A stretch of DNA of 64,000 bases from Phaeosaccion multiseriatum (Eukaryota > Protista > Ochrophyta, other classes), in contig OZ218952.1 in NCBI GenBank assembly GCA_965112735.1, positions 1,860,001 through 1,924,000 on the forward strand, in the 5' to 3' direction. Below the pieces are notes generated by a model, which worked only from the letters and a program-made list of their open reading frames with translations, had not been told where the DNA came from and did not search any database. The translations under genes were made by a program, and so were the position numbers. This document shows, one piece after another, positions 1 to 64,000 of the stretch (position 1 is its first letter; each line of letters starts with the position of its first letter).

Positions 1-1483
1 AAGACGTGGTCTTCTTAGCTCTCGTAGACCTCGGTCTCCTACTGCGCCCCCCCCCGATACTTCCACTGCCCTCCTCCTCGTCTTCCTCCTCCTCTTCCTC
101 GTCCTCCTCCTCCATCCCAAACCGCTGCATGGGGTGGATACCCCCATCCTCTGCGTCTGCGTGCCGGGCATGACTCGCACACAAACCCCTAGCGCCAGAC
201 CGAGCGTACTTGACACAGCCATCCCAATTGCACGTCCATCGCTTCCTGCCCCCCATTCCTCGCCCGGTCCCGTGGCGGTTGCTGCTGCTTCTCCCTCGCC
301 TTCCCCCCGCGACAGATGGCTCGTCATCGGGATAAGGAGCCAGCCCAGCAGCAGCAGCAGCATCAGTGAAGGTACGGTCACCACCATCACTACCATCACC
401 ATCACCATCAGCATCAGCAGCGCTCTCCTTGCGGCCGCTTGGACGAGGTACCCCCGCAGGAGCTCCGTGCTCCAAGCACTGCCCACTGCGGTTCTTACCT
501 ACACTCTTTCCTGCTCCTGCTCCACCATCATCACCGGCGCTCACTCCTCCCTTCTTAGTTGCCGCTTTCGCCACCGTCCTCTTCTTTGCGGCCTTCTTGC
601 CGCCCTTGCCGGCAGCTTTGGGCCCTCGATCCAGCGTGTGGTTGCTGCACTTGCTGCACCGGCCCCTTCCCTCTGCGGCGGCCATGCTGACACATCCTGG
701 CACTGCGCACTCTCGCATCAAGTCGGCGTGGTAGAAGCAAAGTCCTCCATGGGAGAGGGCGTTGGCTCCACAGCCATCCACACTACACGCAACCGGGTCG
801 GCGACCATCATCAGTTCTCTGGCTGTCACCGCCGCTGCGGCTGCTACTTGCGCTGCCGCAGTCAATGCCTGTGAAGCTGCTGTAGCTGTTGCTGCTGCCT
901 GCTGAAGTGCCGTGGCCGGGGCCTGTGGCTGTGGCTGTGGCGCTGGTGCTGCTACTGCTGCCGCTACCCCGGTCGTCCCAAAGCTTGTTCCACTGCTTGC
1001 TCCACTCCACCCTTGCTGTTGAACTTGCTGCTTGTGGTTGTGATAGGTGGCCCCTGGTTGTGCTGTTGCTGTATGAGTAGGTGTGCTACTCTGGTTACCT
1101 TGGTACTCTGGCGCTGTTGTTCCTCCCATCTTTGAGGAGGAGATGATGCCCGGTTGGCCGACTTGAGCACTTGGCGCCCGATACTGCTGCTGTTGCTGAT
1201 GTTGCTGGTGCTGCGGCTGATTCTGGTGTTGCTGGCGCTGCTGCGGCGGCTGCTGTTGGTACGGCTGCTGCTGCGGCTGCGGCTGCTGGTGTTGCTGCTG
1301 CTGCGGGGGCCTATCGCCCACTACGTCTAACCTATTGACACTGGGGGGGTTCCCCGTTCCTGCATTTATGTGGCTATGGAGACTGCTGCTGCCATTATGC
1401 TGGGTGTGGACCTGCTGCCCTCCATGGTAAGCTATGGTGGGAATCGCACCAGCGTACGAAGAAGGAGGAGGGGCATTCATCAT
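1..1483 (-). CDS. Gln-rich protein with CxxxGC..CxxH zinc-finger repeats (WRKY19-like stramenopile family); runs off the left edge
   Basis: Manually translated minus frame, open from ATG 1483 to base 1 (not in the ORF track because it has no stop). It contains poly-Q, CSVDGCGANALSHGGLCFYH, CAVPGCVSMAAAEGRGRCSKC, CNWDGCVKYARSGARGLCASH and an acidic tract. The true 5' end may lie further upstream. Confidence 0.7.
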   Translation of the reverse strand, partial: MMNAPPPSSYAGAIPTIAYHGGQQVHTQHNGSSSLHSHINAGTGNPPSVNRLDVVGDRPPQQQQHQQPQPQQQPYQQQPPQQRQQHQNQPQHQQHQQQQQYRAPSAQVGQPGIISSSKMGGTTAPEYQGNQSSTPTHTATAQPGATYHNHKQQVQQQGWSGASSGTSFGTTGVAAAVAAPAPQPQPQAPATALQQAAATATAASQALTAAAQVAAAAAVTARELMMVADPVACSVDGCGANALSHGGLCFYHADLMRECAVPGCVSMAAAEGRGRCSKCSNHTLDRGPKAAGKGGKKAAKKRTVAKAATKKGGVSAGDDGGAGAGKSVGKNRSGQCLEHGAPAGVPRPSGRKESAADADGDGDGSDGGDRTFTDAAAAAGLAPYPDDEPSVAGGRRGRSSSNRHGTGRGMGGRKRWTCNWDGCVKYARSGARGLCASHARHADAEDGGIHPMQRFGMEEEDEEEEEEDEEEGSGSIGGGRSRRPRSTRAKKTTS

Positions 1484-2181
1484 GTCGTCAACCCCCCCAA
1501 GAGGATGAGCGCCCCCCCTCTTCCTTTCCTCCTACCCTCTCTTGTTCACTCTTCTGGTGCTCAGGGAGTATCTTCTCTACGTCATCCGTGTAGGCGAACA
1601 CATCACATAAGGATGGTAGCGCGTTGCTGTTGAGGAATGGAGAGGGAAGCTGAAAGGAAAAGAAGAAGAGAAAGGAAAGGAAAGAGCAAAAAAATTATGT
1701 CAGTGAGTGGAATTGGGTGCCCAATTGTCAGTGGCAGATCCCCATTGGCTGGTAGAGAGGTTTGTACGTGCATATACAATATCGGAGGGTGTACAATAAC
1801 GGAGGGCGAGAGCCTGACCACAGTAGTGCGGGCCTCTGAAGTGACCATCTCTGACCGTCAAACACGCATCGCCATAGGCTGCCATCGCCTCTCCATGAAA
1901 CACGAGCGCGACGGTCGCAATAGTCTCCCTGAGACTGCCTGACTGCCTGACTGCCTGAGTGCCTGACTACCTGCTTGCTTGCCTAGTGCCTGTCTGCCTG
2001 CCTGTCTTCCTTACCAGACGCCCGATGGAGCCTGCCGCTCGCTCTCTCGCTCGGCGCGTCGACGACCCTTGTTTCAGGAGGGATGCTCGACTCGCACGAG
2101 GAGGACAGAGGCAGGCACGCAGGTTGTCAGACAGACAGACAGACAGACAGGTAGGCAGGTAGACAGGAGGGCGTGGGGCTG

Positions 2182-4374
2182 CTACAAGGCGGGGGCTGGG
2201 GAGATGCTCCCTTCCTCCTCGCTCCCCTCCTTGGTGTACACACGGTCGAACAGCTGTCGCCAGTCCATCTCCGTGGTCGGGAGAGGCGACGCTGCCCCTT
2301 CCACCCCCTCGTCACCCTCTCCCTCGTAGTCGTCGCTATTGTAGCCACCGTCGTTGCCAGCAGGGAGCAACCTATCACCACCATGCCCGCGGGGGGCAGC
2401 GATCCGATCATCCAACAGAGCATGGCAAGCATCACCAACACCACCTCGTCCGCAATCATCATCACCAGTGTCGTTGCCGGCATGGGGACAAGAGCCCTCG
2501 GAGAAGTCAACCCCTCTTGCGACCGCACGAAGGGCGGCGTCAAACGCAGAACTGACCCCCTTTCCCCCAGCGGCACTGGTCTTCTCCTGGTCTTGATCCC
2601 TTCCTACTCCTCCACCTCGCTGCAGCTGTTGCGCGTCTGGCCGTGCCCCTGTCTTGACCCGTTCCCTCAGTGCTCCTCCTCCCCTCCCCTCCCCCGCGCC
2701 GCCCCATTCCTCCTTCTCTGCCTCCTCCACCTCCACCTCCACCGCCTCCTCCTCGTCCTCCTCCCATTCCTCACTGTTGAACTTCTCATCCTCCTTCTCG
2801 GGCCCTGGGCCAGCGTAGTCTATCTGCTGTCTTCCCGGCCTTGACGAAGACGGCAGAAGAGCAGCGAGGGTAGCGGCAGCCGCTGCAGCGAGCTGCCCCT
2901 CCCCGTGAGCAGCAGCAGGGTCCCCTTTCGAGTCTTTGTCGTTTCGTGCGTGTTGAAAGTGGGCGAGGAAGGACGGGCGACGACTACTTCTCTCGCAGCT
3001 CTCGCTGCGCGTAGAACTGTCATCATCATCATCACTTTCCCCTCCCGTATATGTATAGTAGCCCCACCCCCCATCTTGCTCGTACGCGCCATCATCGGCA
3101 TCCTCCCCCTTCTCCTCCTCACACAGCTTCCTCGAGGTTGAAGAAGAAGAAGAAATCGGCACGGGTGCTGCGGGGGAGGAGAAGGCGGGGCGCTGCTGCC
3201 GCTGTTGCTGATCATGCTTGAGCACGGGAGTGCCCCCCGCGCCGAGCATCCTATCCGGTCGTCTGCCTCTTCGCCCCCCTCCTTCACGATGCGCGTTCGT
3301 CGACGCCGACTCGCGGTTTCCTCTGCTGTTGCTGCTACTGCTGCTGCAGGCCTTTCTACGGAGAGGATGCCTCTGTCGCCCCACGCCGAAGCAGGGCAGG
3401 ATCAGAAGCACGAGCGCAGTCAGAGAGAGGATGGTGGTCAAGCTGCTTACGCTGAGCAGCAGCACTGCACTTATCATCCCTCCTCCGTTCCAAGCTTCTA
3501 CAGGTATGCCGAGCGCCGACACTGTCCCAGCTGCTGCAGCGGACAGGCGTTCTCTCGCGGTTGGCGCTGATGCTGTTGCTGCTCCTGCGGTCAGTGTCGC
3601 TGATGAGTTGGAGCGCTCGCCAGCCCCCCCCCCGCTCCCCTCCTCGACGCCTCTGCCACGTGAGGTCGTGTTTTCGGCTGAAGCGTCTCCGCGGGGCCCG
3701 GGAGAGTAAGCCCAGCGAAGCCAGATGGTTCCGATGTCTCTACCGCTTAGTCTGTTGCTGCTACTGCTTCTACCCCCACCCCCACTCTCGCCGGCGATAG
3801 GAGGACGAGCGATGGAAGAGTTGAACGAAAGAGCAGCGGGGAAGGATTGAAGGATGAGACCATGGCCGTCGTCGACTTCGGCCCGGAAGGACGCCGAAAG
3901 TGGCGGCAAGAAAGGATCCTGCTGTGGCGAGGGCGGCGCCCCATTCATCCAACGCAACGCGCAATCGGTGAGCTCGAGCGTGAACATGCCATCTGTCCAA
4001 AGGGTCAACACGTTGGAACCAAAGTGTATGTTGGTGCGTCCGTCGAAGAGTAGACTCCACTCCGGTCGCTGGTGTTGCTCCTGCAGCCCGGTGCCGCCAT
4101 CTCTGTTGGTCCGGCCTGGTTGTCTGAGGTGTCGCTGCTGCCACCCTCCTTCCTGCTGATGCTGCGGCCTCGGTTTCTCTTTGAGTACCCGGATATCGCA
4201 AAGAAGAGGAGGAGAGAGTAAAACTCGGGCCAGAAGTTCCTGCTCCGTCTCCTCCGCCTCCTCCTCAGTCATTGCACCAGCAACAGAGCTCTCGACCAGA
4301 GGGCCGGCCAAGTGGACATTGAAGATGTGAGGGACCCGCCGCACGATATCCAGCTGCTGCTCGCCACTCAACAT
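2182..4374 (-). CDS. Hypothetical single-pass membrane protein (730 aa ORF)
   Basis: Long uninterrupted ORF with one hydrophobic segment (ISAVLLLSVSSLTTILSLTALVLLILPCFGV) and an acidic low-complexity tail; no family recognised. Confidence 0.55.
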   Translation of the reverse strand: MLSGEQQLDIVRRVPHIFNVHLAGPLVESSVAGAMTEEEAEETEQELLARVLLSPPLLCDIRVLKEKPRPQHQQEGGWQQRHLRQPGRTNRDGGTGLQEQHQRPEWSLLFDGRTNIHFGSNVLTLWTDGMFTLELTDCALRWMNGAPPSPQQDPFLPPLSASFRAEVDDGHGLILQSFPAALSFNSSIARPPIAGESGGGGRSSSSNRLSGRDIGTIWLRWAYSPGPRGDASAENTTSRGRGVEEGSGGGAGERSNSSATLTAGAATASAPTARERLSAAAAGTVSALGIPVEAWNGGGMISAVLLLSVSSLTTILSLTALVLLILPCFGVGRQRHPLRRKACSSSSSNSRGNRESASTNAHREGGGRRGRRPDRMLGAGGTPVLKHDQQQRQQRPAFSSPAAPVPISSSSSTSRKLCEEEKGEDADDGAYEQDGGWGYYTYTGGESDDDDDSSTRSESCERSSRRPSFLAHFQHARNDKDSKGDPAAAHGEGQLAAAAAATLAALLPSSSRPGRQQIDYAGPGPEKEDEKFNSEEWEEDEEEAVEVEVEEAEKEEWGGAGEGRGGGALRERVKTGARPDAQQLQRGGGVGRDQDQEKTSAAGGKGVSSAFDAALRAVARGVDFSEGSCPHAGNDTGDDDCGRGGVGDACHALLDDRIAAPRGHGGDRLLPAGNDGGYNSDDYEGEGDEGVEGAASPLPTTEMDWRQLFDRVYTKEGSEEEGSISPAPAL

Positions 4375-4697
4375 TGTCGTGTTTACGTGCGAGTCCCCAC
4401 TCGATTGCAGCCAGGGGAGTCAGAGCCAGAGGGAGTCGTTCCGGCGGGGAACAACTTTCGGAACAACAAAAACAATACTACGCCCTTCCGCTGTCTCTTC
4501 CTTCTGAGAAGATAGCGGAACTGCTTCAGTTCCCGTATATCAGTGAGCCACACTGCTGTTGCTACCTCAGGTTCTTGCGTCTTGTGGTGCGAGGGATGAA
4601 GTGCGGAGGCCGCTCAGTATCTGGCGGGAACAAATGCGGGTCACAGGTGCGGCCGTTGGTAGTTTGAGGCGACGTTCAGCTTTCCTAGTTTTATAAA

Positions 4698-7600
4698 ATG
4701 AGGAGCTCTACCAGCTTTGCTGGCCTCCTTGTGGCTCTTGCTGGCACTGCCCTTTCGGTGAGGCTGCTCCCTTTTTGGAATTTGCCTTGTCCTTTTGCGG
4801 TCTTCGTCAGATACGCTGTCCTTCTCTTCTCTTTGTCCCCCCTCTCCTCCCTTCCCCCCCTCCTCTCCTTACATCGCTGCTGTATGTCCCTGTTATTTCT
4901 GTCTCACCAGACGGCCCCGTCAATAGGAGCAACACTAGTCGAAGGAGAGGCATGGCCCAAGCCGTTGAGGCGCGTAGAGGGCGGCACCAGCACGGGAGAC
5001 GTCAACCTCATCCCACGCCGCTGTAAGCCCGGCGACTACGTCATTCATCAGATTGAGTTCCATGGGCCCGGCGATGGCTACGGAACCGTTGCTCACGTCT
5101 TTAAGGAGGAGGAGGAAGAGGAGAAGGGAGTAGATCAGCTACGGATAGAGTTGGAGGTCATTCTGTTCAATGCCACGGAGACGAGGGGGTCTTCCTTGGA
5201 GGCCTTCCTCGCTCTGGAAAGAGAGGATTCAGTGAACCTCTGTGTCGTGCTTGATGCAGGTGAGAAAGAAGGCTATAGGCCCGCTGGCGAAGGAGGGCTG
5301 ACATGCGTGCAGTCAATGGATAAGTTGGGGAATGAACAACTCTATTCATCCTGAGGGCGTCCAACAGCCGTTCCTCGCTCCTCCAACCCCCTACCCCCAC
5401 CGCCCTCCCCACCTCTTCCTTCTCCTTTCCACTGCTAATCAGACGTCCAGACAATGGTGTGCGGGCCACATGCAGACATGAGAAATGTGCAGCTTCCCCT
5501 GTCCGCGCTCTCGCGGGGCGAGCAACACACACTGCACGCTTGGCTGGTGGACGGGGATGGAGGGGCTCTCGACTGCAGCAGCCCAGCCTCGTACACAAAG
5601 TTCGTCGCTCCAGATCCGGGGGCGGGGCAGTGCTGGGGCAGAGGCCAGGCCTTCTCACACGACATCTCCATCACAAGGTAGTGAATGGGTGCGATACTCT
5701 CGTGTCTGCCTGATTTTGGTTGGTTTCAATTTGTTGTTGTGTGTGTCAGTCTATAGTTTAGAGTTGACGAGGGGGGGGGGGGGTTGCCTCCCTTCTCTCG
5801 TCGGTGGTGTGCGTTGCCTCGTTGCAAGAGAGCAGATGACTCAACTGTCGCTCACCGCCGTCCCCTCTTTGGTACGTGATTGGGATGCTTCTGAACGCTT
5901 TGGTCTCACACTTGAACGGGAACATTTCTTCCAGCCCTCGAAACGGCAGCAGTAGCAGCAGCAGCAGCAGGAGGAGGAGTAGCAACAGTGGCAGTGGTGA
6001 GGAGGTCGAGGAAGAAGCACAAGTTGCCATCGAGGTGGACGTGCGGTACGTTGCGGAAACCTACACGGGACTGCGGCAACGCTGCTCTCTCTGCACTCTA
6101 CACCTCCACGCCGAGGTGACGTCATCTTCCCCCCTGTTCGATTCTGAGAATAAGAATGAGAAGGATGGACGGGGAGGTGTTGCTGGCGACGGAGATGGAG
6201 ATGATGGCGGGGGCATGTGTCACGAAAGTAGCGGCAGCAGCAGCAGCAGTCAGGGATACGAGAGGAGGGCCGAAATGCAAATACCTTGGCCGTGGGAGTC
6301 GTGGGAAGAAGAAAATGGGGAGAGGGAGGGGAAGTGGGGCGAAGGAGCCATGGAGGAGGGAGAACAGTTTGCAGCTTTCCACACGGCCCTGCCTGATGTC
6401 CCGCCAGGTAAGGAAGTGTAATGCTACTGCTACTGCTACTGCTGCTGCCCCTGCTGGTTCTATAGACCTAAAAGTTCTCGATTTTCGAAAGAACGTGCCG
6501 CATCTAGGCCAGTAAGTAGCGTCCATGCGTTTCCTCTCCCCCCCCCCCCCTCCCAACGCCTTAACCTCACAATCCACACCTGTAAACCCCTGGTGCAACC
6601 TACACCTCACCCTGTCCTACCCTGTCCTGTCCTGTCCTGTCTTTCCTTCCTGCCCAGGGCTCCACCACCTACGTGTGTGGCTGGCTATCAAGCAGCCTCT
6701 CGAGCAGCAGCAGCAGCAGCAGCAGCAGCGAGGGCAAAACCAAGGCCGCGACAGCAGCCGCGTGGGCTGTGAAGCAACGAGCTCCTTTTATATCCCCTCG
6801 GCGGACGGCAGAAGGGGCAGTGCAGGAGGTCCAACGACCGTTACAGAAGTCACGAGGTCCATGAGCTCTCAGGAGCGCTTCGAGCACTTGCTGTTGCCCC
6901 TCGTCGACAAGTCCCTCGTCATCGTAACCGCCGCCAATGGGCCTTACTTCCCCCGAGTTGCCAATCTTGTGGGCTCTGTCCACTATTGGGAGCCCCATCT
7001 GCGGGTGTTGCTCTACGATCTGGGCGGTTTTTCCGAGGAGGAACAAGCTGAGATGCAGAGCTGGGCGCATGTAACTGTCCTCAAGCTACCCACAGCCACA
7101 GCGGGGATGGCAGCGGACGGTTCGGGGGAGGATGGTCTGCCCGAGCACTTTAACATCCCTCGCCTTGTAGCCTGGAAGGTGAGGGAATAAGGAGGGAGGG
7201 GATTGAGAACAAACGAAGGACGAGGGAGTAGGGAGGGGGGGGCTAGAGACAAGAGAGATGCGTTTGTCTTGTTTGCCATGTGTGTCTAGACAGAGTTCTT
7301 GTCTACGGTGCTCTCCCCGGGGAAAGGGTCCGTCCGTCCGTGGGGCCCGAATCTTGCTCTGCACTGCTCTGGTTGCTCTGGTTGCTCTGCACATCTACAC
7401 CGAATTTTCCGAAACGTGCACCTTGACTCACCCTCTTTCGATCCCTCTCGCGTGTCACAAATGATCCACCCACCCACTCACCCACTCACCCACTCACTCA
7501 CTCACCCACTCTCCCACCCACCCACCCAAACCTCCCGCCATTCTTTGTGCAGGCATGGGCCACGCTACAAGCCATCGATGCCTACGGGTACCGCTCGGTC

Positions 7601-8296
7601 ATGTGGATTGATGCCAACACGGAAATCCGCCGCCCGTTACACGAGGTGCGCAGAGTGATGCGACAGGATGGGTACTTCCTTACGATTGCGGGGAGGACCT
7701 TTCCGAGCTCCATCAACGTGCGGCCTCAGACAAGGGAGGCACTGGGCTGCCATGCGGAAGAGCATTCTCAGGTGCGACGGTCTGTCTCGTCTTGTCTTGA
7801 CCCTTGGGCTCCTTGACCCGAGCGGTGCCCATGATAAGAGAGAGGGGGGGGGGGGGTAGGTTTGCATTCGAGGCACCCACCATTTCGCCAAGTCGCCGTC
7901 ATGGCCTGACCTTCTGATTTTGACCCTGTCTTCGTGCTGCACGTGCTTCCTCCTCCTCCTCCTCCTCCTCCTCCTCCTCCTCCTCCTCCTCCTCCTCCTC
8001 CTCCTCCTCCTCCTCCTCCTCCTCCTCCTCCTCCTCCTCCTCCTCCTCCTCCTCCTCCTCCTCCTCCTCCTCCTCCTCCTCCTCCTCCTCCTCCTCCTCC
8101 TCCTCCTCCTCCTCCTCCTCCTCCTCCTCCTCCTCCTCCTCCTGCTTCCTCCTCCTCGTCCTCCTCCTCCTCCTTCTCCTCCTCCTCCTACCCCACCCCT
8201 TGTGGCCCAATCCTCCTGCTTTGATGATGTGACGACTTATGATGACGATGATGGTGATGATGATGATAATGATCATGATCATGATCATGATGATGG

Positions 8297-8379
<83 letters not shown>

Positions 8380-8927
8380 CTGATGATGATGATAACGATG
8401 ACGATGGATGATGATGATGGTCGCCAACGCCAACGCCAACGCAATGGCCATCAACTGAAACTATATAGGTGGAGTGCACCAGCGCCTTGATGGGATTCAT
8501 GGCGGACTCATGGGCTGTTGCCTCCCTGCTGCGTACGCTACACGAGGGCTGCAGCGACTTGAGCGTGCTGTGGCCGGAGGGAGCAACATTCACCAACCAG
8601 CGACGGGATCAGAGCGTGCTCAACGCCCTCATATGCGGGGGGGCTGTGAACGGTTATGGCAATAGCTCCGGCGACGACCCTGACAGCACCACCATCACCA
8701 GCAGCACGAGCAGTAGCCCGCCTGCTAGTGCCCCGTATGATGCGACGAGGAGGAGGCAAGCGAAGGTGCGGTGCCATTCCGGCAAGCAGTGGTGGGCCTT
8801 TGGGGACCAGTTTGACTTAGAGGTGACTTCAGACCCTACCGACATGAACGAAGTGGTGTTCTTCTCCCGAAGAGCGGCCCTCCCCAAGCCCTACATGGAC
8901 TTCATTCGAACAGGAGGGGCTTTATAA
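4698..8927 (+). CDS. Secreted multi-exon protein with C-terminal DUF1647-like (GT-A-type glycosyltransferase-like) domain
   Basis: Signal-peptide exon 4698-4757; exons ~4911-5259, 5443-5677, ~5934-6407, 6658-7178, 7553-7771, 8469-8927. Motifs VIVTAANGPYF, LLYDLG, VAWK, VMWIDA, QRRDQSVLN. Confidence 0.7.
7949..8420 (+). repeat. Intronic (CCT)n then (GAT)n microsatellites
   Basis: ~240 bp CCT run followed by ~200 bp GAT run inside intron 7772-8468. Confidence 0.95.
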
Positions 8928-9429
8928 GGGGCCTTCAAAAGAAGGCTTTATGGGAAGGGGCCGCTGCTTTTTTTTTTATGAGCCTACCGGTGGTCGCCTC
9001 GAGAGACACCATCGTCCGCGTCGGTCAGTCGTGGGCGGGCTTGTTTGCTTGTTTGCTTCCCCCCTCCCCTCCCCCCCCCCCCTGGCCGGCGGACGAGTGG
9101 GGACGAGTAGCCGCCCACACACACCTCCACCTCCACACCAACCACCTGTAGAGGAGGCCACACCTCCACCTCCACCAGAAGAGATGAAGCGGTGGGGTGG
9201 TGGAGGAGGGCTTGCGAAGCCAGGCTGTCCGCGGTCTGCTTCAAGGTGCTGTCATCATCATCCGCGCCTGGCTGCCATTTGTGCGGTGTGTCAAGAGAGA
9301 CAAAGGCAGGGCAGCAGAGACGCGGGTGATGTGTTCGGTTCGCAAGCCACGGGGGCGAGAAGACGAAGATGAACGACGCGTGGTGGGAACGCAGCTCTCC
9401 TCGCTGTAAGGGCGCATACGCACTCGCTC

Positions 9430-9462
<33 letters not shown>

Positions 9463-10161
9463 CAGAGGTGGTGGCCTCCCCTCTCTCACACGGCATGGCC
9501 GCGTTCTTGATTTGGCGTCTGAGAAGGGGCTGAGTGGGTGGGCCCCCAGCCTCATGATGGTAGTGAAGGTGGATGACTCGGAAGAGGAGCTGCAGCAGTT
9601 GGTGGTTGGTTTCGGGATCCTTCTTCTCTTCTCTTCTCTGTTGAGAACAACACTGTATGTAGAGGCACCAGGGAGAGGGGGGTAAGGGTTCATCGAGTAG
9701 CAAGCAGTGGCAGAAGGAAGTCGCACCAGCAGAAGGACAAGCCAAACCGGCGGTGCCCTCCATATATCAGGGGGAGAAAGCAAGTACTCCAGATGGCACC
9801 TGACGGATTGGGATGATTTATTTTATTTATTTTCCGCTTTCCGGGCATGCCGCTATCTTATACTCCAAACTTTAATCAAAGTACGGGTGACACCCTTAAG
9901 GGCTGTAGAAAGTATCACCAGTTACAACAATGGTTGGTCTGCAGCTTTGCACTACACTCCCTCGCCCCTCGCGTCCGGTTTTTGCTCTCTGCTGTTTTTC
10001 TTTACTGGCACCCGGACGGAAGATGATGTTTCATTTAGAATTGGAACTGATGGCTGAAGAATAGGGGCAGTCCTTTCCGCTTGGACGCTTGGAGGCCAAG
10101 CTGGAGCGTCGATATATGTGTGCGTGCGTGCGTGCGTGGGTGCGTGCAGCTAAGACGATTA

Positions 10162-12175
<2,014 letters not shown>

Positions 12176-12441
12176 GCTTTGCTTCTCTGTTAAGAGTAGC
12201 TATACTTGTTACAAAGAGGGAAAAATGGTAAAAAAAAAGAGCGGGTAAAAAGGGTTCGATTTTCGTATGCTTACGTATGACGGATGTATCCACGGGATGT
12301 GTTCCCTGATATCGTCCCCCCTCCTTGGCGGGTTTTGAATCGAGACAGAGATCAAGTTTACAAAGTCCCTCCAAAAAAGTGGAAACCTGTCCGCTCTTCT
12401 TCACTACTTGGCTGCTGCTGTTGGTGTGCTTTACGTGGAAG

Positions 12442-15400
12442 ATGAGTGTCACACGAGGGGCGATTGCCCGTATCGCGGAGGACGGCCAACAGACCGACGA
12501 TTTCAAACCCACCCTCCAAGTGCTCGGCATCAAGTGTATGGCTGCCGGCAACGCGGAGCGCTACCGCCTGATGGTCAGCGACGGGGAGAACTATCAGGCC
12601 TGCATGCTGGCCACCCACCAGAACGACCTCATCATCTCCAAACAGATTCAGCAACTGTCTCTACTCCGACTCGAGGAATTCCTCCTTAACAACGTCAAGG
12701 GCAAGCGGTACGTTGAGGCGAAGGAGGAGGGGAGGGTTTGTTCAATGGAAATTCGTGTAGGTCTCGTTGCCGAGATCGGTACGTTGAGGGGAAGGAGCAG
12801 GGGAGGGGTTTGTTCAATGGAAATTCGTGTAGGTCTCGTTGCCGAGATCGCGGGTTTCTTCGTGGGCAGCGGAGTAGACTGGGGCGGCCCAGTGTAATAA
12901 CGCTGTCCCGTCTAAAAAGAGAGCCACGCGTTACTGACATTCTCGACTGCTACTACTACTGCTGCTGCCGCTGCTGCTCCTGCCTGCTTTCGATGCCCCG
13001 CTCCCTCCGCTGAAAACCGAAAGACTCATCATCGCTCTGAGCGTGTCTGCTGTCGGGGGTGGCCCTGTGGACAAGGTTGGAAACCCCCAGAGCATCACCG
13101 CCAACGTAAGTGTAGAGAGCTCTCGTATATATCCTTACTGCTTCTCGTCGTCTGCTTGGCTCCTCATGATGTGACTTCTGTCCTCCCGCTCTCCCACCAC
13201 CCCGAGCACACCCTCCTCCGCAAGCACCGTTCGCCTATCTGCACATCTCTCCCTCCTACTTTCCATTGGTCTCTTCCTGCCTCTTCTTTCTGCTTTCCTT
13301 CACAGCCCAATCCCCCGCCTCTCTCTCACGCTCTCTCACGCTCTCTCACCCCCCCCCTGCTTTCTGAACGCCTTCCCCCATCCTCCCACATGCCCCTGAC
13401 TCCTCCCTTCGACAACCCCCCACCCCACTTCACAACAGACCGAAGATGAGGTGCCGCAGGACGTCAAGCCCAACCCCGCTCCCGTCATGCAGGGGGGCTA
13501 CGGGCAGGGTAACAACTACGCAGCCACGGCCAACAACACGGGCTACAGAGCTGGAGGAGCGAGCAATAGCGGCAGCGGGGGGGGGGGAGGAGGAAGTAGA
13601 GGCTATGGGAACCAGAGCTCCAGCAACCCCTACTTGAATAGGGTAGGGGGGAACTCGGGTGGTGGCATGGGGAGTTACGGTAGGAACGATGGACCTATGG
13701 CCCGGGAGGACGGCAACATGAACTTCAAACCCATCCACGCCCTCAACCCCTACGACAACAGATGGACCATCAAGGTATGTATGTGTGGTGGTGGTCCACA
13801 ATAGATGGACGATCAATGTATGTATGTGTGTATGTATGTATGTATGTATGTATGTGTGTGTTGTGTGATGCGAGTAGAGCCGTTGGTCGAGCAGTCGAGC
13901 AGGCGCCACACCCATGTGACCCTTCGTGTGATCACACAGCACAGGGAGGGAATTGGTAGCAAGCTCCCCCCCCCCCCCACCCCACCCCTGCGGCCTCTGT
14001 CCTCTACCCCTTATCTCTCAATCATGCCACCCATGATGGCTACCCACCAACCCACTCTCATGCTATACTCTGACCTTTTTTTGCCGTTTCGCGCTGACCC
14101 ATTGCCCTGTTTTGTGTCTGTGGCTGTGTCTGTTTTTGTTGTCTGGGGATATGTGCGTGCGTGCGTGCGTGCGTGCGCAGGCGCGAGTGAGCCAGAAGAA
14201 CGAGATTCGCCGCTGGCAGAACGAGCGCGGCGACGGGCACCTGTTCAGCGCACATCTCATCGATGCGGAGGTGAGGGACTTCTGGGCGGAGGACACGTGG
14301 AGGGTCCGTTTGTGTGCACAGCACAGTGCCGACAGCTCTTACATACTTAATTGTTGAGCTATTCGAATGTCTTCATTACCTCACTCACCCACCCACTTAC
14401 TCACTCACTCACATCACCTATCCACCCACCCACCCACTCCCTCCTTCACTTCCCAGGGCTCGGAGATCAAGGCCACCTTCTTCAAAGAAGCGTGCGACCT
14501 CTTCGAGCCCATGCTGCACGAGGGAAAGGTGTACACCTTCTCGGGCGGAAAGGTCAAGGTCATTAACAACCAGAAGTACGCCATCGGCAACACGCAGCAA
14601 GAGCTCACGTTCGACGAGCACTCCGAAATACAGGAGGTGGCAGAGGACAAGGGCATCTCCTCGCATGCGTAAGTCAATGGAATCAAAATCAGAGTCAAGT
14701 GGTGTTGTTGTGGATAGGCAAGTCAAAGTATCGCAAAGCAAGAGGGAGACAGAGGAAGAGGATGGTTGTCACACGCTTTGATGTTCATTTTCTTCAAGCA
14801 GTAGCAGTTGTAGTGTAGAGTGAGGTTGATTGATAGCTCCGCACCGCTTCTCTCCCTCTCCCTGCCTCCCTCACACTCTACCACCCTCGCTTTCTCTCTC
14901 TCTCTCTCTCTCTCTCCCTCTCCCTCTTTCTTTCTTGCTCTTCCTCACTGATCCGAATAGATTCAACTTCACACCCATCGCGGACCTGCAAGACGTGGAG
15001 GTGGGCCAGACGACTGATGTGATCGGCGTGGTGACCAACGCAGAAGACATGACCACCATCGTAACCAAGGCAGGCAAAGATTGCGAGAAGATGAACCTCA
15101 CTATTGTGGATACAGGAAGCACGGAGGTGCGCCTCACGGCGTGGGGAGACAAAGCAAAGGCGCTGGATGGAAAGTTGCAGAACGGAGCGATTGTTGCCTT
15201 CCTCAAATCCAAGGTGAGAGAGCGAAAGCAACGGACGGATGGAGGAGGGAGGAAGAGAGTGGAGGGGAGGGCCTCATCGGTGTGAGAGAAAGGTAGACCT
15301 TTCGAATCACAACCGATGACAAGACCTGTACCAACAGCTTCTGCGCTCCTAGGGGAGGGAGGTCTGGCCTGGGGATTAGACAAAGGGGGTCGCGAGCGAC

Positions 15401-16149
15401 TTGGTCTGTCTTGTCGTATGGGTGCCTTTTCGTTGGAGCAGTAACACCTACATGTACACGCACATACACACACATCCTCACTCCTCCTCCTCCTCCTCCT
15501 CCTCCTCCTCCTCCTCCTCCTCCTCCTCACCTTTCGTTGCCTTATCCTCCTCCTCCTCCCCCCGCCCCAGGTGGGCGACTTTGGCGGTCGCTCGTTGAGC
15601 ACAGGCTTCAGCGGAGCCGTCGTGATAGAGCCTGACACTCCGGAGACGGCGGAGCTGCGCACGTGGTGGCAGACGGTGGGAAGCTCAGCCAGCAATTCCT
15701 TCCAGACGCTGTCGGATGGCTCCGGTGGTGGAGGGGGCAAGGTGGATGACAAGTTTGAGAGCCGGGGTACCATTTCGGCCATCAAGAACAACAACCTGGG
15801 GTACGGGGAAAAGGCGGACTTTTTGTCCTTCAAGGCCACGGTTACGTTCATCAAGCACGATCAGGACAGTGGGCCTTGGTACACGGCTTGTACCACCAAG
15901 GACTGCAAGAAGAAGGTGAGAGATGAGGAGGAGAGCTGGGGAGAGAGGGAGGGGGGGATAAGGAGCAAGAAGGACTGGATCGCGTCGTTGTAGGAGGAAG
16001 GGAGGGGAAGGTGGTTCAGTAACAAGTTTAGTGTCAAGGACGGAGGCTGGAACTGGGAAGTGTACCCCCCAAACTCTATTTGCCTCTTTGACTTCAAACT
16101 AGGGCTATGGCGTGACCCGTCTGTCTGTCTGTCTGTCTGTCTGTCTGCC

Positions 16150-16192
<43 letters not shown>

Positions 16193-17085
16193 GTCTCTCT
16201 GTCTCTCTGTCTGTGTGCCTATCTGGCTGTCTGTCTGTCTTGTCTGTTCTGTCTGCTTATCTGTCTGTTTATCTTTCTCTCTCTTGTGTCTATCTGTATG
16301 TCTGTCACCAACTTGCGTCCCGAAAATCGCTTCCTTCAGGTCACTGAGCAACCCGACGGCGGCTGGCACTGCGACAAGTGCAACAAGACGATGGAGGACT
16401 GCCAGCGACGTTACATCCTCAGCGTCATTTGCTCCGACCACACCGGCCAGACGTGGATGACGGCCTTCGATGACTCTGCCACACCGCTGCTGGGAGGCCG
16501 CTCCGCGGGCGAGCTCTGGCAGATGAAGGAGAACGACCAGGGACTCGCTTTCGAGCAGATATTCCAGGAAGCCCTGTGGCAGGAGGTACGTGACGTACGC
16601 AAGGGGAGGGATGAGGTGTGGGGGAGGTGGGGCGGTACCGCAGCTGATGGAATTGAGTCGACTCACATTTGGCCAAACCTCGAAGATCGTTCGTCCGGAC
16701 CGTACGAAACTTCTGCCGTGCCTTCTCCCTCGCATATTCCTGCAGTGTGCGGGGAGTGATTGGGCCCAGTCAATCAACCACTCATCCAATCGCTTCCTTT
16801 CCTTCTTTCGCTCCTCCCCACCACTCTGGCACTTGCCCTCCATTTATGTTCCTTCTTCATGTCTGTGTTCATGTGTCTGTGTACCGGGTTTCCGGGGTTT
16901 GTTGCACATCTATTTCTTCCGATGCACACACATACTTACGTATGTCACAGGTGGTGATGAAGGCGCGTGTGAAGTGCGAGCAAGTGCGGGATGAGCAGCG
17001 CGTGAAAGTGAGCATCTTGGGCTTCAAGCCTGTGGACTTCAAGAGGGAGAGCGCAGACCTCATCAAGGCCATCGCAGCCTTTTGA
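12442..17085 (+). CDS. RPA1: Replication protein A 70 kDa subunit
   Basis: RYRLMVSDG N-domain, PIHALNPYDNRWTIKARV, EIKATFF, DVIGVV, GDFGGRSLS, WYTACTTKDCKKKV..WHCDKC zinc ribbon and RYILSVICSDHTGQTW, across ~9 exons. Confidence 0.95.
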
Positions 17086-18005
17086 GTGGACAACAAGGGG
17101 AGGAAACAACTGAGAGAGAGACAGAGAGACGAAGAAACAAACAGTGTACGCGAGTGTGTGGCGGGATGGCGTGAAATGAAGCCGACAGCGCTGCATAGAA
17201 GTAAGACACAGACATGACAAATCGGAGCCAGTGATCTCATCTCTGCGCTCTCTCTGGGGTTACTCGCCGTTCTTGGTGCAACTGTGAGTGAATAGTGGGG
17301 CAAGTAAATATCTCTAACGCGTTTTGGAGTCTCGGTCGGAGCCCCAGACTCAGAGGGAAGGAACTCACGCCCTCCATGTATAGCAGCACGAGGTACTGGA
17401 AACCTTCCTCCCCTCGGTTGTAGTTACTTGGGGGTTCAATATTACAGAGAAAAGAAAAGATGGGGAGTGTGATTGTGGGATAATATATCAATGGACTGAA
17501 AACACTTACAGGTATACCCCCATTGAGGGTGAAGCATGCCGACCGAGGGGAGAGAGGACTAAGAGAGTGAGAAACCTCTGACTGTAGAATATATGGGGTT
17601 TTCCCTCTTCCTCCCCCTCTCGCCGGCGCTCCATCAATGAAGGAGGAACTTGCCCGCCCCCCCTCCCTCGGCCTTCGGTCCTTTTGAGTCATTTCAAGCA
17701 TGACCCCCGATTAGCAACCCTGGATTGCCTTGAGGCCCGACCAGGCAACCTGAGGCAACCTCTGAGTGAGGCCCCACCAGACATAACCCCTCTTCCACAG
17801 CTCATCGTACAGCCAAGGTGTGCCGAGGGCCCCATCGTGATCGCAAACAACACAATTGTTCGTCTGCTCACTCCCACTTGGACTGGCCCTTGCTGTGTTT
17901 GTTACGTGTCCCCTCTGGCGATGGAAAATGCCCACATGTGATATCGGTCTCCACGACTCCCCTTCTCCAGACAAATCAATCAAGTTTCTCTCTGCAGCAT
18001 CCTCC

Positions 18006-19667
18006 TCATGCCTGAATCTTGTTTACCACCTCCAAGACGGTATTGAACTCGATACTCTCCTTGAACTTTTTTGGCTGCCGCTGGTTATAGCTATTCCGCT
18101 TGAATCTGCACACACCCCCCGCCAGCTCCTCCACAACATCTGTGTCCGCCCAAAACGCCTCCAACTGCGGAATGCAAATGCACGGACGGGCGGGGCACGA
18201 AGACACGGGCAGGGAGGGAATAAGGGGGGAGAGGGAGGGAGGGAGGGAGGGAGGGGAAGTGCGATCAGTGCCGTGCCCTGGTACACGCTGGGAGAAGAAC
18301 CAGTGAGTACCACCTTTCCCTTCCTTCCCCTCGCTTACGCACCTTCGCCCCCTTGAGGTCCATAGAAGCCTCCAGCATTTGCTGTGGCAGCGTTTGGAAG
18401 GCGTTGGAAAGCGATGTGAGAATGAAACGGCGGGCGTGCTGTCTGAAACCTGGCACGCTCTCAATGAGTTTGTACAGCTCGCTCTCGGAGTTGTTGCACA
18501 GCTGAGGAGGCGAGAGAGGAAGGAGAGAGAGGGAGAGAGGAGGAGGGAGAGAGAGGGGAGAGAGAGAAAGAAAAGAGAAGGAGAGAGAGTAAGGAGGAAG
18601 GATGTAAACTTCGGTGAGACGCACGTCTCTCTCGAATAAGCATGTATCACTTCCACACATCATCTGCTCCGCCCTTCTCTCTGCTCGAACCCCTGCAGCG
18701 CCTTACACCACCCATTCATTCAGAGCGCCCCCCCCCCCTTACCACCCAATATCTTTGTGGTCTTCCCCCGTGCATATCTCCCACGGCCAATCCCACCGAA
18801 AACAATGGAGCGGATCAGCTGGATCACTCACACCCCTCACCATCCAAAATTGGTCGTACACCCCTGTCTCCAGTGTCTCATGTGCTTTAACTAGGCTTGC
18901 CATGGGCTCCACAGAGGTGATCTCATCCGGCAACAGGTACTCCAGTGCACACATGTCCGTACCAGGCATGTTCATCAATGCCTTCGTTGCCACCTGCGCG
19001 GCAGAGGGGGGGGGGGGGACAAATGAGGAATGAGGCACACAGAGCAACAGCCATATGGGATCTGAGACGATAGTCCGAGAGCAGAAGCGAGAGGTTCATC
19101 GACAGGACGTACATCCACATACTGCACTCGCCTTGTTCACCATGTCTACGTTGGTCATGTCAGGGAAGAAGGAGTAGAGCTTTAGGAGAGCCTTGTTGGC
19201 CTCGAAGTCGTATGTACTTGACTTCACCTGGCATGGGGGAAGGAATCAAAAGCTTGGATGAGCAAGACGCCAGCGAAACACAAGAGCAGCCTTGTTCACC
19301 CCATCAGCGCATGACAAAGACCATACCAAAAGAAAAGAGGCACCGAGGGGAAGATACACGAGCCTCTTTTGGCCGGCAGTTCAAGGCCCTAATTCCTTCT
19401 GCCCAAGCCTGTCCGGCACTGGCTGAAGGAATGTACACCCCCCTTAGCAACAACGTGTCTTCCTACGCTCTCCTCTTCTTTTTGCCACTCTATTTGTCGT
19501 ATGGCTGCTGCTCGTGTGGAGAGGCTTCCGACGGCCTCCCTCCCTCGGCGGCTCACCTGCTCCTCGACGTACTCTTCTAACTGCGTGACTGCCCTATGGT
19601 CGAAGAACTCATGCTCCACAATAGGCCGCATCTTTTCGTAAGACTTGGGGAAGTCCATCTGCTCCAT
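18006..19667 (-). CDS. EIF3K: Eukaryotic translation initiation factor 3 subunit K
   Basis: LEEYVEEQV..YDFEANKALLKLYSFFP..KALMNMPGTD..LETGVYDQFW..VPGFRQHARRFI..KKFKESIEF; 5 exons. Confidence 0.9.
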
Positions 19668-19804
19668 ATCACTCGCCTCTGTGGGTTTGAGGCAGGTCCA
19701 TGTGAGAGGTGTATGGGACGGGCCCCCCCGGGGCCTCGGCTTTGTGGAGGGTGGGCTTGGGCAGTAGGCACAGGTAAAAGCCCCTTCCCTTCCCACAGCT
19801 CAGG

Positions 19805-21812
19805 ATGTTTGAGCCCAACGCGATCATTGTGGATGGCCGCGGCCACCTGATGGGTCGCCTGGCGTCCATCGTGGCCAAGGAGCTGCTCAGCGGGCAGAAG
19901 GTCGTGGTGGTCAGGACGGAGGAGATTGTCATCTCCGGTTCACGTGAGTGCTTCCCCCATCTCCAACCCTCCCTCTGTGCAACCTATCTTCTTCCCTGAA
20001 TCTTTCTTGCTTACACATGCTGTTGCTGTGGCCAGTCGTCACACATGGCCTTGAGATTTTCCTTGGAACCAAACCAAAGCGCCCAGAGTAGTGCTCTAGT
20101 GCTTGCTGCTGGTGCTGCTACTTACAGTGCTGGTGCTGCGGTGCATGGGCTGATGCTGGAGGATGGGTGCTACTCTGTGCTTCGACGCTGCGGGACTGGT
20201 GGGCGAGAGGGGAAGGAAGTGTTTCTGGCGAGACCCCGACACAACCATGACTGGGATGAGCTTATCGGGAACGAAGGCTTGGGAATTCAACCAGCCGGTT
20301 AGCGTGCTTGCATGATGGGAGGCGGGGGGGCGACAACAGAGCCAGAAGCGACGCGTATGAATGGGGATGTGTGCGGCCTGCCTCGACGCGGCGCTTGACT
20401 TGGCTTACGCTCGGGCGTTGACGTTAGGCTCAAGCCTGCCCAGCTCTTTGGGAGGATGTGTGTTTGGTTGGGCGGCAGCGCAGGGGAAGGAGGGGGTTGG
20501 ATACGCATGAGGCAAGCTTGCAGTGAAAGGACCGGAGAGATTTGATTTCCAGACGTGAGAGCGGACCTACAGGAAGAGGGAGATGTTCCCAAGGGACGAA
20601 AGGGACCCCACGCAGCTCGAGAAATGAAAGCAGCACCAGCAGCACCACCGGCGTCAGTAGCAAGCAGCAGCAAGGAGTGAAAAATCGCTTTCTCTACCCC
20701 CCCCCCCCCCCTTTCCTTGCATTTGTACTCCCGGCTTTGGTGGGAATCCGCGTCTCACGAAGTCCTTTCACCCACGTGCTTACCCCTACCCCTCCTTGTC
20801 CCTGTACCGGCTCCGCCTCCGTGTCCTGCCTCCTCCGATGTCTACACATACGTTTTCAGTGGTCCGCAACCAGGTCAAATTCACGCAGTTCCTCAAGAAG
20901 AGACACAACACCAACCCCAAGCGTGGCCCCTTCCATTTCAAGTCACCAGCACGCATGTTCTGGCGAACGGTGCGTGCGTGTGGCTGATACTCTTCTCCGC
21001 CCTAACGTCAAGTTGCTGTTGCTGATTCGCTGCCTCAGCTCGCTTGCTTTGAGGACTTGAGACGTGAAACTCCTCCACCTTCCACCCGTGCCTCGGGCCT
21101 CTCTCCTTAATGGCCCGTCGTCCACCCCCTCCCTCGCGTTCCCCCCTCTCTACGGTTTCTTTTCCCTCTTTGCGTATGTATCTATGCGCGCAGGTGCGAG
21201 GCATGATCCCCCACAAGACGGCGCGAGGAGAGAAGGCAATGGCTCGCCTGAGTTGCTTCGAGGGCATCCCCGCCCCCTACGACACGCAGAAGAGGATGGT
21301 CGTGCCCGCGGCTCTCAAGGTAAGTTAGTGGTGTAGAGAGAGAGAGAGAGAAAGAAGAGGGTAGGTCAGGCTGACCCGCTTGTCCGTATTCCATACAACA
21401 TGAACGCCAAGCGCCTTGCTTGATCCAAGCGTCTTACTCCTCCGTCCCCCTCATGTTCTGTAACCAGTCAGAGCAGAGACGCAAAGCTGATCTTAGAGAC
21501 CGTTCACCCCCCTCCCTGCTCTTTCATGAGTCTAACCGAACGTATCCCCACCGCCTCCTCCTTCCTCTTCCCCTCCCCGTTCAGGTCATTCGCATGCGCC
21601 CCGGCCGCAACTTCACCGTGCTGGGTCGTCTTGCAGGCGAGTGCGGCTGGAAGCACCAGGACCTCGTCGCGCGACTGGAGGGACAGAGAAAGGTCAAGTC
21701 GGAGGCCTTCTACCAGGAGAAGAAGGCCCTCACTGCGCTCAAGGCCAAGGCAGTGAAGGAGGCGGACCTGTCTGCGGTTACGCCCGAGCTGGAGAAGTAC
21801 GGCTTCGCATAA
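19805..21812 (+). CDS. RPL13A: 60S ribosomal protein L13a (uL13)
   Basis: [65 protein letters not shown]; 4 exons. Confidence 0.97.
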
Positions 21813-21998
21813 GCCAGCAACAGCTCACTTGTTGTCGCCTTCGCCTTGTGGGTAATGAAATAAAAAGGGAAGATTTTATCGAGCATGCTGTGTCGGTGGG
21901 TGGGTGGGTGGGTGGCCCTTTGCAAAAAGGCTCCCTGCCTGCGTGTAGTTGTACCCTCCTATTGTTTTTATATCTACACGGGTGTGTGCACTGACTTT

Positions 21999-23071
21999 CT
22001 ACTTTTCTGTCTCTCTGCTCGAAGCCCCCCCCCTCACCCTGTTCTTCCTTCTCTGCTCGGACGCTGCAAACGACTCCTGTAGCCGCAGCAAGTCCTCTCC
22101 CGCCCCTCTCCTAAAGCCGCTGCTGCTATCAGTCGGAGGTCTCGCTGGCCGCAGCTCTCCGTCCCTGTCCACGAACTCGATGACGGCCATGTCTGCCTTA
22201 TCCCCCTCCCTTGGCTTGGCCAGCTTGAGCACTCGCGTGTAACCGCCGCCCCTGTCCTTGTAGCGCGGGCCTAGAATGGTAAACAGTTTGATTTGTGCCT
22301 GGCGGTGCACAGAACAGGGCACAGCAGCAGCAGAGGTGGGGCAAAGAACCGTAAGTGAGCAGGGCGACAAGCGGCAGCGATTTGCGCACTCGAAGAAACA
22401 ACAAACAGGGCAGACCTCTCTCAAGTTCCCTTTAATGCGGTCCGTGAGGATTGCCGTGTGGCTTACAGGTACTGCGCTGTAAACAATTGGCTGTCGCTTT
22501 GCCCCTCAAAATCACCCTGTAGCCAAGGTGCCCTACGACTCCACCGCAACCAATCCGATCATCTAAGCTTGAGATCCTACTCACTGTCTTCTCCTTCACG
22601 TGCGCCCCTGCCTTTCTCCTAGAGGCCAGCGATCCGTCCTTGGCCTTTGTCACAATCTTTTCTACAAAGCTCCTCAGGGCCTTTGCACGAGGAAGGGTGG
22701 TCCTAATGCGCTCGTGATAAATCAGGGACAACGTCAAATTTCTGAGAGGGAGTAGGGCGAGGCATGGGGGAGGAAGCGGACGCCCGAGTGGTAAACAGAA
22801 GAGAGAACGTTAGAACCGAAGCGGAGAGGGAGAACGGGGGGAGGGAGGGAAAGGAAACGGAGCCTGGAGGCTCTGCAGAGCCACGGACTGTGTGTATGAA
22901 ACTGATGGGTAGACAGGAGGCAGAGGGAAGGCGAAGAGGCTCAGACATGTGACAACGGCAAGAACAGGTGGGCTCACAGCCCCCATCACAAAGCCTTTTC
23001 ACCAACCTGAGCATGGCGATTCGATGTTTGACATCCCTTCCCAGCCGCACGAGCTTGATCCTCTTCTTCAT
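21999..23071 (-). CDS. MRPL17: Organellar (probably mitochondrial) ribosomal protein bL17
   Basis: [14 protein letters not shown]|[23 protein letters not shown]..|[30 protein letters not shown]; 3 exons. Confidence 0.9.
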
Positions 23072-23444
23072 CTCAGCCTCTGATGCGCAGCTCTATTCTC
23101 CCCACACAGCCTCCGAGGTGTCTCCTGCCTCCGCGCAATCCACAAGTGCCCGTCTGGGCCTTTAGAAGAAGCACTCCTGGAAGCAGGGAAGATTGATGAC
23201 TGCGAGAGACTTCTACCTTCAAAAAAGCGAGCTGTCAGACGAGCTGCTGTTGGTAAATGCGTGCACTGATCAATGAGGACGCCTTGGGCGTCTGTACTGC
23301 TGTGTTCTTGCCTTTTGAAGGTGATTGTCCAATGCCCACTTTATGGCCAAGCCCCCTTTCCTTACGTATGCTCGCGCATAAGTTTACGTACCCACCCGTT
23401 ACTCCTTGAGTTGGCAAAGGCGGACAGGAGCGAGTAGGGCTGCC

Positions 23445-24563
23445 ATGCTGCCGCTGAGCCTTCGCAAGCTTTCCCTCTGTGCGACGGTCTTCTGGATCGC
23501 TGCTGTCCGGGAGGAAGGAGGCCGTCTCGTGCAGGCGAATGCCGGTTGCGCCTTGCACAATTGGTGCAATGGGCATGGCACTTGCGACACTACCACGGCC
23601 ACTTGCAGCTGCTATGAGGGGTGGGGGGCCGACTCGGACACCAATCTTTACCGATCACCGGACTGCTCGACGAGGACGTGCCCGGCCGGGCACGCATGGG
23701 GCTCCGTGCCTACAGACAGTGAGACTGCACACCCCTTGGCAGAGTGCTCGAACAGAGGAAAGTGCAACAGAGTCACTGGGGACTGCGCGTGCTTCGAGGG
23801 CTTTCAGGGCGGCGCTTGCGAAAGAAGGTGAGCAGCTGTTCTTGTTGGGGAACTTGAGTTTCGATTGCTCACGCTCTCCTCCTTGCTGCTGTGCCCCTCC
23901 AGCGTGTGCCCCAATGAATGCTCGGGCCACGGTCGATGTCTCAGCATGAAGACCATGGCGACGCTGAGCGAGGCCCTCCCCCTGAGCAATGTGACCTCGT
24001 ACAGTGGAGAGAGTGAGTCCTCCACATGGGACGAGGACAAGATTTTTGGGTGTGTGTGCGACAGCAGCTGGGAGGTACGTGCGTGCGACGATGGAGAGCG
24101 AGTTCGACGGGTTGGGGATGGTGGAGTGTGTACGTGGGTGCGAAACGCCCTGGTACAAGCTACCAATGCTATTTCTGTTCCTAGAGCTTCTTCTGCTGCT
24201 ACTGCTGCTGTGCGAGAGCCACATCCTCAAACCCCTCCTCTCTGTGTGTCTCCTCACCGCTGGCGCCATCAGGTTGGGTTGGGCGCCGGGCAGACGCAAG
24301 AGCCCGAGTGGCACGGCCCAGACTGCAGCCTGCGGCATTGCCCCAGCGGTGACGATCCCGTCACTCTGGACAAGGACGAAACGGACTGCTACAATGTCAC
24401 CACCTCAGCAGCCTACGAGACCTCTGTGGGGCGGCAGGGCAACCTCTGCCACGTTGACTGCGCCGGGCGGGGCTTGTGCAACTACGATACGGGCCTCTGC
24501 ACATGCTTCTCAGGCTTTTATGGCAAGGACTGCACGCTCCAGAGTGTCTTAGCCAAGGGGTGA
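23445..24563 (+). CDS. Secreted EGF/tenascin-repeat protein, Sig/mastigoneme-associated family-like
   Basis: Hydrophobic leader; CNGHGTC, DCSTRTCP..AW..AH..ECSNRGKC, CPNECSGHGRC, WDEDKIFGCVCD, QEPEWHGPDCSLRHCPSGDDP, CHVDCAGRGLC; 3 exons. Confidence 0.8.
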
Positions 24564-25508
24564 GGAGGGAATACATGGCTGAGGGAGGAGGGAGTCGGTC
24601 TCACGCCAAAAGAGGGACGAGGAAGCACGTGGCCGTTCGTCGAGGCACAAGAGACAAGAAGGGTAACTGTCGCCATCCACCAAGAGGGTACACTGAGTGG
24701 GAAGGGACTGATCGACGGACGGACGGACGGACGGACGGACGGACTGACTGACTGACTGACTGACTGGCTGGCTGACTGACTGCTGGGCTGCCTGACTTGC
24801 GCGTCTGACTGGCTGGAGAGCTCGACGGAGAGGCAGCAGGCGGGCCTCTGTGGCCTTGGAGAGGAGCGTAGCGTCTTGCCGCATGTAGTGACTGCTTACC
24901 GTTCCCAGCCTGCTGCGGGCCGCAAACCTATGCTCTCTTGCCTCTCCGCCGGGCAAGCAAGGATAAGAGTACCGGGAGAGGTGAGAGAAACAGTTTCAGT
25001 TTCTGTGTCACGGCCCTTGACGGCTTGACGGCTGTGCGAAGTCGTTCGGCCACCGCAATTCAAGGGCGGTGCTCTAATGTGCCACCTTTCATGCCCTTGG
25101 CGGCCTCGGAGGGTCCTGCCACCCTGATGATTCATGCCTTGGTGGCAAGCAGAGAACGCGCCTCTCACAGGTTGACAAGTGGAGCCAGCCTAGAAGATTT
25201 AAAACTTGTTAGTCTTAGTGTATTTTCACAATGAAGAGACTCCGCGTCACAACGGGGAAGCGTGACCCCAACGCGTCACTCTCCGCAGCTCTTCATCTCC
25301 GGCCTTGGTACTGGGTACGTTCTACTACGCAGATCAGATGCGGTGATGGGGGGATATATAACTAGTGATGGGCATGTAAAACCCAGGGTTTGTCCTGGCT
25401 AAAACGTGGCTGTGGTAACATGGAGTCCACGTGGGATGGTTGGCGTGGGTGTGTGCGTGTGTGTGTCGACTTGTCTATAGGGGCGATAGGTAGTGTACTC
25501 AACTCAGT

Positions 25509-27006
25509 CTATGACTGGAAGTGCTCAAGGATACCCTGGTCGGAAACTCGCTCCTGTGCCCACTGTCCTGCGCACGCCATCATTGCCAGGCGGCCGTTGT
25601 TGAGCTCCCTCTGCCTCCATGTGATGAACTCCTCGGAGTCCCTGCCCTCGCTCTGTGATGCATAGACGCAAGCAGGCGGTTCGTTAGCAACATGTTGTTT
25701 TGCAGGTTTTGCAGGTTATGGGTTTCGGGAGTGAGGGAGTGTTCAGGACGGGTAGACGGGTTGGGTTGTGTTGAGTTCTATGGCCTTTTCATCACATCTA
25801 CACGAAGTAGGGCACGTAACCACACACAACCAGCCGCAGAGGAAGTACAGGTGAAAGAGTTCAAAAGCTTCTCAAAAGCCGTCCAGTCCAACATCATGTG
25901 GCAATATCAGTTACATTGAAAGTGTGCGTTCAAGGAGGCTATATCGCCTCTCAAACAAGAGGTGTCAGATCTCGGGGTATCGTCACCTACGGCCACAACA
26001 CTACACTCAGTTCAGCAATGCGAAAACATGCCTGACATTCCTTCAGGTACACAGTTCGGCCACAGCTTTGTGTGTCGCCACTCCCTCGTCAACGAGCCCA
26101 AATCCAGACTTACCACAATGTTGAGGGGGTCGAAGCCAAAGTCTCCGGGGATGTGGTCCGGGTCCTTTGCCGCCTCAGTCTGTCCAACCTCGAACCAGCC
26201 GATGACCATGAGGAAGCCAATAGGCCAGAACCAAGGGTGCTCTGCAAGCAATGCCTGGGGGTGGTACAGGCCGGTGCCGGTAAGCCCGTCCTTGAACTGG
26301 AACAGAGGGTGGAATGACTCTCCCCACACCAGGCCAACCTAAATGGACAGAACAGGCAGGCAGGCAGGCAGGCAGGCACGTCATGGATGAGACAACGGTT
26401 CGCATGGCAGAGGCCGAAAAGGCTTGACTTTTCCACACGTGAACAAAGGTCGTTTCGCCCCCAGACCCCCCAGTCCTCTAGAAGCAACAAGCGTCTCAAC
26501 CCAACGCCCAGGCTGCCAAAGTCCCTATGCGTTTGCAAGTTCTAATCTCAGCTTCGCTTGCGGAATCTGTGGGGGGGTACGTGCGTACGCCCTTTCATTT
26601 TTTTGCCAACATGCACAACTTTAAGTGCACACTCTGCCGCACCAACCCCAAGCAACATCTCGCCCTTCAGATGGAGTCGTCAGAGCGAAAGGGCACACAC
26701 ACAAAAGAGGGGGGAAAGACGATGACTCACCGCTGCCATCATCGCCAGGCGCCCGTGCTTCAGCTCAGCCAACTCGAACTTAGCAAGGGTCTCCTCGTCG
26801 GCCCTCTCTCCCAGTCCAGCGGGGTCCCAGATGCCAAGGGGCGCAGTGGCTCCGGGCAGCTTGCTCATGTCAGCCATCATGCTAGTGGTGGCCCTGCTCG
26901 TGGTCTTCACTCCAGACTGCACAGACACGCCCGTGAAGGCGGTGGGCTGCACAAAAGCAGAGGCAGCTCCCAGGGAGGCCAGCGCAGCGACACAAGAGAC
27001 CTTCAT
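25509..27006 (-). CDS. Light-harvesting chlorophyll-binding protein, Lhcx/LI818-like
   Basis: Bipartite leader ..LGAASAF; helix 1 ELKHGRLAMMAA; exon 26338-~26115 FHPLF..PGDFGFDPL; last exon ~25660-25509 RELNNGRLAMMA (missed by the ORF track). Confidence 0.93.
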
Positions 27007-28185
27007 GACTACTAAGGGAGAGAGACGAGAAAAAAAGGGCTAGAGGAAAGGCTTTTTGGGATTGTGTGTGAAAAATCCAATCCACGTCAAGTCCTTGTCA
27101 CCCACCCCCCTGGGGAAGAGCGACTGAGCTGGAACTAAAACTGAATGGACCTGAAACTGAAACTGACACCGATTCAACACCCATGTGCACCAAGCGGAGG
27201 AGAGCGCGAGCGCTGCTGGGACGCAACTCATGCACGCGATGCCCTTCAATGCAACGCTTTCCAGTTAGGGTTTGTGGGAAAAGAAGAAGGAAGGGGTGCC
27301 CTCTTCTTTTTTTTTTGACCCTTCTCAATACTGAGGTAACAACTCGATTTTTTCGTTTTCATCCTCTCGAGCGAGTACGAGACTCTTCGGCTCCTCGCCC
27401 GCGCCAGCGCTAAAGCGCTTACCGACAGTCCCGCCGCCGTCCCCAGCAACGCATTTGCTCACTACGACGCTCCTTTCACTCCCTTCCCCTTAGCATCCCT
27501 TGCGCGCAACGCGTCGAAGCAGCTCCTGCCTACGACCCATGCCATGTTGTGATGCGTCATCAGCACGAACGGAAGGGAAGCTAGTCAGGTAGCATTCGCG
27601 GCCGTCGCTGAGCGGGTGCATGCTACCTTCCTACATGCTACTGTCGACGCGGCTCTCTCTGCTTTATACTCAATGTATGCAGGAAAACCCCGCGCATTCC
27701 CCGTCCTGCGGCACTTGCCAGGGCTATGACAGGCTATCCAGGTGCGTGAGAGAGCCCCTCCCACCCGTCGAACCCGTGGAAAAGAGGCGGTGCGGGCTTC
27801 GTGGTGAGGTGGGGCTCTCAATCACGGCAAGCGAATCACCCCCGCTAGGGGAAATGGAGCAACAGCAACACCTCTCGGGGCAATGCCCACAAACTGGTGC
27901 TGCGCCCGTGTGTGCATGTGCTTCTCCGATGTGTCCCATACTCCCCCCCACCATGCATCTTCCGTTTCCCTCCAGGCAGCCGCCTCGTGGAGCGATACCC
28001 GCCTTGGGAGTCCACGCGTCAGTAGCGCCTCGACATCGGTACCATAGCACTGCCAGAGCACACCACATGCGTCTCACACGCACGCACTCCTTCACTTTAC
28101 GAAAGGAGCTTTGTGTGTCCATTGGACAGACATTTGATCAGACACAGTCGCACCAAGCTGAGTCGCACCAAGCGGGACAGGGGCT

Positions 28186-28830
28186 TCAATCCTCCTTCCC
28201 CCCAGCGGTTTCGGCACGGTCGTGCCACCGAGAAACCAACGTTAACGTCGTGGCCAATAGCACTGGTGGTAGAAGGCAAAACGCTGCCACAATGTACGTG
28301 TGTCGATGAAAGGGGAAGCGGCTCTTCTTCAGCACGTAAAGAACGAGAAACACCCAAAGGGCCGTGCCCAGCACTGCGAGCAGTGCAAGCTCCTGAGACC
28401 GACCCCACAGCGAATGGCGCTCGTACTGCTGCTGACGACGCCTCCCAGTCGATACCTCCGACGCTTCCCGTACTCGCCCGCTGCGTCCCCTTCCTTCTCC
28501 TCTGCCACCTCCTCCTGCTGTGCTCCTCCTCGTCACCACATGGGGCGACTCTCCTGCTGTGCTGCGGCTGCCACCAGGAGGAGAGTCCGGAAAGAAGATC
28601 CCACCTCCAGCAGCCGGAGCTCTCCCACTCTCACTACTATTCGGCGCCGTCGTCGAGGTGGCGTAGGGCAGCATCATTGTGCTGTGCGTGGCCTGCTTGG
28701 CCGCGGCGGCGGACTGTGGTGTGAGGGCCCTGGTGAGAGCATCGTCCACCCCTCTGAGAACGGCATCCCATGCGAGGCCTAAGCTCGGGCTGTTGGGGCT
28801 TTCGCAAGGATCCCCCAAGTCCTGAGGCAT
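28186..28830 (-). CDS. Hypothetical membrane protein (two TM segments), possibly one exon of a longer gene
   Basis: ORF with LALLAVLGTALWVFLVLYVL and YIVAAFCLLPPVLLATTLTLV; divergent from MTR4. Confidence 0.45.
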   Translation of the reverse strand: MPQDLGDPCESPNSPSLGLAWDAVLRGVDDALTRALTPQSAAAAKQATHSTMMLPYATSTTAPNSSESGRAPAAGGGIFFPDSPPGGSRSTAGESPHVVTRRSTAGGGGRGEGRGRSGRVREASEVSTGRRRQQQYERHSLWGRSQELALLAVLGTALWVFLVLYVLKKSRFPFHRHTYIVAAFCLLPPVLLATTLTLVSRWHDRAETAGGKED

Positions 28831-29193
28831 TACATTACCTGTTGTGATGAATCGATGAATCAACTGTCAAGTAAAAGTAGGGCTCGATTTTTGAAGTAGA
28901 GAGAGATGGCACCAGATGGTCACGGACCTTCTCCTACTCCACGGCTCTCCCATTTTCCGGGAGATTCCCTCCCCCCACACGGTCTTGCTACTTCTCTGCA
29001 GAGCTTGGAGAATTTCTGCTCGTGTAGCACTCCAATTTCTGCTCGTGTAGCAAGTGGAGCGCGCGGGCAGCGTCTCCGAGGAAGACAAACGGACTCCCCT
29101 TCGAAAGGAGGAGGAGGGTTTGCAGAGTGCCAGGGCCTTGTGCTCCTCCTGCTGCTGCTGTTGCTGCTGCCCAGCGGGGGGGGATAGAGGATA

Positions 29194-31343
29194 ATGGATC
29201 TGGATTTGTTTGGAGCGTTCGAGGGGACGGAGACCGTCAAGCACGTCGAGGCTGTGCCGCCCGTGGCTGCCAAGGGGGAAGCTACCACGGGGGGGGAGAG
29301 AGGAGGGGCAAACCCTTCGAAGAAGCGGAGAAGAGTAGAGAACGGTGGGGGAGAACGTAGTCCTGGTGGTGGTGGTGGTGGTGGTGGTGCTGATGATGAT
29401 AGTGGTGAAGAAGAAGGAGAGGAAGGCGGATCTTTGCTGAGGAGGGCGGCAGAGGCCGCGACAACGAGCCTAGGGAGTGCGGGTCTGGTGGAGGGCGCGG
29501 ACCGCGTTGTGCAGCGAGAAGATGGAACAACAGTCAAGAGCTACAGTGTGTACCCTGCGGACTGGAAGAGGGACTCCGCTGAACTGGCAGCGGAAGAGGA
29601 GGGTGCGGGCGGCCCCACGCGACCCCCTGCCAAGACGTACCCCTTTGTGCTGGATCCGTTCCAAGCGCAGGCCATAAGCTACATTGAGAGGAATGAGAGC
29701 GTGCTGGTGTCTGCGCATACTTCAGCGGGCAAGACCGTGAATGCAGAGTACGCCATTGCCAAGAGTCTGCGGGACGGCCAAAAGGTGATTTACACGAGTC
29801 CCATCAAGGCGCTGTCCAACCAGAAGTACCGGGACCTGCAAGAAGAGTTTGGGGATGTGGGGCTCATGACCGGGGACATTACCATCAATCCTTCGGCACA
29901 GTGCCTCATCATGACCACTGAGATTCTGCGGAGTATGCTGTACCGAGGCAGTGAGATTATGCGGGAGGTGGCGTGGGTCATCTACGACGAAGTCCACTAC
30001 ATGCGGGACAAGAGCCGCGGGGTGGTGTGGGAGGAGAGCATCATCCTTCTGCCCCACAAGGTCCGCTTCGTCTTCCTCTCGGCCACCATTCCCAATGCAA
30101 AGGAGTTTGTGGGTTGGGTGGCCAAGATGCACCACCAGCCGTGCCACGTGGTGTATACCGACTACCGACCCACTCCTCTCGAGCACTACATCTTTCCACA
30201 GTCTGGCGACGGTCTGCACCTCGTGGTGGACTCTAAGGGGCGTTTCCGAGAGGACAATTTCAGCAAGGCCATGGCGTCTCTGCAGGCCACCCCGGAGGAG
30301 CAGGCAGTGGCCACGGGCAGCAGCACCGCCAAGATTAAGAAGAAGAACCAAAAGGCAGACTCCGATCTAAAGAGGATAGTGCAGGTCATCATGGAGAAGG
30401 AGTTGGACCCGGTGATTGTGTTCAGCTTCAGCAAGAAGGACTGCGAGAACTACGCCGTACAGATGAAAAAGTTTGACTTTAACACGTACGAAGAGAAAGA
30501 GCTCGTGTCGCAGGTGAGGAGAGGAGGGGGGGGGGGGCGGCTGTGGTGTGACTTGGTGACACTGAGAAGCAGGCAGAGACGGACGGTATGGGTGGACCGC
30601 GCGACCGCACTCGGCTCCACCCTCTCTCTACATTGTTCACTGACGTTCTGTTTTGCTTTCCTCCCTCCCTTCTATTTTTCCTCCACTGACGAACCCTCTA
30701 TACATGCGTACATCCGCCCTTCTCCTTCCCCACACACGGACGGGCCCACTCCCCTTTCTACCCCGTCTCTCTCTCTCTCTCTCCTCCCTCCCTCCCTCCC
30801 TCCCTCCCCACCCAGGTCTTCACCAACGCCATGGAGTCTCTGAGTGACGAGGACCGCAAACTACCTCAAGTAGAAGCCCTTCTCCCCCTGCTTAAGAGCG
30901 GCATCGGCATCCATCACGGCGGGCTGCTGCCCATCCTGAAGGAAGTGATTGAGATTCTGTTCCAGGAGCAGCTCATCAAGGTCCTCTTCGCCACAGAGAC
31001 TTTCTCTATCGGACTCAACATGCCTGCGCGCACCGTTGTCTTTACCACCACGCGCAAGTACGACGGCACCGACTTTCGATGGGTCACTTCAGGTGAGGCA
31101 GTGAGCACTGCTTGCTTCTCATTTCTTTCTGTTCACTCGCTCATCCCCGCGGGGGAATTGGGCTGTGTGCAAAGGCTGCTTACTGCCGTCCCGACGTCAA
31201 CGCTGTCTTGTCCCTCGTTTCGCTATCCGTTTTTTTGAGCCTGCTCGATACTTTGGCTCTGAACGTCCCGCACTCACACCGCATTAGAAGGAGCTTACGC
31301 TTACAATCCGCCTTTTGCCCCCCCGCACCCCCGTCTCTCTCTG

Positions 31344-31391
<48 letters not shown>

Positions 31392-33111
31392 AGGCGAATA
31401 CATCCAAATGAGTGGGAGGGCTGGGCGTCGTGGGAAGGACAAGAAGGGCACCGTGATTCAGATGCTGGAAGAAAAAATGGACCCCGCCACTTGTAAAGAC
31501 ATTCTCTACGGCGAGGCCGACGCGCTCACCAGCTCTTACCACATTGGCTACAGCATGCTTCTCAACATGATGCGAGTGGAGGGGGCAGACCCGGAGTTTT
31601 TGGTCAAGAGCTCTTTCCATCAGTACCAGCAAGAGCAGGAGGCGCCAGCCCTCGAGGCGGAGGCGGAGGAGTTGATGCAGGAGAGGGCAAGCATTGTCAT
31701 TGAGAGGGAGGAGGAGGTGCAGGAGTACTTTAAAGTGATGAGGCTTTTGCAGCAGAGCAAGAAGGAGATTCAGGACACCGTGAGGAGACCGCAGCACTGC
31801 CTGCCCTTTATGCAAGTGGGCAGAATAATAGAGGTGGAGTGGGGCAGTGGCGGCAGTGGCGGCGGCGACGGCGGCAGCGGTGGCAGTAGCAACGTGATTG
31901 AGAATAAGAAGCAGGTGCTAGAGGAAGAGGAGGAACCAAGGTTGGCTGTCGGAGCAATGGTCAATCTTCACAAGAAGGCCGGCAAGGTGGCGGGTGAGTT
32001 TGTATACACGCTGGAGATGTTGCTGCCTTGTGCAAAGAAGGGCTCTTCAGGAGCAGGGGGCAGCGCATCAGGAGGAGGGACAAGGGCTGCTGATGGGGCA
32101 CCGCAACCGCAACCTGCGCCCAGGGGGGCAAAGGCATCGGAGATTGAGTACCAGGTGGTGCCGGTGTTGCTCTCCAGTGTGATGAAGATTTGCACAATCC
32201 GTGTCAAAATGCCCAAGGATCTCAAGCAGCCGGAGAACCGAACGGCGGTGGGGAAGAGTGTCAAGGAGGTGCAGAGGCGGTTGGTGGAGCTCCCTCCCCT
32301 CGACCCGATTGAGGACATGTCTATTACCGATAAGGGCTTCGCCACGTTGGTCAACAGAGCGCAGGAGCTTCAGACAAGGCTGCTGAGTCTCAAGTTTCAC
32401 ACGGCCGAGGATCGAGCGAGTCGATTGCTGGCCTACAAGCGAAAGGACCTCTTGTTGGAGAAGGCCAAGGCCCTACGGAAGCAGTCCAAATCCATGCAGA
32501 CGGTGGCGATGCGCGACGACATGAGAAGGATGAAGCGTGTACTGAGGCGACTCGGCCACTGCGACGCCAACAACGTCATTCAGCTGAAAGGGCGGGTGGC
32601 GTGTGAGATCAACACGGCCGACGAGCTTTTGGTCACTGAGCTCATCTTTAACGGGACCTTCAGCGGCCTTTCTCCTGCGGTGACCGTGGCACTCTTGAGT
32701 TGTATGGTGGCGGAAACCAGCACGAAGGACTCCTCTGAGGGCCCACCCAACCTCCCCGAGGAGTTGCTGGCACCCTTTCGCAAGCTCCAGGACACCGCTC
32801 GGCAAGTGGCCAAGGTGCAGGTGGACTCGAAGGTCACGTTAGACACGGAGGAGTATGTCAAGGGCTTTGGGCCAGACCTGATGCAGCCCAGCTTTGCCTG
32901 GGCCAATGGCAGTAGCTTTGTGGACGTCATGGCGCTGACGGACCAGTTTGAGGGCTCTGTGGTGCGGTCAATTCGGCGGCTGGAGGAGCTGCTGCGACAG
33001 CTGAGCCAGGCCTCGCAGGCCATTGGCAACATGGAGCTCAAGAAGCTGTTTGAGGAGGGAGCGGATCTGTGCAGGCGGGGCATCATCTTTGCGGCCAGTC
33101 TCTACCTGTGA
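29194..33111 (+). CDS. MTR4: Exosome RNA helicase MTR4 (Ski2-like DExH)
   Basis: [58 protein letters not shown]-terminal [10 protein letters not shown]; exons 29194-30513, 30816-31093, 31394-33111. Confidence 0.97.
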
Positions 33112-33295
33112 GGAGAGGGACGGCCTTTGGACCTTTTGCGTGTCTCGACCTTCTCTTCTTGTGTGTGTGCGTGAGCCGAGCGAAGTGCGCTTGGAAAGGG
33201 GAAGGCCCGAGGCCTATCGTTTCATTAGTTTCTTCAGGATTTAATTTTGAAACATCCAAATCAGATCAAATCCAAATCCAATTCGTTTCAATGAA

Positions 33296-36200
33296 TCAAG
33301 ACTCCCCTGCTGCTGCTTGCTGTGCCTCGGCGAGCGTCGCCAAGTGCTCCTGCTCTGCCTGCATCACCAAGCGCTCAAGTTCTTCCTGCGCCGCTTCCCT
33401 CCTCTTCTGCGCACCCTCCGGGTCTTTATCGTCCCTGAACTCATCCACATACCCATCACCGTACTCGTCCTCCTGCTGCTTACGCTTCTCCTCCCTCTCC
33501 TTCTCCTCCTCCTTCCTCAGGGCCGTCCACTCCTCCGGCTCCTGTGTGTGCACCCACTGGTCTTCAATAGTCTCCCCTCTGGCTTCTCGCTCCGCGTTCT
33601 CCTGCGTCTCTGCGGCCCTGATGGCATCAAGAGTGCTCTCAGCAGGCACGACTCCGGCCATGGACATGGCTGCCATTACATCCTCAGCAAGCTCAAAGGC
33701 CTGGCCTTGGATACACGCCACCGCGAGGGTGTTGTACACGTCCGGGTCGGTAGTAATGCCTTCGTTCACCATCTAACCAGAGAGAGAGAGAGGGGGGGGG
33801 GGGGGGGGGAGCAAGACAGAGGTTAGGACTTGATCATCATCTAACCAGGCGAAGAAAGAGGAGAGCGAGATGGGGAGGGAAGGAGGGAGATAAGGAGAGA
33901 GAGAGAGGGAGAGATAGACAGACAAGAGAGGGAGAGAAGGAGGGAGCTGTGTAATCGCGTCCCCGTGGTAACGATACCTGCCAAAGCATGACCCCTGCCT
34001 CCTCTGCGCGAGACTGCAGTAGAAGCACCTCCGTCTCCGCCCGTCCCTCCTTGACGCTCCGTTTGACCGCGTACTCGCACAATTTGCGCACAATGGGTCC
34101 GTAGCTGCCGCCATCCCTGTCCACGCGATACAACTTCATTCGCCTGAGCAGGGTCTTGGCGGCGTCCACCTTGTCGCCCAGGCAGCACGCCTCAATGACG
34201 GCATTGTACACTGCAGTGAGGGGCGGAGACACTTTGTACACCTTCACAAGCTCCAGCACCAGCAGCGCCCCCGTAACGTCCTTTGCCTCCCCGCATGCCT
34301 TGGCACAACCTACAAAGGCGTCCATGCGGATAGAGGGCGAAAGGCCTCCGTCCCCCACTCCTTCTCCGTCTCCTCCTGCCCCGCTCCCTCCTGCTTGACT
34401 CAAGGCCTGGAGCATTCGCTTCGCGGCGCGGCCCCAGGCCCCCTCACCCTCTCCCTCGTCAATTTCTTCCTCCTCTTCCCCCTTGGGCAGGAAGGACAGT
34501 ACCGCAGTCTGATAGAAATGTGCGTCGGGTTTCTCTTGCCTCCACGCCGCCTCCTCCGTCTCCAGCTGAGAAGCAATACGCACCACCATCGCTCTGTCCT
34601 TGTCCTTTGCACACCCTTGCACGACGAGTCTGTACGTTTCTAAATCGGGCCTCTGCGCGGGAGAGGCGGTAGTCGTAGTGGTAGCAGTTGTCTCGCCGCC
34701 GTTCGCGCCTCCGGCACCTGTGCCGTCCGCCGCTGCTACTGCTGCTGCCTCCATTTCCTTCAGCAGCAACCCTGCGTCGTACCGCAGACCCGCCCCTATG
34801 TACGCCTCCACCACCGCGTTGAAACTGTCGGTGGTTGGGACCACTCTCCCCTGATCACCAGCACCATCGTCACCACCACCACCACCACCACCACCACCTT
34901 CTCGCATCTCCTGCAGCAAAGCCGCCGCCTGCTGCCAAGCGCCACATTTGCAGAGTGCGCGAAGAGCCGCGTTGTAGTGTGTCACATCCACGATCTGAGG
35001 CGGGACACTTCTGAACAGCTTCATCACATCCTCCACGCTGAAGCGGGCCCTCTCCATCTCTTCCGCCTCCTTCTTCTCCTGCTCCTTCCGCCCGTCCAGC
35101 CCCCCCTCTTCCTCCTCCCCACTCTTCTTCTTCTCCTTCTCATCTGTCGGTGCCACAATCACAACCGCTTGCTGCTGTAGCTTCTTCTTGGGGTTCTTCA
35201 CATCATCCCTCCCAACCACAAACCCCTCCAAGGCCGCGAGAAAGCAAGACGCATCAGCCAGCTCGGGGGTGAGCTCCACCAGCAACTCCAAGACCTTCAC
35301 TGCCTCGAGCCTCTTGCCAGCCGCTGTACAGGCCCTGATGGCTGCGGCGTAGCAGGCCGACGAGGGTTTGATCCCCACCTTCTGCATCTCCTCAAGCATC
35401 ATGAGGGCACGCTCCCAGCGGACCCCATCTGCGCAGCTGCTGATGGCGGCAGCGTACGACACGGCGTCACCGTCGAGACCCTTTCGTTTCGTTTGGTTTA
35501 ATGTGTTGGGGAGAGGTGTATTTTTGTATGTGCGATGGAGATTAGAAGGGGGGGGAGGTGGGAGGAAGATGGGAAAGGAAGAGCAGTGGCCGAAGAGAGG
35601 GAGGGAGATGAGGAAAAGCGTGAGCAAAGGGAGGAAAGGCACAAAAGGGCCTGTAGTTTGGAACTGACGAACCTGCAGTTTCATTTGGCCAAAGAGGGAC
35701 AAGGTCTCCTGCGCGCGATTGTCTTCCCTCGACGCGAGCGTGATGGCTCCATTGTAGGTAGGGGTGGTTGGGTCGACACCCACTGTTACCATGCCTTCGA
35801 TGAGGGTCATGGCATCGGACAAGCGGCCCTTGGCGACGCATAGCTCCATGACTTGGTTGTACGTGTCAATGTCCAACTTGATGCGCTGGGCTCTGAGGGT
35901 GCTGAGGATGGTCAGAGTTCGCCGCAGGTCTCCAGCCCCGACCAAAGCCAGGACGATGAGGCCCACGCTTGCATCACCCAAGGGCACATCGGCCGCTTCC
36001 ATCTCATCAATCGTCTGTCAGACACGCCAGATGGCAGCCCATGGGTGTGGAAGGAGGGGGGTGAGGACCGGCTATAGGGGGAGTGGAACGGTTTCGCTGC
36101 CCAGAAGAAAGCGAAGTACTGCCAAGCCCCACATTTTGATGAGGACTACAATGCCGTGGGTAAAGGGAAGGAAGGAAGCGAATCCCGCAGAGACCTTCTC

Positions 36201-37395
36201 TAGGAAGGGGCTGGCTAGAGCAGCCTTGCCTCCTCCTCCTCCCCCTCTCCCACGCGGAGTGCCACCCACCCACCTGCAGGGCCTTGTCCACGTCGCCCGC
36301 CTCGACGAAGCAAGAAATAGCGGCGTTGTAGACTACTTCGGGAATACCGTTTCCTCCTAACCCTTCTACCACTCGTCGGCAGCGTGCCTTGATATCGCCA
36401 ATCGTCGCAAGGTCGGCAGCAGCGACGCAGGCTTTCATTGCAGAAATGAAGACGGAGGTATCCATCTGCAATGCGGCGGCAAAAGGCAACGAGAGGGTAG
36501 CACAATTGTAAGAGCAAGTCGTACGCTTAGCGCATAACCAGACAGACACGTTTGAAAACGACAGAGACGCCAGAGGTTCGCCCCGTAAAAGGCAACGGAG
36601 AGAAGCAGCCATCAAACCAATGGATGGCCGGGGGGACGGATGAGGATGAGGATGCAAGTACCGAATGAAAGCGGTACTCCAGCCAGTAGACACACCTCCT
36701 GTCCAAATTCTTCCATCGTGTCCAGCAGCCGCAGCGCTTTCTCTACTTCTGGGTTCGTATGCTCCTCCCTCCCGTCCTCAATGGTAGCGACTGAGGGGAA
36801 AGAGGGAGAGTGCGGTAAGTAACGGAGAGGTGTTGAGGAACTAAGCAAGGCGGTGGGTAGGGAGTCAAAAGCAAGTCTCTCTCGCAACGCCAAGGCACAG
36901 CAGTGGGAGTCGTGACAACGAGGAGTGACATCGGTTTTCACCTTCTTTTTCACCTTCATCATCTGCTGCGTCTGTGCCCACATCGAAGAACGAACTGCTC
37001 TCGAAGCGACTGATAGCTTCTGCTGTCGCTGCTGCTACTGCTGCTGCTGATGGGCTCTCGTCCCCTTGCCTCTCTTGCTCCCCCCCCACCTGCTGTTGCT
37101 GCATCCGTGTGCGACTACCCCACGACGATGCTCCCCCGGCACCACGGCTTACTCTTCCCCTCCTCCTGCTAGTACTCCCAGCCACTCTAGGAGCGACTGC
37201 AGGAGCCATAACCTCTTCCCTGCCCCCACGTGCCACTGCAACCAACGTGGGGAGGGGAGCCGCTGGGACGAATCCCACAGCCGGCTTTAAGCTTGCACTC
37301 CCCAGCAATGCCGCAGACGCAGCAGCAGCCGCTGCTGTGGTAGCAAGCCTAGAGCAGGGATTCCTTTGCTTCGTCATGCTGCAGGAGTTTCTCAT
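33296..37395 (-). CDS. Pentatricopeptide-repeat protein, probably plastid-targeted
   Basis: Repeated PPR-type motifs (TYNGAI, SYAAAISSC, HYNAALRALCK, VYNAVIEAC, VYNTLAVAC); hydrophobic leader followed by VGFV; ~6 exons. Start codon uncertain. Confidence 0.85.
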
Positions 37396-37544
37396 GTCGT
37401 CGCGCAACCTCAAGACGACAGTATGGCAATGAGCGTCGCCAACTCCGGTGGAGAACAACACGACCACCAAAACCTGAACAAACACATGAAACATTATTGA
37501 AACATGTGAAGTTGCTGGGTGCCTTATTATCGTAACAATTTGTC

Positions 37545-38394
37545 ATGCTGGTATCTCTTCTCAGCTACTCCTTCTCGTTTGGGTGTTTTTTGCGTGCGCC
37601 GGTTGGTGCTGTTGGTGCGAGCACAGCCAGACAGGCATACTCTCTTGGGAAATCAAGGCCGGCTTTCCAGATCAGGGTCGGCACCAGGGGAACAAGCATG
37701 TCTGCTACTACTCCTCCTCCTCCTCCTCCTCCTCCTCCTGATACTCCTGATGAGAAGTGGAGACCGGGCGGACGTGTATTAGCTGTGCAGTCTCACGTGG
37801 TGCGCGGCTACGTGGGAAACAAGGCCAGCACCTTCCCCTTGCAGCTTATGGGCCTTGACGTGGACCCGCTGAACTCGGTTCAGTTCTCCAACCACGGGGG
37901 CTACCCCACCGTTAAGGGAGAGTCCCTCAGCCTGAAGGAGTTCACGGCTGTGACTGACGGCATGCGCGCCAACGGCTTCTTCTCCTCTCCTACCATCGAG
38001 AGAGAGGGCGGCGGTGGCGGTGGCGGCGGTGGGGGAGGCTATACACACGTATTGAGCGGCTACATCCGATGTCCTGACGTCCTGGAGGCCTTGGCCGGCA
38101 TCATTCAGCAGCTGCAGAGCGACTGTGCCGATGTGTCGTATTTCTGCGATCGTAAGTGCGCTCTCCGCGTGGTCCCCGAGTGCCCCTCGCTCTTTGTGTA
38201 ATATTTGTCCCTCCTTCCCTTCTGTCCTCGACTCCGTCTCCTGTGTGCAGCTGTGCTTGGAGACAACGGCAAGCTATACGTGCCCGAGGCGTGTGGTGAG
38301 TGCGTGAGTGAGTGGCGAACCTGATGGCCTGTCTGTCTGCCTGCCTGCGTTTCTGCCTCCCCACTCCTTGTCGAGGCAGAAAGAAAGAAAGAAA

Positions 38395-38443
<49 letters not shown>

Positions 38444-39157
38444 GGCGTCCACGCTCGGTTTTATGCTCCCACGTCCTCGCCTCCCCTTTCTCCCTCTCTC
38501 CCTCTCCTCTCCTCATATGCCTCCATACCTCCTCCCTCCCACCGCCTCCCTCATCTGTAGTGGAGTCATACAGGAGGAAGCTGCTTCCCTTGGCGGCCGT
38601 GAGCACCCCCAACCAATTTGAGATTGAGACCTTGACGGGAGTCACCATAGAGACGGAGCAAGACGCCGTGAGGTGGGTCCCTCTCTCGCCCTTATCTTAC
38701 CTCTCTCACACCTTGGCAGCATATGAAGAGGGGAAGGCACGCCTCACTCAAACTCAAACTCTTTGCGTGCCGTGTAACTGTTGCGCTTCTTGCCTCTCCT
38801 CCCCCCCTCATACATATATTTTAGGGCATGCAATGCACTGCATGACATGGGGCCTCGCACCGTCGTCATCACCAGCGCCAAGCTCAAAGCTCATGCCGAC
38901 ATCCCGCCCTCGCCGCATGGGCCCCCACCCCCACGGCAAGGCGAGGCAGGCGAGGCAGAAGGCGAGACAGTAGCAGTAGACGCAGTGGCAGAGCGGCCAG
39001 CAGGGGACGATTCACCGGAGAAACTCTGCATCTTTGTTAGCACGACCTTGCCCTTGGGCCGTCGAGACCAACAAGAGCAATCATCAGCATCCTCATTCGC
39101 ATCTTCATCAGCATCGGCATCAGCACCAGCACCATCAGCAGCAGCACCATCAGCAGC

Positions 39158-39191
<34 letters not shown>

Positions 39192-39207
39192 TCATCATTA
39201 TCAGGAG

Positions 39208-39249
<42 letters not shown>

Positions 39250-41462
39250 TGCCTCTGGCCTTTCGGCTGGAAGTGCCCAAATTGGGCTGTGGCTTTGGGG
39301 GCTGTGGGGACTTGCTGGCCGCCTGTCTCCTCGGGAACATGCACACGGGCATGGGGGTGATCGAGGCGCTGGAGAAAGCCGTGGCCTCTGTGCAGCACGT
39401 CCTGCGGCGCTCCATCCTCGACGGGTCCAGGGAGCTGCGTCTCATTCAGGTGACGTGCCGTGTTTTGAGTTTCAGCTGGCCAGAGTCTCAAGGCAAAAGG
39501 ACCATCGATATTGGATCGTGGTATCGATATAGGTTGAGGTCTAATGAACTGAACTGAACTGAAGTGAAGGACAATTCGGCTGGGATAGTAACTACACTTT
39601 GCTTGTTTCCTCTCTTTTCTCTGAAGTGCATGCCCACCCCTCCCTCCCACCGTCGGCCATGTCCAGAGCTTGGGGCGTGAAGGACCCAAAGCCGAACTTG
39701 TACCTCACACCCCCCTTCCCCCCCTCTCCTGCTACTTGTTTGCACCCGCCTTTCCCCTCCCTCGTTCCTTGAGCACAGAGCAAAGCCTTCTTAGAACGCC
39801 CTATCGAGCTCTTCCGAGCACGAGCGGTGTCTCCCCTCGGGGTGTGCGGGGTGATATTTGACATGGACGGGACGCTGACCATGCCCGGCCACATTGACTT
39901 TGCGGGAATCCGGAGCAAAGCAGGTGGGTGAGGCTAGTGATGCAGCAGCTACAGCAAGAGCGGAAGGGGGGGAGGGGCGATCTGTTTGCCTGACTTGTTT
40001 GTGACTCGGTTTCCTTCTGGCAGTCAGACGACGACAAGGAGGGAGGTGTTTGTTTGTGTGTGTTTGCTTGTGTGCACGTGTTCCTCCCCACCTACTTACG
40101 GTCCCTAACATGGTGCCTGTCTATCCATCCATCCATCCATCCACCTACCCACCCACACACCCACCCATCCCTCTCTCCCTCCAGGCCTGGCGGAGGGAGA
40201 CATCATCGCTCAGATCAGGGCCCTCCCCCCCTCCGAGGCCCGCAGGGCCATGTCTATCGTGGAGGAGGGCGAGATGGCTGCCCTGGACAGGATGGAGCTC
40301 CGGCCCGGTCTCAAGCAACTCATGCTCTTCCTCTACGATCGGAGAATCAAGTGAGGCGAATCGATGGATGGAAGATGGAGGGGCGCTCCTTCTTCCTTCC
40401 TTCCTTCCTTCCTTCCTTCCAGCCTCTGGGTTCTTGGGTTCTGGGGGCCCAAGACGTGTTTTGTCTCTCGCACAAGTTTTGTTTTTGTGGCGGGCGCGGG
40501 TAGGAGCCCCCCTGCCCCCCTTTTCTCCCTTTCCTCTCTCCTCTCCCTCCCGTTCTCCCTTTCCTCTCTCCTCTCCCTCCCGTTCTCCCTTTCCTCTCTC
40601 CTCTCCCTCCCGTCATCCCCTTCCTCTCTCCTCTCCCTCCCGTCCTCCCTTTCCTCTCTCCTCTCCCTCCCGTCATCCCTTTCCTCTCTCCTCTCCCTCA
40701 CGTTCTCCCTTTCCTCTCTCCTCTCCCTCCCGTCATCCCTTTCCTCTCTCCCCTCTACCCCCTTTTCTGACCCCTCCCGGCTCCTCTCTCCCTCCCCTCC
40801 TCTCCCCTCTCCCTCCCTCCCTACCCCCCCCGCCCCCCATCCCTCTCTCTCAGATGCGCCATCTGTACCAGGAACATGAAGCGTGCGGTGGACCACTTCT
40901 TAGACCACGCAGGCCTCCCGCACGACATGTTTAGTGACGTCATCACGCGAGACTTCGACTTTGTCAAGCCCGACAAGAGAATCGCCCAATCCTTGGCCAG
41001 CAAGTGGGGCATGCCCACCGCGAATATGCTCTTTGTTGGTGACCATGAGGTGCGATGAGGGGAGGGAGGGATGGAGGGAGGGGAGAGGGGGAAGGCAAGG
41101 GTGGGAGGGAGGGAGGGTGGGAGGGAAGAGAGGGGTGGGAGGGAGGGGAAGGGGGGAGGGAGGGAGGGAGAGACCCGGGGCAGGCAGTTGTCTCGCTCTC
41201 TTTTCTGACCATGCTTCATGAACAAACGTAAACCAATCAGGATGACATGGTGTCTGGCGCAGAGGCCGGGTGCTCCACAGTGCTCATCAAGACAGACAGA
41301 AACGCACCTCTCTGGGAGAATGGCGACGGCGCCGGGGAAGCGCCTTCCTCCGCCTCCACCTCGTCCCCCCCCTGCTCCTCGTCCTCGTCCTCTCCTTTGG
41401 TGGACTGGGCTATCGGTGACCTGCTTCAGCTGCGAGAGATCGTATTAAGCAAAGGAAAGTGA
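37545..41462 (+). CDS. PDXK: Pyridoxal kinase fused to a C-terminal HAD-superfamily phosphatase
   Basis: PdxK motifs RVLAVQSHVVRGYVGNKA, NSVQFSNH, CDPVLGDNGKLYV, TPNQFE, GCGD, ELRLIQSK. HAD motifs IFDMDGTLT, CTRN, KPD, FVGDHEDDM. Exons 37545/37698-38151, 38251-38295, 38561-38671, 38825-39449, 39779-39923, 40185-40350, 40854-41049, 41241-41462, all phase-compatible. Confidence 0.9.
40521..40750 (+). repeat. 30-bp pyrimidine-rich minisatellite in an intron
   Basis: ~7 copies of ttcctctctcctctccctcccgt(t/c)(c/a)tccct. Confidence 0.9.
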
Positions 41463-41810
41463 TGATTAGAGGAGATCAAAATGAGTATGAGGTAAAATAA
41501 AAAAGGGGTAGAAAGGGGGAAAGAAGAAAATCGGCGCCTGACATCTGGAACCTGCCTGGCCGGCTGCGCCAGCCAGAAGCAGGAAGCAGGGTCGCCTCAG
41601 AAGCATGTAGAGGGGCCGAAAAGGGAAGAGAAATAGATGAGGAACGATCCGATCGTGAGGTATCGTGAGAGGGGATGGAATTTCAGTTTCAGCTCGACGT
41701 TCTTGAGAGGGGAAAAAGTCCTTACACAACGGATGACAAGGACACAACACAGCAAAGCAAAAGCGGCGTACGGCAGCATCAGCAGCAGCATTATTAGGGG
41801 CTGCATCAGA

Positions 41811-41841
<31 letters not shown>

Positions 41842-41936
41842 ACAGAAGACAAAGGAAGAGGGCGTGAGTGTTGGAGCGAAACAAGGGAGCCGAGCCGAGC
41901 GAAGGAAGGGAAGAGAAAAAACAATTAGCGGCAGCT

Positions 41937-43263
41937 ATGGTCCACTACCCCCAGCACATGACAGCCGGTGAGTTGAGAGCTTCCATTTCTCCCCTTTCTT
42001 CAGGCTGTGCTCCCGTCGCCTCTCCGAGCTGTTAGGTTAAATGCCGCGGCGCTTCAACCCCCCTCCTCCCCCGCTGCTCCCCGCTCGTTAGGCAAGCTGA
42101 ACAAGAGGCTCCTCGAGCTGTGCGGCGATGCTCGCTTGTGCGATGAGCAAGAGGTGTCCAACCTTCTGGACGCGGGTGCGGATGTCTCAGCGAGTAGGGG
42201 GAAAGTCACTGCTCTGCACCTGGCATCGGAGCGCGGGCACTCTCACATCGTTTCCCTTCTCATTCGGCGGGGCGCAAACGTGGAGGAGGAGGCGTTTGGG
42301 TCCAAGTACACGCCCTGCCATCTCGCCACCACCGACGCGTCAAGGGTGTTGCTACAGGAGGGTAAGGCCTCTGTGACGGCCAGAGACAAGAACGGCTGGA
42401 CGCCTCTCCACCACGCCGCCCAGTACGGCATGGGGCTGAAGATCGGGTAAGGACGGTATAGGGCTGAGGCCCGTGGGGCCTACTTGCGTGTGGTGGCCTT
42501 TTTTTTTGTATTTGTATTTGTATTTCTCTAATCCTCGTTCTCTCCGCTCCCTCTCCACTCCTCTCCTCTGACCAGACTGCTGCTCGACAACGGCGCCCAG
42601 GTGGACGGATGGGACGGCTACCCGGGCTGCAAGAACATCCGGACCCCGCTCCACCGCGCAGCTGCCGGCGGAGGGGGCCCAAGCGCGGCATTGAAAGCTG
42701 CCTGTCTGGACGCGGCGGCGGTCCTTCTCAGCCGAGGTGCGAGCATCGACGCACAGGACAAGGACGATGGAGAGCAGCCTCTTCACGTGGCTTGCAGGGG
42801 CTCAAACACGGCCATGGTGGAGCTGTTCTTGCAGCACGGGGCGGACGTGAATGCCGAGGATAAGAAGGGAGTTCGGGCGCTGCACTGGGCCTGCTTGATG
42901 GGCCATGCCGACGTTGTTGCCCTCCTGTTACGCCAGAAGGCCATCGATGTGGACAGCCGGGACCAGATGGGCCGGGCAGCTGTGCACTGGGCCACCCAAG
43001 GGGAGCAGAAGACGGACGTGCTGCGACTGCTTCTCGACAAGGAAGGCGCCGATGTCAACGCCCTCAGCAAGAGTAGCGGGAGTGCGCTCCACCGGGCCTC
43101 CTACCACTCGCAGCACGAGGCGGTGGTCTTTCTTGTGGACAGGGGCGCGGATCTTCGAGTCAAAGATGCGGAGGGCAAGACAGCCAAGGAGCTGGCCACT
43201 AACCCAAGCGTCGCGCAGGTGCTGGAAGGTAAGGAGGAAGTGGAAAAGAGTGATGATATCTAA
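41937..43263 (+). CDS. Ankyrin-repeat protein
   Basis: TALHLAS, GWTPLHHAA, TPLHRAA, QPLHVAC, ALHWAC, SALHRAS; exons ~41937-41967, 42092-42446, 42576-43263. Confidence 0.9.
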
Positions 43264-43741
43264 CCTTACGGCCAGACCAATCCCCCCCCCCCCCCCTAGC
43301 GTAGGAGCTCCTGTTTGCGTTTGCTCCACTGGCGCAACCCTCCCTCCTCAGCGCGCCCCCCCGCCCTCCCTCCCTCCGTCCGTCCGTCTCTCCCTTTGTC
43401 TACAGAGGCCGAGGCCAGAGCACTCAGCAGCTAGCATCTCAAGTGGGGCGGGCTATTCGACTCAGTAGAAAGGCGCGACTCTTTGCTGAGCATGTGGAAG
43501 CGAAGGAGATACGGGACACGGTGACTGTGTCGGTGACAATCAGCAAGGTGTGAAGGGGGAAGGTGGGGGCAGTACAGTTTTATGGGGTGAGCAGGGCGAA
43601 AGCGCTCGACCCGCTCGGTGACAGCGGGTAGCGTTTAATTTAAAAAAAAAAGAATTAAAAGTAAAGCGCGACTAAATAAGTCCGCCCATCTTCTCTTCTC
43701 TCCTTCTCTCCTATACACTCGTAACGTGGCAGCAGGTGTGT

Positions 43742-44306
43742 CATGATTCAACACGAAGGCCACCTATGGAGAGGGAACAAGGGAGAGAGGGTCTCCCCTC
43801 TTCGTTTGTGAGATTGTTCTCTGCTACTTGATCGAAGGACGGCGGTAATGACTGGAGGCAAAGCAGAAAGTGCAGTTATCTTCCCCGTCCTTGCAATATA
43901 CCCTCCAACTACCTCCCGCTGCTCCTTTACTTCCTCGAGGGGAGGATGGGAAAAGAAAAAAAAAAAAAGCTCAAACTCACAAAACAGCGCCCACCCTGGG
44001 GGAAGTTGGGCACCCAAACTCACTCACCATACATCGACGAGGGTGAAAAAGAAAAAGCGCCGAACGAGCTGTCCGGATTGCCCAGGAATTGTGAGGAGCC
44101 ACCCACATGGGCACTTGGATTGGGGCCTTGGATTGATAGCCCGGTGACGCTCCTCCCTACTTTGTCAACCTGGCGGCCTGCCCCTCAGGGAGGTTGATTG
44201 GAGGTCTAATAAAACTGAAACTGGAACATACCTAAACCTGCTTCCTCCCTGGCCATGTGTGCCTCCACCCCCTTGATCTTCGCGACCAACGGTTAATGGG
44301 CGTGGT

Positions 44307-44359
<53 letters not shown>

Positions 44360-44463
44360 TTCTTCTCTGTGGCCCTTGTTGGGGTCACCGGCCTATCGCG
44401 CCAGGGCACGCTCGGAATGGACTTTTCTTCTGAGGTGGTATGTGGCTTGACTGTACGTAAAGG
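43742..44463. repeat. Left outer inverted arm (A)
   Basis: Near-identical reverse complement of 61774-62492, with SNPs and small indels. Confidence 0.95.
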
Positions 44464-45244
44464 GCTCGTTGGGGGCCACGCTAGAGACATGCTCGGCCCC
44501 ATGCACGCCTAGCGGTTTTCCTCTAGGCCGCTAGGCCGCTCGGCCTTCGGCCGCTCTAGGCCGCTCACTTTTCAGTCCTAGGCGGCCTATAGCCCGCCTC
44601 TAGCCAGCCTCCCAGTGACCGTGGGCGCGTGCGTGGTGCAGCCCAGCCAGTGGGTAGCAGTACTCCTCGTAGGGCCAGCGAGGCGGAAAGAGACAACACG
44701 AGTCTCACTTCCAATACATTCGATATACTACAAGTATTTGCTTAAAATTGACTAGTACTCTGGGCACTCTCACCGTCCCGTCGGCCTGGAGCGAAGGCCG
44801 AGGCAACGAAGGTGGTACTCATTTCCACAGGTGCCCTCGTTGTAGCAGAGACAATGATGATGTGGCGGGGATTGAGCTTTGTGAGGAGCTTGATCGCAGA
44901 GGACAGGGTAACAGCAGTGATGTGATCGTGAACGGATGGTGCTCGTCATTCGCATGCTTTAGGGGCTATGCGGAGCAGGAGAAGGAGAAGTTGCGTCAGC
45001 AGACAGCGAAGGAAGAAGAAGAATGGCGTCAGTCGCGGCCAGAGCAGTCTGATGGGCCGCGGGCTGCAATGCAGGCAGCAGCAGCCTCAGTGGCAACCTC
45101 GGGCAGCTCGGCATTGGCGACAACACCAAGGGATATTCGACATGGGCCCAACCCAGCAGCAGACAGAAGTGACGACACTCTTAGGCAGAGGGAGGGGCGA
45201 AGCGAGCTAAGAGTGAGCGATAAGTCTGTTTGTTTCAAATATTT

Positions 45245-45370
45245 ATCAATTCTTAAAGCTTTGTCGCTCTAGTGCTTCCTTGCCAATATCAATTCTTAAA
45301 GCTTTGTCGCTCTAGTGCTTCCTTGCCAATATCAAATCTTAAAGCTTTGTCGCTCTAGTGCTTCCTTGCC
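45245..45370 (+). repeat. Triple ~43-bp tandem repeat at the 3' end of the left peptide gene
   Basis: tatcaattcttaaagctttgtcgctctagtgcttccttgccaa x3. Confidence 0.9.
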
Positions 45371-46102
45371 TTGCCCTTGCCCTTGCCCTTGCCCTTGCCC
45401 TTGCCCTTGCCCTTGCCCTTCTGTGAGTGACAAGCGAGAGAGGGAAGAGAAGAGGGAGGTGCGTCAGTGTTACGTGAAAAGCAACAAAGACACGACACGA
45501 CAAGATGACACAAAAAAGCGCACAACGTACCTTGCCCTTGCCCTTGCCCTTCTTGCCCTTCTGTTTACGAAAGAGAAGAGAGAGAGAATGGGGAGAGGTG
45601 TGAGTGACGAAAGTGGGAGGAGGAGCTGAAAAAACACGAGACAAAAAAGCGCGTACCTTCCCCTTCTTGCCCTTTCCCTTGCCCTTCTTGCCCTTGCCCT
45701 TCTGTGAGATACAAGCGAGAGTGGGGGAATGGGAGAGGTGTGTGGCTGAGTGGGAGGCAGCAGCAGAGGGCAATCGTAAAAGTAGCTACGTGTCACAAGA
45801 TCACGAGGGGAACAAGGCGTTACCTTTCCCTTCTTGCCCTTGCCCTTGTCGGAGCTGCTGCTGCTGCTGCTGGAGGAGGACGAAGAGGAGGACGAGCTGT
45901 CCTTGGAGACCTTGCCGCCGTGCTTGTTCCAGGGAGATGTCCACGACAGGTTCCGCTCCACAGTGGCCGCCTCCCTGGTGGCCGCCTCCCCGAGCTCGCG
46001 CTTCTTCAGCTCGTCGTTGGAGGGCTCCCCGAGCTTGGCGGTGGCGTGGTTGATGATGGCGAGGAAGGCCAGGAGGGCGGTGGCGAAGAAGGAGAATCGC
46101 AT
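45355..46102 (-). CDS. Secreted silaffin-like poly-Ser/Lys-Gly peptide precursor, copy 1 (139 aa)
   Basis: Exons 46102-45824, 45701-45657, 45560-45531, 45420-45355, all phase 0 GT-AG. Signal peptide, KKREL and ERNL motifs, S16, (KG/KKG)n ending KARKH*. Confidence 0.8.
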
Positions 46103-46809
46103 GATGCTCGCGACGGTGTTGAGATAGGCTGCAGTCTTTGGTTTTGTCGAGTGGAGATGTGTTGTGAGCAGCCTGGCCAGGAGCCTCGCCTGGTTCCCCT
46201 CTCCAGATCCTTAGCGCCATCCCTTTATGTTCCCACTCTACACAAAAGCAAATTTCCACAAAGGTAAAAGGTAACAATTAACGATCTTCGGCAGTTGGTG
46301 CTCCAGGGAATTTTTGTTTGTGACTTTTTCGCATCCCACTTACTCGGCCCGTCAAGGGGCATCGGGTGCCGTCCGCTGGCCATCCAAAAAGTCGTTACGT
46401 TTCTGGGACGTGCCATCTGGGACGTCCAGTGGACGTCCGTGAGAGCAGGGGCGTGAGGGGGACGTCCGAAAAACCAGACGGCCTCTGTACGTCCTTGGAC
46501 AGGGTGGACGTACCCGGTACGTCCACCATGTCCTGCACGCACCCCGGACGTCCACTGGCCGTGCGTGCTGGGGACGTGCATTGGGCCTTGTCCGTGCCGT
46601 GTACGTGTGTGTGTGTGTGTGCGTGTCGGTGAAGGCACGTGCTTGTATACCTCAGGTGGGGGCGCAACCTCGGCGTGGACTGTGCCACGACCATTGTGTA
46701 GACTAGAACAATTGATATTAGTATGCATTGCAGTAGACTGCTTACGAGGCGGAAGGCGAAGTTAGAGTGTGCTCTGTCTACGACTGCCGTTCCGATGTGA
46801 GTGGCGTGC

Positions 46810-48771
46810 TTAGCGGCTCTCGTCTTCTGGGAGAAGAGGGGCTCCGTTACGGAACCGCTGGGGCGCTCGCCGCTGCCTCCTCCTGCCCGTGGGTTCGGGG
46901 GCCGGCTTGACCTTGGAAAGCCTGCGCTTGTTGCTCCCAACTTTTTTGGCCTTCACCAACTTCTCCTTCCCTGCCCCCATTCCGGCCGTATTCGCCCGCT
47001 TGTGCTCCGCCCCCTCCTCCTGCTGCTGCTCGCCTGTCCTCTTCTGTCTTCTCGCGTTGGGGCCGGAGGTTAGAGAAGAGAGAGGTGTATCCGAGTTTGG
47101 TCCATCATCTCCTCTGAGACGAGCCCGCCTCTCACGTGGCTCATGCGCTTCTCCCACGGCTCCTCCCCGCTCCTCACTGCCTTTCTGCCTACCCCCCCTG
47201 CGCTGCTTCTCGGCCGGCGGAGCTTTTGTGTTGGTATCCTCGGCCGATGTTCGAAACTTCACGGAGACCTCTTCGTCCTCCGTATCCGACTCCTCCGCCT
47301 CCCCCCCCCGCCGCCTGCTGCTGCAGCTCCTTTCCCCTCCCTCGTTCCTTCGCTGTCGTCTCGCCTTGCTTCGGGGTCATTTCCCTTCTGGCCTCGGCCC
47401 GGAGGGTGGAAGACGGAGGCCTGCGTTGCCACCCCCCCCTTCGTCCCGCTGGATGGCTGGGCGCCCCCTGTCGCTCTCCTTCTCAGACACGGAACTCCCA
47501 AGTCTTCGCTCCCCTCGTCGGTGGACGACTGTCCTCCTCTTCCTTCTTCGTCCTTAGTCGAAGGAGAAGGTCTCGCGAGGGGGTGGGGCGACAGTTCGTG
47601 GGGTCTGCCCCCGGAGTTGGTGGGTGCTGGCCCCCCCTGGAGTGCACTTGGATCAATGTCGGGTTGATCCGTGGCTATGAAATCGTCACACAGGGCCTGG
47701 AGTGCCTATACAGGAGTCTCGGGCATCTCCGTGGCTCCTTCATCGTCAAATGTATCACATGTGTTATGGTCGTCTGCCATGTGCGGGGGCGGGAGGCGGC
47801 GGGAATGGGGGGGCGCGGGGGGTCGGAGTTGGGTGAGTACGTCATGTTCCACATCTTCGTCTCCTGCTTCGGTCTAAACATGCTTCCTCGCTCCCTGTCA
47901 TATGTGCCCCTGCCCTGCACGCCTGGCCTACTCACCTCCATTGAACCGGGTTGACACGGGAGTACATCTAAACATCGCGATTGGACGCCCATCCGAGTTG
48001 CTGTATTGCTGGCCGACTCGATACCGATTCTGATGTAGCCCTTGGTAAAACTGTGGCGGAGGCGCGAGGAAAGGGGGGGGGGGGGGGGGCATGGAGTGGT
48101 ACCGGTTAGTGTGATGTATGGGAAGTGGGCACAGGCGCGGTTGGGCGGGCGCAGTCTGATCATCCCTCCTTATCTCTCATGCCCTCCCTCACCATGAAGA
48201 TTGGCCCATTTCTCCATCCTCGCTAAAGATATTCTGATCCCACGTCCTGCCGGTCTGGTTGCCTTTCGGGCGAAGTCGATTCCTCCGTGTATGCGCGGGG
48301 GAGTGTACGTAACGCTGCCCTTGCGCCACAGAGGGCGGTTCCCCTGAGTTGATTCCCATCCAGCGCCGAAACTTGTTGTCTCATGGCGGCGGAAAAGCGG
48401 GCCCTCTCATCAATATCATCCAGTCTGGCTCTGGCTGCGTCAATCACTGCCTCAAGCGCAGCTGCAGTTCTTGGATCAAAAACGCCCTGTCGGAGGGGTG
48501 TGGAGATGCAGTCTCCTCCGTTGCCGTCGGCCCCCTCATCGCCAGAGGGTGGACTGTAGCCTGGACCCCCTCGCCTGGCAACACCAACAGCAAGCAGCAG
48601 CAACGGCAACAGCACTGTGATCAGGTTCATTTCAACAGCCAACAGGGGTGGAGGTCCCGTAGCGTCGGGCAAGAGGCAGGTGGCTAGGTACGGAGGTGGC
48701 GTTCATGGAGGCGACAGTAGGGGCGGGACATTATGGAATCACCCCTCAGACTCACCGTCACCGTCGCTCAT
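46810..48771 (-). pseudogene. Degenerate multi-exon gene inside the nested TIR element
   Basis: ATG 48771 mini-exon (MSDGD) splices in frame to the 48223-48672 ORF; further exon-like pieces to ~46810 contain in-frame stops; no family recognised. Confidence 0.3.
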
Positions 48772-50059
48772 GGTGATGAAAGCAAGCAGGAAAAGTATGA
48801 AGGACGATGATGCCGGCGGTTGGTATTACTCTTAGAATACCGTTACTCCTTTTTTTTCAAGCCCATAATCGTCAACGGCGAAAAGCGAGTCCAGTGCAGG
48901 GGCCACAAGATGTACGCACTACCGATAGAGAGGCAGGAGAGAGGGCGAAGAGGGAGGGCCGGGTGATGGTGGTGGGTGACGGGAAGAAGCAAGTTTGATG
49001 CGGGGAGCCGAGTAGGCAGCAGCCGATACTACGGGGGAGGGGCGGCACGATGGACACGCGCATGAGAAAGCCGGTGGACGGAGGAGAGGCGATGGGTTAG
49101 GGAGCAGGGGCGCGGCGACATGACACCCTCCTCCGGGGCGGATCGGTACGAAGGGGAGGGGGGGGGGAGGGGGGGGGGGGTAAGCAGAGGGACAAGAGGA
49201 GGAAGGGTGATGGGGGAGAGGCGAGAGTGTCGTGGAGAGGAAGGTGATGAGGGAAGAGTGGATGGTCTGAGTGCGGGAGGAGGCAGGAAGCGCGAACGAT
49301 GGAGGACTTGGGACGAAAGAGGGAACAGACGGCGGATGGGCGGGTTGGAGGAAGCAGGTGCCAGGTGTGGTGGGTGACGGAGAGAGGAAGGGACGGCCGG
49401 AGGGTGAGGGTGGGGAGAGGAAGGGATGGGGGGCGAAGACGACAGTAGCATTGACAGTTGGGAGAGGGCGGGACAGGGTGTGTGGAGACGCGATGTCTGC
49501 CTGCCGTAGTATTTATGTAGGAGGCGAGTGTCCAAAACTGACCTCCTCCTCGCCCACCCCCACACCCTCCCTCCCCCGCCTGTGCTGCACTCCCTTCCCA
49601 CGCTGAAGCCGCAGACCAGCCACTGACGGCCGTCATCGGCCTTGCCCGTCTCAGAGCACGAGGTGAGGAGGCTGGACGGAGTAGCCGGACTTGACGAAGA
49701 GGGAGGGGAGGGTAGGGAGGGGGAGACCCAAAAGTAGGAACAAGAAGAGGGGAGTTTTTGGGGATGAGAGGGGGCAGGGAGTGCGAAAGGGAGAGGACCT
49801 GCGATGAAAGAGAGTGCACGGCCGGGAGGGTTGTTTGGGGAGAAGTATGGGATAGGCATGGTGGATGATGGCGGTACGGAGGGATGGTTGGGGAGTGAGA
49901 GCGGAGCGAGAGGGGCAGGCGGGCGAGGACGAGCAGCATAGAGTGGAGAGAGGAGAGAAAAGGAGTAGGAGAGTGCGCGGAGAAGCGAGGTCTCCCGGCT
50001 GAAGTATTTTAACAGAAGGTGCCCACGAATAACCCCTCCTCCCCACGCACCCTCACTCA

Positions 50060-50460
50060 GATCAGCTCCTCTCTCTCTCGGAGCTGGAGCATACCCCCGG
50101 TCGGCACACTCCGCTGATGTACTGCAGCACTCCGACGTTGGTGCGGTTCTGCTCCAGCTCCGAGAGACAGAGGAGCTGATCTCCCTCGTTGGCTTTGGAG
50201 AGGACCGATCCAGGCACCGCAGGCAGGTAGGTGGGAGGGCAGCAGTGCCCAGGTTGTTGGTCAAGATGTCTGCCGCCTGGTGGGCCGTCTCCACATACTC
50301 CATGGAGATCGGCTCCAACTACATCCTCATCATGGGCCCTTCTGCGCCGGCTATCGACGCAGCTGCCATGGAGATCCTCCCCCGTCTCTCCTTGAACCCC
50401 GACCCACACCGAGGCCACAGACGCTGGCGGCCGACATAGACTCCGCCCGTCCATGAGCAA
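50060..50460 (-). pseudogene. Coding-like relic with in-frame TAG inside the nested TIR element
   Basis: ORFs 50319-50672 and 49029-50318 are the same frame, separated by a single stop. Confidence 0.3.
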
Positions 50461-51473
50461 GAGGTGAGGAGGTTCGACGGAGTAGCTGGGCGGGACGGGG
50501 GGCGACAGTCGAACATGGAGGCAACAAAAGGAGGGTGGACGGACGAGGCAGGGCTCCAAGACGAAAGAGGGCGCCTCCGGGCTGGATGGAGAAAAGGGTA
50601 GAGAGAGGGGTTCGGAGGCGGGACAGTAGAGCGACGTGTATGGAGGGTGTGTGGATTTGGGACAAGGGACATGGGGGGGGGGGGGGGGGTAAGAAGTGAC
50701 TGACGCGGCGAAGCTGACCCAACGGCTATGACGACCCAACCATAGACGAATGAGTATACACTAACACCCCCCCCCCCCCATCCGGCTGCACAACGAACCC
50801 CGCCTCAGCAGAGCATAGCTTGGCGTGGTATGAGGAGGGAGAGGCGACAACAGAGAGGAGACGAGTGAACACCCACGGAATGAAGCAGAGAACGTGGCGC
50901 GGAGACGTATGTCGAAATGAAGGAAGGGAGACAAGAGGCGGCTTGTCAAACCCCTGACGTGGGTCCGACACATTTCCAGTAGCATAACTACCGGGCCCGC
51001 AGGGCCCAGTAACACGCCACTGGCCGCCGGCTGGTAGCAGGTAGCACGTCGGCTGAAGCCGGCTCGTATTCTAGCAGATAGCACGCCGGCTGGAAGTCGG
51101 CCCGGTACTGTCCCAGGGACGTACACAACTGCTGTGTATTGTTTTTTTAAAGTCAATGTATTATCCAAACCCAACCAGACACCGCGCCCGCTGTTCTCGG
51201 CTTCATGCCCCTCCGCCACCCGACTCACACGCACGTCCCTGGGACGTCCACTTGCGCCCGTACGGGGGACGTCCACACGCGTTCTCGGACAAAGCACGAC
51301 CCGTCTAATGTACGTGCCTCGGACGGGCGCCGCTCGGACGTCCCGGGAACGTCCGAACGTCCCGACGCGTCCTTGGGTTTTTGGACGTTCCGAGTACGCC
51401 TTTTACCATGGCGTCCCAGAAACGTAACGACTTTTTGGATGGCCAGCGGACGGCACCCGATGCCCCTTGACGC

Positions 51474-51666
51474 CCCCTGACTCAGGCGGCCCCGAGAATA
51501 ACGCACGAATCACCCGAATCACGCCCTGCCGCGGTTAAAGAATCACGAATCACGGCTCCAGCGGCGGCCTGAGTCCCAAGGTTCCATGACTCAAGGCGCA
51601 CCGCCGAGAATCACGAATCACGCCTCCAGCGGCCGCCTGAATCACGAATCACGCCTAGAACAGGGG
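51474..51666. mobile_element. 193-bp MITE-like insertion
   Basis: Termini CCCCTG...CAGGGG, flanking direct repeat TGACGC (51468-51473 / 51667-51672), internal GAATCAC heptamer array. Confidence 0.65.
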
Positions 51667-51684
51667 TGACGCCGTGACGCCCAC

Positions 51685-51900
51685 GTGGCCAAACAAATGG
51701 AGATGTACATTGTGACTCCTCCTAGGATGTTTGAGCTACCACCTGACCACGAGCATGGGGATGGTCACAAGTCTCTGCTGATCGACGTCACGCTCACTGA
51801 TGCCACCAACGCCACCAATCGGGCCAAAGCGTCGAAGGAGGCACTCGCTCCCCTAAGCAAATGCGGAAGCAACGAAAGAACCAAGTATGGGGTCCCAAGG
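51685..51900 (+). pseudogene. Relic of the restriction-enzyme-like endonuclease domain of a CRE/R2-type non-LTR retrotransposon
   Basis: MEMYIVTPP..KSLLIDVTLTDAT..A..ERTKY resembles the D..LLxDVT..KxxKY REL motif. Confidence 0.55.
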
Positions 51901-52730
51901 GAGGATGTGGAAGGACAGGGTGGAGATTCCGATTTTGCGTACCTACAAGTGTACCCTGGCCAAAAGTCGAGGCCCTGGTGTGTGAGAGGGAGGCTGTGGT
52001 GGAAAAACCTTCGTAGTACTACAGTCGTATGCATTTTGCATTTTCATTGTTTAATATTACCTATCGTACAGTTTTGAAAAATTGAAAGACATGATGACAG
52101 AGAGTGAGACCGGACTCGCCCTTCAATAACTTCGCTCCTGTCGCTCAGAAGCGATCGGGGATCACTGCACCAAAAAGATACACGAGACGCGGAATGCAAC
52201 CCTCCAAATCATAGCACGGAAAAGTCCGTGCCAGCTGTGAACCAGCCCCAAAGGCGATTTCCATCCAAGATTGACTACTCCCTCCCTCCCCCCCCCCCAC
52301 ACACACATTCCCTTCCTTCACTTGCCTCCCGAGATCCCAATCACCTCGAGACTAACAGTACTAACGTACTTCATACGTACTTCCGACTTCCTTCGGATAC
52401 GGCCAATCATTTCGCAGAACAAAAATATAATCTTACTATATCTTATTTATAACCCCCCCTTGCACCCTTACCCCCTCTTCTTGACGAGAGGCCAGGACAC
52501 ACACACTCCACAAAAAGAAACACAAAAAATAGACACCACACGCATACACACACGCGCACGCCCCCACATGCGACGACGCGGTCCGCAAGACAATGACCTT
52601 TTTTTTTTTGCTCTGTCCCCAGACAGAAAACACAACACCTCGTGGATACACCACAAGCCGCACCCACCGCTCGGCTTGTTGCAGAGCGCGCAAGCGACGC
52701 GGCTGGCTGACCGGCTGGCTGACTGCTCAC

Positions 52731-52810
52731 TTACGGACACCGTGTGCCGGAGTAGTCGCCGAAGCCGCAGAACCTGTTGATGCGCAAAGATCAACGAGAA
52801 AAGAGTAGAA

Positions 52811-52853
<43 letters not shown>

Positions 52854-55833
52854 AGAGGAAGAGAGACAGTGGTTTAGGAGACGAAGAATGAGAGCAGAGG
52901 CGGGAAGGGTAGGGTAGGCAGGCAAGGCAAGCGACAAACATACCCCTCCTTCAAAATCCCTGATCCCTCCTATTTTCCCTACCCTCTCTATTCTTTCTAT
53001 CCCCTCCCCTCACCCCTCCCACTTTCCTTACCTGCATTCAGGCTCGCCCACTGCCCCGCATCCGAGACCTACTCCTCCGGTGAGGCAGAGGGGCTCAGTG
53101 TAGCATGGCTCCTCGTCACTGCACGCGCCCGCACATGCATCATCGCCGCCTCCTCCCGTAGAGGGGGTTGGTGGTGGTGATGGCGGGGTGGTGGGGGTAG
53201 GGGCAATTTCCCTCGGCGCAGCGGGGGTGGGTGTTGGGGCCGGGGGAGACGGCGAAGGGCCAGATCCAGATTCCGTGGGGCACGGCACGTTTACGTAGGG
53301 GCCGAAACCGCAGAATCTGGGGAGGGAACAAGACAAAAGGAAGGGGGAACAGGGGGTGTGGGGGGTTAACTCGAGTATTTTGGTGTCAGGGGGCTTGGCG
53401 GGGAAAAGGCGTCCTTGTCAGACTCAAGCACCATAGCGGCGTAACGCGGGTGAAGGGGAAGGGAGAGAGCAAGTAGAAAGGCAAACCTACCTGCATTCCA
53501 GGATACCACGGACGCCGCATCCGAGACCGGCCCCCCCTCCGCGGCAACGGGACTCCCAGTAGCACGGCTCTGTGGCGGTGCACAGAGGAGCACACGTGGT
53601 GTCCGTCGAGTCTCCTCCGGAGGACGGAGTAGGCGTGGGAGGAGTAGGGGTGGGAGGAGTAGGCGTGGGAGGAGTAGGGGTGGGAGGAGTAGGTGTGGGG
53701 GGAGTAGGTGTAGGGGGAGTAGGTGTGGGGCCAGATCCCGTCGGGCACTCGACGCTTTCATAGGGGAAGAAGCCGCAGAATCTGGGGAGCAAAAGAGGGA
53801 AAAAACGGTGGGGAGGGGTGAGTGGTTGTGTGGTGTATGTGGCTCAAGTGGGGGGCTTGTGTGGAGAACGCATTTCAAGGCACAGGTGAAAGAAAGGGTG
53901 CGGGGTGTGCGAGATGTGTCCCTCGGTAGAAAAAACCTTTCCGATACCTGCATGTCAGGATGCCCCTCACGCCGCATCCGAGACCGGCTCCTCCTCCGTC
54001 GCAACGGGGCTCTACATAGCACGGCTCTGTGGCGGTGCACAGAGGAGCACACGTGGTGTCCGTCGAGTCTCCTCCGGAGGACGGAGTAGGCGTGGGAGGA
54101 GTAGGGGTGGGAGGAGTAGGGGTGGGGGGAGTAGGTGTGGGGGGAGTAGGTGTAGGGGGAGTAGGTGTGGGGGGAGTAGGTGTGGGGCCAGATCCCGTCG
54201 GGCACTCGACGCTTTCATAGGGGAAGAAGCCGCAGAATCTGGAGAGCAAAAGAGGGAAGAAACGGTGGGGAGGGGTGAGTGGTTGTGTGGTGTGTATGTG
54301 TATCAAGTGGGGGGCTTGTGTGGAGAAGGCATTTCAGGGCACAGGTGAAAGAAAGGGTGTGGGGTGTGCGAGACGAGTCCTTTGGTAGAAAAAACCTTTA
54401 CGATACCTGCATGTCAGGATGCCCCTCACGCCACATCCGAGACCGGCTCCTCCTCCGTCGCAACGGGGCTCTACATAGCACGGCTCTGTGGCGGTGCACA
54501 GAGGAGCACACGTGGTGTCTGTATCTCCGGCAGTGGGCATAGCAGTTGGCGCGGCGACCGGCGCAGGCGTGGGGGTAGGGCCAGCAGTAGGGGCGGCGAC
54601 CGGAGTCGGGGTAGGGGCGGAAACCGGAGTGGGGGTAGGGGGCACGACGGGTGCAGGAGTAGGAGGAGCAGTGGGCGCGGCAGTGGGAGGAGCAGTGGGC
54701 GCGGCAGTGGGAGGAGCAGTGGGCGCGGCAGTGGGAGTAGACACATTATCCCCAGGGTCCGAGTTGGGAGGAGGGGTGCCCACTCCGCCAAAGGCTCGAG
54801 GCGTAGGAGCGGGCGCAGTGCCACGCTGCGACCTCCACGTGTCGCCGCCGCCGCTGGTGCACGTGGCGGTGGGCTGAGACACACCGTAGGCATCCGCCAC
54901 ACAGGGCGGGCAGTCGGGCACGTCGCCGGGGTTTTGTCCGTTATTGGCATCGCTCCACTGGCAGCGGTCCGTGTAGCACAAGCGGCACCCAGCGCTGAGG
55001 CCAGTGTTGGTGCATCCAGGGGCGTCAGGGTAGTCGAAGCAGACGAGGTCGTAGAAGGCGCCCAGGCCGGTGGAGCGGTCCAGCTGGCTCACAGCGGCGG
55101 TACAGGGCACAGGAGCGTAGTCGCACTCGGGCTCGTTGGCAATGCACGTGTTGTCGATACTCATGACGTCAACCACCCTGGAGGTTGACAGCGGGCCGCC
55201 CTCATTGGTAATGGAGTTGAAGCCTCGCACGCGCACCTGCATGCGGTACACACCGTCGGGCACATGCACTCGGTCCGAGAGGGTAGAGGCAGGCACCACC
55301 GTGGCTCGGGCGTAGCTGGAGCTCGGCAGGTGCGCGTGGCCTCCGCCGAGGACGGTGCTGAGGTAGATAATGTAGTGCGTGACGCCATCGAGGGGGTTCC
55401 ACGTCACTCGGATGCCCTCGAAGCCCTCCTCTGCCGCGTTGGTGACGGTTACAGCATCAATGTCCGACGTCAGGGTCGGGCTCAGCGGCCTATAATGGGC
55501 TCGCACCGAGCTCGGCGCGTTGATGATCTCCGTCAGGCTGTTGGAATTTCTGCGGACGGTAGAGCCGCCGGCGGGGGTCACAGTCCAGTAGGCGAATTCG
55601 TACACTTGTTCGGAGTCCGCCTAGGGGCAATGGCAGTGGATGGGGAGTATGGGGTGTACGGAGGAGGAGCAAGTCAGACAAGAATGTGCCAGACGAAAAA
55701 CATTTGCTTCACACACACACATACACATACGTCAGAGCAAGTGAGGGACAGTCTTTTAACGGGACAAGGAATGTTTTTTCCCACATCGATCGACTCCCCT
55801 TCCTCTTCTCTGTCTCTCTCTTCCCCTTCCCCA

Positions 55834-55877
<44 letters not shown>

Positions 55878-57848
55878 GGAGCAGATTGTCGGGAGAGAGC
55901 CCCAAGTTGTTGCTAGCCATAACGTCAATGGTGCAGGGCGGGTTGCTGCGGGAGCACACCTCTCCAGCCTCGCCGTTACGGAAGGCGGCGCCAAGCACGG
56001 GGGTTGAGCTTACCTCCACCTCATAAGAGCGGGAAGCGGTCACAAACTCTCTCTCCACGAAGGTGCCCTCGACACGGATGGTGGCGGTGAGCGCCACGGT
56101 GGAGGGAAGCTCGTGCGCCAGAGGACTGAAGCTGCCGCTGAAGCCGGTCTGTGCGCCGTTGACAATCCCTTCGTGGGTATGGCATGACTCGGTGCCCTGG
56201 CAGGTGTCGAAGAAGCAGTGGCGAGTCCTCTGCGTCCACACCACGTCCTCCGGGTCCAGCGTAGCGCCCGTCACGGTGAGCGCGTACGAAATGTCCTGGC
56301 CTGCCTCCCACTCCCCCGAGGCAGGGCTCATGGCAATGCTCATATCCACGCCCACCAGCACGCCAAGGTTGGCGCAGTCCTCGCCTCCGTTATTAGTAAT
56401 GGCGGTGACCGAGACAATGTACAGGCCCGGATTGTCGAATGTATGGCTTCTCTGTGCGGCCGCGCCCCCCACGGCCGGAGTGCCGGCATCATCGAAGTCA
56501 AACACGTATCTCACGATGGGGTCCAAGGGGGTGGAGGTGACGGAGGAGGAGGCATCGAAGGTGATGGTGGCTCCGGCCTCCACGTTGGCAGGCACCACGC
56601 TCGGCTGGATGGCAGCCTCAGGGGGCAGCACTCCAACCTGTCGACAATTGATTTGAGTTTGCAGCAGAGCAGGGGCGAGACAGAGAGAAGAGAGAGCGAG
56701 AGAGCGGTAACTTTCATTCAGTGTCCTCAAGAAGAATGACTCAGCGCAGCAGAGCCATTCTATCACATTTCCTTGGTCCATTTGGGGAGGAAAACAATGG
56801 GGAACCCTCCTCAATCCATACCGCCCAGCCCAGCACAGCACTGCACACGCAAAAGTCTCTCCATTCCCGACACTTGGCCTCCCTCCCAACCACCCACCGA
56901 TAATACACACACGTACCTGCGACATGGCCAAGGCGCCGTTGTTTTCGCCGGACCAAACGCTGAAGTACACGAGTCCATCGGGGGCGCTCTTGACGTCAAC
57001 AAACTGCTCTCCTGTGTGCAGCACGTGCCTCGAGTTGTAGTCGGGGCTGCCGTTGGGAAGGCGATCAAAGTACACCGAGCACTGTTTGGGGTAGTCCGTG
57101 AAGATGAGCTTGCCCCCCAGGAAGCCAGAGAGAGGGCCAGTCTCCGGGTAGAAGGACAGGCCGGTGATAGCCCCGTCTCCGGTGGAGCCATTAGGCTGGC
57201 AGGCGTCTGCGGTGCGGTGGCGAGGAGGGAGGCAGCAGTAGCAGCAGCAGCAGCAGCAGTAGCAGTAACCGTGTGAGGGGACGAGGGTATGGCAGCAGCA
57301 GTAGTGCGAGATGGCAATACAGGGAAGCAGCACCCCTCAGCAGCAGTGAAAGACCAACAAGAGCAGCAGCAGCGTGACATGACATGGTTGGACAGCACAG
57401 CACGTCCCCAGCAAAAGAGCAGCCGCAGTGTAAGATGAAGGGTACATGCACAAGTCAGATACTCAGTACCACTCTACCCACCTGGGAACTCGGGGTCGAA
57501 GGGCTCATTGGCGGTATTGCGGTAGGAGTAGACGGGATCGCGATAGAGGGCAAGCCGATTTGAAGTGCGGTACATTGCCGCGCACGCTGTCTTCTCCGGA
57601 CATGATTCCCCTTCCGGACACTCAAAATTGTTAATGTAGCTAGAGAAGCTCGGGTGCGCGAGCGTTCCCTCCATGCAGGGCCACCCAAAGTTGGCCTGCA
57701 CGGTGGTGCGCCCCCTCGGGTCGGGGATCAGGTTGATCTCCTCCTTTGCGTCCAGGCCGGACGAGCCCACGTCACCTGATTGATTGGGGAGGGAACAGAA
57801 ATAGACAGAGAGGGGGGAGGGATGAGGTGAGAAGAAGAGTGGTGCAGA

Positions 57849-57883
<35 letters not shown>

Positions 57884-59135
57884 GGAAGCCCGCTGCCTCC
57901 CCCGGCACAGGGCCTTTCGCCAACGAAGAAGGTAGCGACGGCGGCAGCAGGGCTTGCAAGCCTGCAATTATCTGGCCTCCCAGCAGCAGCAGCAGTAGCA
58001 GCAGAGCAACTCTCCCCCCCCCCCCCCCCACCGCGTTCAAACAGACAGGGCCTTTTCCCCACACACACAGCCACAGCGTCAAAGCAGACAGCACCTTAAA
58101 CACCCACAACACACCCCTGCCGCCACAGCCCCTCTACTCACCGATATAGACGTCCCCCGTGCCGGGCTCCAGGGTCATCTTGAAAGGGTTGCGCAGCCCC
58201 ACTGCGATGATGAAAAAGTCAGTGCCCTCCACCATTTCGTTCCCCCCCCCCGCCAAAAGGTAGCCGCCAGTAATACGCAACACCTTGCCGTTAAGGAAGT
58301 CCATGCGCTGCGAGCGGAAGGCCCCCTGCGGTCGCCAGGGCTGGCCGTCTTGCACGTAGGTCTCATCGTACTCGAGGCCGGTGTCGATGGCCCCCAGCGC
58401 CTGTGAGCCCTCTCCCGAGGACAAAATCATGCTGCCGTCGTCGAGGAAGAGAATGGTGCCCATGTGGTGGGTCATGGAGGAGGCCCACCAGTCACGCTTT
58501 AAGATTTTGTCGGGCACCGCGTCCTGGTACCCGGTAATGACCCCGTTCCCGTTGGTGATGGGCTCAAGGATGAAGCGCTGCAGCACACCCGGTGCCGCGC
58601 AGAACAGGTTCGTGTCCCCAGGGAACCTAATGGTGCACTGGTCATCGGGGTAGGGCGTGGAGGGCTGCCCTGTGTAGAGGACGTATATATAGTAGTTGCC
58701 CCCGATGCCCCAGTTCGGGTGGAAGGCGAAGCTGCTCATGCCCCGGTCATGCCAGCTAAAAACATTGTCGGACCAGTCCAGCAGCCTCCGGTCCACCGTG
58801 GACGCGTCGGAGCCTCGGCTGCGAACGTCCAGGAAGCCGCGCTGATTGAGCATGAAGACGTGCGTGTCCGGTATGGGCGAGCCGGGTGGAGAGAAGGCGG
58901 TCTGGAGAATGTGACTGCTTACTCCCTGGGCTGGCCCCCAAATTCGATTGAGCTCGGTGAATGCGGCCCCCGAGGCCCCCGGTGTTAAGGGGTTGCCCTC
59001 TGAGCATCTCGCCTCCGCGACAGGCGCACTATTGAAGGTCAAAAGCGTCAGCAGTACCAGCATCAGGGCACTGCTGGTCACCACCAGCGGCCTCAACGAC
59101 TGCCTCCGCACCCCATGCTGTGCTGTGGCACCCAT
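52731..59135 (-). CDS. Large secreted PQQ-dependent glucose/sorbosone dehydrogenase (GSDH) + PKD + FN3-like + Pro/Thr linker + Cys-rich repeat protein
   Basis: Hydrophobic leader; DRGMSSFAFHPNW, THHMGTILF, SSGEG, LNGKVLRI, GLRNPFK, GDVG..EEIN..NFGWPCMEG; PKD motifs TITFDASSS..YVFDFDD..SHTFDNPGLYIVSVT. Exons 59135-58142, ~57776-57482, ~57209-56916, ~56637-55876, ~55620-54407, three repeat exons, and 52773-52731. Confidence 0.88.
53487..54520 (-). repeat. Tandem ~458-bp exon+intron duplications encoding (PT)n + Cys-rich modules
   Basis: Near-identical units beginning ~53490, ~53947 and ~54406, including intron sequence. Confidence 0.92.
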
Positions 59136-60692
59136 CCTACTCACGCCTTGGATGCCTGCAGCCGCCCCTCTCCGTGCTGCTGCGCCCCCCGCCACGGTGC
59201 CCCAAAAACCCCTTGCACGGCACAGACCGCTGGCTATAAACAGCGAAATCGCGAAGTCCCGCTCTCTTGCTCCGCACAGGGCCGCTTGAAGAACCGGAGC
59301 TGTGCGTTTGCAAACGGGTTGCAAGGAGATGAGTCAGGCGAAGGCGGACAGTGTGCATAAACGCAGGGAGCACTGAAAGAGCATGTGGTGAGCGTGCAAG
59401 GTAAAACCGTGGCCGAAGAGAAGAGTAAGTTAGTCTCAACTTCATCACGTAAAAATTTGGGGAAAAGATGCGCGCAATACTACTCACCCTCTGTCCTGTA
59501 TCCCTCAGCTCCCTTCTCTCCTCTTGCTCCTTGTTTGCCCTTTGATCGAGTGCTCCTTCCTCCTGTGCTGGTCGTGGTGGTTATTACAGCACGCCTCTCA
59601 ACAGGGGTGACATTGACCTATCAATTCAATCCACGCCGGCTGTTGCTGAAATCAAATTTTATCGACTGGGCGCCTTTTTTGGTGGGTGCGTGGTGAACGG
59701 AATGGAAAATGGAAATTTGCTAATATTTCGAGCGTTTTCGGCTTGTATTCGGGGTTGTGAGGGGATTTACGGGCTCCTCCTGGCCCTCCTCCTTACCCTT
59801 GGCCCCACTGTTCGACTTGGTAGTTTCCTTCACTGGCTGCTGGTGGCCACTTCAGCAGACTGCCGGTGCCGCAAGAGTTAGGAAGGCCCCCTAAACGTGA
59901 CTGCTCACTGAAGGTGCACGGAATAATAAAACGGAGACCACAACAACAGCTGCTGGATTCGACTGGATGATACCTCGGTGTTTGGAGGAGTCGGTGAACC
60001 GTCTCTAACTAATCTTTAACTCAGATTCTTCGCCTGCTTACTCCAACCCTTGGTGGGAGCTTCTTCACTCCCACCCTTGGTCGTGCTGCTCAATGAGCAA
60101 GATTGGGTTTCCGATTTGGCATGAACGAGTGGCCTACTCCATCGAAACTCCACAGTGGGCGGATGAGTAATGGACATCTCACCTTCACACCTGCTGTCCA
60201 CCGGCTGGACTTACCAAGGTGACCAAGGACCCTGCTCAGGAAGTTAGGTGCCTTTACCGGGCTGAACTTCATACGAGAGTTGGAGAACCGAATGGGAGAT
60301 CGACGGCCTGGCGGGACAACTACCGCACAGAGCTTCTGTGAGCGGACACGCATAGCAAATTCTGCTACAGAAGCACGCTGCAAGCATAACCTCTACACCC
60401 AAACTGAGGCTTCACAACCCGACTTTCGGACGACTTCGATCACCCAGAAAATAAGTTAATGAAAGAACAGGGGGGGGGGATTTGGAATTTGGAGCACCAA
60501 CTGCCGAAGATGCGTTAATTGTTACCTTTTCCTTTGTGGAAATTTGCTTTTGTGTAGAGTGGGAACATAAAGGGATGGCGCTAAGGATCTGGAGAGGGGA
60601 ACCAGGCGAGGCTCCTGGCCAGGCTGCTCACAACACATCTCCACTCGACAAAACCAAAGACTGCAGCCTATCTCAACACCGTCGCGAGCATC

Positions 60693-61431
60693 ATGCGATT
60701 CTCCTTCTTCGCCACCGCCCTCCTGGCCTTCCTCGCCATCATCAACCACGCCACCGCCAAGCTCGGGGAGCCCTCCAACGACGAGCTGAAGAAGCGCGAG
60801 CTCGGGGAGGCGGCCACCAGGGAGGCGGCCACTGTGGAGCGGAACCTGTCGTGGACATCTCCCTGGAACAAGCACGGCGGCAAGGTCTCCAAGGACAGCT
60901 CGTCCTCCTCTTCGTCCTCCTCCAGCAGCAGCAGCAGCAGCTCCGACAAGGGCAAGGGCAAGAAGGGAAAGGTAACGCCTTGTTCCCCTCGTGATCTTGT
61001 GACACGTAGCTACTTTTACGATTGCCCTCCTCTGCTGCTGCCTCCCACTCAGCCACACACCTCTCCCATTCCCCCACTCTCGCTTGTATCTCACAGAAGG
61101 GCAAGGGCAAGAAGGGAAAGGTGCGTCGTTTTTTAGCTGTCTTTGTCCCTCACAGCTCCTCCCACTTTCGTCACTCACACCTCTCCCCATTCTCTCTCTC
61201 TTCTCTTTCGTTAACAGGGCAAGGGCAAGAAGGGAAAGGTGCGTGTTTTTTTGTCTTGTTGTCCCTCACAGCCACAGCTCCTCCCACTTTCGTCACTCAC
61301 ACCTCTCCCCATTCTCTCTCTCTCTTCTCTTTCGTTAACAGAAGGGCAAGGGCAAGAAGGGCAAGGGCAAGGGCAAGAAGGGCAAGGGCAAGAAGGGCAA
61401 GGGCAAGGGCAAGGGCAAGGGCAAGCACTAA
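60693..61431 (+). CDS. Secreted silaffin-like poly-Ser/Lys-Gly peptide precursor, copy 2 (137 aa)
   Basis: Exons 60693-60971, 61097-61120 (KGKGKKGK), 61218-61238 (GKGKKGK), 61342-61431; exon 1 protein identical to copy 1. Confidence 0.8.
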
Positions 61432-61773
61432 GAGCTATTTATCAGAAGACAAAGCTTTAAGAATTGTATTTATTAATTAAAAGTATGTTCGGCCCCAGCC
61501 ATGCACGCATAGCCACATCTGTAGGCCTGCACTCCTCGTGGGGCCAGCGAGGCGGAAAGAGCACGAACCAACTACTCCTCACTTCCAATCCATTCGATAC
61601 ATTTGCATAAAACTGACTACTCTTTGCACTCTGGGCACTCCCACCGTCCTCTCCTTCCTTTGATCTCTCCTCTAGCTACGACACTTGAGCGGGTTCCGGG
61701 CCAGCCCAGTAGGCCGCGGGCCTACGGCCCTCGCTAGGCCGGGCAATTTTCCAAAATAGGCCTAGGCCGCTAG

Positions 61774-61877
61774 CCTTTACGTACAGTCAAGCCACATACC
61801 ACCTCAGAAGAAAAGTCCATTCCGAGCGTGCCCTGGCGCGATGGGCCGGTGACCCCAACAAGGGCCACAGAGAAGAA

Positions 61878-61932
<55 letters not shown>

Positions 61933-62492
61933 ACCACGCCCATTAGCCGTTGGTCGCGAAGATCAAGGGGGTGGAGGCACACATGGCCAGGGAGGAAGCA
62001 GGTTTAGGTATGTTTCAGTTTCAGTTTTATTTGACCTCGCTCCAATCAACCTCCCTGAGGGGTAGGCCGCCAGGTTGACAAAGTAGGGAGGAACGTCACC
62101 GGGCTATCAATCCAAGGCCCCAATCCAAGTGCCCATGTGGGTGGCTCCTCACAATTCCTGGGCAATCCGGACAGCTCGCTGTTTCGTTCACTCCTCGTCG
62201 ATGTATGGTGAGTGAGTTTGGGTGCCCAACTTCCCCCAGGGTGGGCGCTGTTTTGTGAGTTTGAGCTCAATTTTTTTCTTTTCCCATCCTCCCCTCGAGG
62301 AAGTAAAAGGAGCAGCGGGAGCTAGTTGGAGGGTATATTGCAAGGACGGGGAAGATAACTGCACTTTCTGCTTTGCCTCCAGTCATTACCGCCGTCCTTC
62401 GATCAAGTAGCAGAGAACAATCTCACAAACGAAGAGGGGAGACCCTCTCTCCCTTGTTCCCTCTCCATAGGTGGCCTTCGTGTTGAATCATG
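61774..62492. repeat. Right outer inverted arm (A')
   Basis: Reverse complement of 43742-44463. Confidence 0.95.
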
Positions 62493-63848
62493 GTGCGTAG
62501 AATTGAAGCTGTGGACTATTAGACGGGAAAGGGTAGCCATGGGCCCCGTCTGCCCTTTGGCGCCTTGTATCTGCTGCTCCGGGAAATGGTTATGTGAAAA
62601 GAGGGGGAGGTTGTACCCGCTGCTTGCAAGCCCCCCAAAAGGCTGCAAGATCTGGTAGCCTCTCCCTCTTATAGGGCTTCTGCTCGAAGTGCTTGGGATT
62701 TATGCTGATGGGCTGCATCGCTGAGCATGTTGCGCGTCGAGCACATCTCATCTTGACCAGTTGCACGGCTTCCTTCTGTGGCGTTTCCATTGTCTCACTC
62801 TACCTCTGACTCTCTCTCTCTCTCTCTCTCTTGTCCCCCCATCCTGCTACACCTGGAACTGCTCTCCCTTCTCTCTCTCGTTCCCTCCCTCTCTGTCTTT
62901 GTGTCTCTCTCCCACCTACTTCTGCTGTAGGTGGTACTTTCTGCAGGTATCACCACCAAGAATGGCAAGCCCCTTTTAGCTCGGCAGTTCGTGGACATGA
63001 GCCGCATCCGAATCGAAGGTGAGCAGCAGCCAGCAGCAGCAGTAAGTGCAGCAAGGCACTAGCAGCGCAGGCTTCAGTACCGCGTGGGTGCGTCCCGGCA
63101 CACAGAAAGCCAAGCCTGGTTGACCCTAGTGCATGCGGCACACAGGGGTTGCGGGCAGGGCTGTTACTGGGGTCTATCGTGGAATGAGGGGGAAGCGCAA
63201 GAAGAAGGAAGGGTGGAATGAGCGAGCGAGTGTTAAGAGAAGCAGCCGGGAGCGCTGTCCGCTATGGGAAGGAAGGAGGTCCTTTCGCCCCCTGACATTC
63301 GTTTGTGCTTCGCTGTTAATCTTGCGCCCCTCTTTGCTGCCTGCGGTGGGTGGCCCCTTATGATGTGAAATGAATACTTAATGCTCAGGGCTAATGGCGG
63401 CATTCCCCAAGCTCATGGGCACGGGTAACAAGCAGCACACCTTTATTGAGACGGAGAGTGTGCGCTATGTGTATCAGCCCATCGAGAGCTTGTTCCTCCT
63501 CCTCATCACCAACAAGGCCAGCAACATTGTGGAGGACCTAGAAACCCTCCGGCTGCTCTCTAAGCGTAAGTCTAAGTCTGGGTGGCAGTGGTGGTGTTGT
63601 TGTTGTTGTTGTTGTGCTGCAGTGGTGTTGTTGTTGTTGCTGTCCTGCAGTGGTGATAATGTGATGTCTGTGCATGTGTGTGCCAATGCCCAATCAGTCC
63701 CAGTCAGCGTGTAGAAGGCCCGCTGCCCCTGCTCCCCCTTCCCTCTTGGCCCATGTCTACCTACTTTCGCTGCCCCTCCCAATCCAACCCTACCCTTCCC
63801 TGCCTGCCCCTGCTTCTATGACTCCTGCCCTGTGCGCCTGTGCTACCG

Positions 63849-63886
<38 letters not shown>

Positions 63887-64000
63887 GCTGCTGCTACTAC
63901 TACTACTACTACTACTCCTGCTACTACTGCTACTACTACTCTACTACTACTACTGCTACTTCCGGCACTGGTATACAACACAACAGTTGTGCCCGATGTG
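62490..64000 (+). CDS. ARCN1: Coatomer subunit delta (5' part; runs off the right edge)
   Basis: Exons 62931-63018 [29 protein letters not shown], 63389-63565 [40 protein letters not shown], and 63987- (L)VPDV. The first coding exon is ATG only, at 62490-62492 or 62586-62588. Confidence 0.95.
63848..63960 (+). repeat. (CTA)n microsatellite in a delta-COP intron
   Basis: Direct observation. Confidence 0.9.

Follow-up and report, generated by a model that had tools for sequence, protein, structure and literature searches.

The locus at 60693-61431 on the plus strand of the window (the whole 64-kb stretch of DNA that was analysed) raises the question of whether a nuclear gene for a secreted, Ser- and Lys-rich protein exists here and, if it does, whether its product belongs with the silaffins of diatoms, as an earlier note on this DNA had proposed, or is a material of another kind.

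Gene structure and the two copies

In the model of this locus, copy A, an exon 1 of 279 nt is followed by three predicted phase-0 micro-exons of 24, 21, and 87 nt plus stop. Exon 1 (60693-60971; 93 codons, ending in phase 0) is separated by intron 1 (60972-61096; 125 nt, GTAACG...CACAG, 70% pyrimidine) from micro-exon 2 (61097-61120; 24 nt, KGKGKKGK, in-frame CAI 0.886). Intron 2 (61121-61217; 97 nt, GTGCGT...AACAG, 77% pyrimidine) leads to micro-exon 3 (61218-61238; 21 nt, GKGKKGK), and intron 3 (61239-61341; 103 nt), a duplicate of intron 2 inside a 122-bp exon-plus-intron tandem unit, leads to the terminal exon (61342-61431), which encodes 28 Lys/Gly residues, His, and TAA with an in-frame CAI of 1.0. 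GT..AG borders are common to all three introns, whose pyrimidine content is 70-77%; purines make up at least 83% of the micro-exons. Every exon length is a multiple of 3 and every exon is in phase 0, and an AG stands immediately before each of blocks 2 to 4, as does a GT immediately after each but the last. Read without splicing, the frame continues into intron 1 as far as a stop at 61136 (147 aa), and the Lys/Gly tail is therefore missing from the list of open reading frames, as the earlier note had remarked. Adding up the exons, one arrives at a predicted product of 137 residues, among them 36 Lys, 25 Gly, and 21 Ser, with a net charge of +30 once the signal peptide is taken off.

The gene is preceded on the plus strand by a block at 60490-60692, the putative promoter and 5' UTR, which is common to copy A and an inverted paralogue, copy B; it is ~98-100% identical to 46305-46103 on the minus strand, and this identity ends sharply at 60490. 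Copy B occupies 45355-46305 on the minus strand (upstream block 46305-46103, gene 46102-45355), with predicted exons at 46102-45824, 45701-45657, 45560-45531, and 45420-45355. Its exon 1 is identical to that of copy A, and the first introns of the two copies are identical but for a 3-nt indel. The tails are divided differently: the micro-exons of copy B measure 45, 30, and 63 nt plus TAG, all in phase 0, and its introns 122, 96, and 110 nt, again GT..AG, so that the tail residues are distributed over the exons as 8/15/10/21, compared to 8/8/7/29 in copy A. For all the difference in exon size from copy A, copy B is still in frame, with its GT-AG sites intact and a stop at its end. Lys and Gly number 30 and 21 in either tail, an equality that comes from two copies only. 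The earlier model of a spliced gene with a Ser16 block and a Lys/Gly tail on micro-exons is upheld by the agreement of sequence anatomy, coding signature, and copy B, with splicing predicted.

The copies are borne, one each, on the arms of an inverted repeat (~43742-46305 and 60490-62492, 94-99% identity), of which the outer part at 61774-62492 pairs with 43742-44463 (94-99% complementary). Among the features between the arms is the gene of a secreted GSDH-PKD protein; in this one neighbour, which we examined for a similar layout, a signal peptide is present and an RXL domain is absent.

Layout of the predicted protein

Residues 1-22 (60693-60758, plus strand) constitute the predicted signal peptide, composed of MR, a 15-residue hydrophobic core, and NHATA, with Ala at -3 and -1. 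The N terminus thus shows the n, h, and c regions typical of signal peptides, AxA stands at the predicted cleavage site, and AF2, run without an alignment, placed a helix at residues 3-24; the earlier impression of a secretory N terminus is borne out by both. A further, low-confidence helix was obtained at 29-52, and disorder past residue 52. AF2 and the database searches took the spliced model one exon at a time. Ochrophyte plastid signals carry an aromatic residue at +1; plastid targeting was rejected, given the Lys at +1 and the acidic pro-region found here.

The following stretch, K23-L52 (60759-60848), is a candidate propeptide of 30 residues, charged, with REL inside and RNL at its end. 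Since it is exactly 30 residues long and ends in RNL, as does the RXL domain of diatoms, a cut after RNL and before SWTSPW may reasonably be inferred by analogy with that layout. In a shuffle test, at least two RXL motifs within 46 residues came out with P = 0.016, a test that was chosen after the fact and a value that is only mildly unusual. Of the RXL processing sites claimed earlier, what stands is the layout (the 30-residue stretch ending in RNL, the inner REL, and the likeness to diatoms); the motif statistics add little to it.

Arg-x-Leu motifs tens of residues past the signal peptide are likewise found in Plasmodium PEXEL (cut by plasmepsin V), Toxoplasma TEXEL (ASP5), and oomycete RXLR proteins, and the first motif here, RELGE, fits RxLxE (PMC4740378, PMC4764566), a fit that may be due to chance (P = 0.016). 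However, these motifs mark host-targeted effectors of parasites, and RXLR and dEER are absent here. The echo of RXLR-dEER that had been noted earlier has to be given up: the motifs are RELG and RNLS, and neither RXLR nor EER occurs.

Beyond the candidate propeptide lie a Trp/Pro/Lys segment, SWTSPWNKHGGKVSKD (residues 53-68; 60849-60896), which contains SKDS, and the Ser16 block (residues 69-84; 60897-60944), written in mixed TCG/TCC/TCT/AGC codons and, as far as its sequence indicates, a candidate site for dense O-phosphorylation or O-glycosylation. Exon 1 closes in phase 0 with Asp and the first Lys/Gly unit, KGKGKKGK (60945-60971). The whole Lys/Gly tail of copy A has 52 residues, 30 of them Lys and 21 Gly. 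Dehydrins have an S-segment and a K-segment; a likeness to them was rejected, because a signal peptide is present here and the Pfam search returned no dehydrin match.

Homology searches

No match to exon 1 was returned by a word-indexed search through 5.8 billion proteins, and an exhaustive phmmer search of residues 1-68 against 1.84 billion representatives returned only repeat-inflated TPR proteins and other repeat proteins. The E-value of 4.7e-12 for a bacterial TPR protein adds up nine of its repeats, each of which reaches 26-31 bits by itself; the query, in turn, consists of one unit, and there are only 4 matches among 1.84 billion proteins. A relationship to TPR proteins was rejected and the matches were put down to chance. 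The TPR matches and the query share W-x-SPWN-x-x-G. In the Pfam search, nothing was found except SR-25 (PF10500), which was rejected as well: it scored 17.9 bits against a gathering cut-off of 40 and covered the Ser/Lys low-complexity part only. The ESM Atlas gave no usable match, and of 600 pattern matches in JGI metagenome contigs, 0 were confirmed. In an exact-product look-up, the unspliced 147-aa ORF and the neighbouring PPR ORF were both unrecorded; the protein collections searched contain no proteins of the source genome. On the basis of its sequence, the gene of copies A and B cannot be assigned to any family.

Relation to silaffins and position of the host

The silaffin-type reading states that an RXL-cut zwitterion of phospho-Ser and Lys self-assembles and templates silica, be it in cysts, in scales, or in a silicified wall layer. 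In diatoms, the RXL domain comprises about 30 residues after the signal peptide, ends in RXL, and is removed as a propeptide by an unknown protease (PMC5525289, PMC4557024), and the predicted protein shares with diatom biosilica proteins the sequence of ER signal peptide and ~30-residue stretch ending in RXL. It also shares a low-complexity body rich in Ser and Lys. The zwitterionic phospho-Ser/Lys peptides of diatoms self-assemble (PMC4557024), and a zwitterion with this potential could arise here too, with charge balance possible if Ser16 is phosphorylated. The density of Lys matches that of pentalysine clusters, defined as 5 non-consecutive Lys within 12-14 residues (PMC9650480); with ~7 Lys per 12 residues across the tail of copy A, this number is exceeded trivially. 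Furthermore, silaffins themselves lack sequence conservation between species (PMC4557024, PMC5525289, PMC9650480), as does the protein described here.

Against a role in silica formation stands, in the first place, that no homology to silica proteins was found in the protein, Pfam, and metagenome searches. A screen for silaffin-like proteins uses repeated KXXK, with X being S or G, 1-6 residues apart (PMC5501833). No K[SG][SG]K occurs in any exon translation; outside the tail, KXXK is present once, as KVSK, and the motifs of the tail are KGKK and KKGK. Instead of Ser interspersed with Lys in KXXK, the protein has two segregated, homopolymer-like blocks of Ser and Lys. It is, moreover, a single unit, whereas silaffins can consist of RXL-separated repeats, and its tail lies on micro-exons.

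The lineage of the host may be a further argument. The window encodes an MTR4 helicase that most resembles its counterparts in Laminaria, Chrysoparadoxa, and Discosporangium. In a maximum-likelihood tree of MTR4, the single gene on which this placement is based, the host stands with Chrysoparadoxa and the brown algae (87/90) inside a 7-row clade (98/99). It is not part of the Laminaria-Discosporangium pair and lies apart from diatoms, Mallomonas, Aureococcus, and oomycetes. The earlier note had suspected a non-diatom ochrophyte, and the tree agrees. Chrysoparadoxa and the brown algae are not known to bear silica coverings.

Taken together, a silica-templating role is quite unlikely. The earlier term "silaffin-like" remains apt for the design (signal peptide, RXL, Ser plus Lys) but not for membership, given the missing homology and the outcome of the KXXK screen; we use it as a description of design. 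Membership of the silaffins is defined biochemically by association with biosilica, precipitation of silica, phospho-Ser, and polyamine- or methyl-Lys (PMC4557024). Within this set, precipitation of silica deserves a comment. Any polylysine-like peptide precipitates silica in vitro, and such an assay is therefore non-discriminating.

A proposed role as a secreted, polycationic extracellular material

The reading that we prefer, and to which we give about an even chance, takes the product for a block polyampholyte or a polycation that is secreted and used as a material of wall, glue, or mucilage. What the sequence shows is the anatomy, the coding signature, the duplication, and the lack of relatives in the searches; that the transcript is spliced and the product secreted, cut at RXL, modified on Ser, and used as a material is what we infer. 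The protein would enter the ER through a cleavable signal peptide, and the 30-residue propeptide would probably be removed at RNL. The secreted form would be intrinsically disordered, with ~85 residues, the Ser16 block, a Lys/Gly tail of ~52 residues, and a charge of roughly +30. The tail may then bind putative polyanions electrostatically, such as anionic polymers of wall or mucilage, surfaces, or, if it is densely phosphorylated, the protein's own Ser block, and the outcome would be a condensed extracellular material, for example a wall matrix, a glue, a plug, or mucilage. If the Ser block is not phosphorylated, the product would act as a plain polycation that binds anionic wall or mucilage polymers or surfaces.

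It is imaginable that the two blocks neutralize each other. In the product cut at RNL, 33 Lys face 2 Asp and 16 phospho-Ser (counted as -2 each and assumed to be phosphorylated), which gives a net charge of about -1 for copy A and 0 for copy B under this assumption. That the protein is a single-chain, charge-balanced, self-coacervating polyampholyte, released by an RXL-type cut and with the balance held in both copies, is unlikely in our estimate. If it were so, the "silaffin grammar" and its processing machinery would predate diatom silica and belong to a general toolkit of ochrophytes for forming materials, and the duplication of micro-exon units would be a built-in charge tuner.

The closest counterpart of the material reading is the cement of the sandcastle worm Phragmatopoma, in which polySer(P) and Lys-rich polycations form a coacervate glue (PMC5633886). 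A polySer(P) polyanion and a Lys/Gly-rich polycation as secreted, disordered partners are common to both systems, in the alga at the level of sequence only. The worm, however, carries the two charges on separate proteins and cures its cement via DOPA, whereas the algal blocks are on one chain that offers no Tyr/DOPA. What is distinctive about the algal protein is that Ser and Lys stand in separate blocks on one chain, that the polycation is encoded by duplicating micro-exons, and that the host is not a diatom.

Until now, descriptions of the combination of signal peptide, RXL domain, and Ser/Lys low complexity have been confined to the biosilica proteins of diatoms. Should the gene be expressed in its modelled form, this design would be known outside diatoms, and a relative of the brown algae would have a silaffin-like design, so that a tie to silica would not be needed. 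The product would, furthermore, be a natural one-chain block copolymer of polySer and polyLys, which is relevant to underwater glues and coacervate materials.

Paralogues and the possibility of a defence peptide

The two copies may not be alone. At 60699-60755, in the signal-peptide codons, the summed depth of read contigs exceeds that of the flanks by a factor of ~10, although depth does not equal copy number, and one contig with a foreign 5' flank joins the locus at 60689, four bases upstream of the ATG. Because of this depth and this junction, we suggest that many paralogues elsewhere share the signal-peptide segment and that copies A and B are members of a lineage-specific multigene family.

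Such a family resembles the MEGs of Schistosoma, secreted, lineage-specific, and fast-evolving, in which a signal-peptide exon is combined with very short symmetrical exons (PMC10526429, PMC4350168). Here, too, a predicted signal-peptide exon is followed by symmetrical exons of 24 and 21 nt in copy A and of 45 and 30 nt in copy B. On the other hand, MEG introns are up to ~5 kb long, compared to ~100 nt here, where they are tandem copies of one unit, and MEG peptides are not Lys/Gly homopolymers; the likeness is one of architecture, and the searches with exon 1 revealed no homology.

The family could also be read as one of cationic host-defence or allelopathic peptides, in which a precursor with a neutralizing pro-region releases a Lys/Gly polycation that binds microbial envelopes. 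A signal peptide, a pro-region, and a strongly cationic C-terminal part are all in place, the duplication is recent, and the tail turns over quickly. The signal-peptide exon is apparently conserved across many paralogues with variable mature parts. A conserved signal peptide in front of a variable mature part is a pattern known from families of peptide toxins and AMPs. Yet the tail contains no hydrophobic or aromatic residues and hence no amphipathicity, and the Ser16 block would be left unexplained. We consider a defence peptide very unlikely and, between the two alternatives of a wall or adhesive peptide and a cationic antimicrobial that had been raised earlier, prefer the former.

Evidence for a coding gene

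All of the above presupposes that the locus is a gene. It could instead be non-functional: exon 1 would then be a short orphan ORF or the remains of a decaying gene, the AAGGGC blocks would be microsatellite-like, and the flanking GT and AG would have been inherited by duplication. A duplication of the unit does automatically copy splice-like flanks, and no homologue was found in any of the protein, profile, and metagenome searches. The copies A and B are, furthermore, too alike for a test of selection: the identity is as high in intron 1 as in exon 1, which leaves no dN/dS signal.

Nor did the reads yield any RNA evidence. In a read search, four runs of unrecorded kind held ~80% of the words of the locus, and four more held only 4%. 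The contigs of the matching runs were compared with 1,701 letters at the locus, the repeat-bearing exon ends 60898-60972 and 61342-61434 being skipped, so that splice joints had no chance to show up. The contigs span introns as well as intergenic DNA, and for this reason the contigs over the locus of copy A look like DNA. A loose contig end of 10 letters at 61097 was considered as a splice junction and rejected, since exon 2 and the last part of exon 1 have the same sequence.

The codon usage, in contrast, argues clearly for a gene. With a CAI reference from the window itself (homology-confirmed exons of MTR4 plus the PPR ORF), codons 1-68, the part without low complexity, reach a CAI of 0.884 and a GC3 of 0.94, the best of six frames, and the best CAI among the control windows (n = 68, six frames each) is 0.782. 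In the repeats, the Lys-Gly frame has a CAI of 0.87-1.0, compared to 0.35-0.78 for the Arg-Ala and Gly-Gln frames, and uses preferred codons: AAG accounts for 82% of Lys, and GGC is the top codon for Gly. Runs of K/G of at least 7 residues are found within the 64 kb only in copies A and B and always in the sense frame, and runs of AAGGGC are likewise confined to the two copies. A point against the gene is that poly-Ser reading frames are common in the window, which is rich in CT and AGC repeats. The splice sites have local precedent as well: two introns of MTR4, delimited by tblastn with proteins of Laminaria and Chrysoparadoxa, are also GT..AG with 3' parts rich in CT/CA.

Several features of the exon-intron structure also speak against a non-functional locus. 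The four internal micro-exons of the two copies (24, 21, 45, and 30 nt) are all multiples of 3, stops occur only at the end of the array in both copies, purine-rich exons contrast sharply with pyrimidine-rich introns, and the codons of the signal peptide are apparently common to many paralogues. Together with an extreme codon bias in the proposed frame, above that of all controls, these features leave a non-functional locus only a very small probability. Since several independent lines of sequence evidence agree, we regard the intron-split nuclear gene as real, with predicted splicing, and it is probable that its product is a real secreted polycationic protein.

Growth of the tail by micro-exon units

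The internal exons are all symmetrical, and skipping any one of them would thus keep the frame, a principle on which the micro-exon genes of schistosomes are also built (PMC10526429). Symmetrical, cassette-like exons with a very Lys-rich and predicted secreted tail are reminiscent of elastin, with its Lys-rich cassette exons and its cross-link domains in an Ala/Pro context, but a substrate whose tail lysines are oxidized, as by lysyl oxidase, or transamidated, as by transglutaminase, and thereby cure an extracellular matrix covalently is highly improbable here, as no enzyme partner was seen in the window (the neighbouring GSDH-PKD protein is not Lys-modifying) and the tail has no Ala/Pro context like that of the elastin domains.

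For the wall, glue, or mucilage polycation that we prefer, the same exons offer a way to adjust the size of the charged block, since the tail may be lengthened, shortened, and reshuffled through tandem duplication or recombination of the ~122-bp exon-plus-intron unit. Provided that expression follows the model, the gene would clearly exemplify a charge block resized by such duplication. Genes with a micro-exon tail of this kind will be overlooked by ORF-based and by many homology-based gene callers. Tandem Repeats Finder detected the 122-bp unit of micro-exon and intron in 2.2 copies at 61097-61366 with 87% matches. An alignment of the six introns of copies A and B shows that all are related and share a YTNAY-type core (CTCAC/CTGAC), ~45 nt upstream of the 3' splice site, and a pyrimidine (CT) tract. 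Because of this relationship, and judged by sequence comparison, the array has in all likelihood grown and been reshuffled by duplication and recombination of ~122-bp units; the third intron of copy B is a mosaic of two intron types.

Results and discussion

The gene next to copy A, the plus-strand gene (60693-61431) for a precursor with a signal peptide, RXL-ending pro-region, Ser16 and Lys/Gly tail, bears on how widely the RXL arrangement is used. This GSDH-PKD gene (58137-59324, minus strand) lies head-to-head with copy A, ~1.3 kb upstream, and its product has its own signal peptide, a hydrophobic core followed by AEA|R. Despite this signal peptide, no RXL domain was present in the sequence encoded at 58137-59324, and therefore, an RXL domain after the signal peptide is not general among the secreted proteins of this organism. 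The C-terminal exon of GSDH-PKD (Pro/Thr-rich plus Cys-rich) is re-encoded by a tandem repeat at 53266-54522 (unit of 457-459 bp, 93-94% identity), and a near-identical Cys-rich peptide ends both ORFs 53875-54306 and 54334-55605. These terminal exons may be alternative or duplicated.

Within the copy A product, an N-x-S sequon (N51-L52-S53) overlaps the putative RNL|S cleavage site (60843-60851), where N-glycosylation could compete with cleavage. Residues 24-63 (60762-60881), comprising the pro-region and SWTSPWN, align with individual repeats in a pair of TPR-array proteins from bacteria (P0124 and P0127) at 38-41% identity. The E-value of 4.7e-12 from the database search owes its size to the summing of 9 repeats, and we take the similarity to be chance. 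It is curious that W-x-SPWN-x-x-G is common to copy A and the bacterial repeats.

About 4% of the words sampled from 60560-61640 were present in four runs, of which three are marine or surface metatranscriptomes and the fourth comes from a different named organism. In the last of these, X2, the sole match was the 28-nt micro-exon of the AAGGGC type with its AG/GT flanks; this is low-complexity sequence, and the match does not count as evidence of expression.

In copy B, the inverted paralogue, three tandem copies are present of a 44-bp unit that runs from the final codons through the stop into the beginning of the 3'UTR (45270-45420, minus strand). The triplication explains both the atypical ...KARKH end of copy B and the two extra copies of the stop region outside the gene.

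Directly 3' of copy A lies a dispersed repeat of very high copy number (61497-61781), with word depths of 5,000-60,000 versus ~100 in the flanks (summed over contigs) in three runs. A single partial, diverged copy (77%) is found in the 3' flank of copy B (44662-44778).
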